Shown: piece by piece, positions 1 to 64,000 of the stretch
How the letters are laid out: the number at the start of each line of letters is the position of its first letter
Position numbering within the stretch: the first letter of the stretch is position 1
Origin: Candidatus Bathyarchaeota archaeon
GTDB taxonomy: Archaea; Thermoproteota; Bathyarchaeia; Bathyarchaeales; DTEX01
Assembly (NCBI GenBank): GCA_963714275.1
Contig: CAVQNT010000001.1
Span: 1 to 64,000 of the forward strand
Length of the DNA: 64,000 bases
Reading direction: 5' to 3'
The notes under the pieces: model-generated
Told to the model about the DNA's origin: nothing
Database searches by the model: none
The model's input: the letters and a program-made list of their open reading frames with translations, nothing else
Made by a program: the position numbers and the translations under genes

Positions 1-216
1 TTCAACTATTTGGTATCCCCCAGACGAACCAGATATAGCATATTCAGATCCGTTTGATCCTGTAACGATGACCATGGCTCCCGTGATAGGCACCGTACTT
101 TGAGCGTAGACTGGTTCAATGAAGGATGTTCGAGGTAAACTTGTATAAAAGGGAACTAAAGCTGAAAAGAGTAGCGCCATAACAATAATTGTCAAGGTTG
201 ACTTATACAAAATCAT
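1..216 (-). CDS. Secreted protein, N-terminal part (runs off window start); carboxypeptidase-regulatory-like/Ig domain likely
   Basis: Manual translation MILYKSTLTIIVMALLFSALVP...VYAQSTVPITGAMVIVTGSNGSEYAISGSSGGYQIVE; signal-peptide-like N-terminus; GAGAGG upstream. Confidence 0.7.
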   Translation of the reverse strand, partial: MILYKSTLTIIVMALLFSALVPFYTSLPRTSFIEPVYAQSTVPITGAMVIVTGSNGSEYAISGSSGGYQIVE

Positions 217-240
217 AACAATTCCTCTCAATTTCTATTT

Positions 241-258
241 ATTAGTCAGCTGACTAAT
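241..258. promoter_or_regulatory. Perfect 18-bp palindrome ATTAGTCAGCTGACTAAT, putative operator
   Basis: Immediately downstream of a minus-strand TTTATA box (~261-267) serving the 1..216 gene. Confidence 0.6.
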
Positions 259-320
259 CATATAAATATTATGCTTGCTTTTTGGTTGATTTGAGCGAAA
301 AATAAACTTTAAAATATATC

Positions 321-338
321 GTTAGTGAGCTGACTAAT
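321..338. promoter_or_regulatory. Second operator copy GTTAGTGAGCTGACTAAT
   Basis: 16/18 identical to 241-258; immediately downstream of TTTAAAA (308-314) and upstream of ATG 348. Confidence 0.6.
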
Positions 339-347
339 GGAATATCT

Positions 348-821
348 ATGAGAAAATATGCTATTTCGGGAAAAGTCTTAATCGTAATATTATCTTTCTT
401 GCTAATTCTTACTCTACATACTAATCCTATTTTCACTGATGTGCCACATGACATTACGGTCGAACCGTGGAACAGCGGAACTCACACAATTCTGAATATC
501 ACGATTACCCATAACTCGCCAGCAAGCGATCATTATGTGGACTTGGTTCAAATTAACATAAGTGGTGCTATCCATGACATACACCTCAATTCCCAACCAA
601 GCGTAACTTTCGTCGTAGAATTTGATATGGGAGAAGTCACCGGCATTCCAACAATCAAAGCCAGAGCACATTGCACAGTTCATGGTTGGAGCGACTGGTA
701 CCTAGAAGGCCAAATAATACCAGCCGCAGATAACACATGGCTTTATGTCAGCATAGCAGTTGTTACCGTCGTAGTAGTGATCACCGTAGGCATCTTGATG
801 TTAAGAAGAAAGCAAAACTAA
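348..821 (+). CDS. Secreted, C-terminally anchored desulfoferrodoxin/superoxide-reductase-like domain protein
   Basis: Signal peptide; THNSPASDHYV and ARAHCTVHGW resemble SOR H..H and CxxHG motifs; C-terminal TM helix followed by RRK. Confidence 0.65.
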   Translation: MRKYAISGKVLIVILSFLLILTLHTNPIFTDVPHDITVEPWNSGTHTILNITITHNSPASDHYVDLVQINISGAIHDIHLNSQPSVTFVVEFDMGEVTGIPTIKARAHCTVHGWSDWYLEGQIIPAADNTWLYVSIAVVTVVVVITVGILMLRRKQN

Positions 822-1031
822 ACAATTCTACATGTTTTCCGCAAATGTCTTAAAGTTATTGACTCTTTCACATTTCTCCTTTTTCCGTCCACTTCCATTT
901 ATGGTATACAATGGACGGTTAAAGTTGTCAATGCAGGCGTCGTCTCAGTCGTTGCATTCGGGCTCACAGGAAAATAGAGGCGATTGGAAAAGTCTTATTA
1001 ATTTTGTTTCCTAAATGCATTTTGATACACA

Positions 1032-1466
1032 ATGGGTCTTTTTAACGCAAACACTCCGCTCTCTGCTGACTTGAATCTGCTGTTCCAGATATCAATCTTC
1101 ATCATTCTAATTTTTGGATGGTACTTAAAGTCCAAGCGAAGGTACGTGAAACATGGAGTAATAATGGGCATTAGCTTAGTCTTGCACACAATTTCCATAA
1201 TTATAGTTATGTTGCCCTCCTTGCTAAGTATGAGAGGTATTTTCGAAAATCCATCTTCCCCTTTGACATTGACAACAATTGCACATCTTATTTTGGGAAG
1301 TCTTGTGGAAATCTTAGGAATATGGCTTGTAGGCAAATGGGTTTTAAACACTAGTAAAATTGATGTTTGCCTTAAAGGGAAAAAAATAATGCGTGTTGTG
1401 ATACTTTTATGGTTACTAGAACTGCTATTAGGCATATACACTTACTTCATGATATATATAATATAG
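1032..1466 (+). CDS. DUF420-like 4-TM membrane protein
   Basis: Four hydrophobic segments with His residues (KHGVIM, AHLILG). Confidence 0.65.
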   Translation: MGLFNANTPLSADLNLLFQISIFIILIFGWYLKSKRRYVKHGVIMGISLVLHTISIIIVMLPSLLSMRGIFENPSSPLTLTTIAHLILGSLVEILGIWLVGKWVLNTSKIDVCLKGKKIMRVVILLWLLELLLGIYTYFMIYII

Positions 1467-1558
1467 AAACCTATCGCATGCGGGGGATATTATAAACAAC
1501 CAACCAACATGCGTGCCTTTAAATGTATAATAGAATTTACCGTTTCGGAAAGTTACGT

Positions 1559-1729
1559 TCATTTCCTTCTTTTATCTAGGAAAATTCCGCATATGCACAT
1601 GAGAACCCCCAGTGGAATCAAAAAGTATGCTAACCAGCCTAATATGGGCACCTTGAAGCCAAACTGGATATCTACCTCAACACCCTTTGAACCATCAAGA
1701 TCCATTATTACTAGACAGTGATCATCAAC
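1559..1729 (-). pseudogene. C-terminal remnant of a membrane-anchored protein
   Basis: Frame VDDHCLVIMDLDGSKGVEVDIQFGFKVPILGWLAYFLIPLGVLMCICGIFLDKRRK* is preceded directly by an in-frame TAG; no N-terminal part. Confidence 0.45.
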
Positions 1730-1845
1730 CTAACTGCCCCAAACTAGCTAAGCTGACTAGCGTTCATACTGTGGATTCATAACCATTTAAATAAGCTAAA
1801 ATACTTGACATTGATAGAAGCATAGGAAATTAGATGTGAAATCAG

Positions 1846-3178
1846 ATGAATCCAGATGAGATCAGAATAAAGGAACATGTAGGATTCATAACAAGCGACA
1901 CCAGCACAAATCAATTCAGCTTCTTTGTAATCCCCCTAAATCACAGAATTGGAGCTGAAAAAGACGATTATGTGATTGTCGATCATCCAGTTTATGGTGA
2001 GAAGTGCCCCTTGTTGGCTGTTGTTAAAGACATAAAAAATTACATGGAGGTTGTGGGGACAACAATTAGTGAGAGATCCGTTAGAACAGTGTCAGTTTGC
2101 GACATAATAGGTTACGTGGATATTACTAATTCCGAAATAGGAGCATTGCAAAGAAGCGCTATTTCACCTAATCCTGGAGGTAAGGTATATCTACCCTACT
2201 CCGAGTTCCTTGAAGATGTATTCGCAAGAACCCTTGACGGGAAAAAGTTTAAAAACGCCCTTCATGCGGGAAGACTGAAATCAAATGCATCATCTAAGAA
2301 TGGGAAAATCCGACCGCTAAATTACTTTTTTGATGCGGATGAATTCGCAAAACAACATTTCCTTATCACGGGAATGTCGAGTGTAGGGAAGACTCACACT
2401 GCGACTGTAATTGTTGAAGAGCTGGCAAATAAAACAAGCAAACCAATAGTAATTTTAGACTCTTTCGGCGAATACACAACTATCGGTACTGCTAACGAAA
2501 GTTTGAAAGATATCGTTAAAAAAGGCATTTTACCAAGTGATAAATATCCTTTTAATTTCAATGTTTTGATATATGCCGTTCATCCTGATGAAATTAAGGG
2601 CACATTGGAAAAACAAGGAGTAACAAATGATAAGGACTCTAGGTACATAATTAAACCTGTCCCGCAACAGTGGACTGAACCAAATAAGGAAACTTTTTCA
2701 GAAATTGAGAGTAAATTAAGCAAAGATGTCAAGCCAAATCAGGTTACTGTCATTGATTCAAATGGATTACAGACTAACTGAGAGACGTGCACTTTTCACA
2801 AGATGTATCGAGACTCTTTGGAGTTGTAGAGTTAAGAATAGTTTGGAGCCTTTTATTTTAATAATTGAGGAAAATAAGGCGCTTGAAGAAGAAATGCTGA
2901 AGAAAATTGCTTCCGAAGGAAGAAAAATGGGCATCTCAATGTGCCTCTTAACTCAACATCCTGCAGAAATTGACGGACTTGTGATGTCTCAGATGGGAAC
3001 CCAATTTATGGGCAGAACGACTACAGGTGCTGATCTAGAATGCCTGCGAAACTTTATGGAAGAAAACGTTCAATTCTTGTCCAAGTTAAGGACTGGAGAA
3101 TATATCGTTAATGGAATGACTCTAATTCAACCTACAAAAATAAACATAAGAGACCGTTATTCCCTTTCTAGTAAATAG
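1846..3178 (+). CDS. HerA/DUF87-family ATPase with N-terminal HAS-barrel-like domain (frameshift ~2775)
   Basis: HFLITGMSSVGKT Walker A; C-terminal piece IASEGRKMGISMCLLTQHP is the HerA EGRK..TQxP motif. Confidence 0.8.
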
Positions 3179-3235
3179 TTCTAATCGTAAGATTAAAGAG
3201 AAAAATAATAACCTCTGAAAAATAAATAATCAAAT

Positions 3236-4000
3236 ATGGGAAATCCAAATAGGCGGATTCTACAATACTCAAATTTGGGTGCAACCATAGCAACAATCCT
3301 CATTAACGCGTTAAGTAACACCACAATCCTCAGTAAGAAGAATGTTGCAGAAATTTCGAATCTTTATCCCACATTATTTACTCCAGCAGGATATGTATTC
3401 TCAATATGGGGAATAATCTACACTCTGTTAATCATGTTTTCAATCTATCAAATCTTGCCCAAACAAAGAGAAAAACCATTCATAAACAAAATCAGCTATT
3501 ATTACATAATTGGAAGCATCGCAAACATCATCTGGATCATTCTATGGGTCAATGAATACATTGTTCCCTCAACCACGATGATGTTCATATTATTGGTTTC
3601 ATTAGTAGCCATATACCTACGCCTAAACATTGGCAAAACCAAAACAGAAAAAGTAGAGAAACTTGCTGTACATTTACCCTTCAGCGTTTACCTTGGCTGG
3701 ATAACAGTTGCCACCATCGCAAATGTCACTGTGTCACTAAAGGTCCTCAACTGGACCGAATTAGGGTTAAGTGACATAATATGGACCGTACTTATGATTA
3801 CGATAGCGACACTAGTAACTTTAATAGTAATCTTTTCAAGGAAAGATTGGGGATATAGCCTCGTAATCATCTGGGCTTTCATAGGCATAATAATCAATCA
3901 GGCTGAAATCCAAAATATCATAATAACTGCTGGAGCCGGAGCAACAATAATGCTTTTTGCATTAATCATAAAAACAATAATAAAAAAACCTAAAAGCTAA
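3236..4000 (+). CDS. TspO/MBR-related tryptophan-rich membrane protein
   Basis: FTPAGYVFSIWGIIY and PFSVYLGWITVATIAN motifs. Confidence 0.85.
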   Translation: MGNPNRRILQYSNLGATIATILINALSNTTILSKKNVAEISNLYPTLFTPAGYVFSIWGIIYTLLIMFSIYQILPKQREKPFINKISYYYIIGSIANIIWIILWVNEYIVPSTTMMFILLVSLVAIYLRLNIGKTKTEKVEKLAVHLPFSVYLGWITVATIANVTVSLKVLNWTELGLSDIIWTVLMITIATLVTLIVIFSRKDWGYSLVIIWAFIGIIINQAEIQNIIITAGAGATIMLFALIIKTIIKKPKS

Positions 4001-4214
4001 AAAATCAAAATGGATTTTAAAAATCTATTTTTTTATGGCTTTTCGAGTTTATATTAACATTATACCATAACAAAAAAGGTGCATTCCAGATTAAGAAAGG
4101 TGAACTTATCGTCAAGAATAATTATGATAATGGAAAGGGCACAATAAGAAAGTGTTAAACTCCTTCTTCCAGCTCCAAAACCTATTTGATTTACTTTAAT
4201 AAATTATAAAGAGG

Positions 4215-5469
4215 TTGATTGCCTTGGTGAAGGTTGAGAGCATTCAAAGATATAACCAGCTTAGGAACGACTACAAGGATTTAATGATAATTCAAGCCAT
4301 AATGACCGGAGGCATAGTTCCTAAGGAAGTACAAAAAAGGCTGTTTGAGGAAGGCTGGACCAGAACTGGCTATACATTGTGTTTTAACTGCATGAAGGGA
4401 AGGTCAGATCTCATATCAAACCCTCCCGTAGGCACATTCCTTGAGGACATAGCCAAGTTTTTTGGCGGAGAAGCAGACTCAACACACTTTCGGATGCCGA
4501 GCAGCCCAGTTTGCAGTCATGAAGACCATAAGTGACTTCGTTAAAGATGAAGGCTCAAAGGAATTCGGTCCCATCGTTTTAACCGACCCATTATGCCACT
4601 ACACAACTGCCTTAGCAGCGGAGGCAGCTGGTTTACGTCTGCTTGAACCATCTCACAGCGGACATCCCGAATACAAGGTGGAAGCTGAGGGTTACCGTTA
4701 CATGCTTGAGGAAATTAAAAAGGAAACTGGAAAGCTGCCTGGGCTCATTATGGTCACTCATGTTGATCCTTACCATGGGAATCTTAACCCAGCGGAGAAG
4801 GTTGGTGAAATTGCTGAAGAATACAATGTGCCTTATATGGTGAATTCAGCTTATACCGCAGGCATAATTCCAGTAGATATGAAGGACCTTAAGTCTGATT
4901 TTCTCACCGTTTCAGCGCATAAGTCAATGGCTTCATTAGGACCTTTAGGTTTTCTTGTTACAAGAGGTGAATGGACAGATAAGGCATTTAGGAATTCCAA
5001 GATTGTTGCCGAGGGAACCGGCAGAAAATGGGGCAACAAAATTCTCAACATTTTTGGCTGCAGCGTTGGCGGCGTTCCCCTAATATCAGCAATGTACTCT
5101 TTCCCACATGTGGTGGAACGGGTTGAAAAATGGGAAGAGGAACTTAAAAAGACACAGTGGTTCATTCAAGAAATGGAGAAGATAGATGGCATAAAGCTTC
5201 TAGGCGAACAACCTCATAGGCATCATTTACTGCATTTTGAGACTCCGGTCTTCTGGGAAATTTCGCAGCACCACAAGAGGAAGGGCTTCTTTCTAGCTGA
5301 TGAAATGATTGAACACGGGATAGTTGGGCTGCAGAGAGGCTTAACAAAAAACATTAAGCTTTCATTGTATGGACTTGGATGGGACGAAGTGAAGAAAGTT
5401 AGAGATGCATTCATCGAAATTACCTCAAAATATGACAAAGAATTCAAGTTAGACTACAATACGCTTTAA
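4215..5469 (+). CDS. pscS: O-phosphoseryl-tRNA:Cys-tRNA synthase (SepCysS), frameshift ~4470-4490
   Basis: TGG and GYTLCFNC motifs, HYTT, HVDPYHGN, NSAY, SAHKSMAS PLP-lysine motif, LGEQPHRH. Confidence 0.85.
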
Positions 5470-5569
5470 AATCTAAAAAAGAATTCTGCGAAAAATGGAA
5501 AACAAGATTAAACAAAAATTCAGGAAATCGGGGATCTTTTCAGAATACCAAACTATGTTTAAGTCATGT

Positions 5570-5730
5570 TTAGTATCGTCTGAATGATCTTGGTCTCTGC
5601 GGTCTTCTCTTGGCCCAACATTCTCGGCAATAGACGGTCTACTCGGGTCGGGCTTGAAAGGAACATCGCATTCCTGGCCACAGTCAGCGCATACCGCTTT
5701 GAACATCTCACGATCTGAGCTTTCTGCCAT
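5570..5730 (-). CDS. Small CxxC-x17-CxxC zinc-ribbon protein (one base missing near 5635)
   Basis: MAESSDREMFKAVCADCGQECDVPFKPDPSRP[V]YCRECWAKRRPQRPRSFRRY, by comparison with the intact paralog at 29007-29162. Confidence 0.85.
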
Positions 5731-5896
5731 GCTGCTTTTCACTCTCCTATGCTTTATTCGGCAATATAACCAAGCCTGTTTCTGGAGGCTTATGGTTCTT
5801 GCGCTGATGCGTAAGTTATGGAGGCTTCCCTATTAAACTTTCGATTCGCGTTGTTGGTACGCAAGGTTTTTATGTTCTAGGGCTAACCGTACTATT

Positions 5897-5955
5897 GCAT
5901 GATGATGGACACCATTCTGAGCTTACGTGATGATGAGATGGAGCGACACTGAAAA
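5897..5955 (+). ncRNA. Box C/D methylation guide sRNA
   Basis: C box ATGATGA 5899-5905; 11-nt guide; D' CTGA 5917-5920; C' (G/A)TGATGA within 5927-5936; 12-nt guide; D CTGA 5949-5952; TTTTTATG box ~25 nt upstream. Confidence 0.8.
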
Positions 5956-6056
5956 ATCCATCATCCAGAACTGAACCCTTTTCAGAGCCAAAGGAAAATA
6001 AAAAAAAGTTCATGCGTTCGTTTAAGCAAAAAAAGTTAATTAGAAGACTGGCTTAC

Positions 6057-7317
6057 TCAAGATTTATTTTTCGTCGCAGTAAGTAACATTATCAAGGAAA
6101 TTACCAGTATTACAGAAACAATCATGAAGGGCATTCTGGGGTTTATGCTGAAAAGGTAACCAATTAGTACTGGAGTAGGTAATCCCAAGATTGAGGCCAG
6201 TGTCACTGTTAGGGACAGTATTTTAGCCCTCGCCCGAGATTCAGCAGCTTCTATTTCGTTTGTTAGGAAAGTTCTGGAAACTGAGAAAGCAGTAGTACCG
6301 TAAACTCCCAGAATAGCGCCTGAAAACATAGCTGACACCAAGCTTCCTTTTGGCGAAAGCGAAAGTAAAAGCAATGCTAAGCTTCCCAGCCCATTACTTA
6401 TGACTAAGACTTTGATGTAACTGGTTCTTAACGCGAGCTTGGGAACAACAAGTGAGGCTACAATGAGCGCGGACATTGATGTCGCCATGGGCACAAACGA
6501 AACTAGTTCTTGACTAAGTCCCAAACCGTTCTCGTGTGTAAGGTATAGCGGCAGGTAAGTTGTGGAAGCGTAATAAAAGCTGCCCAAAACCGAAATAAGC
6601 AACAAAACGGAAATCATACGGCTTCTCCTTATCACAGACAAGGAATCCCTGTATCCCTTTAATCCTGCAAAGCTTTTTTCTTTCATGATTTGTTTCCCAA
6701 ACTCGGTTTCCTTAAGCAAAACCAGCCTAATCGTGAACATCGGTATCAAACAAGCAAGGGTAAAGGCAAAAAGCATTCGGGTCCCAACATCGACCCCGTA
6801 TGAGCCTATAATTAAACCTGCTATAGGTGTGGAGAGACTCCAATGTTGTATATAGCAGAGATGGTTCCGTAGATGCCGGACCTGTGTTCAGGAGCAGTAT
6901 CTTCAACTAGCAGACATTCCCAAACAGGATAGATGACTGAAACTAATCCTTCCAGAACATAGGCAACAAAGGCGTACAACATGTTCTGGGTCCAAATCCA
7001 AACAGTCAGCGACGAAAGCCACGAAGTGGTATCAAAAAGCACGAGAACCCTTTTTCTACCAAACCGATGACTAAGTATCCGCCAACCAAGGGCGAAACAA
7101 TTGTAGAGAAAGTTAAAACTGCAGACAGAAATCCAATCTGAATTTCCGTTAGCCCGATTACCTGATTCAGAAAAATTGGCCTGTAGAAAAAAACCCAGCT
7201 CATCGGTATCCCCCAAAAACCTTCAGTGGCCACGAGAACCTTAGCGTTTCTCCCCCAACGAGAGAACCCACTAACTAAACTATTACGAAATATTCCAGAA
7301 GGCCTCCAATGCACCAA
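6057..7317 (-). CDS. MFS transporter (split into three ORFs by indels)
   Basis: GGYL..RFGRKR loop-2 motif; multi-TM pattern across 7006-7317, 6821-7216 and 6057-6776. Confidence 0.8.
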
Positions 7318-7498
7318 TGTTTTTTCCTCGAATGGTCTGGACTGCGGAATGCAATTGCAGAGATGCCGATATTATTATCTTTTTCCAATGGGATTTGACA
7401 ACAGCTAAGACCATCATCTTAAGATAGTCTAATTTTTCTTACTCACCTACGTTGAGCTAACTCAGCTAAACTATTATAATAGAACGATTAACGAGGAG

Positions 7499-8576
7499 TT
7501 AGATCTCGCCTTTCTCGATCATGCCTGCTAATGGATATTCCTCAACTGTCAATGGAAGATTGACTTTTACCCGTCTTCTTGCAGAATCGTGGATTGCCAT
7601 TAAGATTTCGAGTGCCGCTCGACCTTGACGACCGTTGCACGGGTGTTCAGTGTTTTTTTCGATGCTTTCGATTAGAACTTTTATTTGAACAGCGAAGGGA
7701 TCAATTCCCTGCCTTAACGTAGGTGTCTTCCAGTTCAAATCGTCCTTTCCTTTATATTTAAGCGGTGGGACTTCCCGTTCGCCAACATCGATTCTGCCTT
7801 CAGACCCATGCACAAAGACTGAGGTATACCTTACAAGTTTTCTCCACCACATTGTTGACTGAGGTAAAGTCGTTGTTTGAGAAGCTTGAACGTTGGAATC
7901 GAGCTGTTTTCCGTAGGGTAACGACATCTCAAGGAAGGCTCTTATACCGTTTTCGAACTCGAAATAACTTATGGACGAGTCCTCAACATAGTGCCCATAC
8001 CTAGTTCGTTTACTGCGAGCATCAACTTGACCCATGACCCAATTAACTGGCACATCGCCTGCGAAGAACCGCATCATGTCAACGATGTGTGTGCCATCGG
8101 AAAGAAGGTCTCCAACTGAAACTCCATGCATGAAGTAAACCTCGCCTATGGCGCCCGAAAGTATCACCTTGCGAACTTCAGCATAAGCCTCCGAGAAACG
8201 GCGCATGTGCCCAACAACCAGTTTTGCACCTGTTTTGTCGCAGGCGTCAATCATTGCGTCGGCTTCTGCGAGGTTCACCGCCATCGGTTTCTCGCATAAT
8301 ATGCCTTTAACGCATGATTCCGCCGCGTTAACCGTTATTTCAGCGTGCAACGGTGGCCAAGTGCAAATAATTACAATGTTTAAGTTTTCTTTTTCTAGCA
8401 TCAGCCTATAGTCAGTGTACAGGTTTTTAATATCGTAAACCTTTTGAAACTTGTCCAATTGTTCCTGTTTGATGTCAGCTGCTGCTGTTATTTCCATCCC
8501 GAGAGCTTTTACAGGCTCTTGCATGAGCGTTGGCTATGCTTCCGCAACCGATTATTCCAATTCTGTAAGGCTTCAT
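7499..8576 (-). CDS. Gfo/Idh/MocA-family oxidoreductase (frameshift near N-terminus)
   Basis: Upstream frame MKPYRIGIIGCGSIANAHA joins the ORF carrying CEKPMA, GHMRRF and DGTH. Confidence 0.9.
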
Positions 8577-8817
8577 TTTGCATCACACAACAATAAATCG
8601 TTGTTCCATAAGAGGATATGCAGGAAACTTTTAAAAATCATAAATTTGATGATTAACACAAGAAATAATTCAAATCATGACCATTGGCTGCAACAGAAAT
8701 TTTGAACCACACAATTCTATTTGGACCACCAAAAAATCCATAAAAGTCATTCGTTCAATGTTGTTTATAGCCTTCTTCGTTCAATATTTTCTGCGTTCAA
8801 AGGTGGCAAAGTGAGTC

Positions 8818-10387
8818 ATGGCTGAGTTTGAGGTGCGTGAAAGGGACCTTCTAGCTCGGATAGGTAAATTGAAAACTAAAAGTGGAACCGTGGAGACGCC
8901 AGCCTTCATGCCCGTCATCAACATGGCTAAGCAGTCTGTTGCCCCAAGCGAACTTTGGAACGATTTCGGCTGCAGGATACTCATAACAAACGCTTACATA
9001 ATTAAGAAACGGAACGAGGAGGACGTCAAGAAACGAGGCGTGCATGGATTTCTGGACTTTCCAGGCGTGATCATGACAGATTCAGGCGCATACCAGATTC
9101 TTGCTTACGGAAATGTGGACGTGAAGCCTGCTGAGATTGTTCGGTTTCAGGAGGAGATTAACACTGACATTGCGACAATCCTCGATGTACCGACGGGATG
9201 GGGAATCTCGAAACAGGTAGCCCAAACCACGGTCGACGAGACCATACTGAGGGCTGAAGAACTGGAAGCCACAAAAACTCGGCGTGACATAGCCTGGGTA
9301 GGACCCGTTCAAGGTGGACATTTTCTGGACCTCGTAGCCTCATCCGCGAAAAAGATGAGTGAACTCCGATTCGACATTCACGCCCTTGGAAGTCCGACGC
9401 CCGTGATGGAGCAATACCTTTTCGACCTGCTTGTTGACATGGTCTTAACCGCGAAAATGAACCTTCCACTTGAACGTCCCCTTCACCTTTTCGGCGCAGG
9501 CCACCCATTCATGTTCGCCTTGGCTGTTGCACTCGGATGCGACCTCTTCGATTCAGTCTGCCTACACCCTTTTCGCCAAAGATGACCGCTACCTGACCAA
9601 TCACGGAACTGTGCATTTGGAGAAACTGAAGTATTTTCCGTGTTCGTGCCCGGTTTGCAGCAAGATCGAACCTCAAGACTTGGTGGAGATGCCTAAACCG
9701 GAACGCGAAAGAGAACTTTGCCGACACAACCTTTACGTTTGCTTTTCTGAGATACGGCGGGTCAAGCAGGCGATTGTTGAGGGAAGGCTATGGGAACACC
9801 TTGAAATGCAGACTCACAGCCACCCGTCTCTTTTACAGGCTTTGAAACATCTGGGCAAGTATGCTGAGTACGTTGAGAGACACAGTCCAGTAACGAAAAG
9901 AAGCGGACTCTTCTTTTTTGGCTCAGCAGGATTGGCAAGACCCGAGGTTGTCCGATACAGAAAAAGGCTTCTGGAAAGGTACTCTCCGCCTGTTGGAGCT
10001 AAGGTTCTTGTTTTAGTTCCCGATTTGGGAAGTCGCCAAGTTCGAAGGGGCAGATGGTTCAAGAAAGCCTTAGCTTCCGCTTGCGAAAAACTCGGTGTTA
10101 GCGAAGCTGAGGTTCACATGTGCGTTTATGCTCCTCCCTTCGGCGTCGTTCCGACTGAGATTAAAGACATTTACCCGCTTTCCCAGTACGAGTGCGCGTT
10201 TCCGCCTGACCGTGAAACCGTCCAGTACGTTGCAGAGCGAATCGCAGAATACGTTGAAACCATGAACTACCAAAAAACAGCAATACTGGTTGAACCAAAC
10301 ACATGGCATGAAAAAACTGCTGATCTCTCTAAGCGTTTATGCGTTGAAAAGGGAAAGAATCTTGAATTGATTAATTTAGAGACTTAG
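8818..10387 (+). CDS. tgtA: Archaeosine tRNA-guanine(15) transglycosylase (frameshift ~9560)
   Basis: ETPAFMPV, MTDSGAYQ, LDVPTG, PVQGG, LHLFGAGHP, DLFDS; Zn motif CSCPVC...HN; archaeal C-terminal domain. Confidence 0.93.
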
Positions 10388-11118
10388 TAACAATAAATCT
10401 TTGGTTTAATTTTTAGAAAGATGGTTGGATGTCGGAAAGTCTGGCGACTTTGCCTTTCTGATTGAATAAACTGGTGGACTGCACCGCCTATTGCTTGTAC
10501 TTCGCCTGTTGGATAGACTTTAAGCGCGGTTCCTGAGACGATGCCGTAACCTTTTTCGCCCTCGTTTGCCAGTTTGAGTGCCATTTTCAATTCTTCCCAA
10601 CCGTCCTGTTCGCTGTGCGTGTCGCAGATTATGGAAGCAACTCCCAAGCATGGAAAGAGCTCAGCAGTCGAATCGTCGTCAGGGTTTCTCCATCGAACCC
10701 ACTTTTCTGCCAGCATGATGGCTCCCGCGGAAACGCCAAAGAAAAGTTTCCCGTTCTCGTAGAGACTCCGTAAGCAACCAACCATGTTCTTCTTTTCTAA
10801 AACGCGGATTCCCTCGTCCACATCTCCTCCACCAACGTATACTATATCCGCTGAGCTCAAGGTTTCCTGAGCCTTTTTGAGGTCAGCCTTATCTGGGCAG
10901 ATCAAAGCGTGGTTAACTTCAGCTGCGCCTGCCTCGAAAAGGAATTTTGCCATGAAACTGAAAAATCCACGATCATCTCCATGCGCGGTTCCCACATACG
11001 CAACGACGGGAGAAGAAACTCCGCATTCCCCGAAAACCGCTTGGATCAAAGGGTCTGGTGACACGCGGACAGCAGGTCTTCCCCCAGCCAAAAGAAACAC
11101 AGGCTTCGGTTTGTTCAC
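10384..11118 (-). CDS. Peptidase E (S51) / glutamine amidotransferase-like protein
   Basis: ADIVYVGGG, GVSAGA nucleophile elbow, DTH. Confidence 0.85.
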   Translation of the reverse strand: MNKPKPVFLLAGGRPAVRVSPDPLIQAVFGECGVSSPVVAYVGTAHGDDRGFFSFMAKFLFEAGAAEVNHALICPDKADLKKAQETLSSADIVYVGGGDVDEGIRVLEKKNMVGCLRSLYENGKLFFGVSAGAIMLAEKWVRWRNPDDDSTAELFPCLGVASIICDTHSEQDGWEELKMALKLANEGEKGYGIVSGTALKVYPTGEVQAIGGAVHQFIQSERQSRQTFRHPTIFLKIKPKIYCY

Positions 11119-11226
11119 CTTTTTTCCATCCCTAATTCATATTAATGGTTGCTTTTTCTTTTCAAAAAGACCGTGAACCAGTTTTTTGTTGCTGGTTAAT
11201 GTTTAGTTTCCCTTATTAACCATCTA

Positions 11227-12621
11227 TTAATTTTCATTTGTTATTTGAGGAGTTCCTCTTTCATCAATGAACTCGTCTATCTTTATCGGGAATAAAGCTC
11301 CTGAGACTCGGTATTTTCCTGAAGTTTCCGGGTGAATAGCTTTTTCGTACGAGACCGTTATTTCAGCTTTCTCGCCATAAAGTTTTTTCAGTATATCAGT
11401 GGCTTCTTGGCTGAGAACTCTCTTGTTAATGCGGTGAGTAACGAGGTGCAAATTGTAGTTTTTTGGAGTTTCCTGTCTCAGCTGGTATTCGTCGATGCCT
11501 ACTAATTCGCTTAATGCATTGTCGAGTTCACGCATCGTCACTAGCCGACCGCTGCATGTTAGGGTTACATCGTTGGTTCGACCCTCAACCGCGGAAAGAG
11601 TCAGCCCCGATTTTCTTCCGCAACTGCAACTTCCAGACTCGTCGATCCTAACTAGGTCGCCAACGTCGAACCGAACAATGTAGTACCAAGGATTATTAAA
11701 CGTCGTTACCAGAATTCTGCCTAGAAAAGGACCACCATGCTCAGGCTTCAGTGGCTGAAAATCCACGCGGCAGAATTCCGTGTTCTGGTGAAACTTGCCT
11801 TGTTCGCACTGCATGAAAACGTACCCGGTCTCAGTTGTTCCATAGGAGCTTGCGACGGGAGCGTCGAAGACTTGTTTGATTTGTTTAAGATGAAGGTTTG
11901 TGGGAGATTCATAAGTTAAAACGATGAGCCCAGGCTGAAAAACTGGCATCTTGGATTCTGCAATGTAACGGCACAGCTTCGCCAGCAAGGAAGGATTAGC
12001 CTCGAGAACTTCAGGCTTGAACGTTTTTAAGTCTTCAACCATCCTGTCCATGTGTTCCTTAGTCCAAGACAAAGTGTCAGTTTTTTCGTTAAGGTAAAGA
12101 AACCTTGCCAGCCGCCTTTTTTCCAGCGGAAGAGGATGGTCATCTGACTTAATTCCCACATTCAACGGATTAACAAGGATTGCTTCTCTGTGGTTTCCAG
12201 TCATGATCTTGCTGGCGTAAGAGTTAAGTTTCCACGATGCCCTTTCTGAAGCGTCCCACCATTTCTGGTTCCAGATGTTGGTCACTTTTTCGTTGATTGT
12301 TCCGCTTGTCTCGATTAATTCTATTTCTTTGCTTGCCAGACTCTGTTGGACGTCACGGTCAACTGGGACAAAACCTTGCGGAGAACGGTTGCGAATGTCT
12401 TCTTTGGTCAACACGGGCATCATTGCATAGCGGAAATCGATGTCGTGTTCTTTTCCGGGATCAAAAGCTTGCCAAGATTTGTAGGCTGGAACTTGATTCA
12501 GGGCTTTTTCGAGAACGGTTAAGGAGATGTTGTAGTATTCTGTTGAAAAAGTCGGTGAACAAGCGAACAAAGGAAGGCAACAACACACGTCACCCAATAT
12601 TTTCACCTTAGCCTTAACCAT
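11227..12621 (-). CDS. Phenylacetate-CoA ligase-like adenylate-forming enzyme
   Basis: ETSGT, YGTTE, RFDVGDL, EGRT, SGKYR motifs. Confidence 0.8.
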   Translation of the reverse strand: MVKAKVKILGDVCCCLPLFACSPTFSTEYYNISLTVLEKALNQVPAYKSWQAFDPGKEHDIDFRYAMMPVLTKEDIRNRSPQGFVPVDRDVQQSLASKEIELIETSGTINEKVTNIWNQKWWDASERASWKLNSYASKIMTGNHREAILVNPLNVGIKSDDHPLPLEKRRLARFLYLNEKTDTLSWTKEHMDRMVEDLKTFKPEVLEANPSLLAKLCRYIAESKMPVFQPGLIVLTYESPTNLHLKQIKQVFDAPVASSYGTTETGYVFMQCEQGKFHQNTEFCRVDFQPLKPEHGGPFLGRILVTTFNNPWYYIVRFDVGDLVRIDESGSCSCGRKSGLTLSAVEGRTNDVTLTCSGRLVTMRELDNALSELVGIDEYQLRQETPKNYNLHLVTHRINKRVLSQEATDILKKLYGEKAEITVSYEKAIHPETSGKYRVSGALFPIKIDEFIDERGTPQITNEN

Positions 12622-12800
12622 TTATAGAACGGTGTCATACGACAAAGGGTTTCGTTTCCATTCCTTATGCGGCGATTTAAGCCTTTCTGAAAAATTGGTA
12701 TCCTACAAAAAATAACATTTATTAACATATGCGTGCATGTATACGAGGATTTAAGACAATCATTCTAACATATTTCGCGAAAAAAAACTTGTAAATTTAG

Positions 12801-14075
12801 ATGGAGAAGAAATTAACATTGGATATCAAAATTCTAGGCGGCGCGAGAGAGGTGGGGAGAGCCGCCGTTTCAGTTAAGACACAGAAGACCCAAATTCTAC
12901 TGGATTACGGAGTCATGCTCGATCATACGCCCGGGTTTCCGATGCATGTTCCGCCAAAAGAGGTTGACGCTGTCGTCGTAACGCACAGCCACCTTGACCA
13001 TTCAGGCGCAGTTCCAATATTCCACATTCATGAAATGAAGCCCGTTTATGGGACACGGATGGCCTTTGATTTTGCCAACATTTTGATTAAGGACTTCATT
13101 AAACTTTCGAGCTATTACATTCCTTTTGAGTATCTTGAGCTACGTACGATGATGCGCAGCCGGAAAGACCTGAAATACCGGGAAGAAACAACTGTTGGAG
13201 ACCTTAATTTTCAGCTCATAAATTCTGGGCATCTTCCAGGCGGAGCCCAAGTTCTCGTTGAAGCAGAAGGTAAAAGACTTCTTTACACTAGTGATTTCAA
13301 CACCATTGAGACTAAGCTTCTTCCGCCTGCTGACTTGGATTATGGAGAGCTCGACGTGGTGGTTATGGAAAGCACCTATGCTGATGAAGAGCATACTCCG
13401 AGGAAAGAGCTTGAAGAAAAATTCGTAACTGAAGTAAATGACACAGTGGAGAAGGGCGGAACAGTGTTGGTTCCAGCCTTCAGCGTCGGTCGATCTCAGG
13501 AAATAGCGTGTGTTCTGGCAGCGTATCATTTTGAATATCCAGTCATGATTGATGGCATGGCTCGAGAAGCAAGCAGAATCTTGATGGAGCAGCTTGATTT
13601 CGTCAAAGACAGGCGATTGTACATGGACGCAATTCACGAAACCAACTGGGTTGAGGGCTGGAGAGACAGAAAAATCGCATCCAGAAGGCCAGGCGTCATA
13701 ATTTCTCCAGCTGGAATGTTGAAAGGCGGACCTGCAAGTTCATACTTACAAACGATTGGCAAAAGGGCTGGCAACGCCATCTTTTTAGTTGGTTACCAGA
13801 TTCCAGGAACACCAGGCAAAGAATTGCTTGATAAGGGCAGATGCGTCATCGACGGACGGATGCGGAAAGTTAAAGCCAAAGTTGGATTCTTCGACTTCAG
13901 CAGTCACGCTGGTGCAACGGAACTCCGCGAAACCGTGAAGGGATTTAAGGGTGACCCAACCGTTTACGTGATTCACGGTGCTGAAGGAAACTGCCCAAGG
14001 TTGGCAAAATGGATCAAAGAGGAAGTTGGCTTAGAGGCTATTGCTCCAAATTCCGGAGACACATTTACTGTCTGA
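12801..14075 (+). CDS. Beta-CASP metallo-beta-lactamase ribonuclease (aCPSF2-like)
   Basis: LGGAREVGR, LLDYG, THSHLDH, MESTY, PAFSVGRSQE, GYQ, FSSHA, IHG. Confidence 0.92.
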   Translation: MEKKLTLDIKILGGAREVGRAAVSVKTQKTQILLDYGVMLDHTPGFPMHVPPKEVDAVVVTHSHLDHSGAVPIFHIHEMKPVYGTRMAFDFANILIKDFIKLSSYYIPFEYLELRTMMRSRKDLKYREETTVGDLNFQLINSGHLPGGAQVLVEAEGKRLLYTSDFNTIETKLLPPADLDYGELDVVVMESTYADEEHTPRKELEEKFVTEVNDTVEKGGTVLVPAFSVGRSQEIACVLAAYHFEYPVMIDGMAREASRILMEQLDFVKDRRLYMDAIHETNWVEGWRDRKIASRRPGVIISPAGMLKGGPASSYLQTIGKRAGNAIFLVGYQIPGTPGKELLDKGRCVIDGRMRKVKAKVGFFDFSSHAGATELRETVKGFKGDPTVYVIHGAEGNCPRLAKWIKEEVGLEAIAPNSGDTFTV

Positions 14076-14077
14076 CG

Positions 14078-15206
14078 TTAATTCAGTTTTTTAGTTTCTT
14101 TAATGAGTCTGTGAAGTTCTTCTTCGGTGTTGTAGAAGTGCGGCGAAACCCGTATACCGTTCATCCGCGCTGACACGATTATGCCTTTTTGCTCTAACTT
14201 TTCAACCTTTCCTCGGGGATCATTTACGAAGAAGTTCACGATGCCTGAACGACTTTCAACTATATTGGGAGTTTGAAGCCTAAACCCTTCTTCCTTTAGC
14301 CTTTCAACAAGGTATCCAGTCAAGCCAATTACGCGCTTCTCTATCTCGTCTATGCCGACTTCGAGAATCAGCTTCATTGCAGCTGATGCACCCACGTAGC
14401 TTAGAGAGCTTAGTCCGCCTGTCTCGAAGCGGTGGGCAGTCTCGACGAACTTCAATTCTCTGTTGTTCCAGAGACTCAATAGTCTTGAAGACTTCGGGCT
14501 TGACGCCTTCGTAACCGACAAAAACGGGTTCGGATTTCGTAATCAAGTCTTTCTGGATGTACAGGAAGCCTGCTCCGCTGGATCCCAGAAGCCACTTGTA
14601 GCTCGAGGTTGCCAGAAAGTCAGCTTTATCTCGTTTCACGTCAATGCGTAGTGCACCTGCGGATTGGCAAACATCGACGATGATCACGGCTCCATGTTCA
14701 TGCGCGACCTCGGACAACGCTTTCAGATCGTTTCTGAACCCGTTCGAGTATTCCACATGGCTGACCACAACAGCGACGGTTCGATCGTCCACCATTCTTT
14801 CGAAATCATCCAGCAGCATCTTCCCGTCCATGTTCTTGATGTATCTAACCTCAACGTTGGGTTTCAACTTGCTCCTCAACCATGGGTAGACGACTGTTGG
14901 AAACTCAAGATCAGTCGTAACCACGTTGCAGCCCCGAGGATAATCAAGGGTGTTGGCAGCGATGTTCAGCCCCGTTGTTGTGTTGGGAACAAGCGCAATC
15001 TCCGTTGATTCAGCGTTCACGAGCTCGGCAAAAAGACATCTGCCCTCATTTGGAGCACTGTGGTCTTCTTCCAGAAACAAGGAATTTTCCAGATAATTTT
15101 GAACTGCTGCTATAACAGGAGCAGGTAAAGGCGAAGACGCAGCGTGGTTAAGAAAAGCCTTGGTCTTCGTGACCGGAAATAATTTTCGTTCTTTATCCAC
15201 GTTCAT
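14078..15206 (-). CDS. Class V PLP aminotransferase / cysteine desulfurase-like (frameshift ~14480)
   Basis: FLNHAA, SHVEY, DVCQSAG, SSYKWLLG; C-terminal RFETG and IRVSPHFYN. Confidence 0.88.
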
Positions 15207-15377
15207 TACTAAAACCTCACTTGGATTAAATTATTTTTACATTTCCTCATCCATAAATATCAAGGTTCAGCCATGATTTCTTTTATATTGAATGTTTTAT
15301 GAACCATTGAAGCGCGTAAACTTGTCGTATCGCTAATTCTTTTGCTGCCACAACTGAGGTTTCTGTGAAACTGGTCA

Positions 15378-16550
15378 TCATTGAGAACTTCGGTAAGAGA
15401 GCAACTGAAGAGTGAGAAAGCCTAAGGCGATGAATATGATGCTGAAGGGGAAAATTATCCATATGCTTGTTAGGCTTATGATGGTGGCGGTGATGATGGG
15501 GGTCACGGAGACTATGAGCCCTTCTGTGAGGAAGTAGATGCTGAAGCTCAGTCCTCTTTCATTCTTAGGTGTCAAGTCAGCAACAAGCGTGTTCATTGGC
15601 GACCAAACACTGTTACTGAAAAAAGCATAAAAAATGTACACAAGCGTAAGCACAAATAGACGAGAAGAAAAGGCTAGAGCGGCAAGCGAAAATATGCAAC
15701 CGATCATAGCGAAGCCAAGCGTCTTTTTGGCACCTATTCTTTCTCCCAGAAATCCTCCAACTAAGGAGCCTAAAATACCTGTGAAGGGACCCAGCCCGAA
15801 GATTAGACTAGCTGTTACTTCCGAGAGCCCTCTTGTGTTCACGAGATACGTGGTCATGAAGGTTGATGTTCCTGTGTTTCCAACCTCTCGCAATCCTATG
15901 GCAGCCAAGAAAATTATGAAACCAGCGGAGAATATTAGGGGCAATCGTTTCAGAACCGTTCTTTTCTCTTCGCTGTTGGTTTCGGTGGTTTTTAGCTGCG
16001 GAGACTTAAGGATGATTATTCCCCAAATGAACAGGGGAACAGGCCAAAAGATATACACCCATCTCCAATTGGCTATCAACTGGAAAAAAGCGAGGCTGAC
16101 TAGGCCTATGGCTGAACCGAAGCTCCCTAAAGCGTTGTGGACGCCCATTGTTCGGCTAATTTTTTTCTGTGCAACAACTCGGCTTATGCTGCTCAATCCC
16201 GTAATGTGATAGAGAGGAGAGCACATCCTCATGATCGAGACACAAAGCACTAGCACCCAGAAACTGTTTGTCTGGCTTATGGCGAAGGCTGAAGCAGCTT
16301 CGATCGCCATGCTTGCGAATAACAGTCGGTTCACGCTTACGCGGTCTGCTAGATAACCGACCGGAAGGTTCATAAAGATCGGGACAAGGCTTGGAACAGT
16401 GGCAACCAATGAGGCTTCAAGGAGCCCTAACTGAAACTCGCGGATGAAAACTGGGATGAGAGCAACCTGGACAAGATAATAAATTTCTATAAACATGTGC
16501 GTTATGCTAACGAGCCAGAAAGACCGCTCCATCCCTAACACGTCAACCAT
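15378..16550 (-). CDS. MFS transporter
   Basis: GYLADR and GFLGERIGAKK motifs; about 12 TM. Confidence 0.9.
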   Translation of the reverse strand: MVDVLGMERSFWLVSITHMFIEIYYLVQVALIPVFIREFQLGLLEASLVATVPSLVPIFMNLPVGYLADRVSVNRLLFASMAIEAASAFAISQTNSFWVLVLCVSIMRMCSPLYHITGLSSISRVVAQKKISRTMGVHNALGSFGSAIGLVSLAFFQLIANWRWVYIFWPVPLFIWGIIILKSPQLKTTETNSEEKRTVLKRLPLIFSAGFIIFLAAIGLREVGNTGTSTFMTTYLVNTRGLSEVTASLIFGLGPFTGILGSLVGGFLGERIGAKKTLGFAMIGCIFSLAALAFSSRLFVLTLVYIFYAFFSNSVWSPMNTLVADLTPKNERGLSFSIYFLTEGLIVSVTPIITATIISLTSIWIIFPFSIIFIALGFLTLQLLSYRSSQ

Positions 16551-16825
16551 TATTCAATAAAACCTATAAAAACACAAGACCAAACTATAAAAATATATCT
16601 GAAAAATAAATTCCTAGAATCAATTATAGATTTGTTTTCGTTAACGAATCTTAACAGTGCTTGACTTATGATTCGAACATTTTGTATTATTGGTAGTACA
16701 TTTATTAATAGAGAACCATATATTTATGACAAATGCATAAAAAAACCGTAACTTCTACCTGTAATAAAATAATATTTTTTCTATCATAGTCATTTTCTGG
16801 CTAAGTTAATTCCCAACCTATCTTC

Positions 16826-17296
16826 TTAATCAGAAAGCGAACGTAAAAGAGCAGGTTTAAGACGCAAGTAGAAGGTTGGAAATACAATTATAAGGTAAAA
16901 GCCAAATCCGAGCGTCTGTCGTAATAATTGCGGAGCGTCCCATAGCCAGCTCATTGCACCGTTAAAGTGGGCGCCTGCGATCAGCCAGCCCAAAGCTATG
17001 TCTACAAATAATTCAGCAATCATCGAGTACTGCCCTGTATACCTAATAAGGTGCGAGTCAAGGACGAGGATTACGTAAATCGGAATAGAAAATAACAGGT
17101 TAAAAATCACCAAGCCCGTTACGGTTCCGTAAGTCTGCATGAAGCTCCTCGCTAAGAGGTTCGCCTCAGCATAAGGAGTCTCGCATAACATTACAGTAAC
17201 CAGAAAATCGAGTAAAATGAAGCTAAAAAGAAGAACCGTCCTCCACAACCATGCGCCTTTAGGAAACAGAAACCTCAGCGCAGACGCAGATCCCAT
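16826..17296 (-). CDS. Hypothetical membrane protein (DUF5658-like)
   Basis: LDFLVT...EANLL motif; 4 TM. Confidence 0.6.
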   Translation of the reverse strand: MGSASALRFLFPKGAWLWRTVLLFSFILLDFLVTVMLCETPYAEANLLARSFMQTYGTVTGLVIFNLLFSIPIYVILVLDSHLIRYTGQYSMIAELFVDIALGWLIAGAHFNGAMSWLWDAPQLLRQTLGFGFYLIIVFPTFYLRLKPALLRSLSD

Positions 17297-17756
17297 GAAC
17301 TTTCATTGTTATTTAAGTTTCTTATATTAGGGCTTGAAACATAAATCTGAAAAAAACTTTTGGAAAAAGACTACTTAACGTTAGCACTGAAAATAAATAT
17401 TTAACACATTGATGTCACCAATCAACCCATCTTGAGTTGTTCCGTCAGTCCATGAGAGCAGTTGAATTTGGATTTCGCCTTTTTCTTCGCCAACAAGCCA
17501 GTTGGAGTATGTGCCGCTTTATTTAATAGTATATGTCTATGTTCGACTCCCAACCGCTGGACTGGTCAGACCATGAACTTCCATCGTAAACTTTTACTTC
17601 CGTCTTTACCTCCGAAGTGAAATTTGCTGTCTCCCCAGTTAATCGCGTAAAACGAGGTTCAAATAGAAAAAAGCCAGCTTCAGCCATTAAATCTGCCCAG
17701 ACTGTACTGTTACACTTCTAGACAGTTACTATAACCTTTGACGGTTCAGTAAATTC

Positions 17757-18692
17757 TTAGGACGTGACACTCAAAGCTTTTTTATTCACGCTGAGAAAGG
17801 AAAACGAAGCCTTCAGCACGTTGATTATGTCTTTTTGGTTTGTCCACAAGGCTCGTTCGCCATTCTTTCCGTTATAGCTTTCACTGTTAAGAAACAATAG
17901 GAGCTGGTTTTGGGATATGATGAAACTTGGAAACTTCTTAAAATTAACGCAGAAAAACTTATCCTCTCCCAATCTCAGCTTCTTAACCATATAGGAGCTC
18001 CTTAAAGATGAATTTGTAATCAGTCGTATCTCGATTTTATTTGCTCTTTCCGCTAAGTCGTCTAAAGCCCCGGAGTAGAACATTTGAAGAAGATTTTCGT
18101 CTGATGCAGCGATTAAAACCTCGTTTTTCGCGTTTTCAATTATTTCGTTGAGCTTGATGTGGATTTGGTTTCTTCCTTTCAACACCTGGATAAACTCGTC
18201 GTAAGCTTCTGAATCCTTGGTTGGAAAAGAGAACATGCTCCAGCTACTAAGAATCTTTTGTTTTTCCTCTTCGAGCCGCGTGACTCTTTGCTTTTTTTCC
18301 TGAATCAGATTTTCCAACGCTTTATCAACTGGAATAGCAGCAAACTTTATTGGCCTCTCAAGTATGCGGACAACTAAGCCTTTTTCCTCAAGTCTTTTTA
18401 ATATCTTGTAAGTTTCGGTCCTGTGAAGCAATAGAGACTTTGAAACCATGTATGCCTTCTGCTCTCTGAATTTCGCTAGGTACACGTAAACTTTTGCCTC
18501 GTTTTTCGTAAGCCCAAACCTTTTAAGAGAGCCACAGAACTCCTTGAACTCCGAAAGGCTTTTCAGATGAAATTTTAGGCTTTGCATGTTCTCTAAAAGT
18601 TCGACTTCCTCATCCTCTTCAGATACGTCTGCGAGAATCTCGCTTTTATTGGTAACCGAATGCTTTGCCAATGTCATTGAGGAAATCACCAT
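17757..18692 (-). CDS. TrmB-family transcriptional regulator
   Basis: FGLTKNEAKVY...ETYKILKRLEEKGLV HTH; C-terminal PLD-like effector domain. Confidence 0.9.
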   Translation of the reverse strand: MVISSMTLAKHSVTNKSEILADVSEEDEEVELLENMQSLKFHLKSLSEFKEFCGSLKRFGLTKNEAKVYVYLAKFREQKAYMVSKSLLLHRTETYKILKRLEEKGLVVRILERPIKFAAIPVDKALENLIQEKKQRVTRLEEEKQKILSSWSMFSFPTKDSEAYDEFIQVLKGRNQIHIKLNEIIENAKNEVLIAASDENLLQMFYSGALDDLAERANKIEIRLITNSSLRSSYMVKKLRLGEDKFFCVNFKKFPSFIISQNQLLLFLNSESYNGKNGERALWTNQKDIINVLKASFSFLSVNKKALSVTS

Positions 18693-19109
18693 GAATAAAC
18701 GTGGTTTTCTATATGGGGGGTTTGTAACTAACCATCTCCCGAGAAAATATTAAATGCGTTGTGAAAAGGCAATCCGAACCAGAAGTTCAGACCATAATTA
18801 AGTTATTGACCTTTTAGGCAACCAAAATTTATGTATTAACAAAAGAGATGGACACCTTTTTAGATGGATGATTCATTATGACAATGCCTTCTAAACTTGA
18901 TATCTAAAAAAAGATATTTGACAAATATGATAGAGACGCATTTCATGATTTTATCTCGAAGGTATACATAAGATCTGAAGAACAAGATGGAATAAATGTG
19001 TCTGGCTATATTATAAAATGAAAAAATAGTAAAATACTTTTTTTATCTTTAACTTATTTTTTTATTAAAAAATCCAAAACGAGGTATTTTGATATGGTTT
19101 AAAGTTAAC

Positions 19110-20460
19110 CTATTTTCTTATTTTAACTTGAACTCCTGCTTTTTTAATTAGGCTTTGGACGATGAGCACGACGATGGCTGTGGCAACAACCGCGATGGCG
19201 ATGATGATTGTTGTCCACGGAATCTGGGATGAAACCGAAATTGTGAATTCTCTTATGCTAGTGTCGATTTCGTTGCCTTGTGCCTGAACTTGGATGACGT
19301 AGTCTCCTGGAGTTTGATTTGGATCCGCAGAGATACGGAGGGTGAAATCCACGTTGGTCATCGCTTCAAGAAACGTGACGTCCATTGGCGTTACAAGAAT
19401 GTTCGACAAGCCTGTCGAGTTCACAATCAACCTTACCCAAGCAGACTCACCGGGGGCAAGTGTCAACTGGCTTTCAGAAAAGGTGATGCCCCAAATCATT
19501 ATTGCGGATGTTCTTACCAAAGTCAGAAAAATGTTTTCAGTTTGTGATCCTTCGTTCACGACTTTTATCGGGAAATACGTGTTTTGGCCAGTGAGAACCG
19601 ACTGGACCTCTATTGGGCATTCTAGGCTTATCTTTCGTGGCACCCGTTCAACTGTTACTGTTAATCCTTGTGATGTCGAGGCGTAGTCGCCATTAATGTT
19701 TACTCTGAACTGATAATCTCTGTACGCAATGCCCTTAGGGACATTTACAACTAGAATGAGGTCTACGGACTCTCCGGAAGCCAAACTTAACGAGCGGACC
19801 TTGTTCTCTTCAACTGTGAAGGCTCGCTGTCCAGTTTGTAGGCAACCCAGGATTATTGATGTTTATTAGATAATTGTCACGGTAGGGAGCGTTGTTTGTT
19901 ACGCGAAGGTTGAATGTCAAATTGTTCCCTGGATATGTTACCAGCCAATCGTTAGAGCAGTAAACGTCGACTTCGTATTCTACAGTTGGCTCACTCTCAA
20001 CAGTCACTGTCAGTAAACAGTGTGCTTCTGAATGTTGACCATTAGCGTATGCTGCGAACTCGTAATCGCTGGGAAAAGCATCTTCTGGCACTGTCACCTT
20101 CAGCGTGAGAGTTGTAGACGATAATCCATCTATGCCGATGCCTTTGACCTTCTTGTTTTGTGAGTAGAAATCTGCCCTCCATCCTTCAGGAAGAGTTGGG
20201 CTCCCGATTTCCAGTACGAAGTTGTCATAGTAGTAGCTCGGGTTCGTTACGGTAAGCTCAAAGGACATAACTTTGTCTGGGTAGGTAACCTGCCAATAGT
20301 CTGGGCATTCAATTGTGGTTGAAAGTTGTGCAGTGCATAAATCAAATGGCTGAATGGCGAGAACCAAAAAAACTAACGCCCAACTGCAAAATATGTTGCG
20401 AAAGTGTTTGTTTTTTACAAAATTTTTCATCCATATATTCCTTCTCAGTTTATATTTCAT
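19110..20460 (-). CDS. Secreted membrane-anchored protein with repeated NEW3/Ig-like domains (frameshift ~19815)
   Basis: Signal peptide; repeated V(T)N...LPEGW/LPTNW...VP...DY.F units; C-terminal TM. Confidence 0.75.
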
Positions 20461-20496
20461 TTCTCATATTTCCTTTAAATTACTATAAAGCTTTCT

Positions 20497-23400
20497 TTAC
20501 GTCACGTTTTCAATCTTAAGGTCCTGAAACGGATTCTTCATTCGTACTTCAATCGGTCGCCTGTCAACCACATAGCATGCGATTTTTTTATACTTAGATG
20601 CGTAAGTGGCTAAGGCAGAGATTATTGCAGTAGGTTCTCCTGAGACGCATATCACGTCCGCTCTTTGGACGACCTCTTCAGCAACCTTCATGATTTTTTT
20701 TATGTCGAATGGGTCTACTTGCGAAATTATGAATCTTGGTATGCGGATGCCTTTTGTTACGAGAGCTTGTTTGAGGGTTTCGAGCCTCTGCTCTACGTCA
20801 AGTTGAGTTGCAATAATGTAAAGGGTCGTCGGGTTGTAAGAGTTTACTAAGTTATAAAGCTGGCTTAGAGACGACTCATAGGACGCTGCCACCTCGAACG
20901 TTATGGCATTCCACTCGAAAAGAACCTTTCTCACAAAAGACGCTGTTTCATGAACCGCCTCATCCAATTGTGTAGGCAAAGCTGGAATGCAGTAAAGAAC
21001 AAGACTGAACTGCCTTCCGTCTCCGGGTTGTATTACAAGTTGATTATCCGTCTTGCCACCCTTCATAATGAAATATTCAAAACCTATTTTCTTAAGTACG
21101 CCTTTCTCAGACGTTTCCTCCTCTAGCCTAATTTTACCAATAGTAGTTTTTGAATACTCCTGCATCCTGTTGAGAATGAAGCCCGTGAATGATTCAACTT
21201 CGCGAGGCATCAGTTTGAGAGGTAAATCAACAATGTAGGGTTGACCTATTTTTCGAGGTCTCTCGCTTTCTCCAATCCGCCACTTCCGTAAAAGTGACGG
21301 AGTAACCATCGTGGACGCCCTCAAAGATGGAAATAATGCGGCTAAAATCGCTGTAGAAACTGAAAGAATTATGGCCATAAAACCCCATTCAGCTGACGCC
21401 TTTTCTCTAACCTCGAGAGCACCTAATATTGAACTTGAAGCTAAACGGTAGCCAGAGATTCCGGATAAGTAACCTAAACCTCCGCCTATGATGCCGATTA
21501 TCGCAGCTTCAGCGACGAACAGCGTTGCGATGTGAGTTGGGTTCAGCCCAATTGCGGAAAGAGAAGCTATTTCGTCTTTTCTTTCCTTAACTGAGCCTAT
21601 CATAGATATGGCAATGTTGAATATGACGAGTAGCATTAGTAGGGGAACCATCGCCATCCCCTTTTCTTCCACGTATCCTGCCATTTCTTCCCTGTAAAGC
21701 GAACCGGGATGAGACACGTAGACTTTATACTCGTAGGTCAAGGCAATAACTTGGCTTATAACTTCACAGTCCTCAGGGCTTTTTAGCTGAATCGTTACCC
21801 GAGATGCGGACACTCGCTGTAATGTAATAGCTCTATCATAAACCAATACGATAACAACTTCCGCATTAAGGGGAGAAAGACTACCAGTAAAAGGTTCAAT
21901 GCCGTAAGGAACCATCGGCGAACCATCAATGTCATGAAGATTGCTCAGTTTTTCAGGATCGAAGAATCCCCGAATGATGAGTTCCTGATTGAAAATGTAA
22001 ACTTTGTCTCCAGCGCGGACGTCTAAGGTTTCCTTTGCTGAATAGGTTATGAGCACGCCTCGAAGGTCGTTGTCCTCCAGGTAGTTGCCTTCAACTATTA
22101 CGTCGTCGAAATTTGTTAGGTTGGCTTCAAGGCTTGGAACTATGCCGAGAACGCCAAAGATTCCTATGCTATCCCCTGAGGCTACAGTTAATTGCCCAAG
22201 TGGAAACATGAGGGGAACTGGTCGGTTCTCAGCTTTTTTCGAAACTGAGGTTACATTTGGCTGTGTTTCCAGCCATTTTATGAAGGAGTCTGGAAGTGTA
22301 ACGAACGGAAGCATGCCTCCTCCTGATTCATCTCTAACCAGAACAGCGTCAACGGAATAAACTGGGTTTAACTGCCGCATCACTAATCCGTATCCTGGCG
22401 ATATTGAGGTTAATGTTATGAAACCGAAGACAAGCACCATGATGTTGACGAGGCTTAGTGTTGTGCGCAGCCTTCTTCTTCTGAGGTTACGACTGCTCAA
22501 CGAGAAAGCGGTGATAAGTGCGCTTTTAATCTGTATTGAACGGTATTCGCTAGGTTTTTCTCGTCGTAATTTAAGCGGAATAACTATGGAGGCTTGCCCA
22601 ATTAGTAAGGCGAGAACCGCGATTGAAGAAAATTGCAGCTGAGGAACAAGGTGGCATCCAGGGAAAATGTAATAGAAAAACTCAACAAGCAATGTGTAGA
22701 ATGCTACTCCAACAAGTATGGTAATTGGAAACGCGAAACTCCTTTTTCCAGCAAGTATTTGCAGGCTACTTTTCCTCTCTGAAACAAGGTAGGAAGCAGC
22801 CACGGCAACGAATGAAAAAAGAAACAGTAAGGCAATGGCTGACTGCAAGCTTGTTTCCATCAGTCCTTGAAGAAAATCTTTAGTTTTGATTACCAAGAAG
22901 TAGGCGTTTCGTGTCTTGGCGAAAGATTCTGCGTAGGATTCCTTATTTAATAGGAATGTTGCTTCGTCGACGGACGTGTATGAATTTAGTAGTTCTCGTC
23001 TTTCAACCTCAACTAAGAACCCAGCGTCTAAACAATCCTCAAGCTGGTAGAACGTTGCCCCCATTAAGTCTTTTACAGACTGGATGTTCGAAAGTATAAC
23101 GGTTTCCTCTAAGTTAAAACGTAAAAATTCGCCTTGAGACAAACTAAAATATCCAGCTTTCCCTTTCACAGTGAATCCGTAACTGAAGCTTTTTGATTAC
23201 CAGTGAATGGGTCTTCGCCTTCGAACGCTGCTATGACGATGATTTGGACCTCAACGTTCGCTGGGACCACGATGTATCTTTCATTAAAACCGAAAACTCC
23301 GAGTACTCCATAGTCCCCAGGCACGGCGGTTAAAACAATTGACATAATATTATCAATGTTTTCGGAGGCACCTCCTACTGATGATACGGGGCTAGTTGTT

Positions 23401-23882
23401 TCTTCTGACGTCGGCTCTTGAACATAAAAAGAAACTTGCTGTGCTGGACTTCTACTTTCAACGTGTCTCACTTCACCCTGCATGTAGATGGTGGCGCCTT
23501 TTTTGAGGTTAAACTGCTTCGACGATGATGAGCCAGACGAAAGTGTCACATCCCACTTTTCAGGAACATAGTCCATTCCGGGAGTCTGCGGCAGATCGCA
23601 TATGACGACGACGGTGAACCTGCCAAACTCGTAAACATCCATGTGGAAATTTCCAGCTGAGTCTGTCAAAGTTGATGTTCTTAAAACATTGTCATTGTTT
23701 AGGAGCGAAACGTTTGCTCCCGTAAGCGGATGACCCTCTTCGTCCATTACTATTCCTGTAACCTCTGCCGGGGCAACTGCATGTAATGTCTGAATGTGGT
23801 TTGCTGGGATTATGGTTAAGGTTAATGCTGTAATAACGAGGATGAGGAGGTTACATGATAGACGACGAAAGGCTGTTTCCAC
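20497..23882 (-). CDS. Large FtsX/MacB-like ABC permease with N-terminal carboxypeptidase-regulatory-like domain and C-terminal CARF-like domain (frameshift ~23170)
   Basis: RNLRRRRLRT and SVKERKDEIASLSAIGL...LFVAEA FtsX motifs; VTGIVMDEEGHPLTGANV N-terminal domain. Confidence 0.8.
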
Positions 23883-23992
23883 CCTTCATATTTGACTTTA
23901 TAATAAAATCCTCTACAAGGGGCAGTTATATGCTTATTGAGTTTTTCCGAATCTTCACTTGAAAAAAAGTTGGCTGCGAAATACGGACTAGT

Positions 23993-24514
23993 TTACAGGT
24001 ATATTTTGAGCAGCTGCCTTTTGTCCAAGATGAAGATGATAATGACGCTTATTACGAGTTCTACGAGCAGGTAGCTGCCGTTATAGATTGCTGAGTAGAT
24101 GACAGGGTTCATGCCTTCAGGAGCGTACATCCAAAAGAACCACAGGCCCGATGTGAAGTGCGCCAAGAACCTTCCGAAGATTGCCACGACGACGCCGACC
24201 AACGGGTACTTTCGGAATAACCCAGCTAGCCCCAATGCTCCGAAGGCTAAAGGATAATCAATTATGGCTTGAACAGGGTCAACGATGTATCCGCCTAGAG
24301 CCATATTAACCATCCCGTAAACGGCACCTGCCTCAACTCCTGCCCGTAAACCCCTTCTCAAAGCAAACCAGATGAGAGGCACCATACCTGCGACGCTTAC
24401 TGAACCACCTTCTGGAAGCTTGATGCTGGGCAATAAATCTTTTAAAATCACGGTTAAAGCTACTACGACTGTTCCTTCTGCGAGAACCTTAACGTTTGAC
24501 GAAACTTTACTCAT
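23993..24514 (-). CDS. thiT: ECF-type thiamine S component ThiT
   Basis: LPEGGSVS, RRG, PVQAIIDYPLAF, RFLAHFTSG, YSAIYNGSY; TPP riboswitch upstream; start at MSKV. Confidence 0.9.
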   Translation of the reverse strand: MSKVSSNVKVLAEGTVVVALTVILKDLLPSIKLPEGGSVSVAGMVPLIWFALRRGLRAGVEAGAVYGMVNMALGGYIVDPVQAIIDYPLAFGALGLAGLFRKYPLVGVVVAIFGRFLAHFTSGLWFFWMYAPEGMNPVIYSAIYNGSYLLVELVISVIIIFILDKRQLLKIYL

Positions 24515-24520
24515 TCTGCA

Positions 24521-24610
24521 TCCCTCCGCCAGTATTGTCTGGATCAGGTTCAAAGGGTCAACGGTCCATTCAACCGTCCTCTCAGCCAGGTCGAACCCGG
24601 CTCCCCTCGA
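24521..24610 (-). promoter_or_regulatory. TPP riboswitch (THI element)
   Basis: Minus strand reads GAGGGGAGC..GCTGAGAG..GACCCTTTGAACCTGATCCAGACAATACTGGCGGAGGGA, matching the TPP aptamer consensus; TTATATA box ~24633-24639. Confidence 0.93.
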
Positions 24611-24758
24611 CCGTGAAATAGAAAACTCCGAATATATAACTATTTTGACACCTCAATGGATAAAAAGTTAAAATGCCAAAATTTGGTATTGTTGTTGACA
24701 ACATTAGACTTTATTTGTCTATAAGTATTTACTTTGGGTTAATTGACGGTGGAAGCGC

Positions 24759-25307
24759 ATGAAGACGGGCAAAATCATCAGACAGTTCGTTGCAAGGGAC
24801 GGACGGAACATTATTTTAAGGACCCCAAAGTGGGAGGACCTTGACGACCTTTTGGAATTCATTAACTCACTTGTTGACGAGAGCGCTGACATCATGATGC
24901 ACAAGAAGACTTCAAGGCAGGAAGAAGCAGATTGGTTTGGGCGACTGTTGGTGAATTTAGAGAACGATCAGCTATTCGCTCTGGTGGCGGAGGTCGATGG
25001 TAAAGTTATCGCCAATTCTGAACTAAGCCAAAAAAGTGGATACTCTGGGCATGTGGGCGAAATTGGTATCGCTATAAGAACTGGCTATAGGGACATCGGA
25101 ATCGGTACTGAAATGCTTAGAACCTTGATTTCACACGCAAGAGATATTGGGCTGAAGGTGCTTAGATTAAGCGTTTTTTCATCGAACCCGAGGGCTAAAC
25201 ACGTTTATGAGAAGATGGGTTTCAGAGAAACTGGGAGAATGCCAAAAGAAATTTTTAAAGATGGCAAGTACATAGACATAATATTAATGACAATGGAACC
25301 TAAATAA
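24759..25307 (+). CDS. GNAT (RimJ/RimL-like) acetyltransferase
   Basis: YRDIGIG motif A; NPRAKHVYEKMGF. Confidence 0.9.
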   Translation: MKTGKIIRQFVARDGRNIILRTPKWEDLDDLLEFINSLVDESADIMMHKKTSRQEEADWFGRLLVNLENDQLFALVAEVDGKVIANSELSQKSGYSGHVGEIGIAIRTGYRDIGIGTEMLRTLISHARDIGLKVLRLSVFSSNPRAKHVYEKMGFRETGRMPKEIFKDGKYIDIILMTMEPK

Positions 25308-25413
25308 TATTCAATAAAATATTTTTTTTTAAAATTTTCATGACAAAAATTATTTTATATATCCTCGTATGCCCCTGTGGCTTCTTTAAAATAAATAGGT
25401 AAATATGAAGGAG

Positions 25414-25599
25414 TTATGTCCCAAAAGATAAGGGTGTTTCGTGTTTTTCGGTTTCTTCGGTTTTTAAGTCGATCTTTGATAGTCGGATGACCATGCCTTT
25501 TTCATAAACGAAATAATATGCTCCATCAGATAACAATTTCACCTCGACCAGTCTGCCATGTTTCCCGACGAATTCTTGCTTCAGTGATTCCGGCTTCAT
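25414..25599 (-). CDS. Small hypothetical protein
   Basis: 61-aa ORF with GAGTGA upstream; plausible composition. Confidence 0.5.
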   Translation of the reverse strand: MKPESLKQEFVGKHGRLVEVKLLSDGAYYFVYEKGMVIRLSKIDLKTEETEKHETPLSFGT

Positions 25600-25738
25600 C
25601 TCAATTCACTCTTTTTTTCCTCTAGTCGAAAAGAAAGAGATTATGAAGCAGTAGACTAGATGGCTTATTAGAAGAAAAGAAACATATTACAATCCAATAA
25701 TTAGATTATGAACCTAAAGAACTGAAACTTATAAATAC

Positions 25739-26755
25739 CTAATTACCCCGACTTTTTCTCTTTCCTATTTTTATTTTTATGAGATTTGACAGGTTGACCG
25801 CCATTTCTTCCATGCCAGCAGGAGACGGGTGAACAAGGTCAAACGTTAGTCCCGAAGCGGTTTTCAACACCTCTCTTCCGTCAACATAAACGAGCCTAGG
25901 CATATTCAGCTTCTCCACCGCGTTTCTGACTGTCCTTCTAAACTCGTTCTGTTTTTTGGAATTAGGATCATAGTCAGCTGCGAAAGTGAACAGGTCCATT
26001 GCGAACACCCATTTGTCAGAATGAGCCTTCGCGATTCGTTCAACAAGATATTCAGCTCTTTCTGTAAACTCATCGGTCGAAAATTCGCCAACCATGTTGA
26101 TTCCCATCTCCAAAGACGCGAAGCCCCAATCTTCACGTTCTGCGATGTAGTCCGCAATCTGATTTTCACAGTGAGCTCCTCCGCCGAAACCAAGATTAAT
26201 CAAGTCGACACCGAGATGCTGGGCTGTTCTCATAGCGTAAGAGCCTGTTGGTCTCAAAGCAGACGCACCATGCGTAATTGATGAGCCGTACGCAAGGTAC
26301 TTCATCTTGGGTGTTTGATCTTTTCTAGGAAGCGAGGTTTCTCCTTCGATGTCTATGAGTCTTATTTGAGAGAATATGGGCAGAATTATCCTTGTTAAAT
26401 GCGGATCAAATGGTAGACCTTTTTCTTTCGTGACTTTATCTAGGAAGCTCAGGTTGTCTGGTAGGCTCACTGTGATCTCCGTAGGCTTCATGCCTATACT
26501 TTGCCATGAAATTTGGAAATCTCCCTGGAAAACTTCAGCTATTCCGATTCCTTCGCAAGACAACGTGATTTTTGCTGATTTGCCTTCAAGGTTGAAACGG
26601 ATCTCGCATCCAGCGGCACACATCGCATTCGTTTCAGCAGCTGGGTTAAGGATCACTCTGAGGCTATTAGGGATTCTCGTAATGTTTTTTCCAACGCCAT
26701 CTTCAGGGGTTAGAAGTTCAGCTACATTGTATAACTCGACGTCTTGAAAATTCAT
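25739..26755 (-). CDS. SGNH/GDSL hydrolase
   Basis: YGSSITHG, NLGFGG, GIN, DLVHPS. Confidence 0.88.
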   Translation of the reverse strand: MNFQDVELYNVAELLTPEDGVGKNITRIPNSLRVILNPAAETNAMCAAGCEIRFNLEGKSAKITLSCEGIGIAEVFQGDFQISWQSIGMKPTEITVSLPDNLSFLDKVTKEKGLPFDPHLTRIILPIFSQIRLIDIEGETSLPRKDQTPKMKYLAYGSSITHGASALRPTGSYAMRTAQHLGVDLINLGFGGGAHCENQIADYIAEREDWGFASLEMGINMVGEFSTDEFTERAEYLVERIAKAHSDKWVFAMDLFTFAADYDPNSKKQNEFRRTVRNAVEKLNMPRLVYVDGREVLKTASGLTFDLVHPSPAGMEEMAVNLSNLIKIKIGKRKSRGN

Positions 26756-26904
26756 GCAGCAATCTCCTGTGTTCTGAAATGTCTAATCCTAATTATACAG
26801 CGAATATTTGTTTTTCTATATTTCTGAACGTAGATTTTCACTTTCAACTTATGCATTAACCACTAGTTAGCACGACCAATGAAAATAGCTGAGCTAGTTA
26901 AAAC

Positions 26905-27194
26905 TTGGAATGGAAGTAGTAGGATAGGCACGCACACAAAATCCTACTACTTCTGATTTAGTTCTTCGTAAGGAGCTTCTAAACATTGAGGAAGCCCTCG
27001 AGAATGGTAAAAATTTTGCGACTTGGTTTAGAAGAAATAGGAAGCTGCAAAACGCACGTTTCTTCTTCTGCTGCTGGTGTAGTAGTCTCCGCAACTTACA
27101 GGACTACTACTTTTAGACCAAACCTCTGAAGAGATGTTCAAACTAAAAGAAGTTGACCACACGGAAACAGCGTGGTCAACAACTACTATTCCAA
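26905..27194 (+). ncRNA. Candidate large structured non-coding RNA of unknown family
   Basis: Eight largely compatible nested helices found by eye; G-U pairs favour the + strand; T-rich tracts at 27202-27228. Confidence 0.45.
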
Positions 27195-27593
27195 TACGCT
27201 ACTTTTTAAGTGTCTGTTTTCTCTTTTTACAGGAATTCAAGTAATTAGATTAACAGACTTACGTTCATATATAGATTTTAAGTGATTCCTCATCGCTTGA
27301 TAGTTCATCTGAAATAACTAAATTAGAAGAAGAAAGAAGATACATACGAGTCAGCGTTTTCTTCTTCTACTATTTCTAACCGTCTAATTTTGTGATTAAC
27401 ATTATCAACCGTTTTTCCAAGAGCTTAGCAATAACCTCATTAAACATATATTCATATAAAAATCTACAAAGCCCTCCTCTAGCTGAGCTAGGGGGTTATC
27501 GGAAAGAACTCTAAGTCTTGGTTCAATTTCAGTGTATATAATGAAAAACACACGCCAAACTGGGCTACCGAGCGCTACCAGAAAAGGCTTTAT

Positions 27594-28308
27594 TCACTGA
27601 TTTTCTATGATATTGGAGAACAAATTAGCAATTTCATTTACGGCCTTTAAAGCATTTGTAGTTCCCATCTCCACATTTCTCAAGTATTCTCTAAACCATT
27701 TTTCCAACTTCTTCAACATGTCTTTTCTAAGATTCTTAGCTGCGGCACTGGACTTCCGTGCATCCTTATCTAGTTTCCATGTATCCGACTTGACCCCGAG
27801 AATATCTGCGATCTTCTCCAAAGACTGTTTCAAAGCCATACTGCAAGGCTCCTCGATAGTCCATTTTTTTGCTTAGACGTAACCGGATATAGATCTTTTG
27901 CGAAATGAGTTCTGATAATAATTCATCCGCGAAGATGTCGTCGAAGAGCCCGATTTTTTTCGTTCTCTGATCCCACAGATAAGTAGACCACATGATACTA
28001 TGGATGAGCTCATGAATCAAATCCTTGCTTAGAGATTCATTGCTCTTCACGTCAAAAAGCGAAATACTATCAGGCCTTCTCGGGATGTCTGTTAATGCCG
28101 CAAAAACTTTTTCGTTCTCATTTGGTTGTCTTGCGACCACTTCAATGTGACTTGCTAATCTCCTCCATTGCAGACCTGTATATTTTTCTATCATCTTTAA
28201 TGCTTTATTCTCATAGTTTTCTCTCCAGAAAGGTTCAAAGTCTCTTACTTTGGCTTTGTAACCTCTTTTAGCTTGAAAAACAATGTCTGGCCTTTCCCTT
28301 AATGTCAC
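27594..28308 (-). CDS. Hypothetical protein with HExxH zincin-like motif (frameshift ~27800-27840)
   Basis: DLIHELIHS...DE in 27766-28308; continues in the 27594-27839 frame. Confidence 0.6.
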
Positions 28309-29006
28309 GCCGCGAGCACCGTTTGAAACTATTTATCTTCGGTTCTTATTTAGTTTCAAGAATCCTTTTATACCATCCGCTAGCTGAGCTAAAACAAATT
28401 GAGATGAAATAAATTCGCATTGCCAAGTAATCCTAGATCCTCGAACACTGAGAATATCCTTTAAGATTTTGGTCTACAAACTTTTTTTGATAGTTACCTA
28501 AGATGAAGACTTGACATCATCTGTGCCTGCTTCCATTCTGGTTAGTTGAGTTACTTGTTTTTCGTGTATCTTTTTGGAAGTGGTTTCTTCTTCTGTTGTT
28601 TACTCGGCATTCTTTTGCCTCTCCTCAGTTTTCGTGTTGCAAGAACAACACGACTGCAATTAATATAGATTGCCTCCTTCTGTTTTTTCTAGGGAGAACA
28701 CTAAGTCTGAAAATAACTCTAGGATATGATAGCGTGCGTTTCAATAAACGGCGCCAATGTAAAGCATTAAAGTTTCAAACTCTAGATGCTGATGAGAAAA
28801 ACCATGTTCTCAGCATGGATTTCTCTTTCCTTTGTACGTCGGTGTCTATACGGCAGGACACGTTTTGTGTCGTCAGCTACTTTTTCTACTTTATTTAGTC
28901 AGCTAGCTTAACTTTCTGGATGAGCTGTACACTTAATAAGTCAAAAAGAGAAAACGAAAAAAATAAAATGAATCTTCAGTTTGCTGATAACTAGCATATA
29001 CAGTGT

Positions 29007-29162
29007 CTAGTATCTTCTTCTGCCAAAACTTGACCTGGGCGGTCTTCTCTTAGCCCAACATTCTCGGCAATATACCGGTCTACTCGGGTCAGGCTTAAAA
29101 GGAACTTCGCATTCCTGGCCACAGTCAGCGCAAACTGCTTTGTGCATTTCACGACTTTCCAT
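29007..29162 (-). CDS. Small CxxC-x17-CxxC zinc-ribbon protein (intact, 51 aa, missing from ORF track)
   Basis: MESREMHKAVCADCGQECEVPFKPDPSRPVYCRECWAKRRPPRSSFGRRRY*; AGGAG upstream. Confidence 0.9.
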   Translation of the reverse strand: MESREMHKAVCADCGQECEVPFKPDPSRPVYCRECWAKRRPPRSSFGRRRY

Positions 29163-29314
29163 ACTACTTTCACTCCTATTCATTTGTTTGCAAGAATAAA
29201 GTCTAATTCCAGAAGCCTATTAAACTTATCCACGACGAAGCTAGCTAACCGCATAAGAATCCCGTTAGTTAAGTCGTCCGTCAAAGATATGACTCGCTGA
29301 TAAAGATTAAAAAT

Positions 29315-29554
29315 TTATCCCACACAATTTTGTGTTTCCAGAGGTTGATTCGTCTTTATAGGAGTATATAAGGCGCCGTACATTATTCTAAACAAGAGGC
29401 ATCTTTTTTTGTGGAAATACGGAATCATTGCAAAGATGCGGGTCGCCATCATTGACAAGCTAAAGGCAGCTGGGGCAAGTTCCCCTGAGTTGAAGTGGAG
29501 AACCCAAGGCGATTTTTTCCTCACCCATCTCAGCAGATCATGAGCACGCGCCAT
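29315..29554 (-). pseudogene. Truncated NuoB / group-4 hydrogenase small subunit
   Basis: WVRKKSPWVLHFNSG is the NuoB/EchC-type N-terminus; homology stops just before the expected CxxC. Confidence 0.7.
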
Positions 29555-29919
29555 TATTCACTATCTCCAATTAAGAGCAGCCCTGCTACCAGAACCGTTG
29601 CTAAGTATAACAAAACTGCCAAAGTGCTTACTACGTTTGAGACTGAGGATGCAAATGCGACTAGAAGGACTGACGAATCCAAAATCACGAAGTAAATTAG
29701 ATATTTGTATAAAGAAACGTTGACTTTCAACACTTGAGAAAAAGGTTTTTCCCCACACGCATACGATGATCGTCCCTGTTTTTGCTGTGAAGGTTTAGGC
29801 GAAAACAAACGACCGAGAACATAGATGGACATTGAAACTAGAAAAATTAAAGTTAAGGCAATGGCGAATTCCTCAAACGTGCAAACTGCCTCCGTTGAAC
29901 CAGAACCTGAGAATAACAT
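29554..29919 (-). CDS. nuoA: NADH-quinone oxidoreductase subunit A-like membrane protein
   Basis: SYACGE loop; YLIYFVILD; 3 TM. Confidence 0.75.
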   Translation of the reverse strand: MLFSGSGSTEAVCTFEEFAIALTLIFLVSMSIYVLGRLFSPKPSQQKQGRSSYACGEKPFSQVLKVNVSLYKYLIYFVILDSSVLLVAFASSVSNVVSTLAVLLYLATVLVAGLLLIGDSE

Positions 29920-30044
29920 CTCAGATATGAAGGTTTTGTTCTTCGCACCATCAGCTAAACCTGTATAGAAATACTTTAAAAAAAAGAGAGATTAAATGGA
30001 TCGCGCCACGGCTTCTCCATCTTTCAGAGGTTTTTGGCGGAAAT

Positions 30045-30620
30045 TTATCCTTCTCTTGGCTTGGCGACGATTTCCTTGATTTTTAGGTCGAGGAATTTCC
30101 GTGGATATGCGGGTTGAACGACGATGGCTGTGTCTGCTCCTTTACCCGTTCCTGCGATAGCTATGGCTTCCCTGTCGACTGGAATTAATCCTGCGTCAGC
30201 AGCCATGAAAACAATCTCGACAGCGACCTTCATGCCTTGGCAGAACCTGTAAAGTGTTTCACGCACCGCTTCGTTGATTGTGGTTCCTCCGTGTTTCTCT
30301 GTGAAGGCTGAACCTACATCGTCGCCGAGAGCGTGGATGCCTGTTAAAACTTTGATGCCTTTGTCTTGAAGCTTTCTTCTTTCATCCGGAGTCATCGTCC
30401 ATCCTTCGCTGCGGTAGCCTTCGCAGATGGTCACAGCCACAATGCTGAATTTTTCGGTGTCGAAAATTTTGGCAGCTTTCAGCGCTGTTTCACCGTGCGA
30501 CGAGGCTACAACGACGTCTCGGATTCCAAGCTCCAAAGCTCTTTCATGAGCAAGCCTCAACGTTTCATCAGTATTTCTCGGTCCAACTTTTTCGTAATAG
30601 GCTATGGTCTTGATAGTCAT
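30045..30620 (-). CDS. Pyruvate-kinase C-terminal-like protein (MTH1675/COG1751 family)
   Basis: GPRNTDETL, VVASSHGETA, GMKVAVEI..MAADAG, GADTA. Confidence 0.85.
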   Translation of the reverse strand: MTIKTIAYYEKVGPRNTDETLRLAHERALELGIRDVVVASSHGETALKAAKIFDTEKFSIVAVTICEGYRSEGWTMTPDERRKLQDKGIKVLTGIHALGDDVGSAFTEKHGGTTINEAVRETLYRFCQGMKVAVEIVFMAADAGLIPVDREAIAIAGTGKGADTAIVVQPAYPRKFLDLKIKEIVAKPREG

Positions 30621-30785
30621 AACAAATCACGCTGTTTCGTACTCTACAATGAACACCGATTTATGATTTTTAAGAAAGAAAAACCTGCTTTTTATGATGT
30701 TTCAGAAAACGAAATTCTTATTTTTTGGACACAAAATAATATTTGATATCTAACTGAAACGTCATCGCTGCTTGCAACCTGTGTA

Positions 30786-31001
30786 TTATTTTTCGATTAT
30801 TTCAACGACTTTTCTTCTGCCTTTTAGACCTGAAATTATGCTTACGTGCGAAGAAGGCACGTTGAAGTTTTTTGCAAGTTTTTTTATTAGCTCTGTGTTT
30901 GCTTTGCCTTTTTCAGGCTTGGAGGTTAAGCCGACTAATATTTTGTCTCTTTCAACCTGAACGAAGTCTTTGTGAAACGTCACCTCAACGTCATACTTCA
31001 C
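30786..31001 (-). CDS. DUF167 (YggU) family protein
   Basis: PEKGKANTELIKKLAK.F.V....VSIISG...RRK. Confidence 0.85.
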   Translation of the reverse strand: MKYDVEVTFHKDFVQVERDKILVGLTSKPEKGKANTELIKKLAKNFNVPSSHVSIISGLKGRRKVVEIIEK

Positions 31002-31180
31002 TTAACATCACCAAATTTTGTTGGAAGTTTGATTGTTATTACTTCAAGAAGGCACGTAAACTTTTTCCTTACTCGGCACATCGACCTTGGATTTTTTATA
31101 GAAAAATCATTTCTGAAAACCTTAAAATATCGTTACCAACCTATGTTTAGCGCTCAAAATTAGTCAAGGACGGAACAGAA

Positions 31181-31951
31181 ATGAAGTTTAACCCGCCAAG
31201 CCAGACACTAATTGACGAGGCTACAGATCTTATTGTTTCTGCCTGCAAAAAAAGTTTCAGCAGCAACCTCGAATGCGTCATCCTGAAAGGCTCAGCTGCC
31301 AAAGGAGACTTCATTCCGTACTACTCGGATTTCGATTTCCACGTTTTTCTCAACCCAAAAGTTATGGAAAGCGAAAGAATCCCGAAAATCAATCATGCAC
31401 TTAAATTCCAGAAAGCTTTTGGGCACGTTAAGCCCGAGGATTATGGGGTCAGCCAGTTTCAAATTTATTTTATTGACTCTCAGCATTATCCAGCTGACTG
31501 GGTGCCGCCTGTCGAAGGAACATTCAAGGTTGTCTGGGGGAAGATGCCATTGGCTGTCATGAATGTGGGCAATCAGGTCTATGTTCAACAAGCAAACGAA
31601 AACCTTAAGACAGTTGAGGATACGCGAAAGAATCTTGTTGGAAGGTTCGTTGACAAACCTGACACTAGGATTCCAACGTTTGTTAGGCTTCTCGGCACAT
31701 TTCTAAAGGGTTACATGTATTCCGTTATGGTTCTGTTGTCTGACAATCCGAAAGACGGTTTAAGGCTACGGTTAGACGAAATGATAGCGCAAGTTGAAAA
31801 AGGCGTAGGCTCCAAAGGGCACCTCACTGCTTACTTTAGCCAGATATCCGACTGGGCAACAATCCAGCAGAACAGCGACAAAGCACGAACGGCTTTCAAA
31901 GAAGGAATGAAAGCCCTAGACGAAATAGGACATTGGTATGATAAACGCTAA
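31181..31951 (+). CDS. Nucleotidyltransferase-domain protein
   Basis: LKGSAAKGD....SDFDF Pol-beta-type motif. Confidence 0.75.
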   Translation: MKFNPPSQTLIDEATDLIVSACKKSFSSNLECVILKGSAAKGDFIPYYSDFDFHVFLNPKVMESERIPKINHALKFQKAFGHVKPEDYGVSQFQIYFIDSQHYPADWVPPVEGTFKVVWGKMPLAVMNVGNQVYVQQANENLKTVEDTRKNLVGRFVDKPDTRIPTFVRLLGTFLKGYMYSVMVLLSDNPKDGLRLRLDEMIAQVEKGVGSKGHLTAYFSQISDWATIQQNSDKARTAFKEGMKALDEIGHWYDKR

Positions 31952-31997
31952 AACACGTTTCTATGGCGACCTAAAATTTTTTAATGATTATCAATCG

Positions 31998-32672
31998 TCA
32001 GTCTTTAAGTTTCATCGCCCAGAGTATGCCGTTGAGGACGTGGGTTTGGAACCATTCTTGGTCCCAGATTTCAGGGTAGTGACCTAAGCCTGTGTAGAAC
32101 ACGCGTGCCTTGCCGTAGGTGTGGCACCAGCACATCACGTAGTCGTTGTCTTCACGGTTTCCTTTGCTGAGGTCAACTGAGCCATTGTCGAGGCTTAACA
32201 GAACGTGGGTCTTTTCTCGGCTCCAGTCTCGGAACGTGTAAACCTCTTCTTTAACCTTGAAGGACTTGGGTAGGTGCCTCGTCGCTGGGTGCGTCTGGTC
32301 TTCAACGTTTACCCAGACTTCTTGGCTCCACGGGTGCCCTTTGAAGTAGCCGCCGATCATCTTCCCGTACTCGGTGAACTTGTAGAAAGTGTCCGTCGCG
32401 TTGTGGATTCCGATAAACGGTTTCCCAGCTTTGATTGCTGACATCAACTCTTCCTTCTGTTGCTCGGAGATAGGCAGCTCGCCGGTTGTGGCGAAAATCA
32501 CGGCGTCGAACTTTTTGAGGTTTTCCTTGTTAAGGAGGTTGCATTCGGTTGTGGCTGTAACCTCGAATTGACCTGATTTTTTGCCCAGCGCGGTTATGAC
32601 TTCCGTGGCTTTCGGCAGATAATCGTGTTTGAAACCTGCTGAATGCGTGACCATAAGAACTTTTTTCATCAA
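31998..32672 (-). CDS. ThuA-like domain protein
   Basis: GFKH, FIGIHNATD, GGYFKGHP, EEVY, RVFYTGLGH. Confidence 0.88.
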   Translation of the reverse strand: MMKKVLMVTHSAGFKHDYLPKATEVITALGKKSGQFEVTATTECNLLNKENLKKFDAVIFATTGELPISEQQKEELMSAIKAGKPFIGIHNATDTFYKFTEYGKMIGGYFKGHPWSQEVWVNVEDQTHPATRHLPKSFKVKEEVYTFRDWSREKTHVLLSLDNGSVDLSKGNREDNDYVMCWCHTYGKARVFYTGLGHYPEIWDQEWFQTHVLNGILWAMKLKD

Positions 32673-32803
32673 ACATCATACACCTTTCAGACAAGCCATC
32701 ATTCTCTGCTTTAGATTATTAAAAGTCTTTTTTTCAAAATGTTTGGTTACGCAAAAATCGGTTGACAATAAATTTATGAAACACGCCGAGGACATTGTTA
32801 AGT

Positions 32804-32860
32804 GCCTGTGATGAGGGATAGAGCCGTCTGAAAAAGTGATGACCACTTATCCTCTGAGGC
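32804..32860 (+). ncRNA. Box C/D methylation guide sRNA
   Basis: gcc..ggc terminal stem; C GTGATGA 32808-32814; D' CTGA 32828-32831; C' GTGATGA 32836-32842; D CTGA 32854-32857; TTTATGAA box 32773-32780. Confidence 0.88.
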
Positions 32861-32880
32861 TTCAACCAAAGAACTGCGGA

Positions 32881-33708
32881 CTAGACTCCGGCGTAGGCTG
32901 AGAATCCTCCGTCAACGGGAACAACGATTCCGGTGACAAAAGAGGCGTCTTCTGACAACAGGTAAAGAACTGTGCCCACGAGGTCTTCGGGTTCGCCGAA
33001 TCTTCCCATAGGCGTGTGTTCAAGCACAGACTTCCCTCTGGGAGTAGGGGTGCCGTCCTCGTTCATGAGCAGGTATTTGGTTTGAATCGTGACGAAGAAG
33101 CCCGGCGCAACAGCGTTGACTCGGATTTTATGTGAGTGGTTCTGAGCCATGTGAACAGCGAGCCACTGCGTAAAGTTTGAGACGCCCGCCTTCGACGCTG
33201 AGTAGCCCGGAATCTTGGTCAACGGTCTGAAAGCGTTCATCGAGGAAAAGTTTACGATAGCTCCTTCGCCCTTCTCAGCCAACACCTTACCAAAAACCTG
33301 AGATGGAATAATTGTGCCCAAAAGATTCAGGTCAACGACGAACTCTAAAGCGTCCTGCGGGATGTCAAAGAACGATTGAGTTTGACTTGAGGAAGCCCGC
33401 GGAACGTTACCTCCTGCGCCATTTATTAGAAAGTCGACAGTCCCAAAAGCCTCAAGAACCTTTCTGCAGGCTTCGTCCACGCTTGCACGGTCCGTAACAT
33501 CCGCCGCGACTGCTATGGCTTTTCCGCCTTTTTCCTTTATGATTTTTGCTACCTTTTCAGCTGCGTCCTCTCGGATATCCAAAACTGCGACAGAAGCTCC
33601 CTCCGCAGCCAGAGCCTCAGCGACAACTGAACAAAGGACGCCGCCAGCGCCTGTGACAACCGCAACCTTGCCTTCAAACCGCTTTCTTTGTTGCTTCATT
33701 TTGTGCAT
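32881..33708 (-). CDS. SDR oxidoreductase, D-mannonate/fructuronate reductase-like
   Basis: TGAGGVLC, NGAGGN, SSMNAFRPLTKIPGYSASK, WLAVHMA. Confidence 0.85.
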   Translation of the reverse strand: MHKMKQQRKRFEGKVAVVTGAGGVLCSVVAEALAAEGASVAVLDIREDAAEKVAKIIKEKGGKAIAVAADVTDRASVDEACRKVLEAFGTVDFLINGAGGNVPRASSSQTQSFFDIPQDALEFVVDLNLLGTIIPSQVFGKVLAEKGEGAIVNFSSMNAFRPLTKIPGYSASKAGVSNFTQWLAVHMAQNHSHKIRVNAVAPGFFVTIQTKYLLMNEDGTPTPRGKSVLEHTPMGRFGEPEDLVGTVLYLLSEDASFVTGIVVPVDGGFSAYAGV

Positions 33709-33773
33709 CCCATTTTATGAAATTGCTTCAACGCATAATAAATTATGCAGTGGGCTTGCTGGTAAGTTGTAGG

Positions 33774-34574
33774 CTAGCCTTTACGGAACTGTTCTATCTC
33801 TTCTTGTATTGCGTTTTTCGCTGTCCTTTCTGAAACTGGACCGAAGAACTTCATTTTGCCGTTGACTAGGGGTTCAGTTGTTCCGTACCTGTGGACCGTT
33901 TCGAGCGTTGCGTCCAACTCCACTATTTTGATTTTGTCTCCGAAGCTTTCCGCAACTTTTCTTATCATGTAGTACATGTAGGCTCCGACTGGGCACATGA
34001 AGTTTCTGAAAAACGTTACTTCGACTTTGTCGGTCGCTGGCTTATAGTCCAGACCTACGATTTTGACTGCTATGTTTTCCTTTGTTAGGGGGTAATACAT
34101 GACCTTGAAAGGCGGATGCTCCTTGATTGTCTGGAAGCCCTGCTTCAGAAAGTCCTTATATGACATGTACAAGTCCAAGTCCGTGGCAGAAACCAGTATG
34201 CCCTTGAATCCTTGTTTTTTTAGGTCATTTTTCATGTAGTCAAGCATCATTCTGCCATGTCCCTTATGTTTGTAATCCTGCAAGAGCTCGGTACAATAGA
34301 TGCAGGCAACCATGGGTTCAATTTCGTATGGAAGAAGAGCCTTCTCCGACCTTACCCAGTAGATTAAGCCAACAACCTTGTCTCCATCTAACAAGTGGTA
34401 ACCTTCAATATGCCTTCCCAAATTTGTTTTGAACCACTCTCTAGATTCAAGTAAACATTCAGCCCATCCAACATTGGGCGGGAACTCTTCAGCGCAACAG
34501 TACGTAGTCCCCAAATCCTCTATGGTTGTTCTTTTGACCTGCAATTTGAATAGTCTCTCCCGTAAACATTCCAT
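33774..34574 (-). CDS. GNAT acetyltransferase with C-terminal thioredoxin-like domain
   Basis: YKHKGHG motif; FMCP in C-terminal domain. Confidence 0.7.
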   Translation of the reverse strand: MECLRERLFKLQVKRTTIEDLGTTYCCAEEFPPNVGWAECLLESREWFKTNLGRHIEGYHLLDGDKVVGLIYWVRSEKALLPYEIEPMVACIYCTELLQDYKHKGHGRMMLDYMKNDLKKQGFKGILVSATDLDLYMSYKDFLKQGFQTIKEHPPFKVMYYPLTKENIAVKIVGLDYKPATDKVEVTFFRNFMCPVGAYMYYMIRKVAESFGDKIKIVELDATLETVHRYGTTEPLVNGKMKFFGPVSERTAKNAIQEEIEQFRKG

Positions 34575-34632
34575 AATATAAAAAAGAAATATTTAGGTTT
34601 ACGATTTGTCGCGGTTTTTTTGTTGGTTTTGG

Positions 34633-35295
34633 TTAGTATTTGTTAACTTCGTCGCAGTCTCTTGTTTTTGTTAGGACGAGGAGGAAAACGTTTTTTGGTA
34701 CCAATAATTCATCCACGTTTCTGATGGCTTCAATGTATTGGTTTACGGCGTCAGCATCCACATCTTGGCTCAGCTTCAATTCGTCGATGTCTTCGAAAAT
34801 AACTTTTTTACCAATAGATTCTAGGTCGCTTTTCGAGATTTCCAGATCGTCAATTCCGCCGATTCTTATGATGTTCTGGTCTTGGGCTTTTTGTTCCTCA
34901 ACAGAATATCGCATAACGTTATGGCAGCCTTTCACTTTTTTCATCGCGTCCAAGTACAATGGTTCAGGCACCTGCACGTTGTCGCATTCTTCGATCGACA
35001 GCACATTGTTTTCGAAGACTTCTTTGTCAATGTCCTTGGCGAATTTTAGGTTCATAACTTCTTTGAACGCCACTTTTCCGAGTTCCATAAGGTCCTTTTT
35101 GGTGACTGTGACGTTGTCCATGTTTTCGCCAAAGACTGTTGAGGCTCCTTGAACTTGGTTCAGGTACGACCTCATCGCGTCGTTCATCAGGTCGGAGACG
35201 TTTTTGCCTGTTTCTTTAGCTTTTGCGAGTATTTTATTGTAGAGTTCTGTTTCGAGTCCCCTTATTGCGGTTACATCTTTCTGTTCACTCGACAT
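34633..35295 (-). CDS. Ribbon-helix-helix-like N-terminus plus two tandem ~65-aa repeats
   Basis: TAIRGLETELY..AKETGKNVSDLMNDAMRSYL; repeats TVTKKDL.../EISKSDL...; GGTGG SD before MSSE start. Confidence 0.7.
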   Translation of the reverse strand: MSSEQKDVTAIRGLETELYNKILAKAKETGKNVSDLMNDAMRSYLNQVQGASTVFGENMDNVTVTKKDLMELGKVAFKEVMNLKFAKDIDKEVFENNVLSIEECDNVQVPEPLYLDAMKKVKGCHNVMRYSVEEQKAQDQNIIRIGGIDDLEISKSDLESIGKKVIFEDIDELKLSQDVDADAVNQYIEAIRNVDELLVPKNVFLLVLTKTRDCDEVNKY

Positions 35296-35382
35296 CTTAA
35301 ACCACCTAAACATGTATAACAAGTAAACAAGTTAACATATAATGCTTGTGGAGGAAACTTCCATAACAAGCCAAAGTGCTCT

Positions 35383-37305
35383 TTATTCTGCCTTGTTGAT
35401 TTTCCACACTAAGAACTCTGTTCCGACCGCTGCGAGAAGCCTGAAAGTGCCCCATAATCCCTTGAAGCCGCCATTATGTGGTAGAAATCGCTTCAACAGT
35501 TCCCTCTTGGACACATGCCCCCTTTCGCTAATCAATTTCATGTCGACATCTAAATTTATGGTTGAATAATGCTGTTTTCCGCGCATGATCCGTATGTACT
35601 CAACCGAATTCTTGGTGGTTTCCACAACGAAGCTGATGGCTGCATCATCGTCAAGGTTCAAAGTGCACTGGATCGTTTGCGGTCCAAGGATTCTGAGGAA
35701 CCGCGACATCTCTAAAACGTTGTGCACTCCTACCCTTCTGGTGTATTCTTCCACTCGGGGATCAGGGTAAGCTTCCAGGAAAATCTTTACGTATAGACCG
35801 AAGTTATCCCTCTTAAGGCTTTTCCCAGCGTGGCTAATGAACTGCATATCGTTTGCTCTTTCAAGTATGAAGTTAGCCAACGGCAGTTTTCTTCTAGTTC
35901 TTCGCTGAGAAACCATTTCCCGATCAATGAACGTATCTATATTCCAAAACTTAGCCATGCAGTAGGTGGCCAGCTCCTCAATCTTCTCCTTAGACAGATG
36001 CTTTGTAATATAAACCGAGTGCATTTCGTCGAAATTTTCCCAGTTGGTCTCAAATATCAATCCTTCCTTGTCCAGTTCTTCGTAGAATTTGGTACCTGGA
36101 AACGGGGTCACGACGCCAAAAGCAGCACCCGTCATTCCAATCTCTCTAGCGTAAACCGGGAAGTATCTAATCTCTTCCTCTGTCTGATCCGGAAGACCTA
36201 TAACGAAAGTTCCGCCTGCACTTCCACCATACTTGCGTATATTATGCACCGCTTCCCTGTGAATCTTTGTAGTTATGCCCTTTTTCGTCGATTCCAAGTC
36301 TCTTGGGTTTGGGCTTTCTATGCCCATCTCGAAATAGAGTATCCCCGCTTCGCACATCTTTTTCACAATGCCGGGATACTTTGCCATATGATCCGTTCTA
36401 ACAAGCGCCATGAACTCCATGTTCAAGTCGTGGTCCCGGAGGAGATCACAGAGATGTTCCACTCTTGATGGCTTGCCCATGAAGTTCGGATCAACAATGA
36501 ATCCGATGACCCGTCTCCCCTTATGGAACCTGTCTATCTCAAGAATCTCCTTCACGACATTCTCTGGGGAACGCCATCTGAAATGCCCTCGGCTCATGCT
36601 AGGCTCACAGCAGAACGTGCACTGTCCGTAGCACCCTCGTGAGGTCAGAATCGCGTCGTAATCGGTTTTTCGGTCTTGCGCCTTGTACGAATAGTGTCTC
36701 AGGTGCCGAGCGGGAAAGGGAAGGCTGTCTAGGTCTTTGATGAACGGTCTATTTTCATTGTGGATAATCTGGCTGGCTCGTCTGTAAGAGACTCCGAGTA
36801 CGCCCTCTGAACCTCCCTTTTCTATGATTTCCATCGCTGTAGCCTCTCCTTCGCCGCGAACAACCATGTCCACCTGAGGGTAGGAAAGCAGCAAGTCCGG
36901 GACGCCTGTAGGGTGGTATCCGCCGACCATGGTTGCGATCCCTCTTTTCTTGGCAATTTTCGCAAGGCGCAAGCCCTCGTTGTGTTCGGTTGCTGACAGG
37001 GAGATTCCTACGAGGTCTGGGCTGTACAGGTCGAGGATTTGCTGGAAACTTTGGTGTTCCATTTCCATGTCTATGATGTGAACTTCGTCGACCGAGTCCT
37101 CAATGTATGCCGCTATGTATTCTAAGCCAAGAGGTATCTGGTCCATTAGGAAACTTAGTCCGCTTTTTCCAGAAGGTTTCACCAGCAGAACTTTGTTGAA
37201 CGGCATAAAACAATCTAAGTCGATTCCATCTTTAAAAAACGTTCGCACAGCAATGACAGGAACTTTAGGTTTTCTTGCGCCGATAACCGCGATTATGGGA
37301 ATCAT
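35383..37305 (-). CDS. B12-binding radical SAM enzyme (class B methyltransferase-like)
   Basis: PLGLEY, GGYHPT, RGEGE, SRGCYGQCTFC, GIES, TPFPGT. Confidence 0.92.
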   Translation of the reverse strand: MIPIIAVIGARKPKVPVIAVRTFFKDGIDLDCFMPFNKVLLVKPSGKSGLSFLMDQIPLGLEYIAAYIEDSVDEVHIIDMEMEHQSFQQILDLYSPDLVGISLSATEHNEGLRLAKIAKKRGIATMVGGYHPTGVPDLLLSYPQVDMVVRGEGEATAMEIIEKGGSEGVLGVSYRRASQIIHNENRPFIKDLDSLPFPARHLRHYSYKAQDRKTDYDAILTSRGCYGQCTFCCEPSMSRGHFRWRSPENVVKEILEIDRFHKGRRVIGFIVDPNFMGKPSRVEHLCDLLRDHDLNMEFMALVRTDHMAKYPGIVKKMCEAGILYFEMGIESPNPRDLESTKKGITTKIHREAVHNIRKYGGSAGGTFVIGLPDQTEEEIRYFPVYAREIGMTGAAFGVVTPFPGTKFYEELDKEGLIFETNWENFDEMHSVYITKHLSKEKIEELATYCMAKFWNIDTFIDREMVSQRRTRRKLPLANFILERANDMQFISHAGKSLKRDNFGLYVKIFLEAYPDPRVEEYTRRVGVHNVLEMSRFLRILGPQTIQCTLNLDDDAAISFVVETTKNSVEYIRIMRGKQHYSTINLDVDMKLISERGHVSKRELLKRFLPHNGGFKGLWGTFRLLAAVGTEFLVWKINKAE

Positions 37306-37358
37306 CAGAACTCGTCGCTGAAGTGCCTATCGACATCTCTCCCATAATTATTACACAT

Positions 37359-38450
37359 TTATTCAACAGTAAATTTTAGAGTCCAGAGTTCCTCTCTGAA
37401 CGTTAGTATTTGGGTGTAAACTGTTTTCCCGGTTGCGTCGAAAGTGAGGATGTAGGTGTCTACGTGGACTTGAACCTCGTATTCTCCGGGATCAAGCCGA
37501 CCAAGGGGTATGAGGACGAGTGGATTAATGAGCGCTTCTGTGACGGCTACGCCTTCGCCGGGGTTCGTGAAGTTCACTTCGAACCTGAGCTTAACCGGGT
37601 ATGATTCCAACCAGCTAAACGATTTTACCTGTATGGCGTATCCTCCAGTCGGGTAGTCGCCCCGTGAGACGATTAGGCTAACGAAATCCTCGTTGGAAGC
37701 CGTTGTTGCCTCGTTTCCTTTAAGCATCCGCCAGTAATCGTCCACCATCCATATCGTGGGCAGCGTAGGATCGTGGTCAGTAACAATTATGTGGATGCCT
37801 CTCTCGAAGACTCCGACACCACCATAATTATCATAGACGGTTCTAGGCTCACCTTCAAAAGGCAAACTTGTCTTGAATTGTCGGCGAAGAAGCGTCCCCT
37901 TCCAAACGGTTGCGCCGTCCATTTTCACTGTTATAGTGTATTCCATGTTCACCGGTAGAACAACTGGGTAGCCGATTGTTACAGTTAAGCTGCCATCTTT
38001 GTAGACATAAGTTTCGTAACCCAGTAGACAATGTGGTGTAACGTTGCCTCCCGTCCAGTTCAACGTTAAAGGATCGGGAACCTTCAGCTCAAGAACGGTC
38101 CTTAGGTACAGCAACGCGTAGTCTCGGACAAAGGCGGGCTCCAAAAAAGCGTCCCGCCAAGCCTCATAAACGTCCTCCGCAAAACTTTGCCTCCAAGAAT
38201 AGCCACATCGGAGACATTTCCAGATGAAGTTTTCGCTTCTCGAGCCGACAGGTGTCAAGACATATGGTCCTGAAATATCGTGGGCACCTTCAGGGCAGAT
38301 TACGGGATTTTCAGAAACAGGCGTAATGCCAGCTAAAGCTAAGGTTGCTCCCGCTGAACAAATGATGGCAGCGACAATTAATACGGCAACAATCTTCGGG
38401 TTCAACGTGTCCTCGCCAATAAAATATGAAAACAACGGGTATAATACCAT
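37359..38450 (-). CDS. Secreted protein with PrcB-C-terminal-like domain
   Basis: N-terminal TM; CLRC; GDYPTGGYAIQV..VTEALINP. Confidence 0.65.
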   Translation of the reverse strand: MVLYPLFSYFIGEDTLNPKIVAVLIVAAIICSAGATLALAGITPVSENPVICPEGAHDISGPYVLTPVGSRSENFIWKCLRCGYSWRQSFAEDVYEAWRDAFLEPAFVRDYALLYLRTVLELKVPDPLTLNWTGGNVTPHCLLGYETYVYKDGSLTVTIGYPVVLPVNMEYTITVKMDGATVWKGTLLRRQFKTSLPFEGEPRTVYDNYGGVGVFERGIHIIVTDHDPTLPTIWMVDDYWRMLKGNEATTASNEDFVSLIVSRGDYPTGGYAIQVKSFSWLESYPVKLRFEVNFTNPGEGVAVTEALINPLVLIPLGRLDPGEYEVQVHVDTYILTFDATGKTVYTQILTFREELWTLKFTVE

Positions 38451-38567
38451 TGATCAGAACAATCTGTCCAAAAATTAGAACACGAAGGTTTGGTTGCGTC
38501 TAATGATTGTTATGGATTTTTTTAAATAGAATAGTCTTCATTCTTGTTAAGGTGGAGAAACTAAATA

Positions 38568-39337
38568 ATGGAACGCAAGGAAACCAACGCCCTATTTCAA
38601 CAATGGAAGAAAGAAGAGTCCGAACCTTTCATCGGCTGGGATTTCTCTCATATTACAGAAAGATGCGTGGAGGAGCAGCCACCTTAGTCCTACATGGAAT
38701 TGGCAAAAACCCTCATGTTGTCATCAAGGGCTGTTTTGGACCTTGGAACAGGAGGCGGCGAAAGGCTGCTTGCGATGAAAGACTGCTTTCCGAAACGTGT
38801 AGTAGCAACCGAGGGATTCCGCCGAACTATGTTTTGGCTCTCAGGAGACTTTCACCATACGGCGTCGAAGTTGTCCAAACAAAATCCTCGTCTTTGAAAG
38901 AAAAACTGCCCTTTGCTGACGGCGAGTTCGACTTAGTACTTAATCGGCATTCCGCCTACAATGCTTCAGAAGTCGCTAGGGTTCTAAAGTCTCACGGATT
39001 CTTCCTTACAGAGCAGGTTGACGGTAGAGACCTTGAGGACCTCTGTAAAGTTTTTGGTTGTAAGCCACAGTGGTCTTTCTTTACCTTAAATTTTGCGCTT
39101 AACACAATCAAGTCAACGGAACTCGTGGTGGTTGATGCCCAAGAATGGAAAGGAAAAACTGTCTTCAAAGATGTTGGGGCATTGGTGTATTTCCTTAAGG
39201 CTATTCCGTGGATTGTGCCGGGTTTCACCGTTAAGATACAGTTTGATAATCTTCTAAAGCTGCAAGAAAGGATAGAAAAGGAAGAAAAATTAACATTCAC
39301 TCAAAGGCTCTTCTTAATCAAAGCAGAAAAACCTTAA
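38568..39337 (+). pseudogene. Class I SAM methyltransferase, disrupted (indels plus in-frame TAG 38685-38687)
   Basis: Pieces GWDFS, PP*SY, VLDLGTGGGE, LPFADGEFDLVLNRH lie in different frames. Confidence 0.7.
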
Positions 39338-39449
39338 ACTTCAACATAATTACCTCGGGTTATCAATGCACTAAGCTAAGCCTTCTTAAAGTCCTTAATG
39401 GAAGCATCTTAATTTCGGGATTTTTTGTTTGCATGCTTTCTTGATAACA

Positions 39450-40802
39450 TCATTTACCTGCAAGTTTTACCTCTTTAATCTTAGCATAGGGGAAGAAGAA
39501 ACCTTTTCCCAAGGTTCGTCCCTCTTTGGATATAAGGTCAATGTCTTTGAACAGTTCCAGCACGTGCCCACCCGCCATCAGGTTTTTGATCGGATGCCTT
39601 TTCTCTCCGCCTTCAACGAGGAACCCTTCGTCTATTGTGCAGGAGAACTCGCCTGAAACGATGTTTGGCGTAAATCCCACGCTTGCAGCCAAGATGCCCT
39701 TCCTTGTTTCCGCGACCATCTCGTCCATTGTGCTTTCTCCGGGTTTGACTTGAACATTCGTCGGTCCTGTGCCCACGTAGCCACCGTAGCCTCCTCTCGC
39801 TGCATGCCCAGTTGTTTCGACCCCCATGATTCCAGCCGAATAGTAGTTGTGCAGAAAAGTTTTCACAACACCTCCGCCCACCACTTCGACCCGTCTTCTC
39901 GGCACGCCTTCACCGTCAAAGGCACCACTGGCAATCGCGCCAGGAATTGTGCCATCATCCACCACCCCAAACGTGGAAGGAGCAACCTGTTTTCCGAGGC
40001 AGCCCGAAGCGAATGTTCTTCCCTTGGCAACAGACTCACCTGAAATTGCGCCAAGCAGACCAAAGACAAGCGAAGCTGTCGATTCAGGCGTGAGGATTAT
40101 TGGCAGGTTTTCGCTTTCAATCCGTTTCGAACCGAACTGTTCGACGGCTTTTTCGGCTGCTTTTTTGCCGATTTTCTCGAAGTCCATTTCTGCCAGAGAG
40201 ATGGCGTCGTCGAACTCGGATGAACTTCCAACATCGTCGCCTTTTCTGTACGTGGGCGCTATGCTTGCGGATACGGATGTCTTTTCAGCCTCAACTGAGA
40301 CTCCTTTTGAGGTCATCAAGTAACCTTTCATGTGGCCAGCGTCTAATCCTCCGGCATACATGGCTCCTTGACGAATGTCCTCCACAGCCCCTATCATACT
40401 CTTGGTTAGCACCGCGGTTTCTTCTAATGTGAGAGAAACAATCTCGGAGTCGCAGAGTCCAGCAATCTTTGCTGCTTTCGAAGGACCCGGCATGCCCTTA
40501 AAGTATGGGTCAGGCTGAGCGACTGCAGCGAAATCGGCGGCTTGGCGAACCGTTGTTTCAACATCTTCAGCTTTCAAGCTTTGGGAGAAGGCGACCCCAA
40601 GTCCCTTGTTTTTGTAGGCTCTGACTCCTAGTCCCAAGTCAGTTCGGGACATGGATTCGTTTATTCCTTTGCCCAGAATTCCGACGCTCAACGAACGTGA
40701 GTAGGAAGCGTAGACATCGAAAAAGTCGAGACTTAATTTAGAAAGTAGTTTAACCGCTTTTTCAACCGGCGTTACCAAGTCAACCTTTTCCATGCCTGTC
40801 AC
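39450..40802 (-). CDS. pmbA: TldE/PmbA-family protein
   Basis: GLGVR, FDGEG, TTGHA, SGEFS; lacks the HExxGH motif. Confidence 0.88.
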   Translation of the reverse strand: MTGMEKVDLVTPVEKAVKLLSKLSLDFFDVYASYSRSLSVGILGKGINESMSRTDLGLGVRAYKNKGLGVAFSQSLKAEDVETTVRQAADFAAVAQPDPYFKGMPGPSKAAKIAGLCDSEIVSLTLEETAVLTKSMIGAVEDIRQGAMYAGGLDAGHMKGYLMTSKGVSVEAEKTSVSASIAPTYRKGDDVGSSSEFDDAISLAEMDFEKIGKKAAEKAVEQFGSKRIESENLPIILTPESTASLVFGLLGAISGESVAKGRTFASGCLGKQVAPSTFGVVDDGTIPGAIASGAFDGEGVPRRRVEVVGGGVVKTFLHNYYSAGIMGVETTGHAARGGYGGYVGTGPTNVQVKPGESTMDEMVAETRKGILAASVGFTPNIVSGEFSCTIDEGFLVEGGEKRHPIKNLMAGGHVLELFKDIDLISKEGRTLGKGFFFPYAKIKEVKLAGK

Positions 40803-42210
40803 CTCCTTCCTCCAACGACCACACCCTCAAACCTAATGTGCGGTGAACCCGCGTCAACGTACATGCCTTGCCCGCCTTTCCCGCACATTCCCGGCATATC
40901 AATCCTTAAGTCTTTAGCGACTGCCGTGACATTCTTGAGCGCGTCCAAGGTAAGGCCGTTGATGGCTACGTCTCTGAGGTGCTCCGTTAATTCTCCCTTT
41001 TCTATGAGCCACCCCTGTTCAACCTTGCATGTGAATTGACCTTTCTGGGTTTCAACGTAGCCATACTGTGACCCAGCCAAGTAGACTCCTGTTTTAATGT
41101 CTTCTAGGAGTTCTTCTAATGTCATGTCTCCAGCTGCGAAGTACGTGTTCGACATCCGTATGATGGGTGGAAAATGCTGGTTTTGGGCGCGGACGCTGCC
41201 CTGAGGTTTGCCGCCTAGCTTTGCAGCTGATTCTAAAGAGTGAAGGTAGCTGACTAAGGTTCCTTTATCGATAATGAGGTGCAGTTCAGCCTTGGTTCCT
41301 TCGTGATCGTAAACGTAACAGCCGTTCTTGGGAACTGTCGGGTCGTCTATAACCGAGACGAGGTCGCTTGCCACCTTCTGTCCCATCTTGTCGGAAATTA
41401 TGGACTGCCCTCCGAAGACGAGGTCACCTTCACTGTTGTGGCCGAAAGCTTCGTGGACGAAGAGTCCGCCTACTTCTGGGTCAACGACCACCGTGAATGT
41501 TCCTCTGGGAGGGGGATGAGCGTCAAGAAGTTTGACAGCTGTCTCAGCTGCCTTCACGGAGAACTGTTCAACCTGAATGGCGTCAACAATCTCGTAGCCA
41601 GCGACGTTTCCCTCTGATTCGAACCCGGTTTGCATGTTTTCGCCTTCTTTTGAGATTACGCTGCAGTAGACGTGGGTTCTGGGCGTCGTCTCCTCGATTG
41701 ATGTCCCGAATGAGTTGTTGGTTACCACTTTCGTAAGTACTTCCCTGTAGCTCATGAACGTGTCTTTCACTTTTTTGCTGTATGTTCGGGCAGCTTTTCG
41801 ATCTCTAGCATCCTTTTTACTTTTTCTTCCTCGCTTACGTTCTCGGGATTAATCTTAGGTTTGTGAACAACGGTGTCCGTAGCGGGCTTTTGGTCAACGA
41901 TTTTTGCTTCTTCCCCTGATTGTGCTGCTATGGACTTTGCTCCTCCTATGGCGTCCGTTAAAGCCTTTTCGACGCTTTGTTTTGTGGACACGTTTGTCGA
42001 CGCGAACCCCCATTTCCCGTTAACTATGACTCTGATTCCGACTCCGTGTAGGATGCCTGAGGACATTGATTTCGCAACGCCGTTTTCGACGGAAATATAT
42101 TTTGCTCTTTCCTCGAAGAACCTTGCTTCGCAGAACCTTGCTCCTGCCTTTTCTCCTTTCTTGACAACAGAGCCTAGCAGATCCCTCAACCGTAGCTCAC
42201 CAAGCAACAT
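40799..42210 (-). CDS. tldD: TldD-family metalloprotease (frameshift ~41770)
   Basis: GVGIRV..GKWGFAS, HEAFGH, RMSNTY, CGKGGQ. Confidence 0.9.
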
Positions 42211-42325
42211 CTACGTCGTCATGGTATAAAAACCGTTCATTTTCTCGGCATGCCTTTATTTATCCTGAGGGATTTATGAAACGTTTTATATTTACTTGTG
42301 TATATCTTTCTTTTTAAGATGAAAA

Positions 42326-42868
42326 ATGAGCAAAGAAGAAGTTGTTTGGATTTTTAGGGACCTTCTACGATGCAGCGGATGCCGAAGATGCGAGCTTGCC
42401 TGTTCACTGCACCACGAGGGAAAAATGTGGCCTGAAGCTTCAAGAATAAGAGTCTTCATGCTTTTCCCCGGAGCTGAAGTGCCCCACCTTTGCAGCCAAT
42501 GCCACGACTACCCATGCGTCGCTTCTTGCCCAGTCAAAGCGCTTTCGGTTGACAAAGACACCATGGCGGTCAGGGTTAACAGAAAAAAATGCATAAGCTG
42601 CGGAAAATGCATAGACGCCTGCCCCGGCAACATTCCCTTCCTTCACCCCGGCGACAACAAGGCAACAATATGCGACCTTTGCGGCGGAGACCCCGAATGC
42701 GTTAAGGTCTGCCGCGAAGCAAGGTTCGACGCGCTTTGGTTGATTAGACAACGGAAAGAGTGGGTTGAAGGAAACTTGAATAGGAAACTTTTCGCCCAGA
42801 AACCTGAGGACCTCACCAAGGACATTGCGGAAAACATCTACGGAGAAAAAGCGAAGGAGCTGGTCTAA
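42326..42868 (+). CDS. Four-cluster [4Fe-4S] subunit (DmsB/WOR5S-like)
   Basis: CSGCRRCELAC, CSQCHDYPCVASCP, CISCGKCIDACP, CDLC...CVKVC. Confidence 0.92.
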   Translation: MSKEEVVWIFRDLLRCSGCRRCELACSLHHEGKMWPEASRIRVFMLFPGAEVPHLCSQCHDYPCVASCPVKALSVDKDTMAVRVNRKKCISCGKCIDACPGNIPFLHPGDNKATICDLCGGDPECVKVCREARFDALWLIRQRKEWVEGNLNRKLFAQKPEDLTKDIAENIYGEKAKELV

Positions 42869-44719
42869 ATGCCGAGAGGATACGCTGGAAAGTTTCTTGA
42901 CATCGACTTGTCGAACGACAAGATCAAGGACATCACGTTCAGCGACGAGGTTCTCAGAAACTATGTTGGAGGAAGAGGACTCGCAGCAAGAATCCTGTGG
43001 GACAGACTTGGCAAAAAATGGCAAAAAGTAGACCCGCTTGGACCTGAAAACCTGTTCATGGCAATGTTGGGTCCGATGACGGCGATTTATCCGGGAGCAC
43101 GGGTTTGCATAACGGGAAAGTCGCCTCAGTGCAATGGCATAATCGGCTCCACGTGTAGCGGCGAGTTTCCTTCAGAACTAAAATGCGCAGGATACGATGG
43201 TGTCATCGTTTCAGGGAAGGCTGAAAAGCCAGTTTACATTCTCGTCACAGACGACAAAGCCGAAATTAGAGACGCCAAAAACGTTTGGGGCACCGAATCT
43301 CCTGACACGATTAGAATAATGAATAAAGAAGTCAGGGAAGAACTCACGAAACGGTTCCCGAAAGTAGGCAAATGGAAAGAACCCGGGATGATATACTGCG
43401 GACCAGCTGGCGAAAACCGTGTGAGAACAGCAGCTGTGCTTCAGAAGATTAGCCACGCTGCGGGGTACGGTGGCTACGGTGCTGTTATGGGTTCAAAAAA
43501 CCTCAAGGCAATCGTGGCTAAGGGAAGAAAGTCGCTTCCTGATGTGGCGAGTCCAGGCGCTGTGAGGCTTCTGTGGAGAGAGGTTGACAAGAGGCTCTGC
43601 AACAGGGAACGTGAATGGCCGACTGTTCATGGAACTGGTTACGGGGGTTACGAAACTGCAGCGTCGAGTAGTTCTGAACCAATTAGGAACTGGCAGGAAG
43701 AATGGCACGATGAGAAAGGGTTCGGTGGACCGAAATTTGATTACAAGTTTTGGGTGAAACGGTTGTGGAGCGACTTCAACTGTGCTGCGTGCTGCATGAA
43801 GCTCGCCGTTATTAAAACTGGACCTTACAAGGGAACCTTCACTGATGACCCTGACTACGAGTTGCAGGCTTACTGTGGACCGAACCTTGGAATCTTCGAC
43901 CCGGGCAAATGTATCTACATGGCGGCGCTTATGGATTACTTGGGTTATTCGGGCATCAATGGACCTAACACTTTTGCCTTCGCTGCGGAGCTCTACCAGA
44001 GAGGCATATTGACGGAGAAAGACATTGGGTTCAAGTTGAAGTGGGGAGACGTTGAAGCCTTCGAGAAGCTGGCAAGAAAAATCGTCAAGCGGGAAGGCAT
44101 CGGCGACGTGCTTGCGGAGGGAACCTACAGGGCGGCTTTGAAGATTTCGAAGATGAAAGGAGTCGACGTAACAAAATACGCGGTGCACGTCAAAGGCGTG
44201 GAGATTGGAGCCCACGGAACCCGAAGCGGACAAGACTATAGACCAATCGGGTACGCTTGTTCGCCTCAGTGCGGAGACCACACTTCCGGAGTTCACGACG
44301 CTTACGACGACATGGGGTCAGTGTTTTACGACTCAGCCGTTGTTTGCAGCTTCGTCATAGACTGGGAGCTCCTCTGGGACTATTACCGCGCAATCACAGG
44401 TTGGGAGACAACCCAAGACGAGTGGAACCGAGTGTTGGGACACAGGATAATGCACATTCAGAGGGCAGCGCTGCTTCTCGGGGGACCTGACATCGTTTGG
44501 GACCCAGCGGTTCACGACGACAACCCGCCGAGATATTATGAACCGTTGCCTTCAGGACCATATAAGGGCAAGACGACCGACAAGAAAGAAGTTGCGAAAC
44601 AAAAGAAACAGTTCTACAAAGCCATCGGATGGGACAAAAACGGCATACCCAAATCAATAGTCCTCAAGAAGCTCGGACTGGACGACGTCGACAAAGAAAT
44701 GGAGAAGCTAAGAAAATAA
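42869..44719 (+). CDS. Tungsten aldehyde:ferredoxin oxidoreductase family enzyme (WOR5-like)
   Basis: YVGGRGL, KSP, LKCAGYDG, GPAGEN, GAVMGSKNLKAI, PDYE. Confidence 0.92.
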   Translation: MPRGYAGKFLDIDLSNDKIKDITFSDEVLRNYVGGRGLAARILWDRLGKKWQKVDPLGPENLFMAMLGPMTAIYPGARVCITGKSPQCNGIIGSTCSGEFPSELKCAGYDGVIVSGKAEKPVYILVTDDKAEIRDAKNVWGTESPDTIRIMNKEVREELTKRFPKVGKWKEPGMIYCGPAGENRVRTAAVLQKISHAAGYGGYGAVMGSKNLKAIVAKGRKSLPDVASPGAVRLLWREVDKRLCNREREWPTVHGTGYGGYETAASSSSEPIRNWQEEWHDEKGFGGPKFDYKFWVKRLWSDFNCAACCMKLAVIKTGPYKGTFTDDPDYELQAYCGPNLGIFDPGKCIYMAALMDYLGYSGINGPNTFAFAAELYQRGILTEKDIGFKLKWGDVEAFEKLARKIVKREGIGDVLAEGTYRAALKISKMKGVDVTKYAVHVKGVEIGAHGTRSGQDYRPIGYACSPQCGDHTSGVHDAYDDMGSVFYDSAVVCSFVIDWELLWDYYRAITGWETTQDEWNRVLGHRIMHIQRAALLLGGPDIVWDPAVHDDNPPRYYEPLPSGPYKGKTTDKKEVAKQKKQFYKAIGWDKNGIPKSIVLKKLGLDDVDKEMEKLRK

Positions 44720-44792
44720 ACTCCTCCCTTTTCCTTTTTTTAATAGGGATTCTTTATTGGGAAGATAGGATAAACCATCATTCGAAAAGTGG

Positions 44793-45077
44793 TTGATCGT
44801 GAAGGTTAAGGTCAAAGCGTTGGGGCACCTTGCAGCCAGTCTGGGAAACGAAAAAATTGTTAAACTTGCAGATAGAGAGACAATAGAAGACTTGCTGTCT
44901 ATACTCAAAGAAAAAACAGCAACCGTACAAAAGGAAGCCCTATTCCGATTTGACCGCACCGAACCAGAACTCACAATACTCCTCAACGGACAAAACATCC
45001 AAACCCTTGATGGACTGAAAACCACCCTAAAAGACGGAGACTTAATTCTTCTGCTGCCAGCAGTACACGGCGGATAA
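44793..45077 (+). CDS. MoaD/ThiS/SAMP ubiquitin-like protein
   Basis: ILLNG..LKDGD..LPAVHGG with C-terminal GG. Confidence 0.9.
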   Translation: MIVKVKVKALGHLAASLGNEKIVKLADRETIEDLLSILKEKTATVQKEALFRFDRTEPELTILLNGQNIQTLDGLKTTLKDGDLILLLPAVHGG

Positions 45078-45270
45078 ATCCACCTTTATCTATTGTTGTT
45101 TTGATTCGTAAATGAGCAAAAAATTCTTTGTGGTTTCATTTCAGAAAATAGTAACTTAATACATGAAAGCAGGGTTTATTGAAGACATAAACTTGTAGTG
45201 AGGCAGTCAAACTTTTTTGGTATAGCAGAATTGTGTGTTTTCGCCAAAAGCTTTATTAGTTCGCTATTTA

Positions 45271-45285
45271 TCAAATTATATTTGA
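45271..45285. promoter_or_regulatory. Inverted repeat TCAAAT-N3-ATTTGA, putative ArsR auto-operator
   Basis: Lies between the TTTATTA box (45252-45258) and ATG 45312. Confidence 0.45.
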
Positions 45286-45311
45286 CAAAAAACTAATTTA
45301 ATTCAACGTAA

Positions 45312-45959
45312 ATGGATTTGAGTTCTATGTTCGGTAAAAAAGACGATGAGGAAATCAAAAATCTTAGAGAACAAGTGGAAAAGCTTAAAGAACAAATAAA
45401 TGGGCTTTCTAAGCAGCTCGAACCCAAAAAAGAAGAACAACCAGAAAAGGTTGAGGAACTGAAAAAGGAGCAGCCTACCCAGTCAAGTGATGCCGCTTGG
45501 AAATTCGACGCTTTCGGCGACAGACTCGGCGAGTACATTGGCGGCTTAGTTGAAGGCGTCATGGACAACGTGATGAAGGACCTTGACCGCTCCTTAGGCG
45601 GATATTCCAATTTTAAATTTAAACCCGAATTCAAATTTAACCCCGAAAAACCTGCAGAAAAGGAAGCCTTAAAGGTTAATCCTAAAGCTGCGGCGGATTT
45701 GATGAACGCCCTTGGGCACGAAAACAGAGTCACGATTCTCGGTGAACTGGTTTCTGGCGGACATTATGCGAGTGAGCTTCAGGAAAAAATTCCAAACATA
45801 GGAGCCAGCACGCTTTCAAGCCACTTGGACGTTCTCGAGAAGGCTGGGCTTGTTGTTCAGGAGAAGGCTCGAGGACGGTACCTGATCACGATGCCTGGAA
45901 GGCTTGCATACCAGATGGCGAACGAAATAGCGAAGCAGGTTGAACAAAACTCACTTTAA
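45312..45959 (+). CDS. ArsR-family winged-HTH regulator with N-terminal coiled coil
   Basis: ALGHENRVTIL...STLSSHLDVLEKAGLV. Confidence 0.85.
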   Translation: MDLSSMFGKKDDEEIKNLREQVEKLKEQINGLSKQLEPKKEEQPEKVEELKKEQPTQSSDAAWKFDAFGDRLGEYIGGLVEGVMDNVMKDLDRSLGGYSNFKFKPEFKFNPEKPAEKEALKVNPKAAADLMNALGHENRVTILGELVSGGHYASELQEKIPNIGASTLSSHLDVLEKAGLVVQEKARGRYLITMPGRLAYQMANEIAKQVEQNSL

Positions 45960-46085
45960 CTCACTGAACTCTTAAGCCCTTTCGTGAAGTGAACCATTTA
46001 TCTGGTCACTTTTTAACAGAACAGTTAATTCAAGTGACCATACGTATGTTTTTGTAAAAGCGTACCCGATCAGCAGTGAACCATT

Positions 46086-47054
46086 ATGGAAGCCCCCGTC
46101 ATCTGCGAAGACCTAGTTAAGGTGTACAACGGCAAAAAAAAGGTCACGGCACTCAACCACCTAAGCTTGGACGTTAAAGAAGGCGAGGTTTTCGGGCTGC
46201 TTGGACCAAACGGGGCGGGAAAGACGACTCTTGTCAGGATTTTAACAACGCTTCTGAAGGCAACTGGGGGTCATGCGGAAGTCGGAGGCTTCGACGTTGA
46301 CAAGCAAGAGAATAAGGTGCGACAAATCATCGGCTACGCAGGCCAAGATTCGGAACGGTCCGCTTACTGGAGGCTGAGCGTCCGAGAGAACCTTTTGTAT
46401 TTCGCCTACGCGTTGAGGGACGTGCCCTACAAAGTCGCCAAGGAAAGGACTGAAGAAATTGCTGCAGGCGTTGGGTTCACGGACCGTTTGGACAGGCACT
46501 TCATCGCGTTGTCTGGGGGCGAGAAGCAGCTCGTCATCGTCATGAGGGCTATCATCCACAACCCGCAGGTGTGCTTCCTCGACGAGCCTTCCAAGAGCCT
46601 TGACCCGATGACTGGGCGCCGAGCTCGGACTTACCTCAAAAAGTACGCTCAGGACCACGGGATGACCCTCGTGATTACGACGCACAACATGCTTGAGGCT
46701 GAAGAGGTCTGCGACAGGCTGGCGCTCATAGACCATGGGACGGTGAAGTTCATAGGCACATCCTCCGAGTTTAAGAAACGGGTCACAGTAAAAGAGACGT
46801 TGGAGATTGGCGTTAATAATCTCAGCCAAGAGTTGGAGTCTAACCTTCTGGCGTTGCCTGGTGTAAGGAGCATGTCCCGCAGTCCAAGTGTGAGGTTGCA
46901 CTGCGACGACGCCTTCAGCATTCTGTCCGACGTTGTGGATTTGCTTAAACATTCAGGTCTAAAAGTTCCAGTGCGGATGGTTGAGCCTTCCCTTGAGGAC
47001 GCGTTTGCGTTTTTCGTTGAGAATGGTGAGGACGAGGTGAAAACAGGTGCCTAG
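46086..47054 (+). CDS. ABC-2 exporter ATP-binding protein
   Basis: GPNGAGKT, LSGGE, FLDEP, TTH. Confidence 0.93.
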   Translation: MEAPVICEDLVKVYNGKKKVTALNHLSLDVKEGEVFGLLGPNGAGKTTLVRILTTLLKATGGHAEVGGFDVDKQENKVRQIIGYAGQDSERSAYWRLSVRENLLYFAYALRDVPYKVAKERTEEIAAGVGFTDRLDRHFIALSGGEKQLVIVMRAIIHNPQVCFLDEPSKSLDPMTGRRARTYLKKYAQDHGMTLVITTHNMLEAEEVCDRLALIDHGTVKFIGTSSEFKKRVTVKETLEIGVNNLSQELESNLLALPGVRSMSRSPSVRLHCDDAFSILSDVVDLLKHSGLKVPVRMVEPSLEDAFAFFVENGEDEVKTGA

Positions 47055-47858
47055 CGCGGTTAAACTGTTTTACATGTCGGTTTGGCGGAACCTTTTAACC
47101 ATGACACGTTACAAGGCGAACTTCATTTTTGAGATGCTGGGAAGCGTCCTGTTCGGATTCGGCATGCTTATTTTGGCTATGGCATTTGACACTAACATGC
47201 TTGGCAACTTGGTGGGCTCAACGAACTATGTGGCCTTCATCATCCTCGGCATTAGCTTCCAAAGTTGGCAGAATACGGCTCTTTGGGGTTCAGCAGGCAT
47301 GTTCCAAGGTGAACTTAGCTCAGGCCAAATTGACTACACGTTTAGCTGCCCATTTTCGAGGTACTGGTACATCGCAAGCAACATAGCTGCCTCAGCGTTG
47401 CAGTCCACAATATTCTTTGCTCCCATGTTCTGCGTTGCATTGTATTTCACCAGCTCAACCTTGACTCCACTCGGGCTTTTCCTAGGGTTAACAGCAACCA
47501 TGGTCTCCGTGGCTGCAGTGGCACAATTAGGCGCCATATTCGCCAGTTTGGTCTTAAAGTTCAGGCAGACCACAGCAATCTTTAGCTTCTTCAACTTCGC
47601 CTTTCAGATGCTCACAGGCATGTTTGTTCCGTTCCAGCTGACTTCCGGTACCGTTGCAGATTGTGGGGTACTCCTTGCCCTTAACATTCGGTATGGACTT
47701 GTTGAGATACTACGTGATGGAAACAAGACCGATCATGCCCGTTACATACGAATGGGCGGGACTATTCCTGCAGCTAGTAATCTTCGCCGTGATTGCTAAG
47801 CTTAACAGTCCTCTACCTTGAAAAATCAGCCAAAGAGCAAGGACTACACTACCTCTAA
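47047..47858 (+). CDS. ABC-2 permease (indels ~47640 and ~47805)
   Basis: Multi-TM; alternative frame continues PLQIVGYSLPLTFGMDLLRYY...EKSAKEQGLHYL*. Confidence 0.85.
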
Positions 47859-48139
47859 GGCACTAATATTGCCATGTCTTAAAGCACCGCAAGTAGAGAT
47901 GGCTTATGACGGCTTAAAAGAAAAGAGAATTATCCAGATAGCCAATTTTTACTGTCCTTCTAAGGAATCTCCATTGATTATAAAGCCACGGTTTTTTAAA
48001 ATTTTTAGGTGTTATTTTTTTATGTCTTTTCCACTACCATGAAGACCTACTTTCTTCCGCAACATCTAGCTGGATGACTACCTAATCCCAATAACCTATA
48101 TCTTGTTATTCACTCTCATTTCTTTAAGGAATTATCAAA

Positions 48140-48944
48140 TTGCAGCTCAATCTTAAAGACAAGATCGCCATCGTGACTGGTGGAGCATCAGGCGTAGGTA
48201 GAGGAATAGACTATGGGTCTTGCAGAAGAGCTTGCACATGTAGTCATTGCAGACATAAATGTCGAGAAGGCTTCGAAAGTAAAAGATGAGATAGGGGAGA
48301 AGTTCCCCGAAGCCACTTGTATTGCTCTTGAAGTAGACGTCACTTGCGAGAAGAGCGTCAAACATCTAGTCCGGGAGACAGTTGACAGGTTCGGTTCGGT
48401 TCACATACTTGTGAACAATGTGGGCGTGGCAATCCCCCACTTTATTCAGGATGTCACAGAAAAAGACTTCAAGACAACCATGGATGTGAACGTAAAGGGG
48501 GCAGTTCATTGCGTAAAAGCGGTCTCTCCGTATATGAAACGTCAAAGATATGGGAGAATCATCAACATCAGCTCAATGTCAGGTGTTGTAGGTAGCGCCG
48601 GACTATCTGTTTATTCTATGAGCAAGTTTGCCTTAAGAGGGCTTACCCATGCGTTGGGACGTGAACTGGGACGATTCGGGATCACCGTGAACGCAATAGC
48701 GCCAACCGATATATACGAAACGGGGAGCTGGAGTCAAAACCCAAGCCTCTACGAGATCTCTATTAAGAAGGAGGGAGTGAGGTCGCCTGAAGAATTGATA
48801 AAGAGGAGAATTGGCAAGATTCCAGTCAGAAGAGCATGCACAATTGAGGACGTGGCAAACTTGGTGGTTTTCTTAAGTTCTGAGAGAGTAGACTTCATCA
48901 ATTGCCAGACGATTCTGCTCAACGGAGGTTTGATGCCAACTTGA
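48140..48944 (+). CDS. SDR oxidoreductase, sorbitol-6-phosphate dehydrogenase-like (frameshift ~48210)
   Basis: Upstream frame LKDKIAIVTGGASGVG; YSMSK; C-terminal KIPVRRAC resembles SrlD. Confidence 0.8.
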
Positions 48945-48948
48945 GGGA

Positions 48949-50505
48949 GTGTTTACTTTGTACAAACGGCAATCAAGGCTGAACCTTAAACCCGGTGATA
49001 TCTATAAAGAAAAAAATAGGAAAACAAGAGTTGAAGGCGTCGCTGTAGGCGGCATGAATGCTCTCGTCTATTATGGCGTCGGCAACTTCAGAGTGGTAGA
49101 TGACCGACCTATCTTCTACACACCAAACGATCTTGTCGTCAAGGTCAGCATGATTCATCGTTGCGGAACAGAAGTCAGATACTACTACGAAGGAAACAGT
49201 AAAACAGATAATATTCTATTGAGTGAACTAGGCGATCTTACAAACCTCAAAGGATCCTTTGATCAATCAAACCTAGGAGAATATGTGCGCTTTCTCAAAA
49301 CAGACGAGGCAAACAGGCAAGTTGAAGATGAACTCTACAGGAACTTAGTGAGGCATTGGGGAACCCTGACCAAAGAACAAAGAGTTCATTTTGCTGGCAG
49401 CCTTTTCAGGGAGTGGGGCAGGGTCGTTGGTCATGAGATGGTTGGAACAATTGAAAAAGTCGGTTCGAATGTTAAGAATTTAACCAAACCTTTAGGATAC
49501 ACAAGCACTTGGCTTCGTCGTCTGCCTAGAGAGTATCTTGACTTCAAGGAAGGTGAAAGAGTTATTCTTCAGACAAGGTGCGCTCGATACAGGGATCCTC
49601 CCGAGTTTCTGCAAAAAGAAAATGTTGCTGGTGTCCAGCTTCTTGGAATGGACATCGAGGACGTTTCTAGAACACTTGACGGTGGGTTTGCGCAGTACGT
49701 GCGAATTACGCCTGAGCTGATCCGAAGTGGATGCGTCACAAGGGTGCCAAATGGAATAAGCGACACGGAAGCTGCCTTAGTCGAGCCTACGGCCTGTCTT
49801 GTTGATTGCCTTGACCTTTCTGTTCATCCGGAAGGTCAGAGCGAGAACGGCAATATAATGAAGAAGGGAGTGCGAAGAGGAGGCGTGACTGTTATAATGG
49901 GTTCAGGAGCAATGGCATTTATTGCAGCTGAAGTGGCATTAACAGTTGATGAACAGATGCAGGTAGGTGGTGCATCTAAGGTAATCATGTTCGTCAGAAG
50001 CGAGGAGAAAGCCATGCTTGCCGAGAAACTCTTTGGCGGAAGATTCGCGGGTATGATTGAATTCTTCGTTTACGATTCGAATCTGTCTCATGAAGAGAAC
50101 GCGAGACGATTCAGAAGGCAATATAGCAAATTATCCGCTATTGATGATGTTTTCATCGCTGCAGGCGATGCCAGTGCGGTTGAGTTAGCGCATAGAATCG
50201 TTTCTGGCACAGGTTGGAGAATCCATGCGTTCGCTGGAACCAAGGGTAATATCAGAGTGGAGAGCGGAATCTGGCATTATAGTAATTCTGGAACCCAAGG
50301 TTTAAGCGGGTGTAACACCAGAGCTATGGAGAATGTTTTGAGAATGATTGAAAGAGGCACCATTGAACTAGCAAAGTTCTCGGGGAACAGATACAGCTTC
50401 AAGGATCTTGAGGAGGACCCCAGCAATTTCTTCAAAGATAAGCATCTGCGACCCGCGTTGCTGCCGAATGACGGATTATCGGAAGTTGAGTGGAGAGAAA
50501 AATAG
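48949..50505 (+). CDS. Zn-dependent MDR dehydrogenase, sorbose-1-phosphate-reductase-like, with insertions
   Basis: CGTE, GHE, DGGFAQY, LVEPTAC, GSGAMA. Confidence 0.8.
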   Translation: MFTLYKRQSRLNLKPGDIYKEKNRKTRVEGVAVGGMNALVYYGVGNFRVVDDRPIFYTPNDLVVKVSMIHRCGTEVRYYYEGNSKTDNILLSELGDLTNLKGSFDQSNLGEYVRFLKTDEANRQVEDELYRNLVRHWGTLTKEQRVHFAGSLFREWGRVVGHEMVGTIEKVGSNVKNLTKPLGYTSTWLRRLPREYLDFKEGERVILQTRCARYRDPPEFLQKENVAGVQLLGMDIEDVSRTLDGGFAQYVRITPELIRSGCVTRVPNGISDTEAALVEPTACLVDCLDLSVHPEGQSENGNIMKKGVRRGGVTVIMGSGAMAFIAAEVALTVDEQMQVGGASKVIMFVRSEEKAMLAEKLFGGRFAGMIEFFVYDSNLSHEENARRFRRQYSKLSAIDDVFIAAGDASAVELAHRIVSGTGWRIHAFAGTKGNIRVESGIWHYSNSGTQGLSGCNTRAMENVLRMIERGTIELAKFSGNRYSFKDLEEDPSNFFKDKHLRPALLPNDGLSEVEWREK

Positions 50506-50569
50506 GAAACGTGACCAGAATCCGTCAGGAGTCTTAGCTGAGGTCGAAGCATGGAGTCGTTCGACAGCA

Positions 50570-50792
50570 GAGACGCCAATTCGAGTGCGCTTCCTCTGGT
50601 CTCGAAATAGTTATCGATCAGATTTTTAACTTCCTCTCTCACAAGTCTCTGGGCAAAAGGAACATCCTTGGCATTTAGCTCCTTCTTATACTTCTGGCGA
50701 ATTGCAGTTTCAATATTGATCTTTGTTGCGCCGTTCCTGATCTCGGCTTTTATGTTCCCCTTATTTATCTCGGAGTTAGCTAAAACCAGCAT
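50570..50792 (-). pseudogene. C-terminal remnant of class II fructose/tagatose-bisphosphate aldolase
   Basis: MLVL..SEI...IRNGATKINIETAIR resembles PLVLHGGSG...GxxKINxxT; N-terminal two-thirds absent. Confidence 0.6.
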
Positions 50793-50825
50793 ATGAGATA
50801 TGTCAGGTAAACTTTTTTACTAACT

Positions 50826-51731
50826 TTACAATTTAGGCTTTGCGTTCTCCAAGAACTTATCTACTTCTTTACGAGTGGGAATTCCAGCTCTACCTCCGAT
50901 TCTCCTGCATTTCATCGCAGCCACGGCGTTAGAGAACTCAGCGATCTTTCTCAAATCCCAATTCTGTAGAATCCCGTAGATGAACGCTCCGTGAAATACA
51001 TCCCCACTTCCCGTAGTGTCTACCACGTTAACCTCAAAGGCTGGTTGCATAAATGCGTCTCCTTTTGATCTGCATAAACATCCCTTCTCCCCGAGTGTGA
51101 ATACAACAGTCTCAGGTCCAAAGGAACTAATGTTCTCTGCTGCCTCAAAATAGTCGTCGCTTGAAGCGAAATTCTTAGCGAAGACTTCTGAGCCTATCGC
51201 TACATCTGCTGATCTCACCAATCTCTGTAGTCGAGAATCGATTGTATCGATATCCAATACAACCATCTTGCCTGCCTTTTTAAACCATCCAGCCGCCACT
51301 AAAGCCGCTTCAGGTTCGTGCTGATCTACGTGAAGTATTTTCGCTGAGAGCATGAACTCTTCGTCCATTTCGTCGGGAAACAAGGGTTTCATTCGTTTGT
51401 GCCACAATATAGTCCTCTTACCGGTTTCTTTGTCGACGATGGAGAATGCGAAGATTGATGAACCGCCTTTCTCGACTACTATATGGCTGGTATCCACATT
51501 TTCTTTCTTGAATTCATTGACTATGAACCTACCCAGCTCGTCATCCCCGATCTTCCCGACAAATGAGGTCCTAATTCCTAGCCTAGAAAGAGTCACCAAG
51601 GCTGTTGCCGCTTCGCCTCCTCCTTGACGGTGAATCTCCAGCATCCTTAATCTCTCATCCAATGCTGGATAATAAGGAACTATCCCTAAGGAGTCACAAG
51701 CAGAAGCCCCCAGCCCGATAACATCGAACAT
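50826..51731 (-). CDS. PfkB-family sugar kinase
   Basis: GGGEAATA, GKIGDD, DTTGSGDVFHG. Confidence 0.92.
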   Translation of the reverse strand: MFDVIGLGASACDSLGIVPYYPALDERLRMLEIHRQGGGEAATALVTLSRLGIRTSFVGKIGDDELGRFIVNEFKKENVDTSHIVVEKGGSSIFAFSIVDKETGKRTILWHKRMKPLFPDEMDEEFMLSAKILHVDQHEPEAALVAAGWFKKAGKMVVLDIDTIDSRLQRLVRSADVAIGSEVFAKNFASSDDYFEAAENISSFGPETVVFTLGEKGCLCRSKGDAFMQPAFEVNVVDTTGSGDVFHGAFIYGILQNWDLRKIAEFSNAVAAMKCRRIGGRAGIPTRKEVDKFLENAKPKL

Positions 51732-51897
51732 TTTTTCTCGCCACCTACAATCTTGTCTACAAAGTTTTGAGCTTCATTATGTTACTTGTGAAGCTGCTAT
51801 ACCGAAACTTCCAAGCACGTAATATGTTTTATGCTTTGCTGACTGACTCTTAAAACCTTGTGAATTCACTCTTTCTGGCTAGCTAGTTTGGGGATAG

Positions 51898-52090
51898 ATG
51901 CAGTGTAACTTTCTTCTGTTAGCGATGGAGGCTCTTAACTGCCAGATACGAGAGGTTTCAGCTGAGGCTAAGAGTTTGGTTAGGGAGAGTGAGGACGCTA
52001 TGTTGTTGACTTCTATTCATGGTGTCGGACACTACAACGCGCTGTTGTTCATTGCTGAAATTGGTGACGTGAACAAGTTTCTGACTCTGA
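51898..52090 (+). mobile_element. IS110-family transposase fragment
   Basis: LLTSIHGVGHYNALLFIAEIGDVNKF matches the IS110 L.SIPGVG...AEIGD..RF motif; no DEDD domain. Confidence 0.7.
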
Positions 52091-52169
52091 TAAGCTCTGC
52101 TTCTATCGAGACTGGTTCTTTCTATTGGTTGACTGTAAAACAGGCTTTTCTCCATACCGGCTGGCTGAC

Positions 52170-52388
52170 TTGTCTTGCCCCAGGCTTGCCATGAGTGATC
52201 TGCGGCATCATTAAGATAATACAATTGGGAGAGACCAGGAGGATAGTCCTCTTTAAAACTGCGGTTTTTGACATCTCTGCCCATATACTGCTGATATTAT
52301 TGTCAATGAACTCCATGAAGTTGCCATATATTAGAGGCGAAATTGTGTCCTCACAAAGAGGTTTCGAACTATTCTTAATCTGAACCAT
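52170..52388 (-). pseudogene. N-terminal remnant of a GH51 alpha-L-arabinofuranosidase-like protein
   Basis: ISPLIYGNFMEFI..IWAEM, then KNRSF in a shifted frame. Confidence 0.6.
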
Positions 52389-52576
52389 TTTCAAATCAGC
52401 AAAACAGGATAAATGCTTAGCCCGTTTAATAGGGATCCACCCCAAATCTTAACTTCAAAAACATCTGCACAAAACGCTGACAGAAAGACAATAACACCAT
52501 GTAACATATTGCAGATCACTTGTATGACCCTTCGAAACTGATAAATATCAGATATTAGACTTGAGCATGAAACAAA

Positions 52577-53944
52577 ATGTCAACTTCCAAAGTTGGTTTT
52601 ATACCCTGTGGCGTTCATGTTAAAATGAAAGATACTTTTGGTCGTCCTTTGATTGACCATCAAATGATTGAACAAGCGGTGAACAGCCTAAAAGACATTG
52701 GGCTTGATGTTTACAGATTCAATGAATTTGTACGCACAAAGAAAGGCGCAGCAATGGCTATAAACAATGTAGAAAAAGAAAACGTGGATTGCATAATACT
52801 TTATGTGGCTTCATGGCTTTGGGCATCAGAGATTGTCGGCGCAGCAACTTCCAGTTCTAAGCCAATTCTCATATGGACAACTCCGATTTCACAAGGCTGG
52901 GGGACTGGTGGAGCGCTGGTGCTTCATGGAGCATTCGACGAGATTGACCTCAAGCACAAATTTGTCTACGGCTTCCCAGATGACCCCGAGACCATGAAAA
53001 AAATCAAGGGCTACGCCAATGCAGCAAGAATAGTAAATCGGTTGAAGGGATCGACTGTTGGCTTGATAGGAGGAATCAGCATGGGCGCCTTTCCAGGAAG
53101 GGTCGACGAAGCCTTTTGGATGCAAAAGTTCAGCATTAACGTAGATCACGTTGACCAATACGCGATCATCAAAAAGCTGAGCAGATTTCAAAAGACGAAG
53201 TTACAAGGGAATATAAAGAATTAAAGAACATCGCGGGCGATGTTCCTCCCTCAGATGATGTCATGGATCGATCCCTAAGACTCTACTTGGCTATGAAGAA
53301 AGTCATTCAAGAGAACGCGTTTGATTTTACCGCTCTCAAATGTTTCCCAGAAATAGGAGACAATTATGCCACTGCCTGCCTTGCTCAAAGCCTACTTGGA
53401 AACGAGGGCTTTACAAGCGCATGTATAGGAGACTTGAACACAGCCCTCACAGCATACATACTTCAGCTGCTAAGCGGTTTTTCAGTTTTCAACCCAGATA
53501 TACAGCGAGTAAGAAAAAGTGATGGCGTTGTTGTGCTTACTTCTGATGGAACTTGCCCCCTAAATATTGCAGAGAACAAAAAAGAAGTCAAGCTTAGCAA
53601 ACGAGGAGTGTTTGGAGAAGGCGACGCAGACGGAATCTGCGTAGGTCTTATATGCAAACCTGGACCAGTAACACTTGCTCGGCTGATGAGAATTAAGGGG
53701 AAATACTTTATGCACATTTCTCTAGGCGAGTCATACATCCCATCCAAGTCAAAATTACAAAAAGAGGCTAAATGAATGTGGCTTTCCTTGTTGGCCTCAT
53801 GCCTTTATCAAGCTCAAAGGAGACGTTGACCAGTTCGTTCAAAACCAAAGAAGCGAATACATCTCCATGTGCTACGGTGATCTTAAAGAAGAATTGCTGG
53901 ATCTCTGTTACTTGCTTGACATTGAGCCGATAATCACGGATTAA
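52577..53944 (+). CDS. L-fucose/L-arabinose isomerase family protein (two indels)
   Basis: LKCFPE, AC.GD, KPGPVTLARL, WPHAF C-terminus. Confidence 0.8.
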
Positions 53945-54324
53945 AATTATGTTGGGTGCAACATAGCCTTCTCAAATCACACAGAATCGAATTAGGGCGA
54001 CAGCGAGTTCTCGATTTTCCAGTATCTTCAGATGAAGTCTAAAGTTACAGCTGTTACTCAATCGCCGTCTGAATCATCTAATACGAGAATGCTTCGACTA
54101 TTAAGATAAATCAAAGAAACGTTTCCTTGTCTTGGCTTGCGAAGTTTTTCGATGTACGTGTTTTGAAGAATCCGATTTGTGTATCTATTTCCAAAAAGAA
54201 TACCTGGAGCCCCTTTTCTCTTCCCCAATTGTACCTCAGTAGATGAGCGCACTTCTGGCTGTCTTTGCTTCCACGCTTATATACGTTCAAGATTAGTAAA
54301 TGAAGCTTAACGGAGAGTTGTTCA

Positions 54325-55049
54325 ATGAGCCAAACTAAGCATGTGTTCGAAACGAAAATCGAGAAAAAGGTGACCCTAAAGTACCTGCTTTACCTGCCGA
54401 AAGGCTACAACAAGAAACGGGACGCCGAGTGGCCGACAATCCTGTTCCTGCACGGGATGGGCGAGAGGGGAGACGACCTTGAAATTGTCAAGAAGCACGG
54501 AATCCCCAAGATCGCTGAGGGAAAGGACGATTTTCCGTTCATCGCCATCTCGCCGCAGTGCCCCGTGACTTCCTTGTGGACAACGATGATGGATGAGCTT
54601 CACGCCTTACTCGTGGACGCTGTGCAACGGTACAAAGTTGACGAATCACGCGTCTACCTGACTGGGCTAAGCATGGGAGGATACGGAGCGTGGTACCTAG
54701 CTGGACTTACCCAGAGCTTTTCGCAGCGGTGGTTCCCATCTGCGGAGGTATGGTCCGAGACTCAGAATTTCGGGATAGGATCGAAGCTCTAAAAGACGTG
54801 CCGATCTGGATTTTTCACGGCGCAAAGGACGAAGCTGTGCTGATTAAAAACTCGAAAGAACTTTACAATGCTCTCAAAAAGCTTGGAGGAAACGTGAAGT
54901 TCACCGTTTACTCAGATTTGGGTCACGATTCGTGGACGAAAACCTACGACAATCCTAACCTTTACAAATGGCTGCTTAAACAGAAACGCCAGCCAAAGAA
55001 GGGCATTTTATTAAACAAGGATCTAATGAAGAAGGATTCCTGCATTTAA
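54325..55049 (+). CDS. Carboxylesterase / prolyl-oligopeptidase-like alpha/beta hydrolase (frameshift ~54705)
   Basis: FLHGMGERG, PQCP, TGLSMGGYG, IFHGAKD, GHDSW. Confidence 0.88.
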
Positions 55050-55184
55050 CAACAAATAGTGCACACTTCCATCTATGACTTTTTACTCTAAAAGACACTC
55101 TCGGAAAAATTTCTAAACCAAAAACCAAGATGACTGGATAGTTCGTTCGAAACATTTAAACCGTTTTTTAGCTGAGTTTATGGC

Positions 55185-55664
55185 ATGCCATTTTCTCGCA
55201 AGTTCAGGGAAGGAATGGGGTTCCCGAAGGAAGGTCAAGTCGTAAATGGGTTTACGGTGGAATCCGTTTCTGTTGGTCACGTTAATGTCGGCGTAGGTCG
55301 ATATGAGTATCCCTTTGAGTTAACTGTTAAAGGAGAAGGAAACATAAACAAAGTCAAAGCCACGTTCAAAGAGTTCTTCAAGACCCGAAGGACGCTTTTC
55401 TCGGAGTTTGGAAACCCGTATCAATGCCAGCACGGAAAAATGGAAGTTAATGACTTGGGCGATGGAAAGTTTTCAGTGACGTCTCGCGGGTCTTGCACAC
55501 GGGTTTTCCTGAAAGACGAATTTGAAAGATTCGTGGCATATCTTACAGAAAACGGGTATGTTGCTGGCGAAAAAGACGAAGTAGGATGGAAAGAAACAAT
55601 CGAAAAATACTTGAAACAATACGAAAAGATCTCATCAAAAAGAAATCAGTCTTCGGTTAACTAG
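55185..55664 (+). CDS. Hypothetical protein
   Basis: 159-aa ORF with TTTAAA box ~25 nt upstream. Confidence 0.65.
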   Translation: MPFSRKFREGMGFPKEGQVVNGFTVESVSVGHVNVGVGRYEYPFELTVKGEGNINKVKATFKEFFKTRRTLFSEFGNPYQCQHGKMEVNDLGDGKFSVTSRGSCTRVFLKDEFERFVAYLTENGYVAGEKDEVGWKETIEKYLKQYEKISSKRNQSSVN

Positions 55665-55766
55665 ACCAGCTCTACTCTTTTATTATTCATGAGTTTCCTG
55701 TTCAAGTTAGAGAATAGAAAAAGTTATGCAATGTACGCGGTATAGTCGTTCAGGCGGTTAACACGT

Positions 55767-56888
55767 ATGAGAATGCCACATCGGGAAAGATTCTTCGCCG
55801 CGGTTGACCTGAAGCAGCCGGATATGGTTCCGATCACGGATCTTGGTCTCGATCCGCCGATTATTGAGGCGATTACAGGCGAGAGTCTAGGCGGGTTCAG
55901 CCTCATAGCTGGTTCTGAAGACAATCCATGGGCAGCATCTGTGCAAAGCAGGATTGCTCTTGTAAAAGCGTGCCAGAAGCTTGGGTTTGACGCTATTCCC
56001 GCTATAAGTGACTATGCGCTTTGCAGTGTGGGCTACAAGCCTAAGTTTCTTTCTGCTACCCGGTTTATTGACGAGTGGGGTAGAATATTGGACTCCAGAC
56101 GGGAAACAAAAACAACTTGGTGGGTCAGTGGAACAGTGGAAACCGAAGAGGAAATGGAGAACTATGTGCCGCCTGATCCTAAGGCTGAAGGCATGTACGA
56201 AATGGCTGAAAAAGCCATCAAACCTTTAAAAGATAAGGATGTCGCTGTTGTCTGTCAGGGACACGCAGGTTGGCACATGGCCTTCCAAGTCCGAGGTGGA
56301 ATTGACAAACTCATCATAGACATGTACCGCAAACCCAAAGCAGCCAGTAAATTCATGGAAAAGATTGCTGTTACCTGCCGTGGTATGGTTAAACTGATGC
56401 TTGAAGCCGGCGCGGAAGTGGCGTTCGTTACAGATGACTACGCGGATTGCCATTCGCCGCTGATGAGCCTGAAACAGTTCAGGGAATTCGAGCTTCCCAA
56501 CATCCGCAGCATGGTCGCTTTAGCTAAAAAGAAGGGAGTTCCAGTTCTAAAACATTCAGACGGAAACATTTACCCAATTCTCGACGACATGATTGAAGCT
56601 GGAATCCATGGCGTCCACCCAATTGAGCCGGGAGCAATGGACCTGAAAGACGTGAAGGAAAGGTACGGAAGTCGAATCTGCATCCTAGGCAACGTTGACT
56701 GCCGTTATGTTCTGCCCTTTGGAACCGAGGAGGATGTGCGCCGAGATGTTCGCCGATGCATAGACGCTGCAGCCAAAGGTGGAGGCTACGTTCTCGCATC
56801 AAGCAACTCTCTGCACGCAAACTGCAAGGTTGAAAATATTTACACCATGATTGACGAAGCCCGAAAATATGGTAAATATCCTGTTTAG
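55767..56888 (+). CDS. Uroporphyrinogen decarboxylase / MT2 methyltransferase-family protein
   Basis: DEWG, TDDYA, HSDGN, GNVDC, GGGYVLASSNS. Confidence 0.85.
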   Translation: MRMPHRERFFAAVDLKQPDMVPITDLGLDPPIIEAITGESLGGFSLIAGSEDNPWAASVQSRIALVKACQKLGFDAIPAISDYALCSVGYKPKFLSATRFIDEWGRILDSRRETKTTWWVSGTVETEEEMENYVPPDPKAEGMYEMAEKAIKPLKDKDVAVVCQGHAGWHMAFQVRGGIDKLIIDMYRKPKAASKFMEKIAVTCRGMVKLMLEAGAEVAFVTDDYADCHSPLMSLKQFREFELPNIRSMVALAKKKGVPVLKHSDGNIYPILDDMIEAGIHGVHPIEPGAMDLKDVKERYGSRICILGNVDCRYVLPFGTEEDVRRDVRRCIDAAAKGGGYVLASSNSLHANCKVENIYTMIDEARKYGKYPV

Positions 56889-56972
56889 GTAAATTGATTG
56901 AGCCTTGTTTCTTTGTTTTTAAAAGGAAATCGGGAAAGCTAGCTATTTCGACTTCCGAAAGCACTTTTTCTT

Positions 56973-57449
56973 TTAGTCTTTTAAAGAGCCCGTTGAAGCT
57001 TTCACAATCTCTTTCAACTCTGATATACGTCGGCTTCGTGTCTCAGCTGCTTTCTTGAAGGCTCTCGGTATTGTGGCAAGTAACTGCCCCGAACGCTCAG
57101 CAGCACTCACGTAAAATTCAACGACCCTTTCTTCCAGCTTTAATGCTGTCTTCAAATCGTCTGTGTAAATAACCTTTTCTGATAGAACTGCTTTGATATG
57201 TAGGTCACTGAGTCTTAAGCCTTTGAAAGAGAAACAAGCCTCAAGAGCGTCTGTAATTGTCTCTTGGTAAGTTCTAGTCACCAAAGTCCTGCTTTTTTCG
57301 CATTCTTTAGCAAACTTTAGGAACGTTTCTTTGTTCTTGGTGTATTTATCAGCCATTTCTCTGTAAAACCGAGAGGAGTCGGTCTCAAGCCTTTCGACGA
57401 AGCTTATGACGGCTGAGGCTGTTGCTTCATCCGAGCCCGATTCGTTCAT
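56973..57449 (-). CDS. Ferritin/rubrerythrin-like protein
   Basis: Paired LE....FY helices. Confidence 0.65.
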   Translation of the reverse strand: MNESGSDEATASAVISFVERLETDSSRFYREMADKYTKNKETFLKFAKECEKSRTLVTRTYQETITDALEACFSFKGLRLSDLHIKAVLSEKVIYTDDLKTALKLEERVVEFYVSAAERSGQLLATIPRAFKKAAETRSRRISELKEIVKASTGSLKD

Positions 57450-57450
57450 G

Positions 57451-58974
57451 TTAGAACCACCTTTGGATGACGACTTTGCTTTCGGTGAAGAACCTGATTG
57501 CCTCTTGACCTTGTCCGTGCAACACGCCGAAGAAGGAGTTTTTCATTCCGCTGAAGGGAAAGAACGCCATTGGGGCAACTATGCCTATGTTGACGCCGAT
57601 GTTGCCGCATTGAACCCTGTACTGGAACTCGCGAGCCCATTTTCCGCTTGAGGTGAATATTGACGCTGCGTTGCCGTAGGGATTGCTGTGAATCATTTCA
57701 ACCGCTTCATCAAAGGTCCTAGCCTTAATGACGCATGTTACGGGTCCAAAAATTTCGTCTTTTCCGATGCTCATGTCAGGAGAAACATTCTCGAACACAG
57801 ACGGATTCAGGAAGCAGTCTTTAGGCCAATCGCCGACGAGCTTCACGTTTCTGCCATCAAGCATTAAATCAGCACCTTCTTCGACCCCTTTCTCTATAAA
57901 TTTTATGACCTGTTCTTTTTTGCCCTTGTCACGTAAAGGTCCAACTTGGACCGTTTCGTCGAGCCCATAGCCGACCCTGATTTTTGACGCTGCATTCACG
58001 TAGGCGTTCATGACCTTCTTGTAGAACGCGTCATATTCTGGTTCGCTGATTCCCTCGCCCACGACGACGAGGTTTCCTCCAGCAAGGCAACGTTGACCCG
58101 CATTTCCATAGAAAGACGTCATACAAGAAGCAACAGTTTTTTCTATGTCAGCATCGGGCATCACCAAAAGAAAGTTTTTGGCGCCACATTGGGCGATAAC
58201 CCTTTTGCCTGTTTCGCCGCACTTCCTGTAGACAACGTCTCTTCCGACGGCGGTGGAGCCGACGAAACAGATTCCTTCAATGTCAGGATGGTTCAGCATG
58301 GCTGAAACAGTCGACCGTCCGCCGTTGACGATGTTCCAAACGCCCGGCGGGAACCCCGCTTCTTCAACCAGCTCAGCCAATTTGGCTTGGCTTACGGGGT
58401 CCTCGCTTGAGGGCTTCATGACTATGCAGTTTCCCGCCGCGACAGCGTATGGGGCGAACCAAAGTGGAACCATAAACGGAAAGTTGTAGGGACCTATTAT
58501 GCCGAATACTCCGAGCGGCTGACGAATAAGGTATTCATCTATACCCGCAGCGATGTCTTCCAAGTTGTAGCCCATCATCAAAGACGGAATGCCCGTAGCG
58601 ACCTCGATTTGTTCGATTCCTCGCCTTGTTTCCCCACGTGCCTCATCGATAGTTTTTCCGTGCTCCATTGTCTGAATTCGACTTAGCGCTTCAAACTGTT
58701 CCTCCACAAGGTCTTTTAACCTGAAAAGGCACCTTGCACGGGCAAGCGGGGGAGTCCTCCGCCAGTCTGGGAAGGCTTCTTTTGCTACGTCGACAGCTTC
58801 GTTTAATTCGTTTTCAGTCGAAATGGGAACCCGCGCTATAACCTTAAGCGTAGCTGGGTTAACGACGTCCACGATTTCTCCTTTCGACTCAACCCATTCG
58901 TTGCCTACGTAGTTTTTGATGTCAAGAATCTTTTTAATCGGTTCTTCCAATACAGTCATACTATAGTCCTCCAA
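57451..58974 (-). CDS. mmsA: CoA-acylating (methyl)malonate-semialdehyde dehydrogenase
   Basis: PYNFPFM, FVGST, GAKN, AGQRC, EIFGP, PYGNAASIFT. Confidence 0.9.
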   Translation of the reverse strand: MEDYSMTVLEEPIKKILDIKNYVGNEWVESKGEIVDVVNPATLKVIARVPISTENELNEAVDVAKEAFPDWRRTPPLARARCLFRLKDLVEEQFEALSRIQTMEHGKTIDEARGETRRGIEQIEVATGIPSLMMGYNLEDIAAGIDEYLIRQPLGVFGIIGPYNFPFMVPLWFAPYAVAAGNCIVMKPSSEDPVSQAKLAELVEEAGFPPGVWNIVNGGRSTVSAMLNHPDIEGICFVGSTAVGRDVVYRKCGETGKRVIAQCGAKNFLLVMPDADIEKTVASCMTSFYGNAGQRCLAGGNLVVVGEGISEPEYDAFYKKVMNAYVNAASKIRVGYGLDETVQVGPLRDKGKKEQVIKFIEKGVEEGADLMLDGRNVKLVGDWPKDCFLNPSVFENVSPDMSIGKDEIFGPVTCVIKARTFDEAVEMIHSNPYGNAASIFTSSGKWAREFQYRVQCGNIGVNIGIVAPMAFFPFSGMKNSFFGVLHGQGQEAIRFFTESKVVIQRWF

Positions 58975-58978
58975 AATA

Positions 58979-60195
58979 TCATTTTATTCCTAATTTTTCG
59001 TTAATTTCATTCTGGTAACTCTCAATTTCGCAGTTTTCAACCTCACTCACCTTCACTGGTTTACCAATATATGAAGACTCGAATATCGCCATGGGCACAG
59101 CCACAGCCTTAGCTCCCAAAACGCCGTCAACTTCAGGTCTCCCATGATTCAATATGGCGTCGGCGAAGTCCAGAATCTCAATGGCAAAGCTCGGGTCGCT
59201 TCCCCAAAAAGTGGCTTTATAGTCTGAGCCTAATCCTTTAGGGAAGAATTTTTCTCTTGACTCTTCGCTGAGGTTACGAAGCATCATGTCTGTCAACTTT
59301 TCGAGCTCCAAAACTTTATGTACAGAACCATTTGCAGCGGGAACGCCAAGACCGTGTTGCCAATCGACAGAACCTCGAGTTCCATAAATTGCCCGGTGCA
59401 ACAAACCTTCTCCAGGAGCGGATTTTGTCCAAGTCCACTGACCCAGAACTCCATTATTGAATTTGAAAACAGCCATAGACATGTCTTCGACGGTGCAATC
59501 AACAGGCTTCTTTTTCTCTGGCCAATCCAGATAGCGCACTGGTTCCAGAGACTTGACGGCTGCGTAAACTTCATCGATTTCGCCAAGATTGTAAAGCAGC
59601 AGATCGCCCAAGTGCGACCCGACGTCTAAAACCCATCCGCCGCCAGCTCTAAACTTGTCGTGACGCCAAGGGGTCCCGTCAACAACGCTGAGGTCGTAGG
59701 TTAATTCCTGCCAGACGGTGAAGCGGGGGTCGCCTATCATCCCTTGGTCTATGACCCACTTGATGGCACGGTTCAGTGCTGCCCTCCGAAGGTTTTCGGC
59801 TGTTGCTAAAACGCGGTTGTTTCTATTTGCACTTCGTTCATGAGCCTGCATGCCCTCATCGTTATTCCTAGGGGCTTTTCGACAATAGCGTGTTTGCCAG
59901 CATCAAGGCACGAAACCGCTATGTTGTGGTGGCTTCTGTGGTCGGTGCAGATGTCAACAGCGTCAAGACCCTTTTCCTTCTCCAGCATGGTTTCATAGTT
60001 AGTGTAAACCTTTGGCTTTTTTTCCTGAAAACTGCCTATTTCCTCAGCGAGCCTTTGAGCCTTCTCTATTGTGGTGCTGCAGACGGCTTGAAGGTTGATT
60101 TTTTGGATGTTTCTGCTGCGAAGTAGGCTAAGCCCTGCTGCATGGTGATGAGAAATTAAGCCGCATCCTATGATTGCCAAGTTGATTTCGGACAT
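58979..60195 (-). CDS. Gfo/Idh/MocA-family oxidoreductase (frameshift ~59830)
   Basis: IIGCG, VEKPLG, AENLR, LDVGSH. Confidence 0.88.
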
Positions 60196-60296
60196 AGACT
60201 CACTTTTTTTCCGTATATTGTTCTTTATGGATATTTAATCTTATAGATGAACAGGTGAACCAAACGGGTTTTTTCAGGAAAAAGACAAAAAAATTT

Positions 60297-61659
60297 CTAG
60301 AAAATTCTATAATACGGGTCGACGTTACTGCCGACAGATTCAGTATTTCCTACGAGATGCTGTACGTTCATGGGAAGACTTGTTGTAGACTCCGATTTCC
60401 GCGTTTTTCTTCCAAAACGCATTCTCGATTACATAATACAGGACGGGAAAGACGGGCTTGCCCCTTTCTTCGAAGCCGATTAGGGCGATGTCAACGGCGA
60501 GACCGACTTTTTTTCCCAGAGGATTCTCGGTGTAAGGCGTGACCGCGCCATAACCTTCTTGGCATTCTGAGCATCCCATGTTGTGGATGAAAGTGTAAGG
60601 TTCATGGGGAGCGCCTACGCCTTGGTCTATGGTGTTTACTTTAAGTGTTTCGATGAACTTTTTCCCCTGCTGGTCAATGTATTTCGAAGGAAGACTTTCT
60701 TTTGCAGCTTTCTTCGTTGCATCCATAACCGTAACGTACAGACTTTCAACTGCTTCAATAAATCCTTGCTGTTGAGCGTCAGGTTCCTTCCCCGCACACA
60801 CTGTGCGCCTTATTACGCCGTGGTACCCCCTGAAGGACGGACTTAAGCCCATCGAGACCATTTCTCCTTTTCGGATAATCTTGTTTGTCGCTGGCCCTAT
60901 CACCGTATAGTTTCTCTCGCCAGAGGTCACGATCGTGACGAAACCCGTTCTTTCGGCGCCTAACGCCTTCATAACGAAGTCTCCAACGGAAGCGACCTGA
61001 AGCTCCGTCGCCCCCGGCACCGTGACAGCCAACATCCCTCTGAACGCGGCATCAGCGATTTTGTTAGCTTCCTGAAGTATGGCGAGCTCGTTGTCCGACT
61101 TTTCGTACTTTGCTAATTGTAAAATCTCGGCGTCGAAGACCACGTTGTCTTTTCTGAAGTGCGATTGAAACATTAACAACTGGGCTTGAGGCAAAACCTC
61201 CGTTGCTGAGGCTACCGCAACTTTTCCTTCGCATTCGGGAACATTCATTTTCTTCAAAATCTGTTTCAAGCCAAGAAAGTGTGCCCACCTGTACTCCTCG
61301 TCGGAAATCTGGAACTCCCTAAGCAGCGAAATCTCAGCTCCTGATTTTTCAGCATCTTCTTCGAGGACGTGGCCTCCTTCAGAGCCTGCTAGAATGTGCG
61401 GTTTTCCTTCGCGCGGCAACAAAACGCCATATCGTTCAATCATTGGGTCAAATGTGCCTACAAGCCAAGCGGAGTCGCTTCTGTCCAGTTCGCTTCCGCA
61501 GACATACAGCAGATCGTAACCTTTCTTGTCCATGGCTTCTTGGATTTTTTTCCATCTTTCTTCGTACTCTTTCCGTGAGACATGCAAATCCGTTTTGATT
61601 GTTGAGGCGAACTCATCAAGGATTTGTCCCGCTATTTTGCTTAAATTCTTGTTTTCCAA
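60297..61659 (-). CDS. M24/creatinase-fold protein with degenerate metal site (indel near C-terminus)
   Basis: EYEERW N-domain, KSDNE, PGATE, GY..RT, IEN. Confidence 0.75.
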
Positions 61660-61698
61660 TATACTTCACCTGTCAAAATTTTGCTTCATGAGACCGTC

Positions 61699-63033
61699 TC
61701 ATCCGCTATTTTTATCGATGAATTGAGGCAGATACTTACTGTGCGCCTTAAGCAGTTCAGAACATATCTTCTCAGCCTTATCAAATGTTACGGGCCATCT
61801 GGGATGAGCCATGAGCGCCTGCAACAACAATTCTTTGTCGCCTGAAAGCGCTGCGTCAACGGTTAACTCTTCCCAGTGAATTATGGCGGAGGCTAGCTCT
61901 TGCAGGCCTTTAGGAAGCTTTCCCATGCAAAGCGGTCTTATGCCGTTTGCGTCAATCAACGCGGGAACTTCAACTATTGAGCCATGGGGCAAATTATGGA
62001 TTGCTCCTTCGTTCGGGATGTTCAGATGCAATTCTGTCTGCCTGTTTGCTGCAATAGCCATGATTATTTGTGTAGCTAAGTCGCCATGGGTTACACCAGT
62101 GTGATGCATGCTGCTGTCCATTAGGGTCATAGACTCTCCTCTCGCTATTGTTTCGTATTTTTTCCATTGTATCGGGAGTTCCTTCATGAACGTTCTGTAT
62201 AGTGACCAACATCCGTTTCTGTAGAAGGCTAGGGCTTCATCGTGATGAAAATACGGGAACAGATACACTGAGTTCGCTGGATAAAAGCCGTAGATTTCCA
62301 TAATCTCTGCGTCGAATTCAAACTCCCTCTTAATCTCTGGCTTTTCAGCCTTCTCAATTTCGTCTATTATGTGCTGTTCAAGAAGGGGATAACCGTCTTC
62401 ACCGTTGACCCGAATGTCGATTATCCAGTTGGCTGGGTGATTTGTGCCTGCGCACCTGAGACAAACTTCCTCTTTTCTCTTTTTGAAGGATTCTGCTAAT
62501 TCGTGACTTAATCCGTTGCCTCCTCCGTCACAGACTGCTATGCACTTGATTTTGCTCTTACGGCGTATTGCGTCAGCAACAAAATTGGTCGGATTAGTGT
62601 AATTAATCAGCCAAGCGTCTGGACAATTGATTTCTATGCTTCTGCACAGATTCAGCATCTGCGGTATGGAACGCAAGGCATAAAATGTCCCACCGGGGCC
62701 GGTCGTTTCGTTTCCATAAATGCCATACTTTACTGGGATTTCTTCGTCCAGTCTGAGGCTTTCGATTCCGCCTGCCCGGAAATTCGATATAACAAACGTT
62801 GATCCGTCGAGAGATTCCTTCAAATCGGTTGTTGCCGTAATTTTTAATTTGCTTTTTGCTTCCTCCGCAATTTTTATGCCCAACGCCTGCATCAAAGGTA
62901 ACCGAGAAGGATTAATGTCCATTAGACAAATCTCAGTTTCTGAGAAAACTTCTCCCGAGTGGGCAAACGAGTACAAAACAGCGGGAATGTAGGGGCTGCA
63001 GCCACCGATTATGGCAATCTTGTTAATATTCAT
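61699..63033 (-). CDS. Glycoside hydrolase family 4
   Basis: IIGGCS, RAGG, DEEIP.KYG.GNETTGPGG, NYTNP, VCD, GTNH, VEVPA. Confidence 0.92.
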   Translation of the reverse strand: MNINKIAIIGGCSPYIPAVLYSFAHSGEVFSETEICLMDINPSRLPLMQALGIKIAEEAKSKLKITATTDLKESLDGSTFVISNFRAGGIESLRLDEEIPVKYGIYGNETTGPGGTFYALRSIPQMLNLCRSIEINCPDAWLINYTNPTNFVADAIRRKSKIKCIAVCDGGGNGLSHELAESFKKRKEEVCLRCAGTNHPANWIIDIRVNGEDGYPLLEQHIIDEIEKAEKPEIKREFEFDAEIMEIYGFYPANSVYLFPYFHHDEALAFYRNGCWSLYRTFMKELPIQWKKYETIARGESMTLMDSSMHHTGVTHGDLATQIIMAIAANRQTELHLNIPNEGAIHNLPHGSIVEVPALIDANGIRPLCMGKLPKGLQELASAIIHWEELTVDAALSGDKELLLQALMAHPRWPVTFDKAEKICSELLKAHSKYLPQFIDKNSG

Positions 63034-63108
63034 CTATTCCACCCTGTCAATTTTTTTACATGTTTTTCTATATTGCCATGGTTCGTTGTTCATTCAGGGT
63101 GACCCTTT

Positions 63109-64000
63109 TTACAATCCCGTAATTTTCTTAAGCCGCGGATTGTATGCCTCGTCGAGCCCGATGTTGATCAGGTTCAGCGAAACGAAAATTAGAACCAGAA
63201 ACAGTATTGGCGGAATAATCGCGTATAGTCTCGTAGTTAGGAAACCTTGGGCAATTGCTAGTTTCACGAGGTAGCCAAGAGTTACCAAGTTAATTGGGCC
63301 TACGCCTATTAACATCCTAAATCCTGTTTCGATCATCATGGCTGCCAGTATGGCTTCTGCAAACCCGACTCCAATGTACGGAAGAACGTTGGGGGCAATT
63401 TCTTTGAAAATGACCTCTAAATCGTTCTCTCCGGACAGTTTAGCCAGTTCAACATACGGTCTCTCTTTGACGCTTAAGACCTGAGACCTTAAAAGCCGCG
63501 TTACGCCGGGCCAGCCAAAAATTCCTATTATTAAGCTTAGACTGAGTATGTCCATTTGTTTCAGGTACAACGTCAGGAAAATTACTAACGGCCACGTCGG
63601 AATGACCAATAATGCGTCTGTTATGGACCTTAACGCGTGATCCACCAGTCCCCCTTTGTATCCACTAAGAACCCGATTGTTAACGCTATCAGTATGTCGA
63701 TGATGCCAGCCACCAACCCTATTGTCAAAGTGTATCTTGTTCCCATAAGAAGCAAGGCGAACATGTCTCGACCGTATGGATCGGTTCCTAAAGGAAGCGA
63801 ATATGATGGAAGCAGATATCCTGAATGTTCTCCAATCTCCAAGGGGCTTTTTCCATTAAGCCTATAGTAATTTATCGCGGGTTCAAGAAGTGATATGGCT
63901 ATAAAAATTGCCAACAACGATATACCTATCTTTGTTTTAAGGTTCATTCTTGCGATGCTTACTATGACCTTGAACGGGTACAGCAGAATCTTTTTTATTT
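63109..64000 (-). CDS. OppC/DppC-type ABC permease (frameshift ~63650; N-terminus runs off window)
   Basis: PLGTDPYGRD, ERPYVELAKLSG, DEAYNPRL; frame stays open upstream of Met 63947. Confidence 0.88.

Follow-up and report, generated by a model that had tools for sequence, protein, structure and literature searches.

The block at positions 26860-27491 of the window, i.e., the whole 64,000-nt stretch of DNA analysed, is most probably a collection of gene debris that varies between strains and comprises no fewer than four incomplete, degenerate copies of a putative small-terminase gene (terS). The fragments, three in + and one in − orientation, show homology to paralogues, broken frames and reshuffling, all of which are demonstrated by the comparisons given below. 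The source gene would be a putative terS of tailed viruses infecting or integrated in this archaeal lineage, and each fragment would be a mid-gene piece retaining the linker inverted repeat carried by intact members of the family. Packed together, such palindromes and the short repeats of flanking codons (GGTTTAGAAG, encoding GLE..) mimic a nested multi-helix RNA. The mosaic may have grown through duplications and inversions that the palindromes favoured, e.g., the tandem C-D-E hairpins of one frame and the inverted A and F, and the window copy probably has no function of its own. A point against this derivation from terS debris is that the multiplication is confined to mid-gene pieces. The block itself is ordinary, namely the debris of a virus gene.

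Hairpins, fragments and paralogues of the block

An earlier sequence-only reading had placed in this gap, which it took to be gene-free, an undescribed structured RNA of ~290 nt with a single nested architecture. All of its helices are present at the coordinates it gave. Sequence inspection confirmed TTGGAAT 26905-26911 / ATTCCAA 27188-27194 and TTGGTTTA 27023-27030 / TAGACCAA 27114-27121, while a repeat search found 100% complementarity in hairpins A (26913-26925 / 26941-26953, 13 bp), D (27079-27087 / 27102-27110) and E (27152-27160 / 27172-27180). A further 12-bp hairpin, F (27324-27369), lies beyond the coordinates given in that reading. When folded with RNAfold, the + strand of 26905-27230 reaches -98 kcal/mol, with z = -4.48 and 0/100 dinucleotide shuffles as stable, and the minimum free energy (MFE) fold includes the closing helix 26905-26911/27188-27194. 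The reverse complement of the same interval has a z of -4.35, so that fold energy by itself does not distinguish the strands. The clustering of hairpins is real and far above chance expectation: a scan of the whole 2.64-Mb assembly (perfect stem of at least 9 bp, loop of 4-30) returned 240 perfect hairpins, of which four, hairpin F among them, fall in 26913-27369, within 460 nt, where ~0.04 would be expected. At gathering thresholds, the sole Rfam match in the window is a TPP riboswitch elsewhere, with none in the hairpin region, and an E-value scan (E ≤ 10) of 26700-27650 gave chance-level matches alone (E ≥ 2). A 19-mer pattern derived from hairpin D had 3 matches in public genome contigs, 0 in viral and 13 in metagenome sequences; all 16 loci share the pattern alone and are unrelated chance matches. 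BLAST of the region against 40 related genomes gave 0 matches.

The gap is made of broken coding fragments. Fragment 1 (+ strand) begins with the end of helix 3 of a helix-turn-helix (HTH), seen in translation as 'MKIAEL' (26879-26897), and includes the first copy of a 12-nt repeat, TAGCTGAGCTAG (26886-26897), which corresponds to the codon string ..IAEL at the end of the HTH; ATAGTGAGCTAG and ATAGTGAGCTTG occupy the equivalent place ahead of the modules on C2 and C7, two contigs of the same genome. The linker palindrome of fragment 1 is hairpin A (26913-26953, +; covariance model R1, 57.3 bits), which reads EVVG*ARTQNPTT with an in-frame TAG, the + strand translation of 26913-27011 being EVVG*ARTQNPTTSDLVLRKELLNIEEALENG. 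The rest of fragment 1 (26954-27011, +; SDLVLRKELLNIEEALENG), earlier described as hairpin B, contains the family motif ..LSIPDDLPSVEEAL.., is 75% identical to C7:34981-35045 and matches positions 51-74 of the family profile (E value 0.08). Fragment 2 (VKILRLGLEEIGSCKTHVSSSAAGVVVSATYRTTTFRPNL*; 27007-27129, +) is part of ORF 26986-27129 and is matched by R1 with 52.7 bits. It holds two linker palindromes in one frame, hairpin C (~27029-27069) and hairpin D (27079-27110), and shares 80% identity with C7:34933-35001 and 76% with C2:424576-424663. Fragment 3 (LKEVDHTETAWSTTTIPIRYFLSV..; 27134-27244, +), recognised by translation and repeat search, bears hairpin E (27152-27180) at the same linker position as in the other fragments, with a different stem, GTTGACCAC / GTGGTCAAC. 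Fragment 4 (27258-27470, − strand) is frameshifted, was traced through its C2 paralogue, and comprises HTH helices (NEVIAKLLEKRLIMLITKLD), RLEIVEEEN.., hairpin F and SSSNLVISDELSSDEESLKIYI*. Read in shifting frames from 27470 to 27258, the minus strand gives NEVIAKLLEKRLIMLITKLD / RLEIVEEENADSYVSS / SSSNLVISDELSSDEESLKIYI*, and the window copy of this fragment matches the profile with E values of 0.3 and 8.5. A second copy of TAGCTGAGCTAG (27480-27491; repeat search) forms the right edge of the block, at the strain breakpoint 27491/27492; the sequence is near-palindromic, so that it constitutes both a direct and an inverted repeat.

In a BLAST search of the own genome, 27081-27473, i.e., the right half of the reported element and a further 250 nt, was 86% identical to C2:426479-426871; four indels (1, 1, 2 and 4 nt) separate the two copies. 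The C2 paralogue retains all three stems of hairpins D, E and F; hairpin E has a loop change alone, and hairpin F a divergent loop. Hairpin A has a counterpart at C2:426910-426952, inverted and on the opposite (downstream) side. The C-D pair is found again at C2:424576-424663, and C7:34933-35045 carries a C-type hairpin with a B-like flank. Neither the closing helix 26905/27188 nor the enclosing helices have a counterpart in the 86%-identical C2 paralogue. Because these helices are missing there and hairpin A is inverted and displaced, the modules must be regarded as independent and reshuffled, and the comparison gives no support to the single nested architecture. About 3.5 kb separate the C2 paralogue from a gene for a tyrosine integrase, and the surrounding AT-rich stretch has RHH and weak Rep-like genes. 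That stretch, G000:C2:427000-431700 (L006:10000-14700), encodes an RHH protein, a weak Rep3_N/AAA-like ORF and a 419-aa tyrosine integrase, ends beside the gene for a proteasome alpha subunit, and has paralogous terS fragments just upstream; it is probably an integrated element. No long flanking direct repeats and no tRNA gene were found at this island, and the idea of a replication origin or att site there was discarded as unsupported for the same reason.

Ten modules could be aligned with one another as members of one family, the consensus being TGGTTTAGAAG-TAGTAGGA / loop / TCCTACTACTTCTGATTTAG. In this alignment, two stem positions switch from A-U to U-A, in four modules each, and the covariation score is 0.197 versus 0.121 in shuffles, 3/500 of which reach 0.197. 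When the partners were slid by +3 columns, the score was almost unchanged (0.183), as the stems consist of repeated triplets. Searching with a covariance model of the 10 modules located further copies at C1:113441-113505, C4:127180-127242 and C6:505846-505905, along with a weak one at C7:188560-188624 (E value 0.53; 20.6 bits). The genome has only about a dozen module-bearing loci. The flanks of the copies translate to one protein family with the pattern KPWTxEEEKQLRxL..IA..MNKT.QA..KKI.RL.L - [VV..loop..TTT] - RLSIPDDLPSVEEALRVL.AAL.ALQ.GGLDQ.EVLRLR.., in which the hairpin is positioned in the linker between the N-terminal HTH and the remainder of the protein. VV, EE or VDH is encoded by the 5' arm; the reading of the 3' arm is shifted by one base and gives TT, SS or WST. 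The stems differ in sequence (GTAGTAG/CTACTAC, GTTGTTG/CAACAAC, GAAGAAG/CTTCTTC and GTTGACCAC/GTGGTCAAC), as do the encoded residue pairs (VV..TT, EE..SS and VDH..WST).

The genome has one intact member of this family (C7:215255-215731, 159 aa) and about ten broken ones. A family profile built from 34 intact relatives matches broken copies at C1:113321 (E value 3.8e-10), C2:424610 (E value 3.1e-9), C7:34891 (E value 6.4e-8) and, over profile positions 28-76, on the minus strand of C2:426671-426829 (E value 4.5e-4). The pieces in the window match it weakly (E values 0.08, 0.3, 3.2, 6.0 and 8.5), and the window fragments were not among the matches of a tblastn search with one family peptide. Since the direct profile matches are weak, the assignment rests on nucleotide homology to the paralogues together with the readable motifs. 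A chain of nucleotide homology leads from the window fragments to the paralogues, and the fragments contain stops and frame changes, which is what characterises them as pseudogenes. In the terS-like fragment at G000:C1:113321-113620, the Trp codon that is conserved in the family is replaced by TAG (KP*T), and another stop codon stands immediately ahead of the hairpin. About 100 nt past this fragment, the other strand has a sequence resembling the 3' end of a tRNA gene, and the locus may be an old integration site.

The block is also variable among strains. Assembled contigs of four DNA metagenome runs were compared with 25700-28400. Those of three of the four runs (X1, X2 and X4) track the window through 26859 and then continue into unlike sequence, one X2 contig for 373 more bases past the breakpoint, and in one X4 contig 55 unlike bases precede the match to the window, which starts at 27492. 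These breakpoints define the fragment mosaic as a variable insert (26860-27491) between the GDSL-lipase gene on the left (25739-26755, −; ORF scan) and an 81-aa ORF on the right (27594-27839, −). Other short metagenome contigs contain single modules in other contexts. In one hairpin D variant from a metagenome contig, the loop is nearly the reverse complement of that in the window, which hints at a flipped loop or at another paralogue.

Comparison of 13 neighbouring ORFs with PHROGs gave nothing useful. The AT-rich stretch to the right of the block includes a 180-aa ORF (27766-28308, −) with a HELIH (HExxH-like) motif and no Pfam or PHROG match. The TPP riboswitch mentioned above (24504-24617, −) scores 62.2 bits (gathering score, 54.3). 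It overlaps ORF 23993-24553 in its 5' part, and the true start of that gene is thus probably further downstream; a TPP riboswitch in a Bathyarchaeia genome is of possible interest by itself.

The putative small-terminase family

The family is present in 8/61 relatives and in 119/401 of the Bathyarchaeia genomes sampled, often in several copies per genome. In 28/34 intact loci, a match to the large terminase subunit (TerL) is found downstream. It begins no more than ~100 nt from the terS stop in 26 of them and ~900 nt further on in two, and in three loci both Terminase_6N and Terminase_6C were confirmed by Pfam. The remaining 6/34, which include the only intact copy in this genome, have no adjacent TerL. 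The copy of genome G040 is located in a provirus with a tail-tube gene. Based on gene order, size and architecture, we propose that these proteins are the putative TerS of tailed viruses of Bathyarchaeia.

The usual layout of a small terminase subunit is an N-terminal HTH, a flexible linker and long helices. The AlphaFold model, obtained from a 32-sequence alignment with a mean pLDDT of 84, predicts a three-helix HTH at residues 9-46 (helices 9-20, 25-32 and 36-46), a low-confidence, non-helical linker at 47-72 to which the residues coded by the hairpin belong, and long helices at 73-87 and 94-150. In its HTH, the protein is similar to the DNA-binding domain of GcrA. At 135-200 aa, with this order of parts and with its gene overlapping or abutting terL in 28/34 loci, the family is similar to the TerS of Caudoviricetes. 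It differs in having a GcrA/Myb-type HTH and in matching no Pfam TerS family or solved structure. Pfam gave no curated TerS family, weak GcrA/Myb-type HTH matches being the sole result. Searches of PHROGs and of PDB sequences gave no terminase match, and Foldseek of the monomer model versus PDB returned nothing at E ≤ 0.001 and no terminase match. There are at least 635 relatives in the databases. None of the best 120 of the 635 is named a terminase; they are unnamed, 'hypothetical' or have stray names, and three of the four named organisms among the 120 are 'Candidatus Bathyarchaeota archaeon' records. A search of viral contigs with a 4-sequence family alignment yielded 147 pattern matches, of which none was confirmed.

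Two broken terS-terL pairs were found in the genome, at C2:284080-285900 and C6:348923-350741, and are remains of tailed proviruses. In both pairs, frameshifts or stops interrupt terS, and the terL sequence is distributed over three frames. No intact TerL was found in this genome, both copies being in pieces. Tailed viruses of Bathyarchaeia have been described, and in the part of the source available the large terminase is the only terminase named (PMC10848311). The block resembles defective Bathyarchaeia proviruses and gene relics in that decayed virus genes, here including the two broken pairs, persist in the host chromosome; it differs in that the palindrome-bearing middle of one small gene alone has been kept and multiplied.

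The linker palindrome in intact genes

For each of the 34 intact genes, which are not mutually independent, 28 codons from the aligned RLGL anchor were compared with three control segments of the same gene, and the longest perfect stem was compared with 300 synonymous-codon randomisations. A perfect stem of at least 9 bp is present in the linker of 10/34 genes, versus 0, 2 and 0 of 34 in the controls. At p ≤ 0.05 against the synonymous null, the linker is significant in 11/34 genes and the controls in 0, 2 and 2 of 34, and the mean linker stem length is 7.24 versus 5.34 in the null. The palindrome begins 0-6 codons past the RLGL end of the HTH, varies in stem sequence between genes, and is found in both deep branches (those with G040-like and G053-like TerL neighbours). 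It is kept beyond what the amino-acid sequence requires, in subgroups and not in the whole family, since 23/34 intact genes have no significant linker palindrome. A sliding-window MFE comparison with synonymous shuffles was uninformative, the best window often lying outside the linker, because AT-rich stems score low; the perfect-stem comparison was used instead. In two genes of the G053-like TerL branch, L072 (G012:C37) and L083 (G421:C36), the linker palindrome consists of a self-complementary 12-mer repeated in direct orientation and encodes LSTQ....LSTQ or LTGQ....LTGQ. L072 has a perfect 14-bp stem, whereas the longest perfect stem of L083 is 7 bp, inside a longer imperfect one.

The 12 intact-gene hairpins with stems of at least 8 bp contain 146 Watson-Crick pairs, 0 G-T, 0 A-C and 6 others. 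Since wobble pairs are absent, the palindrome seems more likely to reflect a constraint or mechanism at the DNA level than an mRNA structure. The decayed modules of the genome itself have, on the + strand, 97 Watson-Crick pairs, 7 G-T, 2 A-C and 15 others; the 7 G-T versus 2 A-C are a weak hint of the strand bias that an RNA reading predicts.

A tentative suggestion is that the palindrome of intact genes acts at the DNA level, likeliest as part of a packaging-recognition (pac) signal. The guess draws on the location of the P22 pac inside terS, on the DNA-like character of the element and on a linker that tolerates any sequence. In P22, a headful phage, the pac is a 22-bp asymmetric sequence within the small-terminase gene (gene 3) (PMC9611059). 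The likeness consists of a cis element within the terS reading frame of a tailed virus, with terS directly before terL, and the palindrome does lie in the place expected of a pac site, in or beside terS. Unlike the P22 pac, the candidate element here is an inverted repeat with 8-14-bp arms and a ~10-25 nt spacer in the post-HTH linker, its sequence is not conserved, it occurs in some family members only, and the host is archaeal. Alternatively, the palindrome might merely be tolerated in an unconstrained linker, having been produced by template switching, or it might be an mRNA pausing signal or a recombination site. An extended version of the pac suggestion, which we consider doubtful, is that the linker inverted repeat is the pac signal of Bathyarchaeia tailed viruses, read as DNA in the form of a cruciform or of paired half-sites, and that chromosomal arrays of terS mid-fragments are pseudo-pac sites. 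DNA ends cut by terminase could be the origin of such arrays, whose effect could be to drive the transduction of adjacent host DNA or to serve as decoys for the terminase. In the literature searched, no report of a palindrome inside an archaeal terS gene was found.

Alternative readings and significance

The block might be a working DNA signal made from pieces of terS, either a pac-like array for helper packaging of the chromosome or an island (satellite-like or lateral transduction) or a decoy that titrates TerS. This would account for the multiplication of the palindrome-bearing gene middle alone and for stems that stay perfect while loops diverge between the window and C2 copies. The tyrosine-integrase gene ~3.5 kb from the C2 paralogue, with RHH and weak Rep-like genes nearby, is also in its favour, as is the precedent of a pac inside terS in P22 (PMC9611059). 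However, no intact terminase genes were found in the genome, there is no integrase match among the 11 ORFs scanned between 20497 and 30620, related strains have other sequence in place of the block, and the identity of the palindrome as a pac is itself that of a candidate. A working signal is therefore unlikely. Less probable still is a structured ncRNA, possibly exapted from gene fragments and transcribed from the + strand. Its best arguments are the z of -4.48, the A/C-rich loops of the + strand with T-runs following at 27203-27226, the 7 G-T versus 2 A-C pairs in the modules of the genome, and the covariation score of 0.197 versus 0.121, reached by 3/500 shuffles. The last of these follows from coding palindromes, with a score of 0.183 still reached after the +3 column slide, and the first is offset by a reverse strand that folds equally well. 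Moreover, there is no Rfam match, the paralogue lacks the long-range helices, modules occur in inverted or reshuffled order, hairpin F is part of a minus-strand fragment, and the block is absent from related strains. Given that every hairpin aligns to one coding linker, and given the stops, the frameshifts and the strain divergence, the ncRNA reading is unsupported. The other option in the sequence-only reading, a folded ssDNA element of a mobile unit, fared better in part: an origin in mobile elements stands, in the form of tailed-virus packaging genes, and the palindromes have a DNA-level character.

Bacterial REP/BIME and BOX elements are mosaic intergenic hairpin repeats, and the block shares with them short palindromic modules that are adjacent, clustered in both orientations, intergenic and variable in content among strains. 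The stems moreover contain GTAG, a motif of E. coli REP sequences. Were the modules mobile intergenic repeats of the REP/BIME, BOX or MITE type, their coding resemblance would be due to chance. In contrast to those elements, the modules here are pieces of a coding gene and are few, with about a dozen loci, and they occupy a single fixed place in an ORF of which intact copies exist elsewhere, beside TerL. Apart from the coding 12-nt repeat, neither terminal inverted repeats nor target duplications were found, and the genome, which is 91% complete, has no PF01797 (Y1 transposase; RAYT / IS200-type) and no TnpB (PF07282). A REP-like origin is accordingly very improbable. The specific idea of an IS200/IS605 or RAYT element was rejected on the same search, with 0 PF01797 matches where control genomes do match, and no PF07282.

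The interpretation of the block as decayed terS debris removes one candidate ncRNA and illustrates that clustered coding palindromes can imitate a multi-helix RNA. What is modestly new is a putative small-terminase family with a linker palindrome maintained at the DNA level. In this way, a large protein family, none of whose 120 listed relatives is named a terminase, gains a name and a candidate cis element. Should the palindrome prove to be a pac, then, within the literature searched, no packaging signal would have been proposed before it for viruses of this uncultivated archaeal class, and it would provide a sequence handle for locating the start points of transduction in metagenomes.
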